Origin: Chloropicon primus
Lineage: Eukaryota
Direction: 5' to 3'
DNA length: 64,000 nt
NCBI GenBank assembly: GCA_023205875.1
Contig: CP060759.1
Coordinates: 1 to 64,000 of the forward strand
This document shows positions 1 through 64,000 of the stretch, in pieces. How positions within the stretch are numbered: position 1 is the stretch's first letter; every line of letters starts with the position of its first letter. The notes beneath the pieces were generated by a model. The model had not been told where the DNA came from. It did not search any database and saw nothing but the letters and a program-made list of their open reading frames with translations. The position numbers and the translations under genes are program-made.

Positions 1-213
1 AGGCCTAAGGCCTAAGGCCTGAAAGGCCTAAGGCCTAAAGCCTAGGCCTAGGCCTGGGCCTACCTAAAGCCTAAAAGCCTAAGCCTGGGCCTAAAACCTA
101 AAACCTAAAACCTAAACCTAAACCTAAAACCTAAAACCTAAACCTAACAACCTAAACCTAACAACCTAACAACCTAACAACCTAACAACCTACAAACCTA
201 CAAGCCTAAACCT
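1..213 (+). repeat. Telomeric repeat tract (CCTAAAA / CCTAAA core with degenerate variants such as AGGCCTA and CCTAACAA)
   Basis: Tandem C-rich CCTAAAA units at about 89-150, flanked by variant units; located at the very start of the window. Confidence 0.85.
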
Positions 214-215
214 AT

Positions 216-1108
216 GGAAGGACGACCTGGCCAAGGAAAGGAGCCGGAGAACAAAAGGAGCCTAGGACAAACACACCGTCGCATCATCCAAGCTTTCCGT
301 GGTGCCTCCGAGTAACCGCGTTTCCTAAAGCCTTGGGAGTCCTAAAACCTAACGCCTAAAAGGCCCTCTCGTGGGTCCGAAGTGCCTTGAGTAGAGTTTG
401 CCCGAGGAAGAAAGGAAGGACGACTTGGCCAAGGAAAGGAGCCGGAGAACAAAAGAAGCCTAAGAGAAAGACACCGTCGCATCATCCAAGCTTTCCATGG
501 TGCCTCCGAGTAACCGCGTTTCCTAAAGCCTTGGGAGTCCTAAAACCTAACGCCTAAAAGGCCCTCTCGTGGGTCCGAAGTGCCTTGAGTAGGGTTTGCT
601 CGAGGAAGAAAGGAAGGACGACCTGGCCAAGGAAAGGAGCCGGAGAACAAAAGAAGCCTAAGTGAAAGACACCGTCGCATCATCCAACCTTTCCGTGGTG
701 CCTCCGAGTCACCGCGTTTCCTAAAGCCTTGGGAGTCCTAAAACCTAACGCCTAAAAGGCCCTCTCGTGGGTCCGAAGTGTCTTGAGTAGGGTTTGCCCG
801 AGGAAGAAAGGAAGGAAGTCCTGGCCAAGGAAAGGAGCCCGAGGACAACAGAAGCCTGGGAGAAAGACACCGTCGCATCATCCAAGCTTTCCGTGGTGCA
901 TCCAAGCCACCGCGTTTCCTAAAGCCTTGGGAGTCCTAAAAACTAACGCCTAAAAGGCCCTCTCGTGGGTCCGAAGTGCCTTGAGTAGGGTTTGTCCGAG
1001 GAAGGAAGGAAGGACGACCTGGCCAAGGAAAGGAGCCGGAGAACAAAAGAAGCCTAAGTGAAAGACACCGTGGCATCATCCAACCTTTCCGTGGTGCCTC
1101 CCAGCCAC
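216..1108. repeat. Subtelomeric tandem satellite, 198-bp unit, about 4.5 copies
   Basis: The GACGACCTGGCCAAGG-like motif recurs at 221, 419, 617, 815 and 1013 (period 198); full units contain CCTAAAACCTAACGCCTAAAA or a 1-nt variant. Confidence 0.95.
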
Positions 1109-2019
1109 CTCATTTTTTCTTTCTGGTATAAGTTTTAAGTGTGATCTTGGTTTTAGTCGGCCATAAACCAGGTCGCATAAGACGACGGATTCCAGCAGAA
1201 GAGTGGATCAGGGTAAGGTTTACGATTGGACCTCTTTATTCTCTGGTGCCCTCTATTACACTCCACCCGGAACAGGGCTCTTCATCACGGACTCCATTCA
1301 CACATCCTCCTCCTCCTCCATGGAGGGCTGTGGTTTGGGTTTTAGTGGTCCGACAGATGGACCTCTACAGGTTCAAGGACGACGGGAAGATACACAATAT
1401 TAGAGGAGTATCCAAATATAAAATACAAGCCGCTTTTGACAAAGTTTCACAGCCATCGGACACGAACTGGATCCGTCACTCCACTATTCGTACCAAAAAA
1501 AGTAGGCCCAGAACAAACAATAAAAGCAACAGAATCATATCATACACACCTACATTACACAATCAAGTCAGCATGAACCAAACACAGATGATCCAATCCA
1601 CGAACAAATACCCGTAACACAACTCTCCTTGCCTCCTCTCCCCTCCCACACTCCTGCATTGCCCCAAGAACACCTCTCCTCTCCCCACCCCCTCGACACC
1701 GGTGCTTGGACCACTTCCCAACCGCGCATTGCCCATTCATCTCGGCCACCTTCCAGATCGAGTCGGTGGTTTCGTAACCCGATGCAAGGGCGTGACCCGA
1801 ATTCCCCTCCATCTCTTATCTTCCTCTTCCTTCCCCTCGCCTGCTCCCGCCAGTCGACTGCCTTTCCCCTCGAGACAGGCTCTGTTTTGATTTGAAAAGT
1901 TTCGTACAATTCAAAGGCGAAGGGAAGAGCCGAAGGAAGACGCGGAGGCGAAGGGACGGGCAGGAGCACGAGCGGCAGGGGAAGTGGCTTGGAGCTCACA
2001 GGAAGGCGTTCTACTTCGC

Positions 2020-2664
2020 ATGGTGTCGTCTTTCGAGTTTCCTGCGGGGGGAAAGACCCCACAGCAGGACACCCCAGGAGGAGGGGTGAACTCCATCTTG
2101 ATGATGAGCCACGCTCACTCGGGGTCGAGTCTGTCGAAGCCCTCCGGGACTGCGCCGGAGAGCGTGAGGTCGAAGCTCAGGGTGCGGCGGAAGCGCCTGA
2201 CGGACGACGAGGAGCAGGAGCTCCGGGGGGCCTTCGAGGTCTTCGACAAGAAGAGGGAGGGCGTGGTCAAGTACCGGGAGACCAAGGCCCTGATTCGGGC
2301 GCTGGGCTTCGAGACAAGCAAGGGGGAGGTCAGAGACCTATTCCGGCTGTACGAGCGCGACGCGGAGACCGAGGGTCTCGAGTTCTTCGAGTTCAGGGAG
2401 ATCATGATGGACAAGATCCTGGAGCGAGACCCTCAGGAGGAGCACCTCAAGGCCTTCCACCTGTTCGACAAGGACGGGAGCGGGAAGATCTCTTTGCGCG
2501 ACCTTCGGCTTCTCGCGAGGCAAATCGGGGAGAAAATGACAGACGAGTCTCTTCTGGACATGATCGACGAGTTCGATTTGGACGGGGACGGGGAGATAGA
2601 CCAGCAGGAGTTCGTGCGGATCATGGCGAACGACGACATCGACCTCGACGTGGACATCCTCTAG
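2020..2664 (+). CDS. Centrin/caltractin-family EF-hand protein (start may be 2101)
   Basis: LTDDEEQELRGAFEVFD, ALIRALGFE, EF-hands DKDGSGKISLRDL and DLDGDGEIDQQEF. Confidence 0.85.
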   Translation: MVSSFEFPAGGKTPQQDTPGGGVNSILMMSHAHSGSSLSKPSGTAPESVRSKLRVRRKRLTDDEEQELRGAFEVFDKKREGVVKYRETKALIRALGFETSKGEVRDLFRLYERDAETEGLEFFEFREIMMDKILERDPQEEHLKAFHLFDKDGSGKISLRDLRLLARQIGEKMTDESLLDMIDEFDLDGDGEIDQQEFVRIMANDDIDLDVDIL

Positions 2665-2952
2665 TGTGTGAATGAAAACCACTGTGCACAATACGCAGGG
2701 CCGGCCGTGGATGCGAAGTGTGGGCCCTTTGTGCTTCACCGCACCTTCCACAACCCGTCTTTTCCCCTGTAAACCACTTACCTTTCCTGCCACCCTCTCT
2801 CCCCCTCTCTCTCTCTCTCTCCTCTGTTCTTCAAGCTTGTTTGGGTTTCGCCCCAGTCCCTCTTCCTTTCCTCTCCTGGTTTCCTGCCTCCTGCGCAGTG
2901 TTATGTGTTGTGCATTGCGGAGTGTGTTGTGTCCCCCCTTGCATTGCCCTTG

Positions 2953-2998
<46 letters not shown>

Positions 2999-3135
2999 AT
3001 GTCCTCCCCGAGCTCTCCTGGTGTCTTGGCCCTGCAGAGCGGAAGGGGCCGGTGCCGGCGCAGGAGGAGCAGGGACAACACAACACAACATAACACACGA
3101 GACACGAGACACGAGACACGAGGAGGACAAACACC

Positions 3136-4142
3136 ATGAACCAAAACAACAACAACAACAACAACAACACGAAGACGAAGACGGCGGCTGGTGGTGGTGG
3201 TGCGGGGGACAAGAAACGTGCACCCGGGGGTAGGGCCGAGGACGAGGACAAAAACACGGCTGCTGCTGCTGCTGCACTGGAGTTGGAGAGGGAGGAGAAG
3301 AGGAAGAAGATGCAACCGCCGAAGAAGAGACTGTATCGGACGAGGGCGCACAGCAATCCCCTGAACGACCAGTCGTTCAAAGTTCCTAGGCACCCATCCG
3401 AGGTGAACTGGGCGGAGCACTTTCCTGCGGTGGCGAAGAACCCCGAGGCCAAGCTCGAGGTCGAGAACGTGGATGTCGGCTGCGGCTTCGGTGGGTATCT
3501 GCTCAAGCTCGGGGAAGTGTACCCCGACCAACTGAGCCTGGGGCTGGAGCTCAGGGACAAGGTGACCGAGTACGTGGCAGATAGGATCACCGCGCTGAGG
3601 GCCGAGGAGGGGGGGGAGGGGGGGGAGGGGAAGGAGGGGTGCACGTACGAGAACGTCGCCGTGCTCAGGGCGAACGCCCAGAAGGACCTCCCCCACTACT
3701 TCAGGAAGGGGCAGCTGAGGCGGATGTTCTTCCTGTTCCCTGACCCGCACTTCAAGGCGTCGAACCACCGAAGGAGGATCATCAGCGAGCAGCTTCTCGA
3801 CGAGTACGCCCACTTCATCCGCAGCGGCGGCAGGCTTTACACCATCACCGACGTCGAGGAGCTCGGGGCCTGGATGAAGAGCCACCTGGACGCCCACCCT
3901 TTGTTCGAGCGGGTGGGGGACGAGGAGCTGGACGGGGGCGGGGACGAGGCCGCCAAGTTCCTGCCGTCCGCATCGGAGGAGGCCCAAAAGGTGAAAAGGA
4001 ACGAGGGAAAGGTACGTTTTGCTTGTTGCGTTGTGGAGAAAGGGAGGGATTCTCGTTTCTCTCCGCCGACTGGTCGACTGACACGCTTGGCTTCTCCTTT
4101 TTCTTTTCCCAGACTTACCGGTCCGTGTACAGGAGGCGGTAG
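3136..4142 (+). CDS. TRM8: tRNA (guanine-N7)-methyltransferase catalytic subunit; intron 4012-4112
   Basis: YRTRAHSNP, DVGCGFGG, LGLELR and FLFPDPHFK motifs; a GTACGT...CTGAC...CAG intron gives the C-terminus NEGK-TYRSVYRRR*. Confidence 0.93.
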
Positions 4143-4564
4143 AGGTTTGGGGTTCGTTCCCAAAGGAGTGGAGCAGTGCGGAAGGGGTCCGCGTCTTTAG
4201 CGTTGAGGAGGATCGAGGGTCCATGCAATGCAATGTAATGTTTTGGTTCCTTATTTATAAGTTATCTATTCTTCCTCTTGGTCTTGGTCTTGGTCTTGGT
4301 CTCCCTCCTCGTTGTCGTTGTCGTCCTCGCTCTTGTTGTCCCTCGTTCGTTCGTTCCCCCTGGCCGGGATTGTCCTTCCCCCTTGGAGGAGAGGCCCCGC
4401 CCGAGCAGGAGGAGGACGACGAGGACGACGAGGGCGAGGAGGACGACGAGGGGGACACCCGCACAACACAACACACACAACAACACACGACACACGACAC
4501 ACGGAAGACGGGGACGAGACGAACAAAAACAAAAACACCGGAAGAGGGAGACGTCGTCGATGAG

Positions 4565-5722
4565 ATGGGGGACCGAGGGGGGAAACCAGGAGGGGTGGTG
4601 GAGGGGAGGACCCGGATCACGTTCTCCCCGTCCTTTCTGGAGAGCAGCGGCCTTGTCGGTGGTTTCGGGTCCAAGGGGCCGCTCACCCTCACCCTAGACG
4701 ACGCCAAGCTGGACGAGTGCAGGAGCGAACCGTGCGTCATTACGCTGGCCAGGAGGAACACCACCGGAACCACGAGCACCACAAGCACCACGAGCAGCAG
4801 CAATGCAGGTGGTTTGACGAGGACGTACGAGGACGTGGGCGTGGGCTCGGACACCGCGGGCTCCGAGGAGGAGGAGGAGGCGGTGTCGAAGCTCGCGGAG
4901 ACGGTGTCTTGCCTGAGCAGGGAGAGGGCCCGGGAGGCCGAGGCCTTGGGGTCAGTGACCCGGGACTTGGACACCCTGGCGGAGGAGGTGGAGAACCTCT
5001 CCCGCCAGGTGCGCGGGAGCCTGAGGAGGGAGAGGGGGAGGAGGGAGCCTGAGGAGGTCGCCCTGGTGAGGCGGAGGGGCGAGAACCACAACAACATCGG
5101 GACGCAGACGGAGGAGGAGGCGAGAGGGGGGGAGGCCGAGGGCGTTCGCCAGGAGCAGGGGGACTCGGACGAGGGTGCCAGCCGGTGGATCGACCTGGTC
5201 GCCAAGTGCTTCTTCGACCAGTGCGTCACCCACGCCGCGAGGAGGGTGGAGGTCCCGGGGGGGGAGCGGGACCCGCCAAAGAGTGCCGAGGCGGACCTCT
5301 TCGTCCTGGACCACCTGTCCACCCGGTACTTCGAGCAGCTCCTGTCCGAGGCCAAGGAGGAGGTCCTGCCGGTCGAGACAAAGGAGGAGGAGGTCCTGCC
5401 GGTCGAGACAAAGGAGGAGGAGGTCCTGCCGGTCGAGACAAAGGAGGAGGAGGTCCTGCCGGTCGAGACAAAGGGGGAGGAGGTCCTGCCGGTCGAGACA
5501 AAGGGGGAGGAGGTCCTGCCGGTCGAGACAAAGGGGGAGGAGGTCCTGCCGGTCGAGACAAAGGAGGAGGAGACCCTGCCCTCGGGGACGGGGCCTCGGA
5601 GCCGGGAGGAGCTGCAGAGGGAGCTGGAGTGGACCGTGAGGGCCCTGAACGAGCGCTTGGCCTTCCTTAAGTCCCGAGAGGAGCGGCGCGGGGGCACGAC
5701 GGCTGCTGCTTCGACGAAATAA
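4565..5722 (+). CDS. Hypothetical coiled-coil protein with a 10-aa tandem repeat
   Basis: Long ORF with GC3-rich codon use; ATG at 4565; (E/G)EEVLPVETK repeats. Confidence 0.65.
   Translation: MGDRGGKPGGVVEGRTRITFSPSFLESSGLVGGFGSKGPLTLTLDDAKLDECRSEPCVITLARRNTTGTTSTTSTTSSSNAGGLTRTYEDVGVGSDTAGSEEEEEAVSKLAETVSCLSRERAREAEALGSVTRDLDTLAEEVENLSRQVRGSLRRERGRREPEEVALVRRRGENHNNIGTQTEEEARGGEAEGVRQEQGDSDEGASRWIDLVAKCFFDQCVTHAARRVEVPGGERDPPKSAEADLFVLDHLSTRYFEQLLSEAKEEVLPVETKEEEVLPVETKEEEVLPVETKEEEVLPVETKGEEVLPVETKGEEVLPVETKGEEVLPVETKEEETLPSGTGPRSREELQRELEWTVRALNERLAFLKSREERRGGTTAAASTK
5354..5580 (+). repeat. Coding 30-bp minisatellite, about 7.5 copies
   Basis: Unit AAG(G/A)GGAGGAGGTCCTGCCGGTCGAGACA-like, repeated in tandem. 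Confidence 0.95.
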
Positions 5723-5907
5723 ACGTGTTATTCTTATTAGGAAGGAAGGGGCCAAAAACCCTAACAACAACAACGACGACGACGACGACGACGACAAACA
5801 CTCTACTTGGAGATTCCTTCTTTTCTTTCTTGATTGGATTGCTTCTTTTCTCTTCTTTCCTTTTCTTGTCCTGTTAGGTTGCCAGTCGCCCGCTCGCGCT
5901 CACGCGC

Positions 5908-6891
5908 TCAGAAGGGGATCTCCTCCTGGTTCCCGCCCCTGTGCTGGCTCGGCGGCGGCGGCCCGCCCCCGCCCTGCTGCTGCTGGGTGAACAGGGAGTT
6001 GATGTCCACCTGCTTGTTCATGTCGAGCTCCTTGAGGGAGGAGGCGACCCAGGCGGGCGTCCCCCTGCTCTCGATCCAGAGGGCCTCGCCGGTCTCCTTG
6101 TGCTTGAAGTCCGGGGCCCTGGGGTTCTTCTTGGTCGCCCTGTTGTCCCAAAAGTCGCCCGGGGAGCAGAACAGCGCGGCCCACCGGCCCTCGAGGTCCT
6201 TGCTGGCCACGGCCCCGCCGCCCCTCCCCCCGGAGGGCGAGTACTTCCCCCCCAAGCCCCCCTGGAAGGAGTCGAAGCCTCCGTCCCCTCCCCCCTGGGC
6301 CCCGCCCGCGACCAGGGCCACGCGGTTGCACACCACCCTGACCTTCTCCTTCTTCTGCCCGGTCATCTTGTCCCTCCAGGTGTTCTGGGTCAGTCGGCCC
6401 TGGACCTGGACCTGCTGCCCCTTCCGGCAGTTGTCCGCCACGAGCCTGGCGTCCTCGTCCCAAAAGTCGAGCTCGAACCAGTGGGCGCTCTGGTTCTTCC
6501 CCCTCGAGACCGCGAGGCTCACGTTCGCGGTCACCTTGCCGTTCTCCAGGTACTTGACCTCCGGCTCCCTGCCGAGCCTCCCGATCAGCGTCACCGCGTT
6601 GGCGTTCTCCGCCTGCCACTCCACCTCCTCCAGCCCCGACGAGGGCGAGGAGGACGCGTTGTACGCGCGGAGGCCCAGGCCCAGGGGGGCGGACCGAGAC
6701 CGAGACCGAGACCCTGCCTTGCTGGCTTTGCCGTTCAGGTGCGGGTTCAGGTGGATACCAGCAGCAAAGGGGGTGACCCTGGAGAGGGGACCACCCAGGC
6801 TCCTCGCAAACGTCAACGCAGTCCTCGAGGCCTGGTGCGTCTTCATGGTCCCACTGGTCTTGAGCCAAACCCTCATCAAGTGCATGTGCAT
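5908..6891 (-). CDS. Organellar single-stranded DNA-binding protein (OSB-like: SSB OB-fold plus PDF motif)
   Basis: Transit-peptide-like N-terminus; NAVTLIGRLGREPE and GQQVQVQGRL (SSB); WDNRATKKNPRAPDFKHKETGEALW (PDF motif); ends in EEIPF. Confidence 0.88.
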   Translation of the reverse strand: MHMHLMRVWLKTSGTMKTHQASRTALTFARSLGGPLSRVTPFAAGIHLNPHLNGKASKAGSRSRSRSAPLGLGLRAYNASSSPSSGLEEVEWQAENANAVTLIGRLGREPEVKYLENGKVTANVSLAVSRGKNQSAHWFELDFWDEDARLVADNCRKGQQVQVQGRLTQNTWRDKMTGQKKEKVRVVCNRVALVAGGAQGGGDGGFDSFQGGLGGKYSPSGGRGGGAVASKDLEGRWAALFCSPGDFWDNRATKKNPRAPDFKHKETGEALWIESRGTPAWVASSLKELDMNKQVDINSLFTQQQQGGGGPPPPSQHRGGNQEEIPF

Positions 6892-7003
6892 GGAGCAATC
6901 CCGCTCAAGCCGAGAGGAGTGCGTTGGTTTCGGGCCAGGAAACGTGGCGAGACCGCGGCACGCGAGGTAAGGCTAAAGGTTTAGGGTCTAAACCTAAACA
7001 AAC

Positions 7004-7014
7004 AAAAAAAAAAA
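7004..7014 (-). terminator. RNA polymerase III oligo-T terminator of the permuted tRNA
   Basis: T11 run on the minus strand, 10 nt after the 5' half. Confidence 0.75.
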
Positions 7015-7024
7015 GATCGTCTGA

Positions 7025-7112
7025 TGCGAAGCGAGCGCTCTACCATATGAGCTACAACCCCGTCGTCTCTTGCTGTTGGAGTTGGAGAGAATCGAACTCC
7101 CTGCCTCTCGCA
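7025..7112 (-). tRNA. Circularly permuted tRNA-Ala(CGC): 3' half (nt 38-73) at 7112-7077, 15-nt spacer, 5' half (nt 1-37) at 7061-7025
   Basis: The minus strand reads TGCGAGAGGCAGGGAGTTCGATTCTCTCCAACTCCA-acagcaagagacgac-GGGGTTGTAGCTCATATGGTAGAGCGCTCGCTTCGCA. The reordered halves form a 73-nt cloverleaf with G3:U70 and A73. Confidence 0.92.
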
Positions 7113-7317
7113 TGTACACTGTGACGTCACTCACCAAAAAACTTCTGGTGCTGACATTTACGGGCTTTCATCCCTTATGTATCCCTGGCCCGCGAAAACA
7201 CGGTCAAAGAGGGGCCGCGCTCTTCTCTCGCTCTCTCCCAAAGTACCTCGTGCTACAATAAAAATGCCAATCATAACTCATCCTCTCTCCATTTCAATTC
7301 CTCTCTCTCGCTCTCTC

Positions 7318-8274
7318 TCAGCGATTCCCCTGCTGCTGCAGCAGCCTCTGCCTCGCCTTCTCGAACTCCTCCTCCGTGGGCTCCGCGCCCCCCTTCTTCT
7401 TCCCCTTCCTCGACTTCTTGTTGCTCTTTTTCTCCTTGTCGCTCCCGTACTTGTCCTCCAGGCTCCCCAGCAGGGACTCCATCCTGCCCCTCTGCTTGGC
7501 CCGGATCTGGAGGGCGAGGGAGTCCAGCCCCCCCGCGCCGGACCCCTTCTTCTTCTTCTTCTTCTTCTCCTGGTGGAGCTTGCCGATCTTCTTCGCCCTC
7601 GCCTTCTTGCTGCTCGCCCCCCCCTGCTTGCGCGCCCACCTCTCGAACCGGGTGCCGGGACCCCCGTGGTCCGCGACCTCCCCCGCCCCGACCGCCGCCC
7701 GGACGACCTCCAGGAACCTCGGGCCGTCCTCCGCCGGCCGGGAGCAAAGCACGTAGCAGAACACCTTGTCCATGTCCCCCTCGAACTCCCCGTAGTACCG
7801 CAGCAGGTCCGACCTCTCCTCCTCGCTGCCCCTGTACCTCTGCTCAAAGGCCTCGATGTCCTCCTCGGTCACCGGCGCGAAGACGGACCGGTAGTACCGG
7901 TACAGCTCGTCAAAGTCCTTGCCCGAGAGGTCGGTGCCCATGTCCCTGTCGAAGTCCAGGGAGCCCGTCTCGTCGTAATAAGCCCGCTTCTCCGGGTCGC
8001 TCAGCACGGAGAAGATGTGCTGGACCTGCTGGAACTTGGCCTTGGCCTCCTCCAGCAGAGCAGCTGCGTTGTTGTCGTCGTCGTCGTCGTTGTTGTTGTT
8101 GTTGTTTGCCTGGACCTTGTCCGGGTGCATCCTGAGCGCGAGCTTGTGGTAGGCCTTCCTGATCTCCTTGGCGCTGGCGTCGCTCTTCACCCCCAGCACT
8201 CCGTACGCGTCCACCCCTCCCCCTCCCCCTCCCCCTCCAGGCGACGAAGGCGGTGTCCCCATCTTCTTCCCCAT
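7318..8274 (-). CDS. J-domain protein (DNAJC9 / AtJ6-like)
   Basis: YGVLGV...YHKLALRMHPDK J-domain; VTEEDIEAFEQRYRGSEEERSDL; C-terminal EPTEEEFE. Confidence 0.9.
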   Translation of the reverse strand: MGKKMGTPPSSPGGGGGGGGVDAYGVLGVKSDASAKEIRKAYHKLALRMHPDKVQANNNNNNDDDDDNNAAALLEEAKAKFQQVQHIFSVLSDPEKRAYYDETGSLDFDRDMGTDLSGKDFDELYRYYRSVFAPVTEEDIEAFEQRYRGSEEERSDLLRYYGEFEGDMDKVFCYVLCSRPAEDGPRFLEVVRAAVGAGEVADHGGPGTRFERWARKQGGASSKKARAKKIGKLHQEKKKKKKKGSGAGGLDSLALQIRAKQRGRMESLLGSLEDKYGSDKEKKSNKKSRKGKKKGGAEPTEEEFEKARQRLLQQQGNR

Positions 8275-8336
8275 CTTCTTCTCCTCGTGTTCTCCTTTCG
8301 CTCACCAACGTCCTCGTCCACAAGTCCTCCTCCCCC

Positions 8337-8391
<55 letters not shown>

Positions 8392-8650
8392 CGTCCTCTC
8401 CCTTCCCTGTTGTGGGCTGTTTTGTGTGTGTGTTTTGGCGGGAAGCCGCGGAGGCCCATTTCCCTTTCCTTTCCTTTCCATATGGATATGACGAGACCAA
8501 CCCAGGGGAACAACAACACAGAAGCAAACATCAGCATCAGCGCAGGGGCACACCGGCCTGAGAGAGAACACGACACGAACACACACACCCTTTGGACTCC
8601 TCCTTCGCCTAAAGCCTTCTCCTTGGGCTTCTCCTTGAAGCTGGGAAACC

Positions 8651-10858
8651 ATGGGGAACCAAGGGAAGACCGAGTTCCTGCCGAGGTTCAGTGTGGTGGA
8701 CGACACCTTGGAATTGTACGACAAGGAACAAAACCCAGTAGTGGTCAACAGTCAGGAGTACTGGGCCTCGGTTGCGAGTGTGGGGGCGGTGGCATACGCC
8801 ATTGCGGGACTCGTGCTTCTGTACCTCGTCCTCGTGGGGATCTTGCGCGCGGTCGTGGTGGGGGCCAGGGCCTGCAAAGGGAAGAAGAAGTTCGAGGAGT
8901 ACGAGAACGAGTACGCCCAGGACAGGAGGGCCTCGATCGCCGGGGGGGGGAGCCCAGCCAACGCCTTCTCCCTGGTGAGGGCGATCACCAGCAGGCGGAG
9001 GAGGCTCGTGGTGGACGGCCGGGGGGGTCCAGACGAGCAGGGGAGGCTGTACTCCAGGTGCTTCCTGGACACGGTCAAGGTGGCCACCCTGGCCCTCGTG
9101 CTGGCGGGCTTCGTGGCCTCCTTGGTCTTCATGTTGTACGGCGCGGAGATGGTCTCGCTGACGGAGGGGGGCACGAATGTCCTCGGGGAGACACTCAGGG
9201 CCCAGGCGGCGGACCTCCGGGGCGTGAGGCAGCTGACCGCCTCGAGCCCGGTGGAGCAGATCCGGGGGGAGATCCTGTGGGAGGACTTCGTCCGAAACGT
9301 CATGCCCGTGGTGAACTCCAATCTGAACACCCTGGACGAGGCGTACTTTGGCGCGAAGGTTCTCACGTACTTCGTCCCCTCCGCGGTGTTCTTGGTCTCC
9401 CTGCTCGTCTTGGGTTACGCTTTCCAGCTCCACACCTGCTTTGTGGACCTCTCCCCCGCGCCCCTCGTCCCGTGGCTGTTCGTGATCGTTTCCCTCTGCC
9501 TCGGGATGGGCCTGGCACTGCCTTCGCTCTACTCGGACGTGTGCGGGCAGGCGGACAAGTACATGGACGGGGACCACTCCGGACCCGAGGACGTCAACAG
9601 GAGTCTGGCGTTTGCCAACTCTCTCTACCCTTGCGGGGGTACCGCCGCCATGCATTTCGGGAATGCTACGGTGCGCCCGGAGGAGGTCGGCGTCGCCCTG
9701 GCTTGCCTGGAACTCTCCAACGACTTCAGGTCACACGCCTTGGGGCTCATCCAGGGACTGAACGGGGATCTGCTGGGCTTTCGCAACGCGTTTGGGATCT
9801 CCTCCACGACTCTTCCCTTGCTCTGCGTGCCGTACGAATCCGACGAGACCGTCAGCAGCAACGGAAGCTCTGAGAAGCAGTGTCAGCAGCAGTTCCGCCC
9901 TGGGTCGGCGTGCACCGCCGGTGTAGTCGGCATGGCAGGGTGCGTGAGCTCCGTGGGAAGCATGTGGAATCCCACGGACGTGAACTCTTTGGTCTGTGCC
10001 CTGAATGGGAAGGGCAACACCCTGGGAAGCCAGGTGCTCAACGACGGCAAGATCAAGGACGTGGACGGCGCGAGCTTGCTGCAGAACGTCGGGTTCGGCA
10101 GCGTCGGGTTCACAAACCAGCACTTCCAGAACGTGATCGGGATGGGAGGACTCACCACGCCAGCGTCGGTGTACAAGCAGAAATCTTGCAACACGGGGAA
10201 CCAGCGGCAGAACCTCGTGGCGAACTTTGGGAAACCCTTGACGGAGTACGGCTACAGGGACTACTCCCCAGCAATGCACCAGCACGGCCTCAACTTCGAG
10301 GAGATGGAGGGTGACGCCGAGGAGGCGCTCCTGGCCATGAACCGGAGCGACGCCGTCCTGATGACGGCGAACTGCGAGTACACCCGCCGGGCAGTGGGGC
10401 AGATGACCGAGTACGGGTTCGGGAACAGGTGCAAGAGGCTTGACCTGGTCTCCACCGTCTTCTGGATCGCGAACGCTGTCCTGGCTCTCGTGTGCGCCCT
10501 CCTTGCCCTGATGCTGGAGATGCTCGAGGCGGCGTACTGGGATGTTGAGGACGAGGAGGACAAGCAGCAGGGTGCAGTCGCATTTGTAGACGAGGCGGGG
10601 GGCTTCGAGTACGGCGGCGGTGCGGGCCACTACGAGGACTTCAACTCGAGCGGGACTTCGGCAGCCAGCGCGCCGCCCATGCCGACCCTGCAGATGCCCC
10701 TGCAGACCCAAGCATCGGCGGGCCCGGTGATGGGATACGCCATTCGCAGCCCTTCGGCATTCGACATCACTGCCCCTCCTCCCCGCCCTTCCTCTGCCCC
10801 CCCGGCGAGGCAGGTGGACCACTACGTGCTGGAGCAACCCCCCATGAAAGTCCTGTGA
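8651..10858 (+). CDS. Multi-pass membrane protein with a large Cys-containing extracellular loop (Tweety/prominin-like topology, tentative)
   Basis: 735-aa ORF with about 5 hydrophobic helices, SDVC motif after TM4 and a Pro-rich tail. Confidence 0.6.
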   Translation: MGNQGKTEFLPRFSVVDDTLELYDKEQNPVVVNSQEYWASVASVGAVAYAIAGLVLLYLVLVGILRAVVVGARACKGKKKFEEYENEYAQDRRASIAGGGSPANAFSLVRAITSRRRRLVVDGRGGPDEQGRLYSRCFLDTVKVATLALVLAGFVASLVFMLYGAEMVSLTEGGTNVLGETLRAQAADLRGVRQLTASSPVEQIRGEILWEDFVRNVMPVVNSNLNTLDEAYFGAKVLTYFVPSAVFLVSLLVLGYAFQLHTCFVDLSPAPLVPWLFVIVSLCLGMGLALPSLYSDVCGQADKYMDGDHSGPEDVNRSLAFANSLYPCGGTAAMHFGNATVRPEEVGVALACLELSNDFRSHALGLIQGLNGDLLGFRNAFGISSTTLPLLCVPYESDETVSSNGSSEKQCQQQFRPGSACTAGVVGMAGCVSSVGSMWNPTDVNSLVCALNGKGNTLGSQVLNDGKIKDVDGASLLQNVGFGSVGFTNQHFQNVIGMGGLTTPASVYKQKSCNTGNQRQNLVANFGKPLTEYGYRDYSPAMHQHGLNFEEMEGDAEEALLAMNRSDAVLMTANCEYTRRAVGQMTEYGFGNRCKRLDLVSTVFWIANAVLALVCALLALMLEMLEAAYWDVEDEEDKQQGAVAFVDEAGGFEYGGGAGHYEDFNSSGTSAASAPPMPTLQMPLQTQASAGPVMGYAIRSPSAFDITAPPPRPSSAPPARQVDHYVLEQPPMKVL

Positions 10859-11472
10859 GTAGAGGCGGCAGCAGTGATGAAAGATCACCCATCGTGGTGG
10901 TCCTCATCCTAAAGGAGTGGATCTGGATTAATATAAAGTATCATAGTTATCAGTTATCACTTATTGTGTCTGCTTTGCTTTGTGCACCAATGCCCCTTGC
11001 GTTTTCCTATGAAATCAAACACGCACAAACACACAAACCCAAGCGAGCAAGTCTTCGTCTTCGTCTTCGTCTTCCCGTTCCTTGGACCCATGCCATTCCA
11101 AGTCCATTTGGTTGTCCTGGGCATCATCGGCTTATCCATTGATTGATTGGGAGATCACTTTTCGGGGCAGCAGCCGTGACGAGGCGAGGCGAGGAGCAAG
11201 GGCGGAACGAGGCGCGACGAAGCACGGAAGACCAGGGGGAGGCGAACCACACCCACAACAAACAACACAACACAACACCGGCACCTTCGTTCTCTCCCGC
11301 AAGAGAGACAGAGACAGAGACAGAGACAGAGACAGAGACAGACGAGAGAGACGGACCCGCGCAACCTGAACCTGGTGCTGGTGCTCACCTGAACCCAACC
11401 CAACCCAACCCAACCCAACCGAACCGAGTCGAATCGAGTCGAACCGTGCGGCGTGCACTGGACAGCGTCGCG

Positions 11473-12756
11473 ATGACACTGGTGTCGCCTTGTGCTTTGG
11501 GCTCGCGGGGCCTCGCCGGCAGGCGGCTGGATTCCTCCCGAGCGACGACGACGACGACGACGACGACGAGAAGGAGGCCGGCCTCCTGCAGCGCGTGGAG
11601 AGCCTGGAGTGTCTCGGGCAGGAGGAGAGGAGAGGCGAGCAGCGGGGGGGGGGAGGGGAGGTCGAGGGGCTTGCCGGGCGGGCGACAGATTGAGCGCGAC
11701 CTCGAGACGGATAGGACGGGTGGGGGAGGGGGGAAGCTGCCGCCACCTCGGAGTCTCCGCGTCTCCTTCAGCGGGGACGACGGCGACCCGCAAGACCACA
11801 TTCCCTTTGGCTACGGGAGTTTCCTTGCCCTCGTGCTCTTGGTCGCCAAGTGCCTCGTGTGCTACTGCACCGAGGACGTGGAGACTGCTTTCATGTCGAT
11901 CGACTTGGGGTTCCTTACATTTTTGGGTTGGCTCTGCCTGTTCGCGTTCCGGGCCCCGAGCATGGCGGCGCTGCACCCGTTTCTCATCGAGTTGGGAAGC
12001 GCGGTCATCATGGAGGAGATGGTCTTCTCCATGCTGCTGGTGAACAAAATCAAGCCGGACTTGGACTACAAGGTGACGAAGGATTTTTTGGTTCACCACG
12101 TCTCCAGCGCGATCATGGGCTGGCTCGCGCTCTATTTCTGCACCAGGGCCCTGGGCACGGGCTTCGTGGCGGTTGGAGTCATCGGGACAGGTGAGATGGA
12201 TTTCTTTCTTTCTTTCTTTTTTCTTTTGCGGGCCCTTTCCCTCTTCCCCTTTCGCTCACTCCTTGCCCCCTTCTCTTTTGGTCTTTTTTGCGCGCGAGCT
12301 GCAGAGGTGACGACCTTCCTTCCGGTGGCCTTCAGAGAGTCCGTGAGGAGCAAGAAAATCTCCAGTGACAAGCGCATCTCTGCGTTCTTGGGCGTCGTTT
12401 TCCCGGCAGCATTTTGCTGGAGGACCTACTGGTCCTCAAAGATGTGGCTGAGGCTGCTGAAGGTCGGGAGGAGCTACTTGGCGACCAGCCCCGTCCTGGC
12501 GAACCAGGTGCTGTGGAGGATAGGTGAGCTCTCCGTGGCGACTGTCGTGGGCTGCAACTGGGTTTGGACGCACAGAATACTCAAGGGGAGCATGAAGGTG
12601 GCGATGCGTCGCAGTCGCGGGCAGGTAAGTCAACAAGGGAACGGACGCGTGCATTGATTTTCATGTCACTGACTCTTTCCGTTTGCCTCCGCACCACCAC
12701 CATTCCTCGCATCGCAGAAGTCGGATGACCAGTACTTCCAGAAAGAGATCGAGTAA
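11473..12756 (+). CDS. TLC (TRAM/LAG1/CLN8)-domain-like membrane protein with a putative transit peptide; introns 12191-12304 and 12625-12717
   Basis: FLVHHV, E-VTTF and NWVW motifs; GTGAG...GCAG and GTAAGT...CTGAC...GCAG introns; last exon KSDDQYFQKEIE*. Confidence 0.65.
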
Positions 12757-13063
12757 TCCCTGTCCTCCTCCTCCTCCTCCTCCTCTTCGGTGCTGGTGCA
12801 GGTGATTGTGTATGTTTTTTTCCATCATCCATTCATTCATTGATTCCTGTTTCTGTTGTTCTGTTGGATTGGATTGGATTGGGTTGAGTTGGGTTGTAAT
12901 AAAGAAGAGTTTCCTTTGCTTTCCTTTGTTTTGCTTTCCTTTGCATTGTTTCCTCTCTCTCCATGGGCGTCTTCCTCTGTCCTGGTGGGTTCTGGTTGGC
13001 CTAGCATCCTTCCAAGGATCTGATCTTCTTCCCTTCCCTAGGTCGCGAGTGGAGGAGAGAGAG

Positions 13064-13097
<34 letters not shown>

Positions 13098-13141
13098 GAG
13101 TCCGGTCCTGTTGTGGGTCGAGGACGAGGACGAGGACGAGG

Positions 13142-15493
13142 ATGTGGAAGCTGAGAACGGCGGAGGAGGGGAGGGAGGTGAAGCCGGAGGGGGGGATGCC
13201 CTTGCGGACGCTATGCGGACTCGCGGGGAGGCAGGTCTGGGAGTACGTCGAGCAAATCAACAAAGGGGAAGAGGACCAGGGGATCGCACACGACAAGGCC
13301 AGGACCGAGTATGTCAGGAAGAGGAAGGAGCTCGGAGTAAGGCACAGCGCAGACGAGCTCATGAGGGTGCAGCAGTGCGGCCCGGGGTACAAGGAGGTGG
13401 TCCGCGTCAAGCCCAAGGGGAAGAGCAAGGCCAACACAAAGTCCCCGGTGGACGGGGCGGACCTCGACCGCGGGGTGTTGGGCGGCCTCCAGTTCTACGA
13501 GCAGCTCCAGATGGACGACGGCCACTGGCCGGGGGACTACGGCGGTCCCATGTTCCTGATGCCCGGATTGATCATCACGTGTTACGTCACTGAGACGATG
13601 GAAACGGTCTTGGGTCCCCACAGGAAGCGAGAGATGGTGCGGTACCTGAAGAACCAGCAGAACCCGGACGGGGGGTACGGCTTGCACATCGAGGGCCACT
13701 CCACGATGTTCGGCACGGTTCTCACGTACGTCTCGATGCGGTTGCTCGGCATGGACGCCGATGACACGGAGTGCGTGAGGGCAAGGAAGTGGATATTGAT
13801 TCACGGGGGGGCGACGATGATACCGAGTTGGGGCAAGTTCTGGCTGTCCGTGCTGGGCGTCTTCGAGTGGGATGGCTTGAACCCCGTGCCCCCGGAGGTT
13901 TGGCTCCTGCCTTACAGCGGGAAGACGGGGATAGGCTACATGCACCCTGGCAGGTTCTGGTGCCATTGCAGGATGGTCTACCTTCCGATGAGTTACATTT
14001 ACGGCGCCAGGATCGTGGGGAAGATCACTCCGTTGGTGAAGAAGATGAGGGAGGAACTCTTCTTGAACCCCTACGAGAAGGTCGACTGGAACAAGGCGAG
14101 GAACGAGTGCGCCAAGGAGGACTTGTACTACCCCCACCCCGTGGTGCAGGACGCCCTGTGGTGGACGCTGTACAAGCTGGAGAACCTGCTGCTGCCGAAC
14201 AGGCCCTTGGCGTTCCTGAGGAGGAAGGCGCTCAAGGAAACCCTCAGGCACATCACGTACGAGGACGAGAACACTAGGTACGTTTGCATCGGACCGGTGA
14301 ACAAGGTCATGAACATGCTGTGCAGGTGGCACGAGGACCCCAAGGGGGACGCCTTCAAGTTGCACGCGACCAGGATACCTGACTACTTGTGGGTGGCGGA
14401 GGACGGGATGAAGATGCAGGGCTACAACGGGTCCCAGCTTTGGGACACCACGTTCGCGATTCAGGCGATCTTCGCGACGGGAATGGAGCAAAAGGTTGAC
14501 CAGTGCGTCCGCAAGGCCGCGAATTACTTGGAAGCCACCCAGGTGCGAGAGGACTGCCCTGGTCCCCTCGTCGAGTACTACAGGCACATCTCCAAGGGGG
14601 CTTGGCCTTTCAGCACCAGGGACCACGGCTGGCCCATCTCCGACTGCAGCTCGGAGGGCCTCAAGGCGTACCTGACCATGGAGCCCTTCCTCGGGGAGTT
14701 CATCTCGGACGACAGGCTGGACGACTGCGTGAACGTGATTCTGTCCTACCAGAACAAGACCGGCGGGTGGGCGACTTACGAGAACACGAGGAGCTTCCCC
14801 CAGCTCGAGCTGATCAACCCCGCGGAGACCTTCGGGGACATCGTGATCGACTACGATTACGTGGAGTGCTCGTCCGCCTGCCTGACGGCGCTCGTGGCTT
14901 TCATCGAGCGCCACGACAGGAAGGGTTGGAACAGCAGGTTCCACAAGTCGAAGCTCGAGAAGGTCTTGGCGGACGGCATCCGGTTCATCGAGAGCATCCA
15001 GAAGCCGGACGGGTCGTGGTACGGGTCGTGGGGCGTGTGCTTCACGTACGCCTGCTGGTTCGGGTGCGAGGCCCTCTCCGCCTGCGACAAGGTCCTCGGG
15101 ACGGACAGCCAGGCCAGGCTGGACAGGGCGGCCGACTTCCTGCTGGAGCACCAGAGGCCGGACGGGGGCTGGGGCGAGAGCTACCTCTCCTGCGAGCTCA
15201 AGGAGTACTCTCAGCTGCCCGAGGACGAGCCCTCCCACGTGGTGAACACAGCCTGGGCCCTGCTGGCTCTGCTCAAGGCCGGCCAGCAGCACAGGGACCC
15301 CACCCCCCTCCACCGGGCGGCGAGGTGCCTCCTGAACGCCCAGATGCCCTGCGGGGACTGGCCCCAGCAGCACATCAGCGGCGTCTTCAACAGGAACTGC
15401 ATGATCACCTACGCCAACTACAGGAACATCTTCCCCCTGTGGGCCCTTGGGGAGTACAAGCACCTCGTCCTTTCCGCCGGCGAAGAGTCGTGA
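13142..15493 (+). CDS. CAS1: Cycloartenol synthase (2,3-oxidosqualene cyclase)
   Basis: MWKLR start, DGHWPGDYGGPMF, FWCHCR, GYNGSQLWD, DHGWPISDCSSE (Tyr/His/Ile residues typical of CAS), QW repeats. Confidence 0.96.
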   Translation: MWKLRTAEEGREVKPEGGMPLRTLCGLAGRQVWEYVEQINKGEEDQGIAHDKARTEYVRKRKELGVRHSADELMRVQQCGPGYKEVVRVKPKGKSKANTKSPVDGADLDRGVLGGLQFYEQLQMDDGHWPGDYGGPMFLMPGLIITCYVTETMETVLGPHRKREMVRYLKNQQNPDGGYGLHIEGHSTMFGTVLTYVSMRLLGMDADDTECVRARKWILIHGGATMIPSWGKFWLSVLGVFEWDGLNPVPPEVWLLPYSGKTGIGYMHPGRFWCHCRMVYLPMSYIYGARIVGKITPLVKKMREELFLNPYEKVDWNKARNECAKEDLYYPHPVVQDALWWTLYKLENLLLPNRPLAFLRRKALKETLRHITYEDENTRYVCIGPVNKVMNMLCRWHEDPKGDAFKLHATRIPDYLWVAEDGMKMQGYNGSQLWDTTFAIQAIFATGMEQKVDQCVRKAANYLEATQVREDCPGPLVEYYRHISKGAWPFSTRDHGWPISDCSSEGLKAYLTMEPFLGEFISDDRLDDCVNVILSYQNKTGGWATYENTRSFPQLELINPAETFGDIVIDYDYVECSSACLTALVAFIERHDRKGWNSRFHKSKLEKVLADGIRFIESIQKPDGSWYGSWGVCFTYACWFGCEALSACDKVLGTDSQARLDRAADFLLEHQRPDGGWGESYLSCELKEYSQLPEDEPSHVVNTAWALLALLKAGQQHRDPTPLHRAARCLLNAQMPCGDWPQQHISGVFNRNCMITYANYRNIFPLWALGEYKHLVLSAGEES

Positions 15494-15933
15494 GGGAGGG
15501 AGGGAGAAGAAGGAAGGCCGTGTGTCCCTAAAAAGCCGACGCACGCTTTTTTATTTTCAGGGTAGAGGCGTAGAGGTCGTTTTCCTGAATTCATCTTCCG
15601 AGAAGAACAAGCCCAAGTCTTGATGAATGCATGCAATGTCATGTCTATCATTATCTCTCATGTCAATGTCATCTCATCCGTTCCGGTCATCTTGATCTTG
15701 ATCGGATCTCCTGTCCTGTCCCGTCTCTGCCCTCTGTTTTGCTTCCTTTTTGTTTCGTCTCTCGCTGAAATCTTATCCGCTCGGCCGCATTTTGTGGTCA
15801 CAGGAGAGAGGAGAGGAGACCCACCCAACCCAACCCAACCCAGCGACGAGGACGAGGACGAGGACGAGGATACCCCGGGAAGGAGGAAGGGGAAGGAACA
15901 CCAAGACCACAACCACAATAACACGATAACACG

Positions 15934-16534
15934 ATGCCGCCTCCAGTGGGGACGAGGAATACGACGACGTGCATGGCAGCCAAGCCCAAGTCCAAGAGAC
16001 AAAAGAGGCAGCAGAGGTGAGGGAGGGAAGGACGACGGACGCGGCGCACGACCTCTCGCGCGAGTGTCCTGCGGAGGAGTGGACTTGGACTGACTCGAGG
16101 ACTTGGACTGACTCTGACACCCTGCTTTCCTGCTTCCTGCTTCCTGCTTCCTGTTCTTGTCGGTTGGGTGTTTGTGTTTTCTACGATGAAAAAGGCACGA
16201 GCGCCAGCGCAGGAAGATCTATGGCACGGAGGAGCGTCCCCGCCTAGCGGTGTTCCGCTCGAACGAGCACATCTACGCCCAGGTCATCGACGACAGCAGC
16301 CACGAGGGGAAGGGCCACACCCTCTGCGCGTGCTCTACGCTCACGCCGGCCATTCGCGAGTCCTTGTCCACCGGGGCCAACGTGGATGCCGCCACCAAGG
16401 TCGGAGAGGAGATTGCGAGCAAGTGCAAGGCTCTTAACATAAGCTCGGTCGTCTTCGACAAGGGCGGTTTCCTTTACCACGGGAGGGTGCAGGCCGTCGC
16501 GGAGGCCGCGAGAGAGGGCGGACTCGTCTTCTGA
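15934..16534 (+). CDS. RPL18: Plastid 50S ribosomal protein L18; intron 16017-16194; N-terminus uncertain
   Basis: The spliced frame gives [34 protein letters not shown]...[26 protein letters not shown]. Confidence 0.88.
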
Positions 16535-16875
16535 GCGACGACGACGACGAAATCAACTCAACTCTCGAGCGGCGACGCAAGGGGGGAGGAGCCACCCGCC
16601 CCCTGTGTCGCCGCTCGAGAGGAAAGGAACCCATTGTGTAGTATAAGAATTCTAGAGAAACAAGCTCGCCGACCTGCTTCCCCCGTCCTCCTCGGGTCGG
16701 AAACGTCATCGTCGCGGTAAACTAGGAGTACAGTACAATAAAAGGCGGGAGAAGGAGAGAGAGAGGGGGGGGGAGAGAGGAGGTCGGGGAGGAGGAGGTC
16801 GTGTCACCTGCCCCTCGACCGCGAGACCCCACCCCCCTTCTCCACCTCGTGTGTTATTGGGTGCATCGCTTGGGA

Positions 16876-17292
16876 TCAGTAGCTGTTGTTCTCAAAGTCC
16901 TTGAAGTCGCGTTCGACCTCTTGAAGGTTCTTCAAGTGCTGCTCCAAGCTCAACGCGTTGATCCTCGCGGAGGCGGTCGGGGCAACGGAGTCCTCCCACG
17001 AGCGGCCGCCCAGGCACCTGACGTTGGTGAAGAAGCCCCCTGACCCCGACGCGGCGGCCACCTTCTTCGACAGCCACTCGGCGAGGTCGTCGTCCTCGGC
17101 GTCGAAGGCCACCACGGCGGCCCCCGTCTCGCACAAACCCACGGCGTTCTTCTCCACCGCCACGCGCCTGAGCGCCCTCGTCGCCCCGCCCCCCTCCTGA
17201 AGGAGCTGCCCGAGCTTATCCCGGAGCTTCTCGTCCGTGCAGTCCAGAGGAAGCCCGAGGAGTCCCACCACCTGGCCCCCCCCTGACCCCAT
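16876..17292 (-). CDS. Small hypothetical protein, possibly RRM-like fold (may start further upstream, about 17433)
   Basis: VGLLGLPLDCTDEKLRDKL...GAAVVAF pattern resembles RNP2/RNP1; coding-like codon use. Confidence 0.5.
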   Translation of the reverse strand: MGSGGGQVVGLLGLPLDCTDEKLRDKLGQLLQEGGGATRALRRVAVEKNAVGLCETGAAVVAFDAEDDDLAEWLSKKVAAASGSGGFFTNVRCLGGRSWEDSVAPTASARINALSLEQHLKNLQEVERDFKDFENNSY

Positions 17293-17489
17293 CGCCCTGA
17301 GGATCCCCCTCCGCGACCCTCCAGCCAGAGACCACCCTCCTCCGTTTCTCCCCTTGCCTTGGTGCAACCCTGCGCCCCCTCCTCTGGGTCTGCTGGGTCT
17401 GCTGGGAATCACTCCACCTCCATCCCATCCCATCCCAACCCAACCCAACCCAAAAGGAGTCAACCAAGACCAAGACCAAAACCAAGACC

Positions 17490-17531
<42 letters not shown>

Positions 17532-17610
17532 TTGTGTGTGGTCCGGTCCAGTGCGGCCGCCCTGTCCTGTCCTTTGTTCACCTCGTCCTTTGTTCGCCTC
17601 GTCCACGCCT

Positions 17611-17650
17611 CCTTAAAACCTAAACCTAAAAACCTAAAACCTAAAACCTA
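17611..17650. repeat. Interstitial telomere-repeat / telo-box-like tract between divergent genes
   Basis: CCTTAAAACCTAAACCTAAAAACCTAAAACCTAAAACCTA. Confidence 0.7.
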
Positions 17651-17772
17651 TCCCCCACAGGATCTTGGTCTTGGTCCAGCACAAGCAAGAGAAGAGAACA
17701 GAGAGAGAGAGACAGAGAGAGACAGAGAGAGAAAGAGACCTTTTCAAGTCTCGAGTCCGAGACAAGGAGAAG

Positions 17773-20604
17773 ATGTTGGCAAAGTCGGTGATGGATAAGA
17801 CCAGACTCGTGGTCCTCACTTTTCTTTTTCTTCTGGCCGGGTGTCAAGGTGAGTGCTTTGCCCCAAACCAAACATCTTTTTCCGTCTCTTCTTCTTCGTG
17901 CGTGGGAAGGATACGACCTACCCTACCGGGAAAAAGGTTCGAGCACGCTGACCTTGCTTGCCTTGCGCTTGCTTGTCCTCAGGACTGGAGGGGTTCCGCG
18001 GGGGAGAGGCGCAACATACACCGGCGGCCACAGACACCGAGCAGAGGGCGAGGGATGAAATCAACGTAAGTCGTACAACGAGGACAGGACGACCTGTCGA
18101 TGACGATGACGAGGACGAGGACGAGGACGATGATGGTGGTGACTTTCAAGGCGTGGGAACTGACCCGTGAGTTTTGATTTTTCATCGTTTATCCTTTATC
18201 CCTGAACACGCTGCAGAAACTGAAGCTCGGCGTGATTAACCGAGAGAATTTGGTGTACCCTTCGACCCTGGAGAAGTCCAGCAGCGTGCTCTCGGGCGGG
18301 AGGCACTACTTCGACCTGAAGCCGTCCTTGTGCACCGATGCTTTGATCGAGAGGATCAAGGACGAGGAGGGGGAGGACCCGTACGAGCAGCTGTATGTGA
18401 TGTTCGAGATGTGGGACCTCGGGATGCAGAAAGGCGACGCCTTGCTCTCCATGTCCACTGAAGGGAAGCCTTACTCCACGTTCGACACGGAGAGTGGGAA
18501 CTGGACGGAAAACGCTGGAACAATCTCAGACTTCCCGAGCCACAACTTGTTCCTCCGGTACCACAAGCTCACCGTGCCGGTGGACATTGTGGAAGTCGCC
18601 CAGTGCATCAGAAGCAGAACGAGCGCAAAGTGCGACAAAGTTCTTTGGCATGCCGCGATCTACAACGTGGAGTTCTGGACGAAACAGACCCTGCTGTACC
18701 ACGTGAAGGCCACCTGCACGTACAGGGGGAAGATGCCTTGCGAGAAGACCCTTGGACCTCAGGCCGAGGAATGCAGCGGCAGGGGGACATGCGTCAAGCC
18801 GGGGCAGACAGTCGTCTACGACGCGAACCTGCAGCTGGTGAACGGGTCTTCCACCTCCTCCGCGTACTCCTCGGACACGTCGCTGCTGCAGCCCGACCTC
18901 TCGAAGACCACGGACTTCCACAACTCGTACAACCAGACCTTGTGCCAGTGCAACGCTTTTCATGGGAACACTGGGTGCCAGACCACCGTGTTTGAGCTCA
19001 AGGAAGGGAACTGGATCTATGAGGTTGGCCTCCAGGTGGACAAGTGGAGGTATTACAGGTACATGTCGAAGAATGCCAAGTCCAAAGACATGAGGAGGTA
19101 CGTTCGGATTGAGTTGAAGCGGTCCCAGGGGGACACGATCCTGTTCGCCAAGAACATCTTGGACGGCAGCATCATCAACGGGCTGCCTCACCTGCAAGAC
19201 TACCAGACGATGAGCGACAAGGACAGCTTCAGGAACAGGAAGGATTACCATTACATCATCCTGGAAGACGTGGACGACAAGTACGACAACCAGATTTACT
19301 ACATAGGGGTCCTGAATAACAACGCCCAGATCAAGATGGACGCCAAGTACCACATCAGGGTCCAGGAGATCCTCTTGCCCAGGACGAGCGAGCAAGGAGT
19401 GTGCGGCGACGACTGCGGGGGCGCCAAGAATGGGGAGTGCCAGAGGAACTTGGGGGCGGGGGGCGACAAGTGCGTCTGCAAGGAGGATTACGCGGGGCCC
19501 CTGTGCGAGGGCTTCCTCGAGAAGCTCGCCCCGCAGCAGACGTACAGCGGCATGCTCTCTGCTGGGGAGATCCACTACTACCAGATGGACATCGCGAGCG
19601 ACAAGAACATGAAGCACTACTCGATGTCTGATGGGTTTCTTGGGCCCATCAAGTGGGACCTCGTCATCGAGTTCCACAAGGATGGTGGCCAGGTTGTTGT
19701 GATGGGCAACTACGACCAGACGCCGAGCATCCACACCAACGATTTTGTGTACACCTTCGGTGCGATGGACGAGAAGAACAGCACGACCCAGAACACGATG
19801 CTGACGAGACCCGAGATGGAGAAGGGCAAGTACTACATCGCGGTCTTCAACCACAACTACCAGAACGTTGCCACGACGTGCACTTACAGCATCAGGGTGA
19901 GTTTGGTGAGCAACGTGAACTTGATTTACGGGCCCTACATCCCTGTCGTCCTGGGCGTCCTCGTGGCCATGTTCCTCCTGTTGCTCACGGGAGTGTGCTG
20001 GAAGTTCGCCCTCAGGCACACGTCGATCGGAAGAATCTTGTTCAACAACAGCACGGCGAACACGAGGGCATTCTCCATGGACGCCTTCGGCAACCCCAGA
20101 AACGGAAACGGGGTCGTGGATCTCAGCAGGAACGACAGGAGGGGCCTGAGCAAGGAGGCCATCAACCAGCTGCCGGAGATCAAGTACACCTTGCCCGTTG
20201 GGGACGAGGAGAACAACGAGCCGGTGTGCTCCATCTGCCTCTGTGAGTTTGAGAAGGACGACACTCTGAAGAGGATTCCGGCTTGCAACCACGAGTTCCA
20301 CAAGTCTTGCATCGAGCAGTGGCTCTATCAGCACACCAGCTGCCCCATGTGCAGGGTGGAGATTCAAGCGGAGCCCATGGAGCAGAGGCCTATTCCCCAC
20401 TCCCCCTCCCGCAGCTCCCCTGAGCTGGAGGAGGAGGAAAACGGGGAGGAGGAGGAAAACGGAGTGCCACCCACCGCCAACGTCACCAGCAACAATCTTT
20501 CCGGCGGCAACGGGGGTGTCCAGGCCGCCGTGGAGCTCCAGCCCATTCAGTCCCGCACCTCTTACAGGCTGGTGTTCCCCTCCCCCTCCCCCTCCAATGT
20601 ATGA
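17773..20604 (+). CDS. Type I membrane RING-H2 E3 ubiquitin ligase with an EGF-like ectodomain; introns 17849-17982 and 18066-18216
   Basis: Signal peptide; EGF-like CSGRGTC...CQC and CVCKEDYAGPLC; TM VVLGVLVAMFLLLL; GLSKEAI; CSICLCEF...CNHEFHKSCIEQWL...CPMC; both introns keep the frame. Confidence 0.85.
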
Positions 20605-20995
20605 TTTCTTGCGGTTGGGAATGCATTCTCCCACGAACGTGCGCGCGCGTTTGTGTCGGTCGGTGCCAAACCCCCTCCTTGGACGCGCCTGGTAGACGGT
20701 AGAGCTCTTCTCTCGATCGATCGCGTTTCGGGCGGGTCGCCTTGTACTTGTAATACTTACCTCGTATTTTTTTGTACCTCGTTGTCCCCGTTTTGTTCCT
20801 CCTCCTCCTCGGTCCCTGGTTCCATTGCCATGGTCTCATGACAAGAGTCCCCTCTCCAAGGTCCTCGTCCCTGTCCCTCCAGGTTTTCCCGCCAAAGGGA
20901 GGGAGTCGAGGGTCGTGGGGTCGCAAGGTGTGGCGCCGTCCTGTCGCTGTCGCCGTCGCTGTCCTGTCCTGGGGGGAAGAAAGGGAAGGGCAGGG

Positions 20996-23161
20996 ATGTG
21001 GCGGGCGACGGCACACCCTCTCCGCCCCTCGAGGGGAAACCTGGGGCACGAAGAAAAGAAGCAGCGACGAGCCAAGAATGGGAAACGCCAACGCCAACGC
21101 CAACGCCACGAGGGGGAAGAAGAAACAAAGAAGAAACAAGTCACCCAGCAACTCTTGGGAGACTGGCCGAGCAAGGAGGCGAGGAGCGAGTTCAAGAAGA
21201 TCATGCAGAGCGTGAGGGCCAAGCCCACCAAGGACGTCCTGACGAAGAGGCTCGTGGACTTCGCGGACAACCACACGTTCGAGGGCGGGGAGGACCAGGA
21301 CGCGTCGTGTTGCCTTGACGTTATCTGCGGGACGCTGCTCGAGCAGTTGAGGTCGACCAACCCCAAGGTGAGGCTCCACTTCCTCTATGGGCTGTCATCG
21401 TTGGTGAGGCACACGCGAGGCCGGAGGCACTTCGCGGACAACCTGGAGAGGGAGCTCGTGGACAAGGGGGTGTTCAGGCGGATTTTGGGAACCCAAAACG
21501 GGAAGGAGGTGACAGCGATGAGGGGGGAGGAGCTCCGCTACGCGGCTCGCTTGTGCAGCGTGTGGAAGAGGGACAGCGCCTTCTCCGATGAGGGCGCGCA
21601 GAAGATGCTGGAGGAGTGCGAGGCCGTGGAGGAGGAGACCAGGTGCAAGCTGGAGTACGAGGAGAGGAAGTGTTACTTATTGGAGGGCGCGGCTCACCAG
21701 GAACCAGACGGGAAGGACAGGAAAGGGCTGCTCAAGGTGGACGACCGGGAGCTGGAAGTGATCTCCAAGTACTACCAGGACTTGTCCGGGAAGAGGAGGA
21801 GGATCGAAGGGCTTTACGCTTCGACGTCCGACGGTGTCCACGCCTCGGGGGAAGGGAAAGGGTGCTTGGACCGCCTCAGCCACTTCATCGAGTGGGGTCA
21901 AGGAGGAGGCGACTGCGGCGCTTTCAAGCCGCTGGGTTATTACGGGGCAAAGGGGCGGGACGCTCTGGAAGCTCCAAGGCCTGATCCTAGCTTCTGGCGG
22001 GAGCTGGTGAAGGAAGGGGGAGACTTGGCTTCAGACTGGCCAGTGGAGGACGAGCGGAGGCTGAAGCGCTCCATTTCAGTGTTCGTGAGGGTGCAGCTTT
22101 CGAACCCATACCCCTCGGAGCTGCACGAGTGCGAGGTGAAGAGACTGGAGTGGAACTTGCTTCACAAGCTTCACGAGCTGACCTTGGTTCCGGTCACTTT
22201 TGATGTGCCAAAGGGTGAAGAGTACGAGTTCGCCAGACGGCGCAGAGGGACGGAAGGCTGGTCTTACAGCTTTTGCGCTCAACTGACTGCGAGGACGCCA
22301 AGGGAGCTCAGCAGGATCAAAAGTATATGCGCAAGGGAGTTCGCCATGGGCAAGGACATCACGATTGTTCGGAGTGAGTTTGAGGAGTCAAGGTTCTCCT
22401 GCTGCGTTTGCAATGGGAAGTATGCCCATCGGGGCGACGCCCTCGTGAAGGCCTCGAAGGCGGATTCGCCCCAGTCCCTGAAGCTTCAGTACATGCTTGA
22501 GAAAGAGGCTGCGGAGCATCTCCAGGGGGACGGATGGACGGGACCACCGAGGATACCTCATTGCCGCGCTGGCTGGGAGGAACCAAGGAGGTACGGCAAG
22601 AACAAGGTGGGTGGGAATCGGCACGATAAATGGGGGAAATTGTGGAAGGACCTGGCTGGAGAAAAGCCAAAACCCAGAGCCGAGCAGGGCGTTTCGCACA
22701 GACCCCAACCGCCGTGTGATGCAGCGATGAAGAGCATGATCTCCAACGCGCCTCAAGGGGCCGTGATTAGGGTCTTTAACGTGGACTTCGACGCGGAAGA
22801 AAGGGATATCAGGGCCTTCTTCAAAGACTTTGAGGTGGTTGGGGTGGTTGTCATGAGGCGGCCTCCCGGTGCGAAAGGGCCTGGACAATGTAACGGGACG
22901 GTATTTGTCGAGCTCTCCAGCTCACAAGAGGCAATGAAGGCAAGGGAGAACCGGCGAGACCAACCGATGATGAAGATGTACCCCGTATGCCGCATTGTCA
23001 GAGATCGCGATGATCCCTATCATCTGCGGGAGCGTCGCCAGAATGCGCTAGTAAAAGCAAACAAGCTCAGCAAGCCTTGGAAAGATCGGGAGCGTCGCCA
23101 GAATGCGCCAAATCCAAACAAGCCCAACAAGCCTTGGAAGAGGAGACAGGAGAGGAAATAA
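20996..23161 (+). CDS. Putative RNA-binding protein: N-terminal CID/VHS-like helical region, C-terminal RRM
   Basis: RLHFLYGLSSLVR (CID-like); IRVFNVDFDAEERDIRAFF...GTVFVEL (RRM); duplicated RERRQNA...KPWK tail. Confidence 0.65.
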   Translation: MWRATAHPLRPSRGNLGHEEKKQRRAKNGKRQRQRQRHEGEEETKKKQVTQQLLGDWPSKEARSEFKKIMQSVRAKPTKDVLTKRLVDFADNHTFEGGEDQDASCCLDVICGTLLEQLRSTNPKVRLHFLYGLSSLVRHTRGRRHFADNLERELVDKGVFRRILGTQNGKEVTAMRGEELRYAARLCSVWKRDSAFSDEGAQKMLEECEAVEEETRCKLEYEERKCYLLEGAAHQEPDGKDRKGLLKVDDRELEVISKYYQDLSGKRRRIEGLYASTSDGVHASGEGKGCLDRLSHFIEWGQGGGDCGAFKPLGYYGAKGRDALEAPRPDPSFWRELVKEGGDLASDWPVEDERRLKRSISVFVRVQLSNPYPSELHECEVKRLEWNLLHKLHELTLVPVTFDVPKGEEYEFARRRRGTEGWSYSFCAQLTARTPRELSRIKSICAREFAMGKDITIVRSEFEESRFSCCVCNGKYAHRGDALVKASKADSPQSLKLQYMLEKEAAEHLQGDGWTGPPRIPHCRAGWEEPRRYGKNKVGGNRHDKWGKLWKDLAGEKPKPRAEQGVSHRPQPPCDAAMKSMISNAPQGAVIRVFNVDFDAEERDIRAFFKDFEVVGVVVMRRPPGAKGPGQCNGTVFVELSSSQEAMKARENRRDQPMMKMYPVCRIVRDRDDPYHLRERRQNALVKANKLSKPWKDRERRQNAPNPNKPNKPWKRRQERK

Positions 23162-23264
23162 TTCTTGTGTGTCTTGTGTATATAGAATAAAATCGTTGGT
23201 TTCTCCTCCTTGCCGAAGACCGCAGAGCGGGATTTCTTGCTTGCCCCCCTCCTGCGCGGGCGGA

Positions 23265-24602
23265 TCACGACCTGTCCTGCAGTTTCGCCTCGAGTTTGGC
23301 GTGCCTCACACTCCACTCGCGAATGATGGCTCGAAGCCTCGCGTTCTCGGCAACGTGCTGCTGGTTCGTGCTCAGCAGCTGCTGGTTTTCCGTGTCCAGG
23401 TCCATGAGTCTTTTCTTGCCCTCCCTCACTTCCTTCTGCAGCGTGTCCCTCTCGCCGTTCAGGGACCTTATCTCTCTGTCCCTTGCAGCGACGATGTGGT
23501 CCAAGTCGCTGGAATGCTGGCCCGAAGTCATTTCTGGGCTCAAGCCTCCTCTCGCCGGGTTTGCTGCCCCTGCCCCAGCCCCCCTTACTCCCGCGCCGCC
23601 ACTGCCACCACCCTGGTCAAGCCTGGCCTGGAGCTTGAGCACCTGCTTGCTCAGCTGAGTCGTCCTCAGTTGCAGGAACCTGATCAGCTCGGCCTGCTCG
23701 TCGGTCACGCTGTCCAGCCCCATCCCGTGGTCTATGGCGTACAGCAGCGGGGTGTCCTCGGATCCCATCTCTTGCAGGGCAGTCAACGCGTCCGGTGGAG
23801 GCTTTCTTTTGTTGTGCCTCACGAGAATCCGAGCGTAGTGTACGAAAATGATGAGGAGGAGGACCTCTTCCAAACCCAAGATGCACTTGATGGCGTCGTT
23901 CAGGCAGAACTTGGGGGACTCTATCCACACCCCCAAAGCCAGCAAGGTGCACTCTCCGAGGATGACCACGAGCGGGGGTATGAGGACGAAGGGCTTCAGC
24001 CTGGAGTGGAGCCTTATGTAACCCTGCCTCTTTTGGATCTTGTGCCCCCTTCTCATGGCTTTCGACAGCACGAGCGAGAGGACCACGAAGAAGGTGTGTA
24101 TGCTCGCATCCAGCTTTGATTTGAAGTCCAACGTTTCCCCCTCATGCCTGTCCGTGCTGTACCCGAAGGGATTGGCGAAGATGTACACGCAGAACAGCGA
24201 AAGGAGCGCCAAGTACGCACCGAAGTAGAGGTGCGTCCTCAGGGGATAGAACTTGGCTATCCCAGCGAAGAGGTCCTCGCCCCTAATGTCCCTCGAGGAC
24301 GAGGTCATCGGGCTGCCCTGGTACTGGTACATCGCTAAACAGAAGGAGAGGAGAGGAAACTTCCGTGTCAGTCGTTGTCGACGAAGCGGTTTCGTGTGTT
24401 GCGCGCGTGCGTGTTGCGTGTGGCGAGGCCCCTGCCCTGGGCCCAGGACTCACCTGGCGAGGCTCCCTCGAAAAAGTTGAGTCGTGCAGTGGGTTCGCTC
24501 CCACCTTTCGCTTGCTCGTTTCGTGTCGTTGCTCCCAAGGCCCTCCTCCCTATCCTGCGCCTGTCCTCGGCTAGTTCATCGTCGTATGGACTGAGCACTT
24601 TC
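23265..24602 (-). CDS. TMEM192/FIP1-family membrane coiled-coil protein; intron 24335-24453; 5' end not resolved
   Basis: 4 TM helices, PPPDAL, EQAELIRFLQ, ENARLRAIIREWS...KLE; the upstream exon joins in frame. Confidence 0.7.
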
Positions 24603-24919
24603 CTTGGAGAGAGAGAGAAACCACGCGTATCCACAGAGTCTTCCGTCCTGCGTTTCGTCCTCTTGCTCCTAATTCTGTCCCCCTCGCTTTGCGTTATGTC
24701 GCGTTATGTCGTGTTATGTCGTGTTGTGTGGTCCCCCCGCCGAGCAGTCCATTCCCCCTCTCCCCTCGTCCTCGTCCTCGTCCTCCCTCTCTCTGTCGTT
24801 CTCGTTCTCTCGTTCTCGAGCGCGCGATCGCGATCGATTCAAAGGCGGGACCACCTTTGGCGGTTACGGAACAAGGAGAACCATCACGCAACAACACCAA
24901 CACCAACACCAACACCAAC

Positions 24920-25326
24920 ATGGGGAAGGGAAAACAAGGTAGGGCCACAACAACACACACACACACACACAACACAACACAACGACAACATGACATGACA
25001 CTGTCTAACCAAAACACCACGCCGCTCTCTCACCGCTCTTCTTTCCTCTTCTGTCTTCTCTGTTTTTTGTTCTTCGGGTGGGTAGAGGACTCGTGCTGCT
25101 ACAGGGTGTGTTGCTTTCCGTGCTACTGTCTCGGAGGGGCGGTGGACGTCTTGTGCGACTTCTTCAAGCTCGTCCTGTGCTGCCCCTGCAGGTGCATCTG
25201 CGGTGAGTTCGCTCTCGAGGGCGTCTCCTGGATTCTTCGCTTGCTCACTCACTTCTCTCTCTCTCTCTCTCTCCAACAAACCAAAACCCTAAAGGATGCC
25301 CGGAGCTAGCAGCGGAGCGAAGCTAA
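24920..25326 (+). CDS. Spliced 55-aa cysteine-rich microprotein (exons 24920-24938, 25086-25202, 25295-25326)
   Basis: Two GT-AG introns give MGKGKQEDSCCYRVCCFPCYCLGGAVDVLCDFFKLVLCCPCRCICGCPELAAERS*. Confidence 0.65.
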
Positions 25327-25398
25327 AACCAAGCCAAGGACACACTCCAACGTGGTTTGGTTTTGTTTTGTTTTGTTTTGTTACAGATGTTTTATGTA

Positions 25399-28300
25399 CT
25401 AGGTGGTTTCCTTGCTGCACTCGAACAGGGCCTCGAGGTCCCTCACGTCCATGACCAGCGCCCTCGCCTCCGCGTTGGCGACCCCGTAGCCGATGACCAC
25501 CTTGCCCTGCTCGGGCAGAACCAGCAGGCTGCTGGCAAAGGCTCTGGTGCTTCCCTGCAGGGGCAGGGGCTTGCTCACGCCCAGCACCTTGAACGGAGGC
25601 TTCGCCTCGAACTTGTATGCCAGCGATGTGTACACCCTCTCCTTCCTGGTGAGATAGTGAAGGAGGGCGAGGTAGTAATCGTCCCCGTCGGGATTCGACA
25701 CGAGCGTGGCCGACCCACTGCCGTGGATGTCGGCTTCGGCGGCCAAGGAGGCCTGGAAGAGCGGGAGGTAGTCCGCCGTGGACCACTTCTCCACGCAGGC
25801 GCCGTCCTCCTTCCTCACCTGAAGAACCTTGTGCGGGTAGACCGAGTACACGTAAAGCAGCTGGTCGCCGTACTGGAAACCGATCCAATTCTTCTCGTCC
25901 CTCGTCTCGGACCCGCACTTGAGCCTCACGGCGTGGGGCAGGGTGCCGGACTCAACTGCCGTGGGGTCGTAGGGGGAAGACAGGAACATCTGCTGCACGC
26001 CGTACCTCGTCTGGTGGCACTGGGCGGTGATCGCCAGATTCGGGGGGAGGAGAGAATTGAAGGTCAAGAAGGTGGCCGCGCCCAGAGACAGCAGCTTTGG
26101 GTCCTCTGGACCTGTTACGACTTTCCTGATCAGAGTGTTGTTGCTTGGAATGTACACGGGTTCGGGCTCGCACAACGGACCAAACCTCGGGTCGTGGAGT
26201 GACCCCCAACGCGATCGGTGAGGCTCCGTGACGTTGGAGACGAGAGCCAGGTCCTCGACCTTGAAGTCACTCAAGTTCCATGAGCCGGCATCCCACCCTA
26301 GCCAAGAGCCGGCATCCATCGCATTGTGCCCAACAACGAGGGAGGAGTACCACCTCGTGACGATCTCAGTGACACTTTTGCCTTCCCACTGCACGTTCTT
26401 CCTCTTCTCCTCCGTTATGCCGTGGAGGCGCGCCACCAGGACCAGCTTTCCCTTCACGACAGCCAGGCTTGGGTTGATCACAGCCAAGCCCCCATCTCCG
26501 CCTGGGGGGTACCGCTGGAAGTTGAGCCGCATGTCAACGGCAATGTACTTGCCTCTAGTCGTGTTCACGTGAACTGGGAGAGCGGGGTAGGACCCTTCGC
26601 CCGAGCTCCTTGGCTTGTACAGCTCTGATAGGGCGACCATGACCACCATCAGCAGTGCTGGCGAAATAACAGCAGAAGCCCTCGCCAGCATCCAAAGCCT
26701 CCTGGCATTCTCCTGTATTGCTTTGGCGCTGATGATAGCCACCGACGTCAGAAAGATGAAGAAGGAGGGGTCCCTTATGGTCTCCGTCGGCCACACCTCG
26801 TAGGCCACGAACTGTAAAACGTACTGGGGGTAACTGGAATCCCCCACAACCTTTGGGATGCTCTTGAAGGCCCTGGCAACCGGGTCGCCTTCGAAGGATA
26901 GCCCGAGCAGAACGAGACCTTGTAACGGCATCAAGATGGACAGTCTCGTAGAGATTTTGTGGGCGGGCGGCTGGATCTCTCCCACGTTCATGACGAGCAA
27001 GAGTCCTGCGTAACCGACCGAGGCGCAGCCGCACTGCACGGCCCGCCAAAGCAAAGGCAGTTTCTCCATCAGGTGTGACCTGTGGTCCTCCAGAATGAGA
27101 ATTCTGAGCCTGGAGAGGAGCATTCCGAAAGCGAAAACATGCCAGTAACACAGTGGGTTGAACTTGATGAACACGGTCCATATATCCACGGCGTTGTCCA
27201 CGGCTCCGGTCCGGTGCTCCTTGTACCACAAGAGAGGCTCGCCGATCAAAGGCGGCATCACCATGGAAGCGAGCCATGGGACCAACGCCAGCGCAAAGAG
27301 AGCGAGGAGCGTTTGCTTGAGCCTCATTTCCTTGACCACCGCGGTGTACAAAGGCTTGAATGAGACCCAGTAAGCCACCATACAGCTCAGGAACCAGCAG
27401 TGCACCTGAAGAGCCCTTTCGGTTGCCATTGGAATGAAACTCTGGAGCAACCAGGACTGAAGGACCAGAATCCAAGTCTGGGGCAGCGTCTTACTCTGGG
27501 CCACCCGTATCAGCGCTGCTATCAGCACCCCTACTGCGTACATGGGGAAGATGTTCGCCAGCCTCTTCCAGACGAAGGTGAGCGTGTCGTCAACTTTGGA
27601 TGGATCCCTTGAAGTGAGCCTTGCGTGAGTGAGAACAAAACCAGAGAGCATGAAAAACCAAGGTACCCACGAGAAGCCGTACTGGAACATGTGAATCGGG
27701 TTTTTGAGCGCGCCCTTGGCGTAGAGGTGGCCGACAACAATGTGGACGCTTGCAATGAACCTCGCAAATCCCAAAGCCCCCAAGTAATGGGTTGGCTTCT
27801 TCGCCTCTGCCGCGGAATCTGGGTTCTGAGCGGTGGTCCCCTCGAGCTTCGATGGTGGCTTGCGCATCATCCACTTTCTTCGCTTGAATTCCTTGCCAAA
27901 GAGGATGAGAATGGCAGCAACAGAGACCAAGCTGCAGAGCAGCCAGGCATCCCCCGCGCTTCCTTGCCACACCCTCCTCCTTGCCCCTGTACCGCGGGGG
28001 GGGTGGGACGTGTCCACGTGGATGTCAGGTCTGCAGGCCGCGTCGGAGGCGTTCCTCACCCTGGTGTCACTGCTGATCGCCCTCGCTCCCACGGAGCAGC
28101 TTCGCGAGTTAAGGCATTCCCAATCTTTGCACCCATCTGTGTTTTTTGCGCACATCTCTTTGTACAGTGGGCACTGACACTCAGAGCATTCTAGGTCCTC
28201 AAGGTTGCCAGCGGTGCAGCCCTTCGTGAAGGTGACCTGCTGGGGGCACCCCACGTCGTGCTCCTTGTACTCGCAGATCGAGTTCAGGAGGATCGTAACG

Positions 28301-30159
28301 ACCCACAGGTGCATCGCGGGGGTCCAGTGGTTGTCGACGATTTCCATCGGCTTGAGGGTCGATATGGAGAAGACGTCCAACCACTTGATCTTGCTGCTCC
28401 CCAAATTCGCGATGGCTGTTTTGACGTCCTCCATCATGGCTGGCAAGACACTCATCGCTTCCATCTGGTACAGTTGGGGAGAAATGAAACACCCGAGGCT
28501 TGCCTCGCACTGGGATTGGGCTGAGGCCAAAAAGTTCTCGAAATCTCTTTTGTACACAGCGACCGTTTTAGCGGCGCCTAGACCACGGTAAGCCGGCTGA
28601 GTGCAAAAGTATATGTCCCACAACCCGCAAACCAGATACCAAATCATGATCTGGGCCCAGAGGGTCTTGTTGGCGCCTTTCCACGGCGTAGTCAAGTCAT
28701 TCATGGCACTCCACGCCTGAGCTGTGTTCTGCCAGAACTGGCCGATCACCAGCGTGATCCGAACCAGGCCTTCCGTGCTCTGCTTGCCATTCTTGTCCGT
28801 GTACGTCGCCTCGTCCCACTCCCTCACGAGCCTGGACCTCATGGTCTCGGTGATCGCCCCTTGAAACTGGTCGTAGTCGCCTGACATGTATTCCTCGAAC
28901 GTGGTCATTTGTGACCACAGCTTCCTGTTCTCAAACACGATCTCACCGTTCAGGTCGAACACGATATCGACCATATCCACGTAAAAGGTTCTCATGTCCT
29001 CCCTCTGCGTGTGCAGGTGACCCGGCTTGATTGTATTGATCCAGTTCAAGTATGTCAAGATGGCGTTGCTTCCGCCCGACACGAGGATCCACGATCCCTC
29101 CAAGCACTTGAGGTGGTCCTCCGTGCTCGCTACGTGGTAAGAGCACTTGGTCCCTTTGGGCGCGTACACCCAGCCGTCCACGAACTCTCCCTCGTTGTGG
29201 GGCTCCTTGCACCTCGGCGTGTCGCAATCGGCGAAGAAGGGGTCCACTTCCTCGACATCGCCGACGCAAGCGTTTGGGACCCCCGCAACGGTGGGGGGGC
29301 TCACTCCGAGAAGGCTGCTTGTCTCCAAGCCACAGGTCTGCGGAACTGCTCCTGCCGCGTTCGTTGGAAGCTTGCCCTTCAGAACGCAAAGGCCCTGGCT
29401 CAGGTTCTCTCCGAAGGAGAAGGTGAACCCCGCGCAGGCGCCCGGCACCACGCCGGACTCGCAGCGCTCCTGGCAAGAGGTTGCGTTCATCACGGACACC
29501 CCTGATGTTGTCGCGTTGGAAGGCCACCAGCCTTGGGCCGTGCCGAAGGCTAGCAAGTCACTCTGCCCCGAGACCTCCAGGGTCTCCAAGTCGGCGCAGG
29601 CGCCGCCCTCTGCCTCGCCGAACGACTTGCCCGCGGCGTAGCACGTCTCCTCCCCGTCCCCCTTGCGCAGCCCGTCGAAGGGTGTCATCCATTTCACGCC
29701 GCAGTCCCTTGGCGCGCTGAAACTGTCGTAACCCGAATCCTCTGTCCACATCGGACTCGCCCAAGTCGTGGCCTTCTTGAACTCGCACTTGAACTCGCTC
29801 TTCTTCCAGGTGAAGACTTCGCAATCTGATAGCTGCTGGCACAGTTCCTCGCACTCGCTCGGGTGCATGATGTGCTTGTCCACAAGCACCCCCTCGCCGT
29901 ACCAAGCCAGAGCTTCCCGGTAGCAAGATTCCCCGCACGCCACGCCCACGAGGGGTGCGAAGGCCGCAGCCCCAGCGGACGAGGAAGACGAAGACGGCTC
30001 GCCATACGTCCCTGCAGTGAGCTGGTACCCGTGGCACTTTTCCGTTACCAGCGCACTCGCCGTTCCCGACGTGGACAAAAAGCCACCGCTGACCAGCAGG
30101 ACCGAGATCCCACAGGACCACTTCAAAGATGGCGCCTTTCGCCTCCTCGCCTTCCCCAT
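25399..30159 (-). CDS. Multidomain membrane protein: 2x PAN/Apple + SGNH-like esterase/acetyltransferase + acyltransferase-3 + GH130/beta-mannosyltransferase-like propeller
   Basis: Signal peptide; CEELCQQLSDCEVFTW (PAN); ILVSGGSN and VDNH (SGNH); ARFIASVHIVVGH, WFFMLSGF and HCWFLS (AT3); INPS, GPEDPK and EKNW (propeller). Confidence 0.8.
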   Translation of the reverse strand: MGKARRRKAPSLKWSCGISVLLVSGGFLSTSGTASALVTEKCHGYQLTAGTYGEPSSSSSSAGAAAFAPLVGVACGESCYREALAWYGEGVLVDKHIMHPSECEELCQQLSDCEVFTWKKSEFKCEFKKATTWASPMWTEDSGYDSFSAPRDCGVKWMTPFDGLRKGDGEETCYAAGKSFGEAEGGACADLETLEVSGQSDLLAFGTAQGWWPSNATTSGVSVMNATSCQERCESGVVPGACAGFTFSFGENLSQGLCVLKGKLPTNAAGAVPQTCGLETSSLLGVSPPTVAGVPNACVGDVEEVDPFFADCDTPRCKEPHNEGEFVDGWVYAPKGTKCSYHVASTEDHLKCLEGSWILVSGGSNAILTYLNWINTIKPGHLHTQREDMRTFYVDMVDIVFDLNGEIVFENRKLWSQMTTFEEYMSGDYDQFQGAITETMRSRLVREWDEATYTDKNGKQSTEGLVRITLVIGQFWQNTAQAWSAMNDLTTPWKGANKTLWAQIMIWYLVCGLWDIYFCTQPAYRGLGAAKTVAVYKRDFENFLASAQSQCEASLGCFISPQLYQMEAMSVLPAMMEDVKTAIANLGSSKIKWLDVFSISTLKPMEIVDNHWTPAMHLWVVTILLNSICEYKEHDVGCPQQVTFTKGCTAGNLEDLECSECQCPLYKEMCAKNTDGCKDWECLNSRSCSVGARAISSDTRVRNASDAACRPDIHVDTSHPPRGTGARRRVWQGSAGDAWLLCSLVSVAAILILFGKEFKRRKWMMRKPPSKLEGTTAQNPDSAAEAKKPTHYLGALGFARFIASVHIVVGHLYAKGALKNPIHMFQYGFSWVPWFFMLSGFVLTHARLTSRDPSKVDDTLTFVWKRLANIFPMYAVGVLIAALIRVAQSKTLPQTWILVLQSWLLQSFIPMATERALQVHCWFLSCMVAYWVSFKPLYTAVVKEMRLKQTLLALFALALVPWLASMVMPPLIGEPLLWYKEHRTGAVDNAVDIWTVFIKFNPLCYWHVFAFGMLLSRLRILILEDHRSHLMEKLPLLWRAVQCGCASVGYAGLLLVMNVGEIQPPAHKISTRLSILMPLQGLVLLGLSFEGDPVARAFKSIPKVVGDSSYPQYVLQFVAYEVWPTETIRDPSFFIFLTSVAIISAKAIQENARRLWMLARASAVISPALLMVVMVALSELYKPRSSGEGSYPALPVHVNTTRGKYIAVDMRLNFQRYPPGGDGGLAVINPSLAVVKGKLVLVARLHGITEEKRKNVQWEGKSVTEIVTRWYSSLVVGHNAMDAGSWLGWDAGSWNLSDFKVEDLALVSNVTEPHRSRWGSLHDPRFGPLCEPEPVYIPSNNTLIRKVVTGPEDPKLLSLGAATFLTFNSLLPPNLAITAQCHQTRYGVQQMFLSSPYDPTAVESGTLPHAVRLKCGSETRDEKNWIGFQYGDQLLYVYSVYPHKVLQVRKEDGACVEKWSTADYLPLFQASLAAEADIHGSGSATLVSNPDGDDYYLALLHYLTRKERVYTSLAYKFEAKPPFKVLGVSKPLPLQGSTRAFASSLLVLPEQGKVVIGYGVANAEARALVMDVRDLEALFECSKETT

Positions 30160-30563
30160 GGTGGCCTCCCAGGCTTCCTCCTCTTGCCCTCTGACCCCTC
30201 CCGTCCCCCCCCCTCCTCCTCCTCCTCCCCTTAACCTCCCCTCCTGCCAGGCAACGGTTTGTCCTCCCTCGCGAAGCACATTTGTCTCCTTGAATCCCCT
30301 GTCCCTCCTCTCCCTCCTCCCTCCTCCCTGTCCCCTCCTCCCTCCTCCCTGTCCCCTCCTCCCTGGTCGGGCTCCGCTCCAAGGCACCTGTCCCCGCTCC
30401 TGGTTCCAACTTCCAATTTCAATTTCATTTTCATCCCCTCCCCTCGTCATTCGCATCCGCCCCACGACCACGACGACGACGACGGGCGCGAGGAGGAGGC
30501 GAGGTGAGGTGAGGTGACCAACCAACCAACCAACCAACCAACCAACCAACCAACCAACGGTTC

Positions 30564-30611
<48 letters not shown>

Positions 30612-30742
30612 TTTGGTTTGGGCGACAGGGACTGAGACGTTCTTCCTTGCATGGCAATCCTTTCTCCTTTCCTTGTTTCGTTTCCTATGGTTTCAAGCAG
30701 GCAGGAGGGTTGGCTTGGCGCGAAGGGGAAGAGACGAAGGGG

Positions 30743-31396
30743 ATGTGGCGTTTGTTGGGAGGGGGGAAGGGATTGGCAGGGAGGATTGGGGCGCGAGTGG
30801 TGGGACCTGCGACGCTGGAAAATGCGGGAGGCAACCTTCATGTAAGGGAAATGGTCCTCCGAGGAAACCTAGCGAGAGACACGGCGAGAAGTCTGTGTGA
30901 CTCGATCCAGCCCAGAGCCGGTGAGATCGACGGCCTCAGGCACTCGCTCTTGTTGCGGAGCGCGCAAGCGCACGGCCTCCAAGCTTGCAGGATCCCGGGA
31001 AGGTCCGGAGGAGCCAAGGAAGAAGGTTGTGACAACGAAGGCTTGGCCCGCGGCGGGTTGGTGCACCCAAGCGTCCTGCTGTGGGGGGATTCCGTCTCGA
31101 TGGCAGAGGCGGGGCAGAAGACAGAGAATCGCCTGCGCCTGGGACCCTCCGTCCCGCGTGCTCCCTGGGCGCTGTTGAGCGGTGAGGTGGGCGACATGGT
31201 GGATCCACGCCCGGCGCTAGTAGTTCCAGGTTACGGTCCAGGAGAGGGCATGCTCCTGGCTCCCAAACGGACTTACCAGCCCTCGATCCTTCGCAGGAAG
31301 AGGCGGCACGGTTTCCTGAAAAGGAAATCGACCGTGGGTGGCCGACGGGTCCTGAGCCGAAGAAGGAAGAAGGGCAGGTGGAGACTCACGGCTTGA
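30743..31396 (+). CDS. Organellar (probably mitochondrial) ribosomal protein L34 precursor
   Basis: C-terminal [43 protein letters not shown]; start and exon structure uncertain. Confidence 0.85.
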
Positions 31397-31513
31397 CTTG
31401 GCTCGAACTCTGGACCGAGGCCTGGCAGGAAAGACCGAATATTCGTTCGTGGAGCATAAATAAATAGCAAAATTCGGGGATAGGGCTTGGTGATCTTTAT
31501 TTTTTTTGTCCCT

Positions 31514-33128
31514 TCAGTTGTAGTTCTCCACCCCCATGTCCCTGAGCGCGGCGATCGCAACGTCGTTGCAGATCTTCTGGTGCTGTTCCTGGATGGCCCT
31601 CACTTGCTTCTCCATGCCCGCCTTGAGGAGCAAGGCCTTCACTTTGGCGCTCCTCACGGCGCAGTTCCTCAACAGCATGCAGCACTGCTTCATCAGCTTG
31701 GGCTTGTCCAGGTATTTCGCGATGAATTCAAAGACAAAGTCGAAACCCCCGCAGTCCGCGAAGTGTTCCGCAACGTCAGGATTCCGCAGAGCTATGTTGG
31801 TCAGGATGTAAAGCAGGGACTGGATGACAGTAGTGCTGCTGGCGGTGAGGTTGTTCTCCTTGTCGTGCCCCTCGAAGATCTCGATGGCCATCTCGATCGC
31901 CTCCGACTCTATGAGCTTCTTCTTCACGGTATCGCAGGCGGAGATCTGCTTCAGCAGCATGAGGACGGACATGGCGACGTCCTTGGACTTGGCAGCCGCT
32001 GACCCGGCGCTGGACCTCAGGACAGAGAGGAGCATGGGGATGCAGTTGGGCTTCTCCTCCACAAACTTTTTGCAGATCTCGTCGTTCAGTGCGATCTTCC
32101 TCATGGCGATGGCCAAGCTTCGCATCACGTCCCTCCTCGCGGGCTCCTCGATCTCTTTCGCGTGCATGTTCACCTCGAAGCAGGACATGAGCGCGCTCGT
32201 CACGCCATCCTTGTCCATGCTCAGCGCCTTCATGAACTCTCCGCCGAACTGGGCCTCCAGGGCGAGGGGCGTTGGCCTTTCGTCGGAGAGGGAAACGGGA
32301 AAGGGGCGACCAAAGCAGTCAGAGAAGCGGAACCGAGGGTTCGGGGGTTCGGGGGAGACTCGCGACGTTATCGATGACTCACCTGGTGTCGTCCGCCGTC
32401 AGGATGCCCTTGATGCAAGAGCAGCACGCTTCCACGTTCGTCTTGCTGTGAGTTCCCTTGTCTCCGTACCGCCCCAGGTTGGCCGCCAAAAGTTTGGGCA
32501 GCCCGTCCGACATGAAGTTGCACTTGCCCTCCTCCTGCTCCTTCATCGAGATGGCGCTCACCTCCAGCAGCAGGTCCAGGAGGGCGACGTCTTCAGGAGT
32601 GGCGTCGTCCTTCCCGCACTCCTCCAGCTTCATCATCATTCTCCTCGGGCCTTTCCCCTCCACGAAGTGGTCGCGCGCGTGGTCCGACTCGAGCTGCAAC
32701 TTGAGAGTGCCGAGCGCCAGAGAGAGGAGTTGGCGGTCGCTTTCGGCCTCCGCCCGATCGCACACCGCGAAGAGGGACTCGACGCTGCCCTTCTTCGCCG
32801 AAGCGAGGAAGAGCTGCGCTTTCTTCCCCTCGTCGTCCTCCTCCAGGGCCCTGAGCAGCTCCTCCTTGAGCCCCTGGACCCCCTCCCTGACGTCTTTGTC
32901 CTGGTCCTCCCTTTCGAGAACCCTCTTGAGCTCCGTCGCCATGTTCGCGGTTGGCATGTTGGCCAAGACCTGCGCCCCCTTGACCTGTTTGATGATCCCT
33001 TCCAAGGAAACCCCTTGTATGTCATACTCCTCTATCGCAGCCTGCACGGCTTCGTTTGGTTCGAGTCCCAACCCTTCCACCATCTCGTCCACCGCATCGT
33101 CAAACTCCTCCTGCGTGATCCTCTTCAT
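31514..33128 (-). CDS. ARMC6: Armadillo repeat-containing protein 6 homolog; intron 32278-32382
   Basis: ITQEEFDDAVDEMVEGLGLEPNEAVQAAIEEYDIQGVSL N-terminus; LNDEICKK; AIAALRDMG C-terminus. Confidence 0.85.
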
Positions 33129-33545
33129 CCCAACACAACACCAGCAATCCTCCTCGTCCTCGTCCTCGTCCTCGTCTTCGTCGTCGTTGTTGTCGTCCTC
33201 GTTGTTGTTGTCGTCTGTCGCTGCTGCGTTGTTTTGTGTTTTGGTTTTGAAAAAGACGGATCCGGTTCCCGCCACGAGAGGACCATATTTGTGGCGGGAG
33301 ATCGAGGACCACAACTAAGGAGGAGAGGAAACACAGAGGACGACAGAGGACGGGACACAACACACACACAGAGGACAACACACAACACAGAGGACAACAA
33401 GGAGGAGACACAACACACAAACAAAGCGGGACAGAAAAACAACAACGACAACAACGACGACGACACAACGGGATTGGATTGGTTTGGTTTGGTTTGGGAT
33501 CACAACACCAGCACCAGGATCGTGTGGTGTGGTGTGCGGCGTGGG

Positions 33546-34184
33546 ATGGAGAGGTGCGGAGGGGGTCGTGGGAGGGCAAGGGGGAGAGGGATGCTCGGGA
33601 GGACGAGCAAGGCCCCGAGGGGGGTGCCGAGTGCGAACCGAAGCACGATCTCACGAGGAGGGGCAGGGACGTCGTGGGATGAGTTGGGGCTGGAGATGGC
33701 GCTGAGGTCTGCGGAGGCCTCCGCGCTGGCGTCGTCGTCCGAGAGCGGTGGGGAGGTGGAGGACGAGCCGGAGTTCAGGGCGTGCGTCGAGAAGGTGATG
33801 GGGCTCGAGGGGGGGCTCCTGGACGAGGAGGAGAGCACCGCCGCGCTCAAGGACGCGTTCGGGTGGTCGAAGCAGACCTACTGGAGGAAGTCCAAGGTCG
33901 AGGAGAATCCATCCTCCGCAGAACTCGAGGGGAGGCTGGCCGTCCTGCTGGACCTGGGGCTGACGGAGGCGGAGGTCGTCAAGGTGGTTCGGGACTTTCC
34001 AGAGTTCCTGGGGTGCGACGAGGAGCTCCTGAGGAAGAACATCGAGTACGTTGGCAAAACTTTCTTCGTCAGAGACAAGGCGCTTCTGCAGACGATCGTG
34101 AGGAAGCCCGCTATCCTGGGCAACATCGTGGACTGCGAAGGAAACTGCGTGGGCGAGTGCAACCGTTGTTGGGTTCGATTCTAA
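33546..34184 (+). CDS. mTERF-like organellar protein with a Cys-rich C-terminus
   Basis: LLDLGLTEAEVVKVVRDFPEFLGC and IVRKPAILG mTERF-like repeats; DCEGNCVGECNRCWVRF end. Confidence 0.7.
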   Translation: MERCGGGRGRARGRGMLGRTSKAPRGVPSANRSTISRGGAGTSWDELGLEMALRSAEASALASSSESGGEVEDEPEFRACVEKVMGLEGGLLDEEESTAALKDAFGWSKQTYWRKSKVEENPSSAELEGRLAVLLDLGLTEAEVVKVVRDFPEFLGCDEELLRKNIEYVGKTFFVRDKALLQTIVRKPAILGNIVDCEGNCVGECNRCWVRF

Positions 34185-34764
34185 AGTTCACCCCTTTGGG
34201 GGTTGGGTGTGTTACAAGCACCCCTTGGATTTCTTTGTGCTTCTCCGTTTTCCCCCCTTCCCAGCAGTCCCTTCCCCTCTTCTGTCCCCCCCACAGTGGT
34301 CTCGGGAGCCCAGACGAGCCCCGATGAATGACGGAGAGGAGACCACCTCTGCCTCCCCATTGCATCCCTCCCGTGTTCCCTCCTCCTCCTGGCTCCCTCC
34401 CGCCATTTTCCAAGGCTCCACCTTGGCTTGGCCCCGGGGAAGAGGAGTGGAGAACCAATTCATCCCCGCTCCCAAACCTACCCCCCCTCCTCCACCTCAT
34501 GATGATGATCACCCCCCTCCTCCCTCCTCCCTCCTCGGTCCTCCCTCCTCGGTCCTCCCGCCCTTTTTCAATCCAGCGTCCAAGGCGTCATCTTGGGAGG
34601 CCAAGGCCAAGACGAGGCGAGGCGGGAGGAGAGCCAGGACGAGGACGATGACGCAAGGGAACTCCCAGAGAGGGAGAACACAGACACAACACTGAGGCAG
34701 AGCAAAGAAAACGATTTTCTAAACCAACCATACAAAGGAGGAGGACCGGTCGGTTGTCGGTTGC

Positions 34765-34795
<31 letters not shown>

Positions 34796-34814
34796 CGACA
34801 ACAACGACAACAAC

Positions 34815-36395
34815 ATGTCGGTCTCCGAGACACCACAGAAGAGCGTGGACCAGCTTGTCAAGTTCTATGGCGAGCTTTACGACAAGGAGCGGGACGAGGC
34901 GTCCTCGGGGGCGAGCACGAACACGGGGTTCTCCCTGCGGAGCTCCGAGGGGGCGACGACCTCCCGGGGGGCGAGCACGAGCGGTGAAATGTTTTTGAGG
35001 GAGTACTACGAGTGCCTCTCGAACGACCTGGACAACCTCGTGGAGTTCTACGACGAGGAAGCGGTGCTGACCCTGCAGTACGACGACGAGGGCGAGGAAG
35101 TGTCGAGCAAAGTGGTCGGCGTCTTTGACACCACGGACGACGAGGAGGACGGGGGAGGGAAAAGGAGGACGGGGGAGGGAAAAGAAGGCAAGGTCTCCTT
35201 CCCCTTGTCGCCCATAGGACGGGAGATAAGGCGGCAACCGATCGTGGAGGGAAAGGAGGCGATAGGGGAGAGGCTGCGACTCATCTACCAGGGGAGGAGG
35301 GCCACGATCTCTTCCATAGACTGCCAGATGAGTTCGAGAGGGACCATGCTGCTCGTGGCTTCGGGGACCCTGGACCCCAAGCCAAGCGCAACGGTGGACG
35401 TGGAAGCGCTGTACGGGTACGACAGCGCGCCATTCGTGCAGAGCTTCATCGTGACCTGCGTGGAGGGGGAGGACTTGAAGATCACGAACGACATCTTGCG
35501 CCGGTCGGAGCCCAAGATACTGGGGCAGGTGCCCCAGCTGGACAGCAAGATCGGGACTCCGGTGATCGGCCGGCCGAAGGGCCTCGGCCTGAATTCTGAG
35601 GAGCCGGCCGGGGGAAGTGAGAGCGTCGCCGGGGTCGGCACGGGAGGGAGCACGACGGCCTTGGAAGGCAGCTACACCACGCCCCTGACCAACCAGTCCG
35701 CGGTGAGGTATTCTGGGAAATCCAAGTCCAAGTCAACGTCCTCGTCGAGCAGGAAGCTGAGCTCGTCGTCGAGGAAGCGGAGGAAGGAAAGGACGAGGCG
35801 GCCCACCCCCAAGCGCCTCTTTCAGCCCGTGTCCCTCACCGAGAAGATCAAGGGGGGCGGGGAGGCCACCGGGACGGGCAACAACCTCGCCGCGTTGATG
35901 ACGTTCATCGCGTCTCTTTGTGAGATTCTCGTCAACAGCGTGTGGAGTGCGGTGGCCATCCTTCACGTCGTGGGCACCCTCAGCCTCCTCCTCTCGGTCT
36001 CTGCCATGTTCCTCAAGTCCAGGAACGACCTTTTTGCGCTAGAGCAAAAAGCCAAGGAGATAGAGCAAGGGGTGGCAGAAGCCGCGGTGGTGGGGGACTT
36101 TGGCCCTTCCGCCGTGAAGAACCTGGCATCGGGCACTTTCTTGCAGGCGAGCAAGATGAAAGCGGAGTCGGGCCACCACCGCAGGCCTCACTTTGAGGGC
36201 GGGAACCTCGACCAATGGAGCTCCAACTCGAACTCTTTGGACTACCTCAACGTCAAGGTGAACACCGATGAAGTTTTGGGCTCCTCGAAAAGCGGGGCGG
36301 CGTACAGCAGCACGGGACTCCTCAACTCCTTGCAGAACGGAGAATACGACCTGGTGAAAGGTGGCGGAGGGCTGCCACCGTTCAAGGACGAGTGA
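34815..36395 (+). CDS. NTF2-like domain protein with a hydrophobic segment near the C-terminus
   Basis: FLREYYECL...LVEFYDEEAVLT...GKEAI...ISSIDCQ...FVQSF...ITNDILR. Confidence 0.75.
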   Translation: MSVSETPQKSVDQLVKFYGELYDKERDEASSGASTNTGFSLRSSEGATTSRGASTSGEMFLREYYECLSNDLDNLVEFYDEEAVLTLQYDDEGEEVSSKVVGVFDTTDDEEDGGGKRRTGEGKEGKVSFPLSPIGREIRRQPIVEGKEAIGERLRLIYQGRRATISSIDCQMSSRGTMLLVASGTLDPKPSATVDVEALYGYDSAPFVQSFIVTCVEGEDLKITNDILRRSEPKILGQVPQLDSKIGTPVIGRPKGLGLNSEEPAGGSESVAGVGTGGSTTALEGSYTTPLTNQSAVRYSGKSKSKSTSSSSRKLSSSSRKRRKERTRRPTPKRLFQPVSLTEKIKGGGEATGTGNNLAALMTFIASLCEILVNSVWSAVAILHVVGTLSLLLSVSAMFLKSRNDLFALEQKAKEIEQGVAEAAVVGDFGPSAVKNLASGTFLQASKMKAESGHHRRPHFEGGNLDQWSSNSNSLDYLNVKVNTDEVLGSSKSGAAYSSTGLLNSLQNGEYDLVKGGGGLPPFKDE

Positions 36396-36576
36396 GTTTG
36401 TCTCAAAAAAAACGCTACGCTTTGTTTAAGAAATTGTGCGCAATACATGTATTCATTCCTTGTGCGTGCGAGCGTGCCGTGCATGTGCTTACTCACTGAC
36501 ACCCTACTACTATTTAACAACGCGGGAACGGGAACGACTTGAGCAAGTCCTCGCCTTTCGGTCGCACGACTCCCGC

Positions 36577-37184
36577 CTAGTTGACCTTCTCCTTGTTGTC
36601 CTTCTTCGTCAATGTGGAGGCCAAGGTGAGAATCAGCAGGAGAACTCCGGTGGCCTCCAGGAGCTTGGGCACCACGACCACGTAAGGAATGAACGAGAAC
36701 AATTGGGCCTTGGTGTTCACCTCGATGAGAACACCAAGGAGAAGGAGGCCGATGGCCCAAAACGAGAACAAGTTGGCTCCTCTCTGCAAGGAGGACAAGT
36801 CAGTTTCCGGGGATCTGGAACACCTGGGACAGGACAAACGAAACGAGGGACTATTTTACTTACCCCGTCCACGACCAGGTTCACGACTGGAGGGATGGCC
36901 AGTATGCTCGAGATGGCAACAACGAATTGGCTCAACTCCGCTACTTGCGAGACCAGGCCCGGAAGGAAGACCTTCAAGAGCATGGGTGCCTCGGTCCCTA
37001 TCAGCAGTCCGCAGACCCCAAGCAAGAAGGTTGGGATGGCCATGGTCAGCAAGATGCCGTTCACGCCCATCTGGCGGAGTGCGAAGGACACGTAGAAGTA
37101 AGCCAGCAAAGGCCCGGCCACCATTGATACGAGGAGGCCCACGTCCACGAGGTCAAGCCCCGGGTAGAGCTCTTCTTTGAACAT
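36577..37184 (-). CDS. Hypothetical multi-pass membrane protein; intron 36784-36863
   Basis: Two hydrophobic ORF segments are joined in frame by a GTAAGT...CTGAC...GCAG intron (VVDG-RGANLF). Confidence 0.65.
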
Positions 37185-38515
37185 TCTTGTGCGATATCCA
37201 AGTGCTGCTCTTCACCCCTTCGGTGTTGGTGTCTTGGCGTGCGTTCGTCTCTCCACCAATTCAATTACAACTCCCTCTTCGGTTGGAGCGTGAGCGTGAG
37301 TTGGCAAACGCAAACGCAAACCAAGTCAAGTCTTGTCCAGTCAAGTCTTGTCCAGTGTCCTCCAGGACCCCGAGTCACCCCCTTCCCACGCTAAGCTAAG
37401 GCTAAGGCTAAGGCTAAGCGAGGCGCTACGATCAATCCAGGGGACCAAACCGAAACCTTTCCTCCTTTTTCTGGGACCAGAAGAAGAAGAGAAGAGGTAC
37501 ACTCGATCCTCGCTCGCTCCCCCCTCAACGGAACTTCTTCCCTTTCCCTTTCCTTTTCCTTTTCCTCCCACGAAAACGAAAACGACCCCGAAGATTCTTC
37601 CAAGAATACAATACAATAGCACGTGGACGATGATTCTCCTTTCCTCTCCTCTCCTCTCCTCTCCTCTCCTCTCCTCTCGTGTCGTGTCGTCTGCTTCCTC
37701 GGGGGTTGATAGGCTATTCGATCCTGTGGAAACTCAAGAGCATCTTTGTTGACCCCAACCAAGGGGTCTCCTTCTCCATACCATGGAATTGGTACCAAGT
37801 CTCTTGTCGTCCTCCTGGGCTCCTGGACACTTTTTCACTCCCCTCGCCTCGCGTCCCTGTCTCGTCCTGTCTTGTCCTTCCCCCAGCTCAGGCAAGCAGC
37901 GCAGGCCGGGAAGCCCACGCCACCACCTTCACCACAACCTTCACCACAACCTTCACCTTGACTTGAGCAGAGACGAGGGACGAGCAACACGAGGTGGACA
38001 CGAGGTGGACACGAGGGGAGGATACACATAACACAATCAGGGGGGACGACCGCGGCGAACACACACGCACGTACACTTACACTTGCTTTAGAAGAGGTAG
38101 GGAATTACCATTGATTCCAAGACAAGGCTTGGGAATTACCCTGCCTTGGCCCAGTAGACGGACCTGAAGCAACAACTTGGGTGTTGTGTTGTGTTGTGTT
38201 GTTTTCCAGCTCCAGCTCCGCGTGTTGAAGGGTTTCCATTACGACTTGGACTTGTACATTGAGGCGGACGAGTGCGAGACATTCATTCCCTTTGTTGAAG
38301 TTGCTGCGGTGGGTCGGTTTAGCAAACCGATACCAATCCAATCCAATCCAATCCAACAAGATCGAACGATCGATTGAGACATAGTCGAATACTCTAAGCG
38401 GTGGGCGGCTTGAGTGCTTGGTAAAGAGGAAGTCTTCGTCTTCGTCTTCGTCTTCGTCTTTGTCTTTGTCTTTGACAACACAACAGCAGCCGATCGAGAC
38501 CGAGACCGAGACACC

Positions 38516-39844
38516 ATGGGTTGTGGTTCTTCGGCACCTGCAGTGGACGAGGACCAGATGTCCCTGACGTGGTTCTCCAAGGAGCGCGTGATAGGGAAGG
38601 GAGGGTTCGGGAAGGTGAACGCGGTGAGGAAGGTTGTGGGCAGCGACAAGGATTGCTGGTACGCCATGAAAACGATAGCGAAACTTGAGACGGTGACTAA
38701 GGGCTCGAGCGCGCTCGCTCAGGTGGAGAACGAGCTCCGTCTTTTGCGGGACTTGACCCACAGCCGGCTGATCCAGCTGCACTACGCGTTCCACGACGAG
38801 ACGAAGCTTTACATGGTGACCGATATCTGCTTGGGCGGGGACTTGCGGTACCACCTGCACTACACGAAGAAGAAGACGAACCCTTGCGTGGACATGTCCA
38901 AGGGAAAGAGGTGGTTCTCGGAGAAGACGGTGAGGTATTACATCGCGCAGATACTCTTGGGCCTCAAGTACCTTCACGGCCAAAAGATCATCCACAGGGA
39001 CCTGAAACCGGAGAACGTGGTGCTGGACGAGAACGGCCAGGCCAAGATCATTGACTTTGGCATCGCCAAGGACATCTCGGACAAGGACTTTTGCGATGCG
39101 CGCAGCGGTACAGGCGTGTACCAGGCGCCGGAGATTGCCCTCAAGGGGCACAAGCACTCGTACGCCTCCGATTTTTATAGCTTGGGCGTCCTGGTCTACG
39201 AGTTTCTCGTGGGGTTCAACCCCTTCTTGTCACACGCCAACTCCAAGGCCCTTTACGAGGTGAAGAAGACCTTTGTGGAGAAGGAGATCGCCAAGGCGAA
39301 CGGCCTGATGAACGTCAGCGTGCACTGCCTCGACCTCATCAAAGGCCTGCTGCAGGTGGACCCGGAGAAGAGGCTCGGCTTCTTCGGGATCGATGAGATT
39401 ATGAAGCACCCTTGGTTCAAGTCCGTCGACTGGGACGCGCTGGAGAACGGGGAGTGCGACGCCCCCTTCGTGCCCGAGTGCAAGACCAGTAACTTTGCTT
39501 CGGGCCAGGAGGACCTCATTGAGACCTTCTTCCCGGAGGACAAGTCAGCAGTGAAGAAGGAGATCGAGCAGCTTGAGGAGCACCAGGACAAGTTTAGCTT
39601 CTTCAGCTACAACAAGTTGCAGGACCCCAATGCGAAGAGGAAGAAGGGGAACAGCGTGGTCAGCAACGCCTCGTCGCTCGGAGACAATGGAGACTTGTCA
39701 GCCTTAGAGACACACACAATTTTGCCGGGCACGCCGTCCACGTCTCCAGGGCCAGGCCGAAGGGGCTCGAGGAGGGACCCCGCGGACTCCATGTTCACGG
39801 AGCCAAGGTCGTCCGTGATCGACCCCTCGACGGCACCGGCCTAG
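38516..39844 (+). CDS. AGC-group Ser/Thr protein kinase (STK32/YANK-like), N-acylated
   Basis: MGCGSS start; GKGGFGKV, YAMK, HRDLKPEN, DFG, APE; AGC C-tail APFVP. Confidence 0.92.
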   Translation: MGCGSSAPAVDEDQMSLTWFSKERVIGKGGFGKVNAVRKVVGSDKDCWYAMKTIAKLETVTKGSSALAQVENELRLLRDLTHSRLIQLHYAFHDETKLYMVTDICLGGDLRYHLHYTKKKTNPCVDMSKGKRWFSEKTVRYYIAQILLGLKYLHGQKIIHRDLKPENVVLDENGQAKIIDFGIAKDISDKDFCDARSGTGVYQAPEIALKGHKHSYASDFYSLGVLVYEFLVGFNPFLSHANSKALYEVKKTFVEKEIAKANGLMNVSVHCLDLIKGLLQVDPEKRLGFFGIDEIMKHPWFKSVDWDALENGECDAPFVPECKTSNFASGQEDLIETFFPEDKSAVKKEIEQLEEHQDKFSFFSYNKLQDPNAKRKKGNSVVSNASSLGDNGDLSALETHTILPGTPSTSPGPGRRGSRRDPADSMFTEPRSSVIDPSTAPA

Positions 39845-40006
39845 TCGGTCCACCAAGTGATTCTGTACCAATACAAGCTAGAGGAAGAGAGAGAACTGAG
39901 CATACATGGCTTTGTTGCGCAGTCGGGGAGAGGGATAGGGCAGTTCGCCAAAATCGCATTCATCATAAATTATTATCTATCATTGCATCATATGTAACAA
40001 TCATTA

Positions 40007-41524
40007 TTAATAGAGCTGGAAGCCTTCGATCTCCGTCGACAGGCCGTTGTAGTCCTTCTCCGGCTGGGGCTCCTCCGCCAGGGACACGAGCGACGTGGTG
40101 GGGTGCTTGGTCGCCAAAGCCTCCAGGCGGCCGTACAGGTCGTTGAAGTCCTCCTTGGTCCTGCAGTAGAAACCCAGCGCAAGGGAGGGGTCGAGCTTTC
40201 CGCAAAGCATGTGGTGGATGGCGTCGCAAAAGTAGGAGTCCGCGATGTCCTCCCCTTCTCCTTGGGCGTCCGTGGTGCCCTGACCCTTCCCGCCCTCCGA
40301 GTAGCAGGGCTTGAGCGTGTGCGGGTCCAAGTACAGTATCCTGTCCGACTGCCTTCCTATGACGTACACGGAGGAGCCTGGCTTTCCCCCGATTATCCCC
40401 ACGCTCTGAGGCATGGACAGCACCGTCAGGATCTGGGGCACGTAGCAAGGGTTGATGCTCGGCGTCACGCCCAAGGTCACGGGGATCAAGGTCAGCAGGG
40501 GCTTCCACGGACTAGGCCCAGCCGCCTCGTACCCCCTGCTCCTGTACAGGGTTGGGATGCCGCCCGCCTCCGCGACGAGGTGCATCGCGATCGGGGCCTC
40601 GAGAAATTCCGCTGCACGCGAGTTCCCGCCCTTGTTGAAGATCTTGTTGAAGGTCTGGCAAAGAACGTACGGACCGACCCAGTGGCCGGGCACGATCCCA
40701 AAAGAGGCGCCCTCCCTCACGATGTTGTGGATCGAAAGCGAGTGCTTTGGCGAAGGAGAGTCGAAGAACATGGACAGGACGTCCGTTTCCTTGACCTTGG
40801 AGAGCCGGCCTGCACCGACCACTTTGTCTTCCGCCCCACTCCTCCTCCACCTCCTTCCCTTGAAGTGGACGAACAGGCAGTTCAAGAGAAGCATCTGGCC
40901 ACTCCTTATGGTGCACCCCCAGCCCGCATCGGTGGTCAGGAGTGACGGTCCGAGGGGGGAAAACCCGCTGTGTTTGTTTGTTTGTTCGTATCGTGCAAAG
41001 CAGGACGTGAAACGAAACGTTTTTGGTGGTGTGTCAGTCGATGGTGCTGCGTGGCTGCGTGTGGATTGTGTGATGTCGCTGCAGGGGTCGCTTGCTTTGG
41101 GGGGGGGGGTAAGAAAAGCATTTGTGTTGTGGCGCAGACTTTTTCCCTCGTTACGTTACCTTCTGTACGTCACCCAGGCCCTGCTCGCCATGTCCTCCGC
41201 GAATCGCTCTGTCCTCTGCCTGACTTCCTCCTCGTCCTCCGTCTCGCTCTCGCCCTTCCTCAAGCTCTCGTACCGCTCCCCGAGGAGAAAGAGGGGCTCC
41301 ACGGTCTCTGGCAGCGTGGAAACCCCGCTCACGATGGCCCGAAGCCTCTGGAGCCCGAACGTCTCGACGAGAGAGTACCACGTGTGCGAGAGGTTCAGCC
41401 TCGTCCTCTCCGTTAAGCTCAAGCTCCGTTGCACGACTCCGACTCCTCCTTGGCTCGTCCCCACTTCCGAAGCGGAGGAGCCATGGTCCCCCCTCTCCGT
41501 CGCCAAGTAACGCGCCCAGTCCAT
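40007..41524 (-). CDS. ATG4: Autophagy cysteine protease ATG4; intron 40968-41159
   Basis: WVTYR-SGF...TDAGWGCTIRSGQMLL, QSVGIIGGKP, YLDPH, LDPSLALGFYC. Confidence 0.93.
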
Positions 41525-42009
41525 CCCCACAAAAACAAAAACAACAGAAACAACAACAACAACAACAACAACAAGGGTGTGCCCTGTCTCTGTCTTTCCT
41601 GAACCTCGAGCCTGCACGTGAACCTCTTCCCGTCCGTCTCCCCTCCTCGTGTCGTGCGTTGCGTCGTGCGTTGCGTCGTGCGTTGCGTCGTGCGTTGCGT
41701 CTCCCCCTCCTCGTCCCGGTCTCTTGTCCCTTGTCTCTGGTCTCTTGTCTCCTCCTCTTCGTCCTGTGCCTCGCCTCGTGGTCCGATGGGAGGAGAATCC
41801 CGCTCTGCCCAGAGCGGAGGCTTCAAGGGGCGCCAGAGGAGACAGGGCGGGGAACACCCTGGGGGGGGACAGAACACAAGAACAAGAACAAGGACCTGGA
41901 CGGCCTTGCCATCCATGGGACAAAACACAAACAAAAACAAAAACAAAACAAAAACAAAAACAACGCGAGACGGAACTTGACTTGACTTGACGGAGACCTC
42001 GGCCTCGAG

Positions 42010-42158
42010 CGTTATGAATATGGACGGCACCAGGGAGGCGCTAAACGTGGAGGGGAGGGTTTCGGCGGAGGTGGACCTCGATACCGTTATGAATATGGAC
42101 GGCACCAGGGAGGCGATGAATGTGGAGGGGAGGGTTTCGGCGGAGGTGGACCTCGATG
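42010..42158 (+). repeat. 75-bp tandem duplication at the start of the OATP CDS
   Basis: MNMDGTREA(L/M)NVEGRVSAEVDLD is encoded twice, with ATGs at 42014 and 42089. Confidence 0.92.
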
Positions 42159-43912
42159 TGGACGTGGGAGATTATGCGCCGGAAGGATTCGTCGAGAAGA
42201 GCTTGCATCCGAGGATAAGGCCTCTCTTGTCTCCGCCCGCGTTCACAGTCGTGGTGTGCCTGTTCGGGGTGCTCATGAGTGGAGTGACGACTGGTCTCTT
42301 CAGCTCCTCCGGGGGGAGTGTGCAGCGCAGTCTCGGACTGACGGCCACGGATTGGGGCCTCATCAGCACCTTGTTCGAGGTCTTCGCGGTCGGGTTCACG
42401 GTAATCACGGCGTACTATGGCGGGAGGAGCCATCTCCCCAGGTACTTGAGTTTGTGCCTGATGATCTTCTCATTGGGCTGTGTATTGTTCACTGCCCCCC
42501 ACTTCGCGTTCTACCGAGGGGCGGGGGCGAGGTTCAGCTCCTTTGACATCTGCAGCGTGACCAGCGTCTGTTCGGAGGGGCAAAACACCCAGAAAACCGC
42601 GACCTTGCTCGTGTTCCTCGCAGCTCAATTGTGCATCGCTCTGGGGTCCGCGCTCTGGATTTTGGGGCCGATCTACCTTGACAGACACGTGTGCCAGTCC
42701 TCCATGAACCTTTACCTTTCTTGCCTGTACGCCTCGGCAGCTCTAGGACCGGCGGTGGGTTTTTTGATGAACGGAGCTCTGCTCGATCGCTGGGTGAGCC
42801 CCTGGGAGGAAGCGCCGAGTTCCTTGACCCCGGACTCCCCGATCTGGACGGGGAACTGGTGGATCGGCTATCTCATCTTTGGCGCCGTTGGACTCGTTTG
42901 CGTCGTACCTTTGTCTCTCTTTCCTCGATACTTGCCAGGGACGGTGGAGGTTCGAAAAGCCAAGTTGAAGAGCCGGGAGCTTGTCATGGATCACGACGCG
43001 GATCAAAAGACGACCATGAATGTCGAGAGCAGCGCGAGGGACCAGGAGACCCCCAGGGGAGAGAAAGTGAGAAAGTTTGTCGCAAAGGATTTCAAGACTT
43101 TCTCAATGGCTTGCAAGGACATCTTGGGGAGCTTCATGCGTGTCTTTACGATGTTGGCACATGGGACGGAAAACTTCGCTGTGTCTGCCTTGTCCACTTT
43201 TCTCCCCCAGATTATCCAAGCCCAGTTTGGCATAACGCCCGGCCTCACCAGCATCATTTTCGGGGTCACGATCGTGATCGGCGCGGTTTCCGGAATAGCC
43301 TTCGGCGGCTGGTTCGTGAAGTGGAGGAATTACGATGGCGTCCAGACTGCGCGATTTTGCTTCATAATCGCTTGCGTCTCTCTTCCGCTGTCGTTCTCGT
43401 TCCTCCTGCTGGGATGTCCAGGAAACACGGTCTTTCCGGCGGAGGAGGACGATCTCATCCTGTTCGCGGAGGACCTGTGCGAGAGCCCTAACACATGCAG
43501 GAGGCGCCTCGCTTTATTTATCGTCCTCCTTTTTTTGCTGATGTTCACGACATTCAGCAACAACGTCCCTGGGAGTCAAGTGATCCTGCGATCGACGGAG
43601 CTGAAGGAGAGACCTCTTGCAATGGCCTTGAACTCAACGATAGCACGGTTGACCGGAAGCATCCCCGCACCGCTTCTGTTCGGCTTGGGACTGGACAGGC
43701 TGTGTCTCGTGCACTCCTCTGAGACGTGCAATGGCGGCACCTGCCTCCTGGCGGACAACACCAGGGTCAAGTACCTGGCCCTCATCGTCAGCTTCGTGTT
43801 CAAATCGGCGAGCGCGATCTTCCTTCTTCTTGCGTGGCGGTTCTACAAGAAGAATCAAGCGTGCAGGCAAATTGCCAGCACGTCGGACAGCAGCAACGCC
43901 CGCCTTTGCTGA
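42014..43912 (+). CDS. Organic anion transporting polypeptide (OATP/SLCO)-like MFS transporter
   Basis: YYGGRSHLPR, LGPIYLD, GPAVGF, PDSPIWTGNWWIG, FPRYLP, GSIPAPLLFG, C...CNGGTC. Confidence 0.85.
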   Translation: MNMDGTREALNVEGRVSAEVDLDTVMNMDGTREAMNVEGRVSAEVDLDVDVGDYAPEGFVEKSLHPRIRPLLSPPAFTVVVCLFGVLMSGVTTGLFSSSGGSVQRSLGLTATDWGLISTLFEVFAVGFTVITAYYGGRSHLPRYLSLCLMIFSLGCVLFTAPHFAFYRGAGARFSSFDICSVTSVCSEGQNTQKTATLLVFLAAQLCIALGSALWILGPIYLDRHVCQSSMNLYLSCLYASAALGPAVGFLMNGALLDRWVSPWEEAPSSLTPDSPIWTGNWWIGYLIFGAVGLVCVVPLSLFPRYLPGTVEVRKAKLKSRELVMDHDADQKTTMNVESSARDQETPRGEKVRKFVAKDFKTFSMACKDILGSFMRVFTMLAHGTENFAVSALSTFLPQIIQAQFGITPGLTSIIFGVTIVIGAVSGIAFGGWFVKWRNYDGVQTARFCFIIACVSLPLSFSFLLLGCPGNTVFPAEEDDLILFAEDLCESPNTCRRRLALFIVLLFLLMFTTFSNNVPGSQVILRSTELKERPLAMALNSTIARLTGSIPAPLLFGLGLDRLCLVHSSETCNGGTCLLADNTRVKYLALIVSFVFKSASAIFLLLAWRFYKKNQACRQIASTSDSSNARLC

Positions 43913-43988
43913 GCTTGGACACAAAGCGAACGCACCCTTCGTAAAAACAAATCTTTTGGAAAGTAATTATATCCGCTTAAAAGGAAAG

Positions 43989-45094
43989 TTACAACTCCCT
44001 GTCCATCCTCTCGCTCAGCTCCGTCATGAGCTCGTGGAACATGCTCAAGATGTCCTCGTCGTGGTAGTTCACCAGGTCGATCTTCTTCAAGACGGTGAGC
44101 GCATCGGCTGCCCGCATGCTCACGTTAGATCTCACCGCCGTGATGAGAAGGTGGAGGAAGTGGTGCTCCCCCGTCTCCAACAGGCAGGCCTTCTCCAAGG
44201 CGTTCACGGCCCTCTCTGGCTGATTGGAGAAGAGAGCACACTCCCCAATGATAGCGTAAGTGTGAGCGAGCTTCTTGTCCTGAAGGAGAGCCCGTTGCGC
44301 CCAATGCAAGCAAGTCTCGTACTCCTCCTTGTGCTTGTAAGTGTCCGCAAGGCCCAACAGGATCGGGTTGGAGTCCGGCTTGATCTGAAGCCCGTCCTGG
44401 AAGGTCAGCACGGCGTTCTCGAAGTCGCCCAAGCTCAAGTAGTAAGAACCGAGGGAAGCGTAAGTAATGTCGTCCTCTGGGTTCACCTCCAGTGCTCTCC
44501 TGTAGAAGTGAACGACGTCTCCCACCATCTTCGTGGTCTTTTCCCTCCTTCCCTGATTCCCGTGCATGCCGAACTCGTGCCTGATACGGTAGACGTCCGC
44601 CATGAGGTAAAGGGCCTCCGCATGGTCGTTGTCGATGTGGAGAAGCTCCGTGAGCTTCGCCTCCGCTCCGACGAAGTTGGCCATCGACAAGTGGAGCTCA
44701 CTTATGGCTAACATGGCCGCCGTGTCCTTGGGATTGTGCTTCAGGGCCTCCTCAAAGCAGATCATGGCAAGGGAAGGGTTGTTCTCCTCTCTTTTTCACG
44801 AGGATGAAACCAAACACACACACACAAGCGCTTGTCAGACAATACGAATTGAGGCACGACTGGTCGAATCCGCATCGTGAGAACCTCCGTGCCATCGGTG
44901 TCCCCCCGATCCGATCCCCCCTGACCCCGTCCGTCTTCTCGGGTGTTCCTGTCTTACCTCATTTCCCTCCCCTTGAGCACCTTGTGGTCGTCGTCCGCTG
45001 GACAAAGGTGCTCGTTGGACCCATCTTGTGCCTGTCCCAAGGACAGGTAGCACAGACACGCCACGAGAACGACGTTCCCAATGAATCCCTTCAT
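43989..45094 (-). CDS. Signal-peptide-bearing TPR protein; intron 44791-44957
   Basis: MKGFIGNVVLVACLCYLSLGQA signal; exon join GREMR-EENNPSLAM; multiple TPRs (FEEALKHNP, YRRALEVNP). Confidence 0.75.
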
Positions 45095-45653
45095 CCCTCC
45101 TTGGCCTTCCTTCCTCACTCCGCAACAAAAAGCCTTGGCCTCGGTTGGCGCCAAGGTCTAGGTCTGTCTATGAGGGCGAGGACTCCTCCCCTTTGCTGCT
45201 GCTGCTCCATCAACCAAACCAGGAGGAGGACAGCGAAGGAGGACAGCGAAGGAGGACAGCGAAGGGGAGGGCGAACACCAGGACGACGACGAGGAGGAGG
45301 AGGACCGTCAAGAGGGCTTCTTGGTGCGGTACCACGCGGGACGAGGAAGACGCTTGGTTGAGCCTGGAGCCACCTTTCCTTTGGTGCAGGGATCCCAAGG
45401 AAAACCGGGAAAGTGCAGGGACAGGAAGCCACACTTGTGAGCATTGTCTTGCTACAGTTCCTCAGAACTCGAGGAAGCGAGAGGGACTCGAACGAGGACG
45501 AACGGAGTGGGACCAGGGCTGGCGTCCGGAGTGAACGGGGGGGAGAGGACGACGCTCGTGGACCGATCTTGCCACCTTCCTCTGGTGCAGGGATCCCAAG
45601 GAAAGTCAGTCCATCGATCTCCGACTCGGTTAGGTTTGTGAGGCATTCGGAGG

Positions 45654-48020
45654 ATGGAGGAGGAGTACGACGAGTTCGTGGACCGCGTGGACGAGGTGAC
45701 TCGGCTGATCGAGGGTCTGAAGGATGGAAGCTTGCCCCCCGACTACGTGGACCACCGCGAGAGCGAGATCAACGACAGGGAACGCAAGAAGGCGGAGGAG
45801 AAGAAGAAGGCGGAGAAGGAGGAGGAGGAGTCCAGGTTCGACAAGCTGCCCAAGGAGAGGCAGGAGGAGCTCCTGAAGAAGGTGGAGGAGCTCCAACGGA
45901 ATAAAGAGAGGAAGGAGAAGCTCCGGGCGGCCTTCAACGCCCATGTGGAAGAGAAGAAGAATAAGGCGACTGTGCAGGGGACGGACTACCACGCTTGGGA
46001 CCTGTGGACCCCAAGCGACGAGGAGGACGAGCTCTACAACAACTTGACGCCGAACTCGCCAGAGTTCAAGGCCATGGAGAAGGACATCGATGAGAGGCAC
46101 GCTAAGCTGCTGAGGAGCAGGCAGTTCGCGGAGAGGCAGCGCGTCCTCGGCAACGATTACTTCAAAGGCAAGCAGTATGCAAAGGCTCTGCAGGTGTACG
46201 AGGAGGGAATAGCGTCGGAGAAGTCGAACATGGCTCTCAACGCGAACGCTGCTGCCGCTGCGCTCAAGCTGGGCTGCAACATCCAAGCGATCGAGCACTG
46301 CGACAAGGTCTTCAGCATTGCTGACTTTTGCTTCGAGAACAAGCCGTCGACGATTCCCATGCGGCTCAAAGCGTTTCAGAGGAGGGCGACCGCTCGCCTG
46401 GCTCTTCGCCACTTTCGGGAAGCCTTGGCCGATCTAGAGGAGGCCAAGAAGTTGGCGGGGGAGGGCGACGAGGAGGTCAGCCAGCAGATTCTCAAGGCCC
46501 AAAAGGCGTACGACGAGCACAAGATCGCGAAGAAGCTGAAGAAGGTGTTGGATGGAGACGACCTCAGCGAGTCTGGCGAGGCCGAGAAGCTGCGGGAGAT
46601 ATCGACTTTGTCCAAGGAAATGCACGCGGGGTCGGGCAAGAAGGCAGAGGCCTGCGACAAGCTCGCTGCGATTTTGGGAGACTTTGAGAACGGCAGGATA
46701 TTCTCCAGGGAATGCGGCGTGCTGAACAAGGTGCTTCAGCTGTACGTCGAGTCTGTCAAGGGGGCCTCGGGGCAGGGGACGGCGAGGAAGTCCGCCCTGG
46801 ATGCCATCAGGAGCGCCTGCTCGAACGACCAGAACGCGCAGTACGTCTGCGACTACCCGATGTTCCTGGACAAGTCCATCTCGAATTTTGTCAAGAACGA
46901 GCAGACGCTCGAGGAAGACTTTGCCTTCCTGGGCCTCCTTCACGCCTGCTCCATCGAGGCTGAGCCCAGGAAGAAGATCGCGGAGGAGATGATGAGGGCC
47001 GGCAGGGCTGGCGGCGGCGGCCAGGAGTCGGCGATCCTCAAGCTCTGCACGTTCATCAAGAAGGACACCAAGTCTTCCATCTTGCTCGCTTCTCTGCAGT
47101 TGCTCGGCAACCTTTGCCTGCACAACCCCTTCCGAAAGGCGCTGGTGGATTCGAGCGCGGAGACCTTGTGGCAGTTCGTGGAGAAGGCGCTGGAGATCAT
47201 CAGCGCCAAGGACCTCGTGGGCATTCACGAGGCCGTGGGATCCCTCTTGGGAAACCTTTGCAACAATCGCAGGGTCAGGCTGATGTTCGCGGAGCGAGAA
47301 TCGTCCCTGAAGAGCCTTTTGGACAACGCCAGGATGGCCAAGCTGAACAAAGCCTCCAAGGAGAGGTTTCCAAAGCTCCTGAACGTCATCAGCAACCTGG
47401 CCGTGGAGGAGGCCAACCAAGAGGCCCTCTGCAAGCTGGGCGGAGTCCTGCGACTGCTGGACCTGCTCGAGGCGCAGAGGGAGCACTCGAAGCAGATCGT
47501 TGGCTGCTTGGCGAGGCTGAGCAAGGTGCCCTCCGGAGCCAAGACCCTCGTTTCCAGCGGAAACATCTCCAAGCTCTTTGGCCGCGTCCGGGGCGGGAAC
47601 CAGCAGGGCGTCCCGCGGGAGGTTCTCGACCCCATGGTGAGGGTGGCCGCGAACGTGATCATGAAGTCCGGCGTGGAGGTCGAGACAGTGTCGGACTGCC
47701 TGTTCCCCCTCGGCTTCTATGCCCTGTGCAGGAGCGCCATAACAGATCCCGAGGCCAGCGACCTCGTCGTCGGCAACGCTGCTCTCTGCATTTCGGAGGT
47801 CGCGAAGAGCGAGGCGGTTCTCGCCAAGCTGGATGCCGAGGGGGCCATCGACCTCATCGAGCCCCTCACGAAAATTGCCCACAAGAGGCAGGGCGGAGCC
47901 CAAAAGAACGCCGCCATTGCCCTGGCCAGGCTCGCCAAGTGCGGCAAGGACGGCCGGTACATCGAGAAGCTCAGGGAGCACCACGCTTTCGAGATTATCG
48001 CAAAGTACGTGAAGCTCTGA
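45654..48020 (+). CDS. TPR + armadillo protein, TTC12-like
   Basis: EFVDRVDEVTRLIEGL N-terminus, MEKDIDER, GNDYFKGKQYAKA TPRs, ARM repeats ending KNAAIALARL. Confidence 0.8.
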   Translation: MEEEYDEFVDRVDEVTRLIEGLKDGSLPPDYVDHRESEINDRERKKAEEKKKAEKEEEESRFDKLPKERQEELLKKVEELQRNKERKEKLRAAFNAHVEEKKNKATVQGTDYHAWDLWTPSDEEDELYNNLTPNSPEFKAMEKDIDERHAKLLRSRQFAERQRVLGNDYFKGKQYAKALQVYEEGIASEKSNMALNANAAAAALKLGCNIQAIEHCDKVFSIADFCFENKPSTIPMRLKAFQRRATARLALRHFREALADLEEAKKLAGEGDEEVSQQILKAQKAYDEHKIAKKLKKVLDGDDLSESGEAEKLREISTLSKEMHAGSGKKAEACDKLAAILGDFENGRIFSRECGVLNKVLQLYVESVKGASGQGTARKSALDAIRSACSNDQNAQYVCDYPMFLDKSISNFVKNEQTLEEDFAFLGLLHACSIEAEPRKKIAEEMMRAGRAGGGGQESAILKLCTFIKKDTKSSILLASLQLLGNLCLHNPFRKALVDSSAETLWQFVEKALEIISAKDLVGIHEAVGSLLGNLCNNRRVRLMFAERESSLKSLLDNARMAKLNKASKERFPKLLNVISNLAVEEANQEALCKLGGVLRLLDLLEAQREHSKQIVGCLARLSKVPSGAKTLVSSGNISKLFGRVRGGNQQGVPREVLDPMVRVAANVIMKSGVEVETVSDCLFPLGFYALCRSAITDPEASDLVVGNAALCISEVAKSEAVLAKLDAEGAIDLIEPLTKIAHKRQGGAQKNAAIALARLAKCGKDGRYIEKLREHHAFEIIAKYVKL

Positions 48021-48396
48021 ATGGAGACCGCGATCGCGATCGGATGTGGATGTTGCGGTATGTATACAAAAATTGTTATACGATGTACCCCAAAGAGAAC
48101 TGGGACCTCCCTCCTCGTCATCATCATCATCATTGCCCCCGACGACACGAGACCTCCGCGTACGTTCCATAGAAAGCAAGCGGCCGATCCATCCATTTGT
48201 TGAAAGAATCGAAAGCATGGGAGAGAGCAGCATCAGCAAGCAAGCAAGTCCCTCCCTCCTATCCCCCTCCTCCAGGACAAAGACAAAGATCTCAAGAGCG
48301 CAAGATCTCAAGATCCCGTGGCCGTCCATCTCACACTCGTGGCGCGCATGAGGGGAAGCAAGAGGGAGAGGGAGGGAGACGAGTGTTAGGGAGAGA

Positions 48397-49320
48397 ATGG
48401 AGGGAAGGGGGTTGGCGAGGACGAGGGGATGCTGCAGGTGGTGCGCGAACGAGTCCCGCGAGACTCCGAGGACAAGGGCGCGGAGGAGGAGCGGAAGGCG
48501 AACTTTGTCTACCGTGACGTGTAGAGCCAGCAGTGGTCGTGGTGGCAAGAAGGCGAGGGAGGGGGAGGCGAACGGGGGAGGCCTCTCGCCGAACTTGGAG
48601 ATGGCGGTGCCGAAGGAGCAGAGGCCCGTGAACGAGCTCAACGCTCTGAGGGAGGGGCCGATATCCGGCTGGGCGGGGCTCGACCTTCCGAGCTTCGTGC
48701 AGAGGCTCGGAGCCGTTTGGATTGTGGGGTTCGTGTTCAGCTGCCCCGTCGCCGCGGGATCCTACGAGCCGTCCAGGGACACGCCGGAGTTCTTGCTGAG
48801 CGCCGGCGTCGGCGCCACCCTCCTCCAGACGGCCCTGGTGGTCCGCCTGTACACCTCGTGGAACTACGTCGCCAAGCGCTTGCTCAGCGCGGCGTTCGAG
48901 TACGAGGAGACCGGGTGGTACGACGGGCAGACCTTCCTCAAGCCCCCCGAGGTCCTGGCCAGGGACAGGCTTTTGGGAACCTACGAGGTGAAGCCCATCA
49001 TGGCCAAGCTGAAGCTTGTGACGTTCGGCACGGTGGGGGGTCTGCTCGCCTGCGTCCTCGCGCTCGGTCTCTTCGACACGATACAGGACACGTACGCCTC
49101 CCAGGCTCCGACCGCGAGGCTCACGCAGAACGGGATCCTGTACAACAGCTTCATCACGGACATCAACGTCCTGAAGGAGAGCGACGACGCCGCAGCTGCG
49201 GAGGCGGCTGCCCAGAAGGGGAGACCTGGTTATTGTGGAGACGAATACTACAGGGCCATGGCCGGAGGAAGCGCCGGCACGTGCGAAAAGCTCAAGTACA
49301 AGGGAGGTTCGGGCCCTTGA
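48397..49320 (+). CDS. CGLD27: Ycf36/CGLD27 (DUF1230) plastid protein
   Basis: VPKEQRPVNEL, RLYTSWNYVAKRL, YEETGWYDGQ, ARDRLLGTYEVKP. Confidence 0.88.
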   Translation: MEGRGLARTRGCCRWCANESRETPRTRARRRSGRRTLSTVTCRASSGRGGKKAREGEANGGGLSPNLEMAVPKEQRPVNELNALREGPISGWAGLDLPSFVQRLGAVWIVGFVFSCPVAAGSYEPSRDTPEFLLSAGVGATLLQTALVVRLYTSWNYVAKRLLSAAFEYEETGWYDGQTFLKPPEVLARDRLLGTYEVKPIMAKLKLVTFGTVGGLLACVLALGLFDTIQDTYASQAPTARLTQNGILYNSFITDINVLKESDDAAAAEAAAQKGRPGYCGDEYYRAMAGGSAGTCEKLKYKGGSGP

Positions 49321-49508
49321 AGGGGGGCGAGACGCCTCTCCGGCAGACGAGCGGGGAAAGTTTTGATTGTTGAGAGTTAGGGACTATGAAGGTCTTTCGT
49401 TGGGTGTGCGTGTGTGTGTGTCTTGATCGATCGCGTGAGTAAACACATTTGAGTAACACCCAAATTTTATGTTAAGGAGATTCTTCTTTCCCAACGTCGC
49501 CCTCGTGA

Positions 49509-51455
49509 TCAGGGCAAGTCTGTCACCTCGTAATCTGGCGTGCAAGAGTAGCTTCCGCTCTTGAAGACCGACTTGTACAACCGCTCCTGCCGATCACCCA
49601 AGCCCCCCAAAGCAAAGCCGGACACGGAGCCGGGAGTGTGAAAGTGCGCGTGGGCCACGAGGGGAGGGTCGTCCAGCTCGTGTACGCCTCTGGTCTTCCC
49701 CTCACCGCCGTCCTCGTCCGTCTCCATGACCACTCTCAGGGCCGTGTTGCGCTTGAGGTTCCCCAAATTCCACCTCAACTTGCGCTCTTTCAGACTCACT
49801 TCGCAGGGGTGGGAGGACAAGAGCCTGGCGATCTCGCCCTTTCCCCTCAGCTTGAGCTGTGGAATTCCCTGGAGGGTGACGTGAAAGTTGTCCAGGGGCT
49901 GGCCGAGAAAGGGTGAGGGCGCCAGGCAGATGCTCACCACGAGCTCCTTCCTCTTGTTGTCCAGGCTGAGGCTTCTCCTGCACCAGGTGAGTTGCATCAC
50001 GAGGGGAACTTTGCAAAGATCTTTCTGCAGTTTGTACCTCACGAGTGGCGTGGCCTCCCCCGAGAAGCTCTGGGGAATTTCCTTGAAACCAAGCGCCAAA
50101 ACATTCTTTTCCCGGACGCACTTGACCCTATCCTCGCTGAGAGCGTCGTGCAGGCTGAATTGTGCTCCCTGGAACATCTCATCCTCCTCGCCCCCGTCGT
50201 CTGGGTTGGTCGCCGCCGCGGCGGAAGGGACAACCGCAAAGTCGAGGGGCTTGCCCGCATTCCTGGTGATGAGAGGGTCGGAAGCTTTGATCTCTCCAGC
50301 GACGCCGAATTTCGCGAGTTTGTTGCCGCAAAACTCAGCGTTCACCGTCTCCGCCATTTCCAGGAACTCTTCCGGAGGCACGAAGTCTTCCCTTTGCACC
50401 GTCTCGAGCGCATACGTCTCTGCCGCTCTGAGCGAGTTCCTGGGGGAGATCCTGGGGCTCGGGTAGTTGCCTTCGGCCTCATTCCACTCGATGCAGTACG
50501 AAGCCGGAATCAACCCCTGCTCGAAAGTTCCGTCCTCGTTGAAGACCTTGGCGAGGTACCATCCGTCGTCCTCGGAGATGACATCCACGACGTCCCCAGC
50601 CCACACCGTCAGCTCCTCCTCGCCATCGGCCATGAAGTCGTGAACCACCTGGTACAAGCTCTGGTTGGCCGGCCTGTTGACGCTCGTGTTGGAAAACGTC
50701 CTGCTGGTCGTCTTGAGAAGCAAGGGGCTGTTCGGCTCCTCGCTCCAGCCATCATCATCCTTCGTGAAGGTCACCGCGGGACTCGTGTCCATCCCCACGG
50801 AGGAGGTTCCGGACACCTGGCTGCCAGGGGACTGGGGCTCGACGATCTCGCTCCTGAAGCTGGGCGGCCTCAACGCGTTTGCCTCCTGCCACTTCCTCCT
50901 CGCCTCCTCGATGGGGGAGACGAACTGCTGCGGAGGCGGGCGTTCCGCGGCCGGGCCAGCCTCCTCCTCCCTGGCCGTGACATCCAGGGGCTTGTCCACC
51001 ACTGCCGCAGCGGCCGCCTGCGGTGACGTCGCCGCGACGTCACCCGCTGGCGATCCAAAGTCCTCCCAGACGGAGGAGGACGCCGCGGCCGAGGTCGTCC
51101 CTGCGTTCGACGACGCGGCAAAGGGATCGAGCAGCACCTTCTTCTTGCTCTTCTGCGAACCGGGTCGGACGACCCTGTCCGAGGAGATCGAGATCTTCTT
51201 CAAGCGATCCGACAGGCTTATCTTGCTGCTGGCGGTGGTGCTGGTGCTGGTGCTGGTGCTGCCGTTGTTGTTGTTGTTGTTGTCCTGCCGCACGGAGCCC
51301 GTCCTCGCCGTCGTTGCGACGGGTTGCGAGGTACCTGCCCCAAAGTCAAAGTCCAGTCCACCTGTTGACGCGTTCTCCGGAGGACTCTCCCTCGGGTCTC
51401 CCTCGACCCCCTCCGCCTTGGTCTTCGTAAACTTTTTCTTGAGCTTCTTGAACAT
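49509..51455 (-). CDS. SH3 + mu-homology-domain-like putative endocytic adaptor
   Basis: SH3 VVHDF...EELTV...GWY...GLIPASY; DPF and WEDF motifs; beta-rich C-terminus LVRYKL...VPLVM...LRWNL...GSVSGF...FKSGSY. Confidence 0.7.
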   Translation of the reverse strand: MFKKLKKKFTKTKAEGVEGDPRESPPENASTGGLDFDFGAGTSQPVATTARTGSVRQDNNNNNNGSTSTSTSTTASSKISLSDRLKKISISSDRVVRPGSQKSKKKVLLDPFAASSNAGTTSAAASSSVWEDFGSPAGDVAATSPQAAAAAVVDKPLDVTAREEEAGPAAERPPPQQFVSPIEEARRKWQEANALRPPSFRSEIVEPQSPGSQVSGTSSVGMDTSPAVTFTKDDDGWSEEPNSPLLLKTTSRTFSNTSVNRPANQSLYQVVHDFMADGEEELTVWAGDVVDVISEDDGWYLAKVFNEDGTFEQGLIPASYCIEWNEAEGNYPSPRISPRNSLRAAETYALETVQREDFVPPEEFLEMAETVNAEFCGNKLAKFGVAGEIKASDPLITRNAGKPLDFAVVPSAAAATNPDDGGEEDEMFQGAQFSLHDALSEDRVKCVREKNVLALGFKEIPQSFSGEATPLVRYKLQKDLCKVPLVMQLTWCRRSLSLDNKRKELVVSICLAPSPFLGQPLDNFHVTLQGIPQLKLRGKGEIARLLSSHPCEVSLKERKLRWNLGNLKRNTALRVVMETDEDGGEGKTRGVHELDDPPLVAHAHFHTPGSVSGFALGGLGDRQERLYKSVFKSGSYSCTPDYEVTDLP

Positions 51456-52065
51456 GGTTCCCGCCTCGAACACCAACACCAACACGAACACGTCTTCCTC
51501 TTCCTCTTCCTCTTCCTCTTCCTCTTTTCAAAAGAGAACGAAAAGAAAACAAAAGAACGAACGAACGAGCGAACGCGCGAACGAGGTACTCGGTCGTCCC
51601 AATGCCCCCTCCCTCCTCCCTCCTCCCCTCTGATCGATCGCGATCGTCGTTAACGTAACGCCTCCCTCCTCCGCTCCCCTCTGATCGATCGCTCGTTTCT
51701 TTGTTTTTTGTTTTTTGGAAAGGAAAACAGAGAGAGCGGGGCGAGGACGAGGACGAGGTAAGCCAAGGACAAGGACGAGGAGGACGAGGAGGAGGACGAG
51801 GAGGAGGACGAGGAGGACGAGGGACGAGGACGCTGCCAGGAACACAACACTCAACACCAAACAAGGGCTTGGCTTGTTTTTGTTTTTGTTTTGTTTTTGT
51901 TTTGTGCCGCGCAGGAGTGACGTGACGACACCGACAAGCGACCTTCGAGAGGGGCCTCGATCGTACGTACGATCATAGCATCCTTCGTTTCGTTTCGTTT
52001 CGTTTCGTTTCGTTTCGTTCCGTTCGAAGGAAGGAAGGAAGGAAGAGATCGAGTGGAGTGACGGG

Positions 52066-52580
<515 letters not shown>

Positions 52581-52911
52581 ACGAGCGAAAGGAGAGGCGG
52601 GAACTCATTCTGTTTTCTGTTTCATGTACACTAGGCTTCTTCAAGTTGCGTTGCTGTCTTTCCCCCCGGCGTCGCAAAGGGTTGTTTCACCCCTTGTCCG
52701 TGTCCGTGTCTTCGTCGTTGTAGAAGAGAGAAAGAAAGAGAGAGAGAGAGAGAGAGAGAGGAAGGGTGCAACAATCATCCGTCCACCCGCGCACGTCAAG
52801 GTCTTGGCTCAATTAATATTACAAAAAACGATTTGCCGGGGTGCTTATTCGGAGAGAAGAGAGTTCACCGTCCTTTTTGTACTGCGCTCGCCCAACCCCC
52901 CGCCATTCTTC

Positions 52912-54036
52912 TCACGCCAAGACGTTCAGCGCCTCCAGCATCTTCGTGTGCAGGGGTGCCGGGTCCTGAGCCCCGCTCTTCAGGGCGTTCTGAGAGATGT
53001 CGTAGAAGAAGCCGTTCCTCCATGGAAGCTCCTTCACTGCGGTTGGGAAGTGAGCCACGGACCTGCCGTACGCCACGAGCCTGTCCACCAGAGCGGGAGG
53101 GAAGTTGCATCCGTAGTTGGAAGAGATCACCCCAGCGAGCTCGTTGATGACCTCGGCGAGCTGGTCCCTGTGGTTGTCGCAGACCGCTCCCACCGTGCAC
53201 CCTCCGTTGCTCGCGCCCACGATCATGAAGGAAGAGATCCAGATGAGCTTCTCGTACATGCGGACGTCGTAGTCCTCCTTGTTCAGCACGTGGCAGCTCA
53301 GGTCGCTGAGATGGAGCCTCTCCGCGACCTCTTCCGCCCACTTCCCCGTGATGCTCGTCAGACCCTCCGGGTTGAGCTCCGTCTTGCCGTCCGTGGGCTT
53401 CTCTCCCGCCCTCGCGACGGCAAAGTACGCCAGCATCTGCGAGCAGTTCTGAAGCCCCATCTTCTCCAGCCAAGGCTGCAGGACCCCGTTCTGCAGGAAG
53501 ACCAAATCCTCCCACCTTCCCGGCGGGATGCCGTACACGACGTCCTCGAGCACGTCATTGCGGGTGCAGACGACGATGGGGCACCTCCCCTCCAAGTCCG
53601 ACGGGAACTTGTCCCCCCTCTTGAGGACCAGATCGACTCCGTTTCCCATCTCCGCCAGGGCCTGGCCGACGCGTCCCGCGCCGACGATCACAATGGGCTG
53701 GACCTTGGACTTGCTCGCCCGCTTCGCCCCTCCGAAGCCCTTTGGCTTCTTCTTCGTCGTCGTCATGGCCTTTGGCTCGACCTCCTCGACCTTCTCCTCG
53801 ACGGCGACCTCCTCCTCCTTTGGCTTCTCCTCCTTTGGCTTCTCCTCTGAGAACTTAAAGAGCATGGACCCGTCGTTCCCCGTCTCCCTGGACACGCAGT
53901 ACAGTTCCTTCCCCTGGCTCCCGGCCCTCAACCCCTTCGCTTGCCTCCTCCCTCTCCCTCTGGCCACCCCTCCCTTCCCTTGCCCTCCCACTCTCCCTCC
54001 TGGACTCCACGTTGTCGTCACTCCCAAACCCTTCAT
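52912..54036 (-). CDS. Conserved plant/algal Rossmann-fold protein (ketopantoate-reductase-like), probably plastid-targeted
   Basis: IVGAGRVG, VCTRND, DLVFLQNG, EKLIWI, HFPTAVKE..WRNGFF. Confidence 0.78.
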   Translation of the reverse strand: MKGLGVTTTWSPGGRVGGQGKGGVARGRGRRQAKGLRAGSQGKELYCVSRETGNDGSMLFKFSEEKPKEEKPKEEEVAVEEKVEEVEPKAMTTTKKKPKGFGGAKRASKSKVQPIVIVGAGRVGQALAEMGNGVDLVLKRGDKFPSDLEGRCPIVVCTRNDVLEDVVYGIPPGRWEDLVFLQNGVLQPWLEKMGLQNCSQMLAYFAVARAGEKPTDGKTELNPEGLTSITGKWAEEVAERLHLSDLSCHVLNKEDYDVRMYEKLIWISSFMIVGASNGGCTVGAVCDNHRDQLAEVINELAGVISSNYGCNFPPALVDRLVAYGRSVAHFPTAVKELPWRNGFFYDISQNALKSGAQDPAPLHTKMLEALNVLA

Positions 54037-54431
54037 CACAACAAACAAAACAAAACAAAACGAAACGAAACAACGCACACCTCACGCCCTCCTCCTCGTC
54101 CTCGTCCCCGTCCTTGTCCTTGTCGTGGTCGCGGTCGTTGGTTGCGCTCGAGCCAAAGGGCGCCGCTCCTCAATCTCGATCTCGTAATCTCCCGCCAATT
54201 TGGATAAGATGATAATCTTTTGTCATCCAATGATGAACCCTTCGCTCCCCTTCCCCTTCACCACGACCACAACCACGACCACGACCAGGACCACGACCAG
54301 GACGAGGAGGAGGACGGAAGGAATCCGATCCGCGTGCTAGACCGTGGGACCCACTGCCGGCGGGATCAACACAACGCAAAACACAGGCTGTGGTTCGCAT
54401 TCATTCGATTGGGTGGGATGGAGAGGAGAGG

Positions 54432-55871
54432 ATGGGGGTGATGGGATACTATGACGCCAAGAAGGGATTGTGGACGACTTCGCGGGGTCACAATCGGCTT
54501 CACCACATGAAAATGCGTCCTTCCGTCCGAGCGGGCATCCGTGCGCGTGCTCTCTCCTCAGGAGAGGAGGCCATGTCGCCGAGCAGCAGGCTGAGGAGGC
54601 TTCTGCACGAGTCGTCCGAGGCTCTGGCCTGCCCGTGCTGCCACGACGCGCTCAGTGCCAAGCTTATCGAGAGGGCAGGCTTCGAGGTTGCTTTCGTTTC
54701 GGGATTCACGACGTCGGCGTCCCGGTTGGGGGCCCCGGACGCGCAGCTCATCACGTACAGCGAGATGCTGGACGAGTCCAGGGCCATGAAGGAGGCGACG
54801 AAGGAGCTATGCTTGATCGTGGACGCGGACAACGGGTACGGGAACGTCTTGAACGTGCGGAGGGCGGTTGAGGGGTACGCCCGCGCGGGAATGGCGGGCA
54901 TCCTGCTCGAGGACCAGGTCAACCCGAAAAGTTGTGGCCATGTGCTCGACAGGAAAGAGGTGGTCTCCAGGGAGGAGTGTGTGGCCCGTTTGAAGATGGC
55001 CACGGACACGAGAGACGAGATGGGATCGCGCCCGGTGGTGATCGGGAGGACCGACGCAAAGCGCGCCGAGAGCATGGAAGAGGCCCTGTGGAGGGTTGAG
55101 GCCTTTTTGGATCTGGGGTGTGATGCCGTCTTCGTCGACGCCCTCGAGACGAGGGAGGAGATGAACCAGGTCGCTGGACTGGTTCGGGGGGCTAGGGCGC
55201 GGGGCCAGCAGGTCGTGGCCATGGCGTCCCTGCTGGAGGGCGGGGTGAGTCCGACAAACTTTTCCTTGGAGGAGCTCCACGAAATGGGGTTCACGCTCGT
55301 CTCCTACCCCCTGAGTCTCCTGGGGGTTTCGATAAACGCCATGCAAGAAGCGCTGTTGGGGTTGAGAGAAGGACGGGTTCCGGAGCAGATTCCTCCCTTC
55401 GAGGAAATGAAAGAGATTCTTGGCTTCCCGGAGTACTTCCGTGACCTGAACCAATACACTAGAGACAGCGAGTCCTTCGTCGCTCGACGACGACGAGTCG
55501 ACGACGACAACGACGAGCCTGCCGTGGAAGCGGAAGTGCCAGGGAGGAGCGACATCGTTCTCGCCGAAGTGGTCACGACCAGCGACGAGGGGGGGGCAGG
55601 CTGGAGGGCGAACGGCCCGCTCAAGCTGCGGGTCACCAACGTGCAGACGGGAGTGAAAGAGATCGAGGTCACGCTGCCCTCTGGGGTGGGAAGGGACGTC
55701 AAGGATCTGATCAGCTTGTTGTCTAGTTTTGGGTTGAACCTCCAGGACCAGGACCAGCAGCAGCAGGAGCCGGTCACAAAGGCAGTGGGAGGGAAGGACT
55801 ATTTGATCGATTCAGTCAACGAGGGCAAAAGGATCGAGGTTTGGATCGACGACGACTCGGCATCGACATGA
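54432..55871 (+). CDS. Isocitrate lyase/PEP mutase superfamily enzyme (dimethylmalate lyase / carboxy-PEP mutase-like); start uncertain
   Basis: HDALSAKLIE, GAPD, DADNGYGN, LEDQVNPKSCGH, IGRTDA. Confidence 0.9.
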   Translation: MGVMGYYDAKKGLWTTSRGHNRLHHMKMRPSVRAGIRARALSSGEEAMSPSSRLRRLLHESSEALACPCCHDALSAKLIERAGFEVAFVSGFTTSASRLGAPDAQLITYSEMLDESRAMKEATKELCLIVDADNGYGNVLNVRRAVEGYARAGMAGILLEDQVNPKSCGHVLDRKEVVSREECVARLKMATDTRDEMGSRPVVIGRTDAKRAESMEEALWRVEAFLDLGCDAVFVDALETREEMNQVAGLVRGARARGQQVVAMASLLEGGVSPTNFSLEELHEMGFTLVSYPLSLLGVSINAMQEALLGLREGRVPEQIPPFEEMKEILGFPEYFRDLNQYTRDSESFVARRRRVDDDNDEPAVEAEVPGRSDIVLAEVVTTSDEGGAGWRANGPLKLRVTNVQTGVKEIEVTLPSGVGRDVKDLISLLSSFGLNLQDQDQQQQEPVTKAVGGKDYLIDSVNEGKRIEVWIDDDSAST

Positions 55872-55999
55872 CTCGTTCGTTCGTTCGTTCCTCGCCTCGT
55901 CGTCGTAGCCGATTTGTTTCGTAAGTTGTATGTATTTTTTGAGAGCTAGTCTTGTTTGTTTATTACATTGTGTGTATTCCTCCACTGATGTGGTGTCCA

Positions 56000-56835
56000 C
56001 TAGGCCTTTGGGTACTGAGGATGCTGGCCGGGGTAACCCTGGCCAGGAACTGGGACGCCCTGGGCCTGGCCAGTGCTGTGGTTGATGGTTGGGTACTGGA
56101 AAGTCAGCCCTGGGTTCGCCGTCATCACCGCCTGAGGTGGAGCAAGCATCGGGTTGCCCTCAACGATGGGGCAGATGCACTGCATGTTCTCGTTACGGAA
56201 CTTGATCTGGTCCCTGTGCTGGGTCTGCATGCACGCGCAGACGCTGCAGTACACCAAGTCCGCGACGGCGTCTACGGTCTGCGCGGCTTCTCTGAGGCCT
56301 GGCTCGAATATGGACGCGATGTAGCACACGCAAGCGAGTCCCTGCAAGGCGACCATGGTGTTGAACAAGCAGTTGTCGCACTTGGTGTTCTCCAACTGCA
56401 TCTCGTCCTGGAGAAGGTACCTCGTCGCCAAGACGGAGTTGGGGAAGCAACAGGACACCTCCAGGCAGAGGCAGACCTCTGGGCACTGCTCCTCCTTCAT
56501 CCTTCCACTGCAGGGCAAGAGGCCCTGGCAGCAAGTGTAGAACCTCATGTCTCCGTGAAGGGCCTCCTGACGGTTCGAGTAGGACACGCAGGGAGAGCAG
56601 AAGACGGCCAAGCAGCAGAACAGAGGATTCGAAAAGCAAGCGCTCTTCATCTCCGTCTGCCAGGTGTAGCTATACTGGCCACGGTTGTTGTACATCATCT
56701 TCCTCTGCTCCAGCTTGGCCTGCAAAGAAAAGGAAAGGTCAGCACAGGGCCGCGAGGCTTTCCAACAGGAGACTGGCTCTCGAACAGAAGACTTACCTCC
56801 CTCAAACTGGGTTTGCCGCCTCCGTTGTTCATCAT
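56000..56835 (-). CDS. PLAC8-family cysteine-rich protein, copy A; intron 56720-56796
   Basis: Exon 1 MMNNGGGKPSLRE; CCLAVFCSPC, CPEVCLCLEVSCC, CACMQTQH. Confidence 0.8.
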
Positions 56836-56864
56836 CTTGTCTTGTCTTTCATGGGCGTTCTCGT

Positions 56865-57377
56865 CTCGTCTCCTACCCCCTGAGTCTCCTGGGGGTTTCG
56901 ATAAACGCCATGCAAGAAGCGTTATCGTTATTGGGGTGGAGAGAAGGACGGGTTCCGGAGCAGATTCCTTGAACCAATACACTAGAGACAGCGAGTCCTT
57001 CGTCGCTCGACGACGACGACGAGCCTGCCGTGGAAGCGGAAGTGCGAGGGAGGAGCGACATCGTTCTCGCCGAAGTGGTCACGACCAGCGACGAGGGGGG
57101 GGCAGGCTGGAGGGCGAACGGCCCGCTCAAGCTGCGGGTCACCAACGTGCAGACGGGAGTGAAAGAGATCGAGGTCACGCTGCCCTCTGGGGTGGGAAGG
57201 GACGTCAAGGATCTGATCAGCTTGTTGTCTAGTTTTGGGTTGAACCTCCAGGACCAGGACCAGCAGCAGCAGGAGCCGGTCACAAAGGCAGTGGGAGGGA
57301 AGGACTATTTGATCGATTCAGTCAACGAGGGCAAAAGGATCGAGGTTTGGATCGACGACGACTCGGCATCGACATGA
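56865..57377 (+). pseudogene. Duplicated 3' fragment of the PEP-mutase-family gene
   Basis: Copy of 55296-55871 lacking the catalytic N-terminal part and carrying indels (net 63 bp shorter). Confidence 0.8.
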
Positions 57378-57505
57378 CTCGTTCGTTCGTTCGTTCCTCG
57401 CCTCGTCGTCGTAGCCGATTTGTTTCGTAAGTTGTATGTATTTTTTGAGAGCTAGTCTTGTTTGTTTATTACATTGTGTGTATTCCTCCACTGATGTGGT
57501 GTCCA

Positions 57506-58341
57506 CTAGGCCTTTGGGTACTGAGGATGCTGGCCGGGGTAACCCTGGCCAGGAACTGGGACGCCCTGGGCCTGGCCAGTGCTGTGGTTGATGGTTGGGT
57601 ACTGGAAAGTCAGCCCTGGGTTCGCCGTCATCACCGCCTGAGGTGGAGCAAGCATCGGGTTGCCCTCAACGATGGGGCAGATGCACTGCATGTTCTCGTT
57701 ACGGAACTTGATCTGGTCCCTGTGCTGGGTCTGCATGCACGCGCAGACGCTGCAGTACACCAAGTCCGCGACGGCGTCTACGGTCTGCGCGGCTTCTCTG
57801 AGGCCTGGCTCGAATATGGACGCGATGTAGCACACGCAAGCGAGTCCCTGCAAGGCGACCATGGTGTTGAACAAGCAGTTGTCGCACTTGGTGTTCTCCA
57901 ACTGCATCTCGTCCTGGAGAAGGTACCTCGTCGCCAAGACGGAGTTGGGGAAGCAACAGGACACCTCCAGGCAGAGGCAGACCTCTGGGCACTGCTCCTC
58001 CTTCATCCTTCCACTGCAGGGCAAGAGGCCCTGGCAGCAAGTGTAGAACCTCATGTCTCCGTGAAGGGCCTCCTGACGGTTCGAGTAGGACACGCAGGGA
58101 GAGCAGAAGACGGCCAAGCAGCAGAACAGAGGATTCGAAAAGCAAGCGCTCTTCATCTCCGTCTGCCAGGTGTAGCTATACTGGCCACGGTTGTTGTACA
58201 TCATCTTCCTCTGCTCCAGCTTGGCCTGCAAAGAAAAGGAAAGGTCAGCACAGGGCCGCGAGGCTTTCCAACAGGAGACTGACTCTCGAACAGAAGACTT
58301 ACCTCCCTCAAACTGGCTTTGCCGCCTCCGTTGTTCATCAT
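57506..58341 (-). CDS. PLAC8-family cysteine-rich protein, copy B (keeps the native upstream region); intron 58226-58302
   Basis: Exon 1 MMNNGGGKASLRE; exon 2 protein identical to copy A. Confidence 0.85.
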
Positions 58342-58892
58342 CTTGTCTTGTCTTTCTTGGGCGTTCTCGTCTCGTCTCTCGCAGCAGCTTCAACACAAAA
58401 GGGAAAGAAAGTCGACCAAAGGTACCCTCTTGGACAACTGCACCAAAGTCTCTCGGCGTCTGCTGTAAGTAGTAAGTCCTCGCTCGCTCCTCGCACGCTG
58501 ACTCTTTGCGGCGTCTTTCGTTCTTCTGTTTTTGGGATCTTGGTGGGTGGTTCGAGACGAAGGGAGGCCAAAGCAGCAATGCAATGCAGGAACAATGAAA
58601 CGCATGGATGGAAAGAAAGTCTTGACTTGACAGCAGTCACCCGGGTCGATAAGCCGGCGGCAGCGTGTTTGTCTCCTCGCCCAGAGTCATGGCGCGGGCT
58701 CTCCTCCACTTCATGGCCTTCCTCACTGTTCCCCTCATCTTCTTCAAAGGGCGGTGGTGGTTGCCCTTTGACCTCTTGCGCCTCCTTGCTCTGGCGCGCC
58801 TCGACACCTCGTGGTGGTAGCTTGGGGAGGGAGGAGAAACGAAGCGCGTCAGTCGAGTCATCATTCATCGAGGTCGTGAAAACGCGGTGCAC

Positions 58893-59675
58893 CTACCTGT
58901 AATCGCCATCTTTTCCCCTTGGCCCCTCCCCCTCCCGAGCCTGTGCGCACAACCCGCAGGTGTACCGGCAGAAGCTGGACGCCGTCCCCGCGGTGAGATC
59001 GCAAAAGCCATAAAACAATTGCTCCGCGCAGGTGAATTCTCCCGCACGAGTCCTCACGTCGCAGCAACTGGGGTCTTCTGGATCGCAAAGGACGCCCTCC
59101 TCCGAATCGACGCCCTCCTCCCTTGGCACGAGGATCTCGTCCATCACCAGCAAAAGGCCGTTGCAGGCCTGGATGCTACGCAACAGTCTCGCCTCGCCGT
59201 TCAGGGTCACCCTTGTCGAGCTCGGATCCACCACCAGCGAGGAGCAGTTCTTGCAGAGCGTCTCGATCTCAAACGGCCCGCTCCCCTCCTCCAGCTCCTT
59301 GTTGCGGTAGTTGTCGTACCCCGACGTCGTGGCGACGTGGTAGCTGATCAGCTTCAAGAGCTCGATCCCGAGCAACTCGGCATCTTGGTTCGGGCCAGGC
59401 TCCTCCCCCTCGTCCCGGAGCCTCTCGAAGGCGGCGTCGATCGGCGCGAGGACCAGGTAAGGCCCTGGGCCGTCGAGGTTCTCGTCGAGGGAGAGGTCCT
59501 TCAGAGCGCGCGAGAAGAACACCAAGTCGTCCTCGTTCTCGATCCGAAAGCGCAGGGTGTCGAAGCACTTGCCGTCGCCCTGCGCCTCGGCACAACCACA
59601 AACAAGGAGGGAGACCAGCAGAAGGAGGGGGAGGAAGCGGAAGCGGTCGGTGGTGGCGCGGCACGTCATCGTCAT
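58893..59675 (-). CDS. Secreted fasciclin (FAS1) protein with a C-terminal ShK-like Cys module
   Basis: Signal peptide; GPYLVLAPIDAAF, ISYHV, CNGLLLVMDEIL; CCD...C...C...FCRYTCGLC. Confidence 0.82.
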   Translation of the reverse strand: MTMTCRATTDRFRFLPLLLLVSLLVCGCAEAQGDGKCFDTLRFRIENEDDLVFFSRALKDLSLDENLDGPGPYLVLAPIDAAFERLRDEGEEPGPNQDAELLGIELLKLISYHVATTSGYDNYRNKELEEGSGPFEIETLCKNCSSLVVDPSSTRVTLNGEARLLRSIQACNGLLLVMDEILVPREEGVDSEEGVLCDPEDPSCCDVRTRAGEFTCAEQLFYGFCDLTAGTASSFCRYTCGLCAQAREGEGPRGKDGDYR

Positions 59676-59847
59676 GGAAGGAGTAACGCCCGTGGCCGCG
59701 GCCCCCGTCTCGTCGTCCTTTCCTCTGATCGGAGGCCTCGGAAATGAACGAAAATTGGTCGAATTTTTGGCGGGAGCTCAGATGATGCTGGGGAGGACTG
59801 ACTCGGGACACAGGGGGAAAGATTTGATTGCTCGTGATGCATTGATT

Positions 59848-60774
59848 TTAGCAAGGCCTCCAGCCGGCACCCTCGTGGACGGCGCTGGACCGAGCGTCCG
59901 AGCACCAGCGTGGATCGAGGACGTAGCAGACACTTCTCGTCTTCTTGCTCCGGGCGGCATTCTCGGAGGCCCACTCCAACGCTTCCTTCTCCCAGTACTT
60001 GCCAAAGAAGTCGGCGTAACCGTAAGAGTCCGACTTCTTGTTGTCCTCGAGCTGGGAGACTGCCTCACCGATCCTGCGGCCGAAGGACTTGGCCATCGAC
60101 ACGAGGATGTCCTTGTTGAGCTCAAAGCAGCCGCTCTTCCCGGTGTTCGCGCCCCCTGACATCCCGTCCGGAGTGCACTCGCAAGCATCGCCCGAGTAGT
60201 CATCGCCCGAGTAGTCATCGCCCGAGTAGTCGTCGCCCGAGTAGTCGTAGTCGCGGTAATCTCCTGCATCATCGTCGTCGTCGTCGTCCCCGGCGGGCGC
60301 GCCGGGGGAGAGGAGCCCGTCGATCACGACCAGCGCGCCGTTGCACGTCCGAATCGTCTCCAAGGCCCTCGCCTCCCCCCCGTTCAGGAGCGTCTGGCCG
60401 CCCTCGATGCGCACGTTCACCTCGGCGCAGTCGCTTCCGCAAAGTGTCTCAAAATCCACGTCGTCGCCGGGGCGCAGCCCGAGGTACTCCTTGCTCCCCT
60501 GCAGGAGGATGTGCCCGCGGATGAGCTCCTTGAGGGAGGACTCCAGCAGCGCTCCGTCCGTGATGGACTCGAAGGCGGAGTCCAGCGGGGCAAGCACGAC
60601 GTATGGCCCGGGTCCGTCCAGAGACGCGTCCAGAGACGTCTCCCTCAACGCCTTGGAGAAGTAGGTGAGTTCCCGGTCGCTGTCGACGGCGTCCAAAACC
60701 GTTTCCCCGCACTCCTGGGCCCCTGCTCCTGCACCGAGGACGAGCACGAGGAGGAGGCCCGCAATAATCCTCAT
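59848..60774 (-). CDS. Secreted fasciclin protein with DYSGD repeats and a Cys-rich C-terminal domain
   Basis: MRIIAGLLLVLVLGAGAGA signal; GPYVVLAPLDSAF, CNGALVVIDGLL; CECTPDG...CYVLDP...WRPC. Confidence 0.82.
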   Translation of the reverse strand: MRIIAGLLLVLVLGAGAGAQECGETVLDAVDSDRELTYFSKALRETSLDASLDGPGPYVVLAPLDSAFESITDGALLESSLKELIRGHILLQGSKEYLGLRPGDDVDFETLCGSDCAEVNVRIEGGQTLLNGGEARALETIRTCNGALVVIDGLLSPGAPAGDDDDDDDAGDYRDYDYSGDDYSGDDYSGDDYSGDACECTPDGMSGGANTGKSGCFELNKDILVSMAKSFGRRIGEAVSQLEDNKKSDSYGYADFFGKYWEKEALEWASENAARSKKTRSVCYVLDPRWCSDARSSAVHEGAGWRPC

Positions 60775-61319
60775 CCGACGGTTCAGGCCCATTGGTGAAT
60801 ATATCCAACTTGTTCCAACCACCGATGCCTATGCCTCTGCCTCCGTTCTTGTCTGGTGATGCTGCTGCTGCTGCTGCTGATGATGATGTTGGTACTATTG
60901 GTGATGATTGCTGCTGTTGCTGTTGCTGATGCTGACGTTGGTGATGTTGGTGATGTTGGTGATGTTGGAGTTATAACGGTGATCCCTCCCTCCCTTGCTT
61001 CCTTCCTGGTGTGTTGACCCTTGACCACCACCATGAGATCCATCTCCAAAATTTTGGGGATTCAAATGATTTGCATTCCAAGAATGAGAAACGCGTAGTC
61101 GTCGTCTCGCATCAGCGCCAGCAGCGCAACGTTACCACTGTGTCGTCGTCGTCGCCGCCGCATCAGCTCAGAACCAGAAGCGCAACGTCTTACCACTGTG
61201 TCGTCGTCGGCGGCGCACCAGCATCAGCATCGTGATCATCTTACCGCCGCCTCGTCGTCGTGGTTTTAGAGAACCAGAACCGTTACGGTGTGCCACGTTT
61301 TATCGTAACGGCTGAGGGG

Positions 61320-62465
61320 ATGGTGGCGTCGTCGTCATCGTCGTCGTGGCTCGTCAAGGTTGTCCTGGTGCTCCTGTCGTCGAGCGCGCTGGTGGCCTCG
61401 GTGGCGTGGGCGCAGGGTGCGGGTGCTTGCTTCGACACCCTTGGCAGGCAGATCGACAGCAGGAATGATTTGAGGTACTTCTCGAGCGCGCTCCGGGAGG
61501 CCGAGCTCGACGCCTCGCTCGACGGCCCGGGGCCGTACCTCGTCCTCGCGCCCTCGGACAAGGCGTTCGAGTCCCTCCGGTCGGACGAGTCCGGGGACCT
61601 GCTAAACATGGAGCTGTCCAAGCTGGTCGCCTTCCATCTCGCGGGCGCCAAGGGGTACGAGGACTTTTTGCGCTCGAGGGCGGGCCAATCCTTTGGCCTC
61701 AGCACCCTCTGCAGCGACTGCGGCAACCTGGAGGTCACTTCCCTCCAGTCGGGCCAGGTCCTGGTGGGCGAAGCGAGGGTCGAGTCGACTCTGGAGACGT
61801 GCAATGGGCTTCTGGTCGTCATCGACGAGATTCTCAGGCCGGGAAGGAGCGTTCCGGGGTCCTCGCCGCCGGAGCTGGAGTGCTCCTCCTCGGACCCGTC
61901 GTGCTGCGACGCGCCCCCCCCGGAGTATTCCTGCATGGAGCAGAAGATCTGGGGCAAGTGCGACGAGGCTTGGCTCGTCGTGGGCGGCTACTGCAAGTTC
62001 ACATGCGGACGGTGCGGAACTAGACCCACGTTCCGTGAGCCCGCCCGTGAGCAGCCCGAGGAGGAGATTGGTCGCCGCGGGGGGGATTCCGGCCGGGGAT
62101 CCCGGAGGCAGCCCCGGTCCCCCGCCAGGTACCCTTGCGAGTGCACGAACGACGGTTACTCTGGAAACGTTCAAACTGACCGCCGCGGCTGCTTCACCAT
62201 CAACGTGGCGGAGGAGGCCGCGGCGAGGTACGCCGGCAACGCGGGAGGCAGGGTCGGCGAGGCCATCGCCGGATACTGGGGCGGGGACGCCGCTCAGTTC
62301 TCCTCCTACTTTGCGGGCCTGTGGAGCAACGTCGCCCAGAGCTGGGCCCGGACCAACATGAGAGATTCTACCACGAACATCTGCTACGTGGTCGATCCGC
62401 AAAACTGCGCTTCCTCGAGGGAGAGCGAGCTCTTCCCCGGGGCTCGCTGGCGCTCCTGCGACTAG
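61320..62465 (+). CDS. Secreted fasciclin protein with both the ShK-like module and the Cys-rich C-terminal domain
   Basis: Signal peptide; GPYLVLAPSDKAF; CCDAPPPEYSCMEQKIWGKC...CKFTCGRC; CECTNDG...CYVVDP...WRSCD. Confidence 0.82.
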   Translation: MVASSSSSSWLVKVVLVLLSSSALVASVAWAQGAGACFDTLGRQIDSRNDLRYFSSALREAELDASLDGPGPYLVLAPSDKAFESLRSDESGDLLNMELSKLVAFHLAGAKGYEDFLRSRAGQSFGLSTLCSDCGNLEVTSLQSGQVLVGEARVESTLETCNGLLVVIDEILRPGRSVPGSSPPELECSSSDPSCCDAPPPEYSCMEQKIWGKCDEAWLVVGGYCKFTCGRCGTRPTFREPAREQPEEEIGRRGGDSGRGSRRQPRSPARYPCECTNDGYSGNVQTDRRGCFTINVAEEAAARYAGNAGGRVGEAIAGYWGGDAAQFSSYFAGLWSNVAQSWARTNMRDSTTNICYVVDPQNCASSRESELFPGARWRSCD

Positions 62466-62921
62466 CCGGGCTGTTCAAGATGCATGATGTAAGTGGATGA
62501 AACAGCAACTAACAACAGCAAGCTCACTGTTGCCTTTGCAAAACATATACATATATAGACGTCTCTCTCTCCCTCCCCCTCTCTCCCTCCTCGTTCCTCG
62601 TCCTCCACCGCAACTCGTTGACCCTTCTTCTGGTTCCCCCCACCTTTCTTGACTTCCCTCCTTCCCCCTTGCGTCCTCCTGAACCTCTCCAGCTCACTCC
62701 CCCTCTCGGCGCCATGCCAGCCTAATTAGGGCTCCAGAGGCTTTATCAGCGCGGGGGGCGACCTCATCTAAACAAGGAGAGAGAGAGGGGGGCGTGTTAT
62801 ATATGTATTGTTTCTATATATAAAAAAGATATGAAATATATGATTGGGAGAGAGACAGAGAGAGACATCGGTTGCTCGAGGAGAAGATGAAGAAGACGAG
62901 AAAAAAAAAGCATGATGAAAG

Positions 62922-64000
62922 CTAAGCTGCGGAATGGAAGTACTTGTCGGTCCACGTGTCTGCCTTGTTACGCGCGTGCGGGTTCGGCTGCACGCCAATC
63001 TGCGACGCGTGCAGCTTCAGGCACGTCTTCCCAGGCTGCGACTCCGATTGCAGGTACCCTTTCGCCTCCAGCTCTGCCGCGGGGATGATCCAAAAGTATG
63101 CTTTGCCTTCCACCCACGCCACCGCCACTAGCTCGTCGAACGCCCCTGCCGGGTAAGGATCTTGCAGCCGCTTGCCCGCCTCGTCACGCCCGGCGTAGGT
63201 GTTCAGGCTGCACATAAACCCGGCGGCGCCGTTAGACGCCGCGCTCGCCGTCTTGAACTGCTGGCGCGTCGTCGCATCCTTGAGCAGGTCGACTTGGGTG
63301 TTCTGTCCCTCGGGGAAGGCGTAGCGGTGCTTTGGGAAGCTCGCCTTGAACGCGTCGATGCCGCGCATCTCGAGCGCTTGGGCCGCGGACGCGAAGTCGT
63401 GCCGCGCGGCGTGCTCGGTGACGGTCGTCCACCGACACAGATGGGCCTGGGCCTGGGCCTGCTCGCTCAGCCATTGCACGAGCGCGTCGAGGTTGAGGTC
63501 ACGCGCGAGCGCGAGCTCACAGTTCTTGCGGCGGGGGGTGACGCTCAGGTCCAGCTTGCCGCGCTCGTTCAGCGCGTTGCCGTTGTACACCCACGCATCG
63601 CCGACGTCGCACCGCCAGCACACCACACACATCCCCGAGTAGCCGGTGACGTTGTGGAAGTTCCACGTATTCGGGCTACCCTTCACGGTGCCGCTCGTCG
63701 TCTTGAGCTGCACCGGCAGCCACGCGTCCTCCTCGCTCAGGCGGAGGAGGACGTCGGCTTTCGTACCGTCGTTTAGCACGAGCGCCGCGCTCGCGGGGAA
63801 GGTCGCCTCCCATCTGGCGACGAGGGCGAGCGCCACTTCGCGCTCCGTGGCGGAGTTCCGGCCGTAGATCGCCAGGTTGCGGGCGCGCTTCACCGCGAGC
63901 GCGGCTCGGTCGGTCTCCCTCTTCTTGAGTTTGCCCGCGCGGTACGCCTCGAGGGCGGCGACGGCCTCCGCCACGGTGGCGAAGTATTCCGGGCGGCGAC
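62922..64000 (-). CDS. Putative tandem PD-(D/E)xK nuclease-like protein, 5'-truncated by the window edge
   Basis: Frame is open to 63998; two D...QxKT motifs (KADVLL...VQLKTT; QVDLL...QQFKTA), each followed by Y...hydrophobic strands (WVY, WIIP). Confidence 0.6.
   Translation of the reverse strand, partial: RRPEYFATVAEAVAALEAYRAGKLKKRETDRAALAVKRARNLAIYGRNSATEREVALALVARWEATFPASAALVLNDGTKADVLLRLSEEDAWLPVQLKTTSGTVKGSPNTWNFHNVTGYSGMCVVCWRCDVGDAWVYNGNALNERGKLDLSVTPRRKNCELALARDLNLDALVQWLSEQAQAQAHLCRWTTVTEHAARHDFASAAQALEMRGIDAFKASFPKHRYAFPEGQNTQVDLLKDATTRQQFKTASAASNGAAGFMCSLNTYAGRDEAGKRLQDPYPAGAFDELVAVAWVEGKAYFWIIPAAELEAKGYLQSESQPGKTCLKLHASQIGVQPNPHARNKADTWTDKYFHSAA

Follow-up and report, generated by a model that had tools for sequence, protein, structure and literature searches.

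A probable circularly permuted tRNA-Ala(CGC) gene from the Chloropicon primus nuclear genome

PERMUTED tRNA GENES AND THE CHLOROPICON LOCUS

Permuted tRNA genes have been published for Cyanidioschyzon, the Mamiellophyceae, Auxenochlorella, a nucleomorph, and an archaeon (PMC3978253, PMC12633428), with the Auxenochlorella genes having been added in 2025 (PMC12633428). Among the genes tabulated in 2014, most of those from green algae are type II, intervening sequences range from 1 to 74 nt, and the sole alanine entry is Ala(TGC) from C. merolae, with its junction at 59/60 (PMC3978253 Table 1).

Here, we describe a locus within the first 64,000 nucleotides of C. primus contig CP060759.1 (this whole stretch is called the window) that is very probably a nuclear, circularly permuted tRNA-Ala(CGC) gene. 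RNA polymerase III is likely to transcribe it, and the transcript likely passes through a circular form on its way to an ordinary tRNA that would read GCG codons. This kind of layout and its mechanism are already known; the Chloropicophyceae as a host class and Ala(CGC) as an anticodon are apparently new records among published permuted genes. The original prediction had listed Cyanidioschyzon, the Mamiellales, a nucleomorph, and an archaeon as hosts, all of which are published, but it had omitted Auxenochlorella (PMC12633428).

Mamiellophyceae genes from a 2010 study (via PMC3978253 Table 1) resemble the locus in the order of the halves, the junction in the anticodon loop, and the relaxed pairing at that junction. 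They are also alike in their short spacers (5 to 64 nt, compared with 15 nt in the window, which lies within the published range too), a CCA end that is not encoded, and a downstream T run (PMC3978253). However, the Mamiellophyceae rows hold only Ser, Leu, Cys, Arg, Asn, and iMet genes and no Ala gene, and the window comes from a different class, the Chloropicophyceae (PMC3978253).

Cyanidioschyzon, as described in a 2007 study (via PMC3978253), has the same layout, with six type II genes, and is the source of the circular-intermediate mechanism, but its only permuted alanine gene is the Ala(TGC) gene with the 59/60 junction (PMC3978253). Moreover, Cyanidioschyzon is reported to lack TFC1/TFC3 homologues (PMC3978253), whereas two TFIIIC subunits, GTF3C2 and TFC4, are found by KEGG label, alongside Brf1, among the C. 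primus entries listed in the PMC6731263 supplement. Auxenochlorella, of the Trebouxiophyceae, likewise has a small green-algal genome with reversed genes that tRNAscan-SE missed (PMC12633428, PMC12636532); it belongs to another class, however, and its example is tRNA-Pro(UGG) (PMC12636532 Fig. S1), though it may have an Ala(CGC) gene as well.

Two Chloropicon genome papers used tRNAscan-SE, and 46 tRNA genes are given for C. primus (including PMC6731263). The string "permut" does not occur in the main text of either paper, nor does "permuted" occur in the supplements searched (PMC6731263, PMC12301720). The Chloropicophyceae go unmentioned in the available parts of a 2026 review (PMC13578239) and of PlantRNA 2.0, and the available parts of PMC7678280 hold no per-species anticodon list for Chloropicon. 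The literature searched, which took in few subscription papers, contains no report of a permuted tRNA in the Chloropicophyceae, in agreement with the earlier suggestion that the gene may be unreported for this lineage.

With this locus, a picoalga of ecological importance whose genomes are complete gains a gene that tRNAscan-type annotation misses. The locus also fills a gap in the patchy green-algal distribution of permuted tRNAs, which bears on whether their origin was ancient or repeated and recent. Because several Chloropicon genomes have been published, the state of the orthologous locus (permuted, intron containing, or plain) is directly readable.

ARCHITECTURE OF THE LOCUS

On the minus strand, the locus is organized as a leader, tRNA positions 38 to 73, a 15-nt spacer, tRNA positions 1 to 37, a 10-nt trailer, and T11. 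The features, from upstream to downstream, are as follows.

8274-7318, minus: DnaJ (DNAJC9-like) gene, upstream neighbor; Pfam DnaJ and HTH_DNAJC9; 98.4% identical to C. primus QDZ21546.1
7160-7156, minus: TAAAT, a weak TATA-like candidate about 25 to 30 nt before the likely start; low confidence
7150-7132, minus: hairpin containing the T6 run (7141-7136); putative terminator
7135-7113, minus: putative leader of up to 23 nt, bounded by the upstream T6
7130-7121, minus: 10-bp DNA palindrome in the leader
7115, minus: A at leader position -3, able to pair with U32
7112-7077, minus: tRNA 3' half, positions 38 to 73 (36 nt); 3' strand of the anticodon stem, variable loop of 5 nt, T arm, 3' strand of the acceptor stem, and discriminator A73
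7097-7089, minus: B box within the tRNA 3' half
7076-7062, minus: intervening spacer of 15 nt that closes the acceptor stem; putative RNase Z/RNase P substrate
7061-7025, minus: tRNA 5' half, positions 1 to 37 (37 nt); acceptor 5' strand, D arm, and anticodon stem 5' strand
7054-7043, minus: A box within the D arm of the 5' half
7028-7026, minus: anticodon CGC
7024-7015, minus: trailer of 10 nt; putative 5' part of the split "intron"
7014-7004, minus: T11 run; likely RNA polymerase III terminator
6891-5908, minus: SSB gene, downstream neighbor; Pfam SSB; 99.7% identical to C. primus QDZ21545.1

When the halves are swapped, ARAGORN calls a 73-nt tRNA-Ala(cgc) with full pairing in the acceptor stem (7/7, including G3:U70), D stem (4/4), anticodon stem (5/5), and T stem (5/5) and with A73 present. 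G3:U70 and A73 are alanine identity elements, and tRNA positions are numbered in the usual way. The reordered sequence carries U8, G18G19, U33, and U54U55C56, as in a canonical eukaryotic tRNA, and its anticodon loop has the canonical 7 nt. CCA is absent from the gene, in which A73 is followed by ACA. The original prediction of a permuted tRNA-Ala(CGC) on the minus strand holds at every coordinate: the complete cloverleaf that it had described has its stems as written, with every pair intact, both of the alanine elements that it had named are in place, and joining 7061-7025 to 7112-7077, as it had proposed, produces a perfect tRNA-Ala(CGC) call in ARAGORN.

The spacer (7062-7076) and trailer (7015-7024) have the 6-mer AGACGA in common, perhaps by chance, and therefore each could pair with the leader palindrome.

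RECOGNITION BY SEQUENCE SCANS AND PERMUTED LOCI IN METAGENOMES

The prediction that standard tRNA scans would miss this gene proved correct: in native order, ARAGORN reports 0 tRNA genes in the 64-kb window, and Rfam reports 0 matches at the gathering score. Relaxing the Rfam E-value brings up just YrlA (25.9 bits) and tmRNA (9.5 bits). The tmRNA match and a native-order tRNA-Tyr* call seen at a lowered ARAGORN threshold were both rejected as partial matches to the same tRNA arms. The reordered call persists at 120% of the ARAGORN default score threshold and is lost at 125%.

A circular scan, in which sub-windows of 100, 130, and 170 nt were circularized and junction-spanning tRNAs were sought across the whole window, returned two regions. 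The permuted locus was recovered in 22 sub-windows, 15 of which were called Ala; the other region, a tRNA-Glu match at 1-100 in 2 sub-windows, is a telomere repeat artifact. Three shuffled windows gave 0, 3, and 0 sub-windows, and the recovery of the locus by the circular scan is not due to chance.

A search pattern consisting of a T arm, then a D arm and anticodon, and then T5 matches the permuted locus alone within the window. Applied to metagenome contigs, the same pattern found 81 loci, in 61 of which the upstream 3' half pairs with the downstream 5' half (at least 6/7 acceptor and at least 4/5 anticodon pairs), yielding 16 distinct mature sequences. Three of these (L050, L074, and L098) were left out as prokaryote looking. 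The 13 that were kept (Lys TTT, Lys CTT, and Tyr GTA, three each; Ala AGC and Ala CGC, two each) we judge from gene context to be eukaryotic, and, as seen with this one narrow pattern, type II permuted genes are frequent in marine eukaryote contigs. None of their anticodons is entered as type II in the 2014 table (PMC3978253).

Permuted Ala(CGC) genes occur at L026 and L081, with 56/73 and 52/73 positions equal to the window tRNA, and thus permuted Ala(CGC) is not peculiar to Chloropicon. Because their neighbors differ from SSB and DnaJ, these two loci are not recognizable orthologues, and no orthologue from another Chloropicon species was recognized among the 81 metagenome loci. For L026, the best hit carrying a name has 39% identity. 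The exact 5' half of the window tRNA is absent from viral contigs.

A covariance model, R1, was built from the 13 metagenome permuted loci, with the window excluded. Set against a low covariance score, which the original prediction had named as speaking against it, R1 scores the locus at 72.6 bits over 7112-7025 (E of about 1e-22 by rough calibration), part of which is built in because the R1 loci came from a pattern that also matches the window; the next score in the window is 9.0. Ordinary tandem tRNA arrays that match the search pattern reach at most 56.3 bits, and prokaryotic look-alikes reach up to 73.4 bits; R1 does not tell the latter apart from permuted tRNAs.

Over the set, 98.2% of positions expected to pair are paired, and 16/21 pairs have two-sided change, counts that characterize the set but lend no independent support, since they compare different tRNA species selected for pairing. 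The 15:48 cross-half tertiary pair is U:A, not purine:pyrimidine, jointly in the window tRNA and L026 and is G:C in the other 10 of 12 loci; this joint switch to U15/A48 from the usual G15:C48 counts in favor of a permuted gene.

Separately, in the permuted Lys(TTT) family (36 loci, including L022:2513-2598, L041, and L021), the junction carries terminal repeats that reach 7 nt, with the trailer repeating positions 38 to 41. L021, L022, and L025 have the same flanking genes and spacers of 33, 13, and 31 nt, respectively. This family is a good set in which to trace origin by duplication.

JUNCTION GEOMETRY AND LEADER-TRAILER PAIRING

The CA at the end of the leader and the U at the start of the trailer repeat tRNA positions 36 to 38 (CAU), and therefore cuts at 35/36, 36/37, 37/38, or 38/39 yield the same product. 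The original placement of the break exactly at 37/38 is thus compatible with the sequence, but the repeat makes all positions from 35/36 to 38/39 equivalent.

A relaxed bulge-helix-bulge had also been predicted, and the pairs that were named do exist: the canonical geometry has U32 paired with A(-3), U33 opposite U, C34 paired with G(-5), and G35 paired with U(-6). However, this arrangement is no better than chance at the window locus, where 12% of leader shuffles match its A-I pair plus 3/4 helix pairs, and it is not the predicted ground state. The fold favored by ViennaRNA is instead a shifted helix (35 to 37 and +1 with -4 to -7) plus an outer GACG/CGUC helix, at -31.5 kcal/mol versus -22.1 to -24.4 kcal/mol for the bulge-helix-bulge register, which is 7 to 9 kcal/mol less stable. 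The shifted helix overlies the 5' cut site, yet this fold retains the 3-nt 3' bulge; the bulge-helix-bulge pairs have probabilities of 0.00 to 0.11. The stability of leader-trailer pairing is equaled by 116 of 300 leader shuffles, and z-scores for folding of the whole precursor are unremarkable (0.41, -0.29, and -0.93).

The geometry emerges at the level of the class. For a set of 12 permuted loci, composed of the window and 11 metagenome loci (L021 and L025 were dropped as near relatives of L022), 31 of 48 cells are paired when positions 32 to 35 are set against leader positions -3 to -6, a count reached by 2 of 10,000 leader shuffles. Eight other registers have 16 to 23 of 48 cells paired. 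The 32:-3 pair alone is present at 7/12 loci (P = 0.035). As a fold, the register has a probability below 0.1 at 10 of the 11 other loci, and only L026 has a stable bulge-helix-bulge, in the strict form; a weak ground state is therefore usual for this class. The enrichment of the register fits 37/38 splicing geometry at the class level. It is also in keeping with the eukaryotic endonuclease, whose cut sites are measured from the mature domain with the help of an anticodon-intron pair (PMC3978253 section 8).

TRANSCRIPTION SIGNALS

The predicted T11 lies directly 3' of the trailer and is the only A/T run of at least 10 nt in the 64-kb window; an RNA-type contig from another study (X5) has T12 in its place. 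Because T6 at 7141-7136 would stop polymerase III transcripts begun further upstream, the leader is probably no longer than 23 nt. Upstream, A+T content is 47 to 57% in 30-nt blocks, and TAAAT is the sole TATA-like candidate at the spacing usual for polymerase III promoter elements; no convincing TATA box was found upstream of the locus. The leader palindrome, TGACGTCA, was considered as a shared promoter element and rejected, as its single copy in the window is what chance predicts (mean of 1.27). An upstream promoter is nonetheless probable because the B box precedes the A box, an order that makes the locus a natural test of polymerase III transcription.

FUNCTION, PROPOSED MATURATION, AND ORIGIN

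We consider it highly likely that a genuine type II permuted tRNA gene, and probably a working one, lies here. Function is likely because GCG accounts for a large share of alanine codons and because the processing enzymes are annotated in C. primus. Among 1,050 alanine codons in 25 long open reading frames (ORFs), picked mechanically and read as unspliced ORFs, there are 405 GCG, 401 GCC, 143 GCT, and 101 GCA codons. The C. primus annotation includes Sen2, Sen54, a second tRNA-splicing endonuclease, RtcB, RNase Z, and RPP30 (PMC6731263 supplement).

The maturation steps that we propose are modeled on the red- and green-algal pathway of Cyanidioschyzon and Ostreococcus (PMC3978253 sections 5 and 6). 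Polymerase III, probably directed by an upstream promoter, would start within some 23 nt upstream of 7112 and end in T11. The precursor would fold as a normal tRNA body, with the acceptor stem closed by the 15-nt spacer and the anticodon loop open. The tRNA splicing endonuclease, placed by the mature domain and U32:A(-3), could then excise leader and trailer like a single 37/38 intron, and a ligase (the annotation includes RtcB) would join position 37 to position 38, giving an 88-nt circle. Finally, RNase P and RNase Z would excise the spacer, and CCA would be added. Such a gene likely originated when an intron-containing gene was duplicated in tandem and the outer exons were then lost, which is the published model (PMC3978253 section 10).

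The weak junction pairing and the wrong order of the A and B boxes would also suit a silent relic, that is, a tandem tRNA-Ala duplicate that lost its outer halves and became a pseudogene, with a conventional gene elsewhere reading GCG; the anticodons of the 46 C. primus tRNA genes predicted by tRNAscan-SE could include Ala(CGC). Yet every stem is unbroken, both identity elements are intact, the terminator is placed directly after the 5' half, and the whole intergenic stretch is just 426 bp. We found no remnants of the outer exons (1,258 and 1,996 of 2,000 shuffles score as well), and, since decayed outer halves are absent, the rearrangement appears old, with inner halves that are nonetheless perfect. 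We therefore regard a relic as improbable and favor a functional permuted gene.

A broader proposal, which we advance tentatively and hold somewhat short of an even chance, is that this reversed gene is the sole Chloropicon tRNA for GCG, which is one of the two commonest alanine codons, and that it gives a first hint of a concealed permuted set in the Chloropicophyceae. Together with the Mamiellophyceae and Trebouxiophyceae, it might mean that permutation is a standing, recurrent trait among green algae with small genomes and among other marine picoeukaryotes, with an upstream promoter and with TFIIIC subunits still present.

RESEMBLANCE TO YrlA Y RNAs

Bacterial and phage YrlA Y RNAs (RF02553) also have a T arm before a D arm and an acceptor-like stem closed by a loop, and RNase P cleaves one of them, which also acquires CCA (PMC4201824). 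By analogy, the window locus could be a two-piece or hairpin-closed tRNA mimic that is expressed but never ligated for decoding, and its best native-order Rfam match is indeed YrlA (25.9 bits; E = 0.0027). Phage and bacterial loci of such a layout exist, one of them beside a TROVE gene. Nevertheless, the score is far from the RF02553 gathering cutoff of 69, with only model positions 23 to 85 of 114 being matched. YrlA RNAs are not decoding tRNAs and bind Ro60 via a conserved stem (PMC4201824), whereas neither GNCGAA nor TACTT(C/A) motifs occur within 6901-7200, and the neighboring genes are SSB and DnaJ of C. primus rather than Ro60/TROVE. Furthermore, the two halves together restore an anticodon loop of the canonical 7 nt, and the anticodon agrees with the alanine identity elements. 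A mimic is therefore very unlikely, and a decoding tRNA remains the preferred reading.

An upstream tRNA 3' half pairs with a 5' half lying downstream of it (acceptor, 6 to 7 of 7) at the phage and bacterial loci L002, L003, L011, L014, L017, L018, L019, L045, L050, L082, and L098, of which the first seven are viral loci from IMG/VR at about positions 270 to 430. TACTT(C/A) lies just upstream in 7/7 of the viral loci. The "anticodons" of these look-alikes are odd (TTA, TAA, and AAA), two of the loci hold two copies, and L082 adjoins the TROVE/Ro60 gene. Most match YrlA at 36 to 50 bits, against the cutoff of 69, and L011 and L017 have no match. Their features suggest divergent Y RNAs of the YrlA type more than decoding tRNAs.

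GENOMIC SETTING AND ASSEMBLY SUPPORT

The tRNA gene lies inside the 426-bp gap between the SSB and DnaJ coding regions, about 7 kb from a telomere-like repeat end. The next gene beyond these neighbors is 99.5% identical to a C. primus protein (QDZ21545-7 series, with chromosome 6 locus tags).

An assembly artifact, in which two halves of an ordinary gene were swapped, might be suspected from the unusual order itself, but it is scarcely credible and is largely refuted by a DNA-run contig (X1; 1,872 nt; depth, 150) with 0 differences and no joints over 6500-7637 and by the X5 contig (6500-7032), which passes from tRNA position 30 straight into the trailer and T run, as the permuted order predicts. 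The X1 match, which bears on the raw-read check proposed with the original prediction, speaks against a scaffolding error yet is not independent, because X1 may be the assembly's own source. No second X1 contig falls on the tRNA halves at 88% likeness, and depth is flat; other alanine tRNAs are equally absent from the filtered records. The heterozygous-site table gives, as a weak sign, no site between chromosome 6 positions 6508 (SSB) and 8096 (DnaJ) (PMC6731263).

RNA-type contigs X3, X5, and X6 reach 7014, 7032, and 6998, respectively, on the SSB side and extend down to 7233, 7267, and 7400 on the DnaJ side. They leave 7033-7196 uncovered; contigs of this kind cannot show absence and so are silent on expression. 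Given where these contigs end on the two sides, the SSB promoter probably lies in the same space as the tRNA gene.

Telomere-like repeats (TTAGG/TTTAGG), degenerate in their outer block, occupy window positions 1 to 260, and the window starts at a chromosome end. A telomere-like hairpin (TTTAGG ... CCTAAAC) is also present at 6972-6998, in the probable 5' untranslated region of the SSB gene, and resembles a telo-box. Three kilobases from the tRNA gene, and probably by coincidence, a gene for a tRNA m7G46 methyltransferase (Pfam Methyltransf_4) is found at 3136-4200.

What the first reader, a model, noticed from the sequence alone, without database searches (positions are those of the whole stretch)
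25399..30159. Single-polypeptide glycan-modification assembly: PAN-PAN-SGNH-AT3-propeller
Seen: one intronless 1586-aa ORF with a signal peptide, two PAN/Apple-like Cys modules, an SGNH-like domain (GGSN at about 29070, DNH at about 28330), a multi-TM acyltransferase-3 block (about 27790-26620), and a C-terminal domain with NPS, GPEDPK and EKNW motifs as in GH130 or fungal beta-1,2-mannosyltransferase propellers. Established: bacterial OatA/OafA fuse AT3 then SGNH, and CASD1/Cas1p fuse SGNH to a different TM domain. Inference: SGNH before AT3, plus lectin-like and glycosyltransferase-like domains, suggests a multifunctional enzyme that binds, extends and O-acylates cell-wall or N-glycans. I do not recognise this architecture.
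Basis: partly seen in the sequence, partly recalled or inferred. Interest (0 to 1): 0.72.

Follow-up and report, generated by a model that had tools for sequence, protein, structure and literature searches.

The report
Algal build-and-acylate glycan enzyme family
A tiny green alga carries one gene, shared with several unrelated groups of marine algae, that joins predicted sugar-binding modules, a two-part unit predicted to add acyl groups to sugars, and a domain predicted to link mannose sugars, so it is likely a single membrane enzyme that both extends and chemically caps cell-surface glycans.

Summary
Observation confirmed. The 1586-codon ORF is real (Chloropicon primus, annotated hypothetical) and each domain guess survives testing. 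AlphaFold model (pLDDT 88): residues 356-631 match plant xylan O-acetyltransferase XOAT1 best (Z 13.2); the C-terminal domain is a five-bladed propeller whose 26 best matches in the VIA re-ranking are GH130 or GT108 (Z 15.8-19.9). It keeps the catalytic Asp and most tabulated active-site residues. AT3 motifs are intact. The order SGNH-AT3-propeller recurs in 52 of 196 relatives, never permuted, including a second green alga, dinoflagellates (complete transcripts), a pelagophyte and a pinguiophyte; the N-terminal modules swap (PAN, ILEI; weakly C-type lectin, WSC). One correction: SGNH before an AT3-clan domain is the known CASD1/Cas1p order, so the novelty is the fused GH130/GT108-like propeller and the swappable front end. 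Most likely a secretory-pathway membrane enzyme that beta-glycosylates (probably mannosylates) a glycan and O-acylates it. No activity, donor, linkage or acceptor is shown. I found no description of the fusion in the searched papers. New variant of a known kind; interest 0.66.

The parts
25399..30159 (-). Whole ORF, 1586 aa (P0001)
   Evidence: near-identical public protein QDZ21555.1
30052..30159 (-). Likely signal peptide, aa 1-36 (basic start, weak hydrophobic stretch, A-S-A end)
   Evidence: sequence, hydropathy; inferred, no predictor run
29701..30036 (-). PAN/Apple module 1, about aa 42-153
   Evidence: Pfam PAN_1 best stretch aa 99-140; weak match to microneme protein 4, E 0.041
29332..29643 (-). 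PAN/Apple module 2, about aa 173-276
   Evidence: second Pfam PAN stretch reported without coordinates; limits inferred from the Cys pattern
28066..29271 (-). SGNH domain of the PC-esterase (TBL/CASD1/NXPE) type plus Cys-rich tail, aa 297-698; G-G-S364-N, W507, E606, H611
   Evidence: XOAT1 6cci Z 13.2, rmsd 3.2, 185 aligned over aa 356-631; Atlas leads NXPE4_C/PC-Esterase; S364 36 of 37, H611 37 of 37
27862..27957 (-). Extra membrane helix TM0, aa 735-766, followed by a basic, likely cytosolic loop
   Evidence: model helix H380-411; hydropathy 2.14; loop charge
26602..27801 (-). Acyltransferase-3 domain, aa 787-1186: 10 core helices plus a linker helix; R800-x10-H811, F835xxxxG840, R866, G1012, S1109xxxY1113
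   Evidence: PF01757 in 12 of 23 members of A1, best E 2.2e-18; conservation; helices
25405..26553 (-). Five-bladed beta-propeller like GH130/GT108, aa 1203-1585; N1229, R1244, E1352-D1353, K1423-N1424, H1501, Y1510, F1541, N1562
   Evidence: fold; residue equivalence; conservation
26101..26103 (-). Codon of Asp1353, predicted catalytic residue of the propeller
   Evidence: D in 59 of 59 rows with a residue; E-D-P motif aligns, through viral relatives, with the MTP2 Asp whose D94N variant is deposited as inactive

Best explanation
This is a single-gene member of a conserved algal protein family that is likely a secretory-pathway (probably Golgi) membrane enzyme predicted to both extend a glycan and O-acylate it. 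Shown: one open frame; the domain order; its conservation in several algal groups; intact catalytic motifs. Predicted by the model: SGNH fold, 12 membrane-length helices, GH130/GT108-like propeller. Inferred: (1) signal peptide plus 12 helices put PAN, SGNH and propeller on the lumenal side; (2) AT3 takes acyl-CoA (probably acetyl-CoA) from the cytosol via R800/R866 and presents the acyl group at H811; (3) the acyl group passes to SGNH Ser364 (His611 as base) and on to a sugar hydroxyl, as in OafB/OatA, or both domains acylate separately, as reported for CASD1; (4) the propeller uses Asp1353 as an inverting base to add a sugar, most likely mannose from GDP-mannose, making the beta-linked chain or side branch that is then acylated; (5) the swappable lectin-like modules pick or hold the acceptor.
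For: Folds: XOAT1 is the best non-propeller match (Z 13.2) ahead of GDSL esterases (Z 12.2-12.6); ranks 1-21 GH130 (Z 16.9-19.9), 22-26 Leishmania MTP GT108 (15.8-16.4), then GH62/GH43 at 14.5 or less; Foldseek's top 10 rows are all beta-1,2-mannoside GH130. Against the published 11-residue active-site table (PMC12814180 suppl. Table 3), nine positions find an identical or like residue in order in P0001 (N1229, R1244, E1352, D1353, K1423, N1424, H1501, Y1510, F1541), each present in 32-37 of 37 full-length relatives for the eight counted, F1541 in 55 of 56. Glu before the catalytic Asp marks the beta-1,2/1,3 enzymes, which include all GT-capable ones in that table; beta-1,4 phosphorylases have Tyr. 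The Arg needed for phosphorylase activity appears to be Ser in most members (S22, R5, T4 of 37 at 1439). AT3 key residues intact. Order SG-AT3-PROP in 52 of 196, no permutation; distances of three separate domain trees correlate 0.84-0.91 over 37 proteins. Complete Trinity ORFs of Biecheleria cincta and a Phaeomonas parva transcript carry all three domains. Sequons and conserved Cys pairs in both soluble regions; predicted cytosolic loops carry 3-5 K+R, lumenal 1-3. Viral relatives of the propeller are fused to or lie beside glycan enzymes.
Against: No biochemistry. The Asp that binds O6 of the -1 mannose is Asn in P0001 (Asp in 32 of 37). K-N at 1423-1424 is the beta-1,4-type pair, not the K/R-D of the beta-1,2 enzymes, and VIA ranks beta-1,4 phosphorylases first, so linkage and even the sugar are open. 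The SGNH domain has GGS for GDS and no family-wide DxxH. AT3 lacks the second Arg of RxxR and the TMH1 Asp, and has Gln for the His after SxxxY. The AT3 fold did not appear in any fold-search list. Five relatives carry the propeller after a signal-like start without AT3, and one has SG-PROP without AT3, so coupling is not obligatory. Hits were gathered with multi-domain queries, only 150 of 1179 were listed, and many are cut gene calls. No RNA piece spans this gene.
Confidence: 0.55

Rival explanations
1. CASD1-like O-acyltransferase with a non-catalytic propeller: the propeller only binds or presents a mannoside or nucleotide-sugar acceptor. The acylated sugar could be a sialic-acid-like or Kdo-like residue rather than mannose.
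For: P0001 has Asn for the O6-binding Asp and probably lacks the phosphate Arg. C. primus has 57 GT29 sialyltransferase-like genes (PMC13213038 Table 3, passage) and CASD1 acylates CMP-sialic acid.
Against: Asp1353 and eight other pocket residues are near-invariant across distant algae. In MTP4 the D285N change kept transferase and lost only phosphorylase activity (PMC12814180 passage). Secreted propeller-only relatives keep the same motifs.
Confidence: 0.17
2. The propeller is a phosphorylase, hydrolase or transglycosylase that trims or remodels a beta-mannan-like glycan; the protein is a remodelling machine, and the SGNH domain may remove acyl groups.
For: The best structural matches are phosphorylases. 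H1501, Y1510, N1424 and an extra Arg/His at 1479 could bind phosphate. PMC2824669 proposed PC-esterases as de-acylases.
Against: The phosphorylase-defining Arg is not evident in most members. XOAT1 and CASD1, the closest characterised SGNH domains, are transferases. A lumenal pool of mannose-1-phosphate is not known to me (recalled).
Confidence: 0.15
3. All domains are active but on different steps or substrates; the fusion only co-localises them (no build-and-cap coupling), or the sugar donor is not mannose.
For: Propeller-only and SG-PROP forms exist; one propeller is fused to a sulfotransferase-like domain instead (P0238, E 4.9e-4, under the Pfam cut-off); CASD1's two domains act as separate catalytic sites.
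Against: The three-domain order is kept across green algae, dinoflagellates and stramenopiles with similar tree shapes, which is easier to explain by one shared product.
Confidence: 0.1
4. Artefact: a chance read-through or assembly join of neighbouring genes.
For: No contig spans the gene; coverage is patchy.
Against: Full-length orthologue at 50% identity over 97% (P0003); 52 relatives with the same order; complete transcript ORFs; one RNA-type contig (26227-26669) bridges the last helix and the propeller start.
Confidence: 0.02

Closest known systems
CASD1 (human sialate O-acetyltransferase) and Cryptococcus Cas1p
   Same: Lumenal PC-esterase-type SGNH domain N-terminal to an AT3-clan (CL0316/TmAT) multi-TM domain; eukaryotic secretory pathway (PMC2824669, PMC12423673, PMC13043746).
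   Different: Here the TM domain is Acyl_transf_3 proper (PF01757 in relatives; no Cas1_AcylT hit), the SGNH motifs are GGS and E-x4-H rather than GDS and DxxH, and lectin-like modules and a GH130/GT108-like propeller are fused on.
Bacterial AT3-SGNH fusions OafB, OafA, OatA
   Same: AT3 core motifs; an 11th helix that carries a soluble domain to the far side (PMC9558356, PMC9833829 passages).
   Different: The domain after helix 11 is a propeller, not SGNH; SGNH sits in front behind an extra helix; second Arg of RxxR absent.
Plant TBL/XOAT1 with RWA
   Same: SGNH fold best matches XOAT1 (Z 13.2).
   Different: Plants split the soluble and membrane parts into separate proteins (RWA are TM-only) and have no fused sugar-transfer domain here.
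GT108 Leishmania MTP1/2/4 and GH130 beta-mannoside phosphorylases/transferases
   Same: Five-bladed propeller, E-D-P catalytic motif, ordered N, R, K/R-D/N, H, Y, F pocket residues.
   Different: 9-16% identity; stand-alone soluble enzymes; here membrane-tethered, Cys-braced, with sequons; K-N instead of R-D; phosphate Arg probably Ser; no Pfam GH130 hit above threshold (best E 0.13 in 1 of 29).
Fungal Bmt/Wry beta-1,2-mannosyltransferases (GT91)
   Same: Recalled: Golgi-lumenal, GDP-mannose dependent, with EDP and EKNW-like motifs; phage relatives of the propeller carry the automatic label 'beta-mannosyltransferase'.
   Different: No Pfam hit to a Bmt family in 29 propeller sequences at E up to 10; no solved GT91 structure appeared in the fold lists; PMC8476585 notes none existed in 2021.
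Unclassified GH130-like propellers of giant viruses and phages
   Same: NP-S, G-x-E-D, EKNW, R/H-G-G/S, F and G-x-x-D motifs; profile match prob. 98.85, E 4e-17 over 144 columns; best BFVD matches E 1.7e-10. A 2026 preprint reports such viral folds as unannotated.
   Different: Viral versions are fused to other glycan enzymes (LicD, fucosyltransferase, WcaK, HtrL_YibB) or stand alone, not to SGNH-AT3 in the records seen.

Membership tests
PC-esterase / TBL / CASD1 lumenal SGNH domain | SGNH alpha/beta fold | tested here: met
   XOAT1 Z 13.2, rmsd 3.2, 185 aligned; GDSL esterases Z 12.2-12.6
PC-esterase / TBL / CASD1 lumenal SGNH domain | Nucleophile Ser after strand 1 in a GDS motif | tested here: not met
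   Ser364 conserved (36 of 37) but the motif is G-[GAS]-S, no Asp
PC-esterase / TBL / CASD1 lumenal SGNH domain | DxxH with catalytic Asp and His before the last helix | tested here: not met
   His611 37 of 37; position -3 hydrophobic; Asp609 only 9 of 37; Glu606 34 of 37 may supply the acid; geometry not checked
PC-esterase / TBL / CASD1 lumenal SGNH domain | Trp/His after strand 3 in place of GxND (PMC2824669) | tested here: met
   W507 in 32 of 37, after model strand E143-148
PC-esterase / TBL / CASD1 lumenal SGNH domain | Pfam PC-Esterase or NXPE hit | tested here: not met
   none for the domain at E up to 10 or in 23 members of A1 at E up to 0.1; only Atlas leads at 0.91-0.92 with 12-16% of members
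Acyltransferase-3 (PF01757) | Pfam family match | tested here: met
   12 of 23 members of A1, best E 2.2e-18; above the curated cut-off in 11 of 29 proteins; P0001 itself not hit
Acyltransferase-3 (PF01757) | R-x10-H in helix 1 | tested here: met
   R800 48 of 48, H811 49 of 49 rows with a residue; motif from PMC9833829
Acyltransferase-3 (PF01757) | FxxxxG (helix 2), Gly (helix 6), SxxxY (helix 9) | tested here: met
   F835 48/48, G840 48/48, S1109 49/52, Y1113 50/52; G1012 36/36; motifs from PMC12423673 section 6
Acyltransferase-3 (PF01757) | RxxR in helix 3 | tested here: not met
   first Arg R866 48 of 49; second position is T/S/G/N. The first Arg is the one kept across the superfamily
Acyltransferase-3 (PF01757) | 10-helix TmAT fold | tested here: inconclusive
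   helix count fits but no TmAT structure was listed, which the propeller dominated
CASD1/Cas1p family | TM domain of the Cas1_AcylT family (PF07779) | tested here: not met
   no PF07779 hit; relatives hit PF01757
CASD1/Cas1p family | PC-esterase-type domain N-terminal to an AT3-clan domain | tested here: met
GH130 / GT108 | Five-bladed beta-propeller closest to these families | tested here: met
   Z 15.8-19.9 against 14.5 or less for GH43/GH62; one deacetylase propeller at Z 15.5 in the wide search
GH130 / GT108 | Catalytic Asp in E/Y-D-P | tested here: met
   D1353 59 of 59; transitive alignment to MTP2
GH130 / GT108 | Phosphate site Tyr, Asp/Asn, His and Arg (His in strict GT108) | tested here: inconclusive
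   Y1510, N1424, H1501 kept; the Arg/His position maps by spacing near S1439 (S22, R5, T4 of 37), not confirmed by superposition
GH130 / GT108 | Asp binding O6 of the -1 mannose | tested here: not met
   Asn1562 in P0001; Asp in 32 of 37 relatives; column aligned to RaMP1
GH130 / GT108 | Sequence-level family match | tested here: not met
   PF04041 E 0.13 in 1 of 29; PDB profile hit E 2.4
GH130 / GT108 | Activity on beta-mannosides with GDP-Man or Man-1-P | not testable with these tools
   needs assay
GT91 fungal Bmt | Sequence or structure match to Bmt proteins | tested here: inconclusive
   no Pfam hit; no Bmt sequence or structure was compared directly
PAN/Apple | Pfam PAN match above cut-off | tested here: met
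   PAN_1 27.8 bits against cut-off 21.4, two stretches

The most novel reading that the evidence does not exclude
An undescribed pan-algal family of single-chain glycan assembly lines: a new glycosyltransferase family of the GH130/GT108 propeller clan, akin to giant-virus propellers, builds a beta-mannosyl chain or cap in the Golgi and hands it directly to a fused SGNH-AT3 acyl relay, while exchangeable lectin-like modules set which surface glycan is modified. It would point to an unrecognised O-acylated beta-mannoside on green algae, dinoflagellates and stramenopiles.
Probability: 0.35. Interest if true: 0.82.

Novelty: new variant of a known kind. Interest (0 to 1): 0.66.

Why it matters
Surface glycans of most marine microalgae are chemically unknown (a review says no biochemical data exist on non-scale matrix components of prasinophytes; PMC10762512 passage). 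This family gives a concrete, testable prediction of a shared O-acylated, probably beta-mannosylated glycan and one enzyme to make it. The propeller escapes Pfam in all 29 sequences scanned, so profile-based surveys likely miss a whole algal family related to GH130/GT108. A three-active-site chain is also a natural test bed for the open question whether SGNH and AT3 domains relay one acyl group or act separately, and its link to giant-virus propellers may bear on host-virus glycan exchange (direction not tested).

Tried and rejected
Own genome not held: paralogues and copy number untested. NCBIfam: 0 families. Single-sequence fold of the propeller failed (pLDDT 42) and was not used. PDB sequence searches gave nothing significant for P0001 beyond a weak PAN hit or for profiles A1, A3, A5, A6, A8 (best relevant row RaMP1 E 2.4). 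PHROGs: nothing better than E 0.023; tblastn of the propeller against phages: no match. GTDB scan with the propeller pattern: 14 candidates, 0 confirmed, which tests close relatives only. Search for stand-alone SGNH relatives of 220-702 aa: 0 of 1217 candidates, no evidence of absence. No TmAT/HGSNAT row in the fold lists; the AT3 domain was not folded alone. RNA: no RNA holder listed; the laid runs are guessed RNA, supported by a spliced GT-AG intron of the neighbour gene (24335-24453), with gaps in cover that prove nothing; a 29635-29837 joint (GC..GC, 20-letter side) was treated as spurious. Upstream ATG 30456 rejected as start. No complex prediction was run. Gene neighbours give no clue (RING protein, CID/RRM protein, TMEM192, ribosomal L34, ARM, NTF2). 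Literature searches that found no description of the fusion: 0 papers; 0; listings only, none on this family; the library lacks most subscription papers and CAZy/InterPro architecture tables were not available. bioRxiv supplements (paper) could not be seen and may list related families. Earlier findings: none by sequence or all words; three bacterial MBOAT/SGNH-propeller notes were shown and do not bear on this.
Full report
1. The observation. The protein is near-identical to Chloropicon primus QDZ21555.1, named hypothetical or 'Apple domain-containing'. An in-frame ATG 99 codons upstream is unlikely to be used: flat codon GC, no match among stored relatives, and a strong context at 30159. Pfam sees only PAN in this protein; NCBIfam sees nothing. 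Contigs from two runs guessed to be RNA, which do splice out a GT-AG intron of the neighbouring gene, cover pieces of the SGNH, AT3 and propeller regions, one bridging the last helix and the propeller start; none spans the gene.

2. It is a family. The word-index search gave 37 relatives and the HMMER search of cluster representatives 1179 at E up to 0.001, of which 150 were listed. With my own HMMs of the three core domains, built from the first hits, 196 proteins split into 52 SG-AT3-PROP, 75 AT3-PROP, 11 SG-AT3, 1 SG-PROP, 31 PROP only and 26 AT3 only; no other order occurs. Many of the shorter forms are gene calls cut by contig ends, and the queries favour multi-domain hits. Named carriers of all three domains: Chloropicon, Cymbomonas tetramitiformis, Biecheleria cincta (Trinity ORFs marked complete), Aureococcus anophagefferens, Phaeomonas parva (transcript); partial records in Triparma laevis, Effrenium voratum, Gymnodinium smaydae and Cladocopium goreaui. 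Most hits are unnamed. Separate trees of the three domains for 37 near-complete proteins (five cluster duplicates left out) give patristic correlations of 0.84, 0.86 and 0.91, and Chloropicon groups with Cymbomonas in all three. This fits inheritance as one unit; it shows shared history, not functional coupling, and no support values or root were tested. The front end varies: PAN, one to six ILEI repeats, weak Lectin_C and WSC matches, a beta-lactamase-like domain in one, or only a signal-like start.

3. Domain tests. An AlphaFold2 model of aa 356-1555 on a 64-sequence alignment reached pLDDT 88.4, pTM 0.72; it lacks the PAN region and the last two propeller strands. SGNH: residues 356-631 match XOAT1 (Z 13.2, rmsd 3.2, 185 aligned) ahead of GDSL esterases; Atlas leads point to NXPE/PC-esterase. 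AT3: PF01757 in 12 of 23 members of A1; R-x10-H, FxxxxG, helix-3 first Arg, helix-6 Gly and SxxxY are kept; the second Arg of RxxR is not (against passages of PMC9833829 and section 6 of PMC12423673). Propeller: Foldseek's ten best rows are beta-1,2-mannoside GH130 enzymes; VIA ranks GH130 1-21, GT108 22-26, then a drop to GH43/GH62; the independent wide search agrees. A small profile of viral relatives, linked to the algal family by HMM-HMM (prob. 98.85, C-terminal half only), retrieves eight PDB sequences at E up to 10, all GT108 or beta-1,2 GH130, best E 0.0096, and aligns E-D-P with the MTP2 Asp whose D94N variant is deposited as inactive. Against the published pocket table (PMC12814180 supplement part 1) nine of eleven positions are matched in order; the O6-binding Asp is Asn here but Asp in 32 of 37 relatives, and the phosphate Arg maps by spacing to a position that is mostly Ser. 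These equivalences rest on motifs and profiles, not on a superposition.

4. Topology. The model has one helix before AT3, ten core helices and a linker helix, twelve in all (membrane location inferred). With a signal peptide this places PAN, SGNH and propeller on the lumenal side, R800/R866 on the cytosolic side and H811 on the lumenal side, as in OafB. Loop charges lean the same way (3-5 K+R against 1-3), and both soluble regions hold sequons and conserved cysteines.

5. Mechanism. Best reading (0.55): AT3 supplies acyl groups from cytosolic acyl-CoA, the SGNH domain passes them to a sugar through Ser364, the propeller adds a sugar (likely mannose from GDP-mannose) with Asp1353 as base, and the front modules hold the acceptor. 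Transferase is preferred to phosphorylase because of Glu before the Asp, the likely loss of the phosphate Arg, the report that MTP4 D285N keeps transferase activity, and the lumenal setting (recalled: Golgi supplies nucleotide sugars). Against: K-N and the VIA ranking lean to beta-1,4 enzymes, so linkage is open; propeller-only forms exist; CASD1's two domains are reported to act as separate sites (PMC13043746 passages), which may hold here too. Rivals: binding-only propeller (0.17), remodelling enzyme (0.15), uncoupled activities or another sugar (0.10), artefact (0.02).

6. Comparison and novelty. It works like CASD1/Cas1p joined to a GT108/GH130-type enzyme, but is a member of neither by the tests above; only the AT3 and PAN domains pass family matches. 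SGNH-then-AT3-clan is the known Cas1p order (PMC2824669 parts 1-3 of 4 read; PMC12423673 passages), and bacterial AT3 proteins put SGNH after an eleventh helix (PMC9558356 passages). What I did not find in print is the fusion to a GH130/GT108-like propeller or this algal propeller family (searches; open-access library only). A 2026 preprint (passages) reports unannotated GH130-like propellers in giant viruses; BFVD matches and loci L001-L005 show such propellers fused to or beside glycan-modifying genes. Other papers seen: PMC10913872, PMC8476585, PMC10762512, PMC13213038 (passages).

7. Verdict. Real, conserved, not described in the papers searched; new variant of a known kind; interest 0.66. 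The boldest reading left open, a coupled build-and-cap glycan enzyme defining a new glycosyltransferase family across marine algae, has probability 0.35 and would merit 0.82.

Noticed in passing
P0214, P0215, P0234, P0238, P0257 (relatives): Secreted-looking proteins with the same propeller but no SGNH or AT3, followed by 270-460 extra residues; in P0238 these weakly match Sulfotransfer_2 (E 4.9e-4, under cut-off), in the others Pfam finds nothing.
   Followed up: partly
P0161, P0162, P0167, P0177, P0196, P0139: A divergent subfamily with little or nothing before the SGNH domain, G-A/G-S-V-T at the nucleophile and, in some, Arg at the position that may be the phosphorylase switch; it branches apart in all three trees.
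   Followed up: partly
P0071: A relative with a beta-lactamase-like serine hydrolase domain (E 1.2e-11) in front of PAN-SGNH-AT3-propeller; pieces of its cluster are labelled as an archaeal MAG in NCBI, perhaps a binning error.
   Followed up: no
L001 1994-4684: Giant-virus-type gene fusing HtrL_YibB (E 5.7e-15), TPR-like repeats and an EKNW propeller.
   Followed up: partly
L002 3485-5801: Viral EKNW propeller gene with an N-terminal membrane anchor, convergent with a GT2 synthase-like gene.
   Followed up: partly
window 24335-24453 (-): GT-AG intron just upstream of the TMEM192-like gene's ATG, spliced in contigs of X1 and X2.
   Followed up: yes
window 18400-20604 (+): 734-aa protein with Cys-rich EGF-like stretches, one likely membrane helix and a C-terminal RING-H2 finger (RING by Pfam; the rest read from the sequence): a possible receptor-like E3 ligase.
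   Followed up: no
window 31514-33128 (-): Two consecutive ORFs, the first ARM-repeat-like, probably exons of one gene.
   Followed up: no
window 24884-24991, 25239-25388, 30456-30624: Short simple repeats in the intergenic DNA flanking the gene.
   Followed up: no
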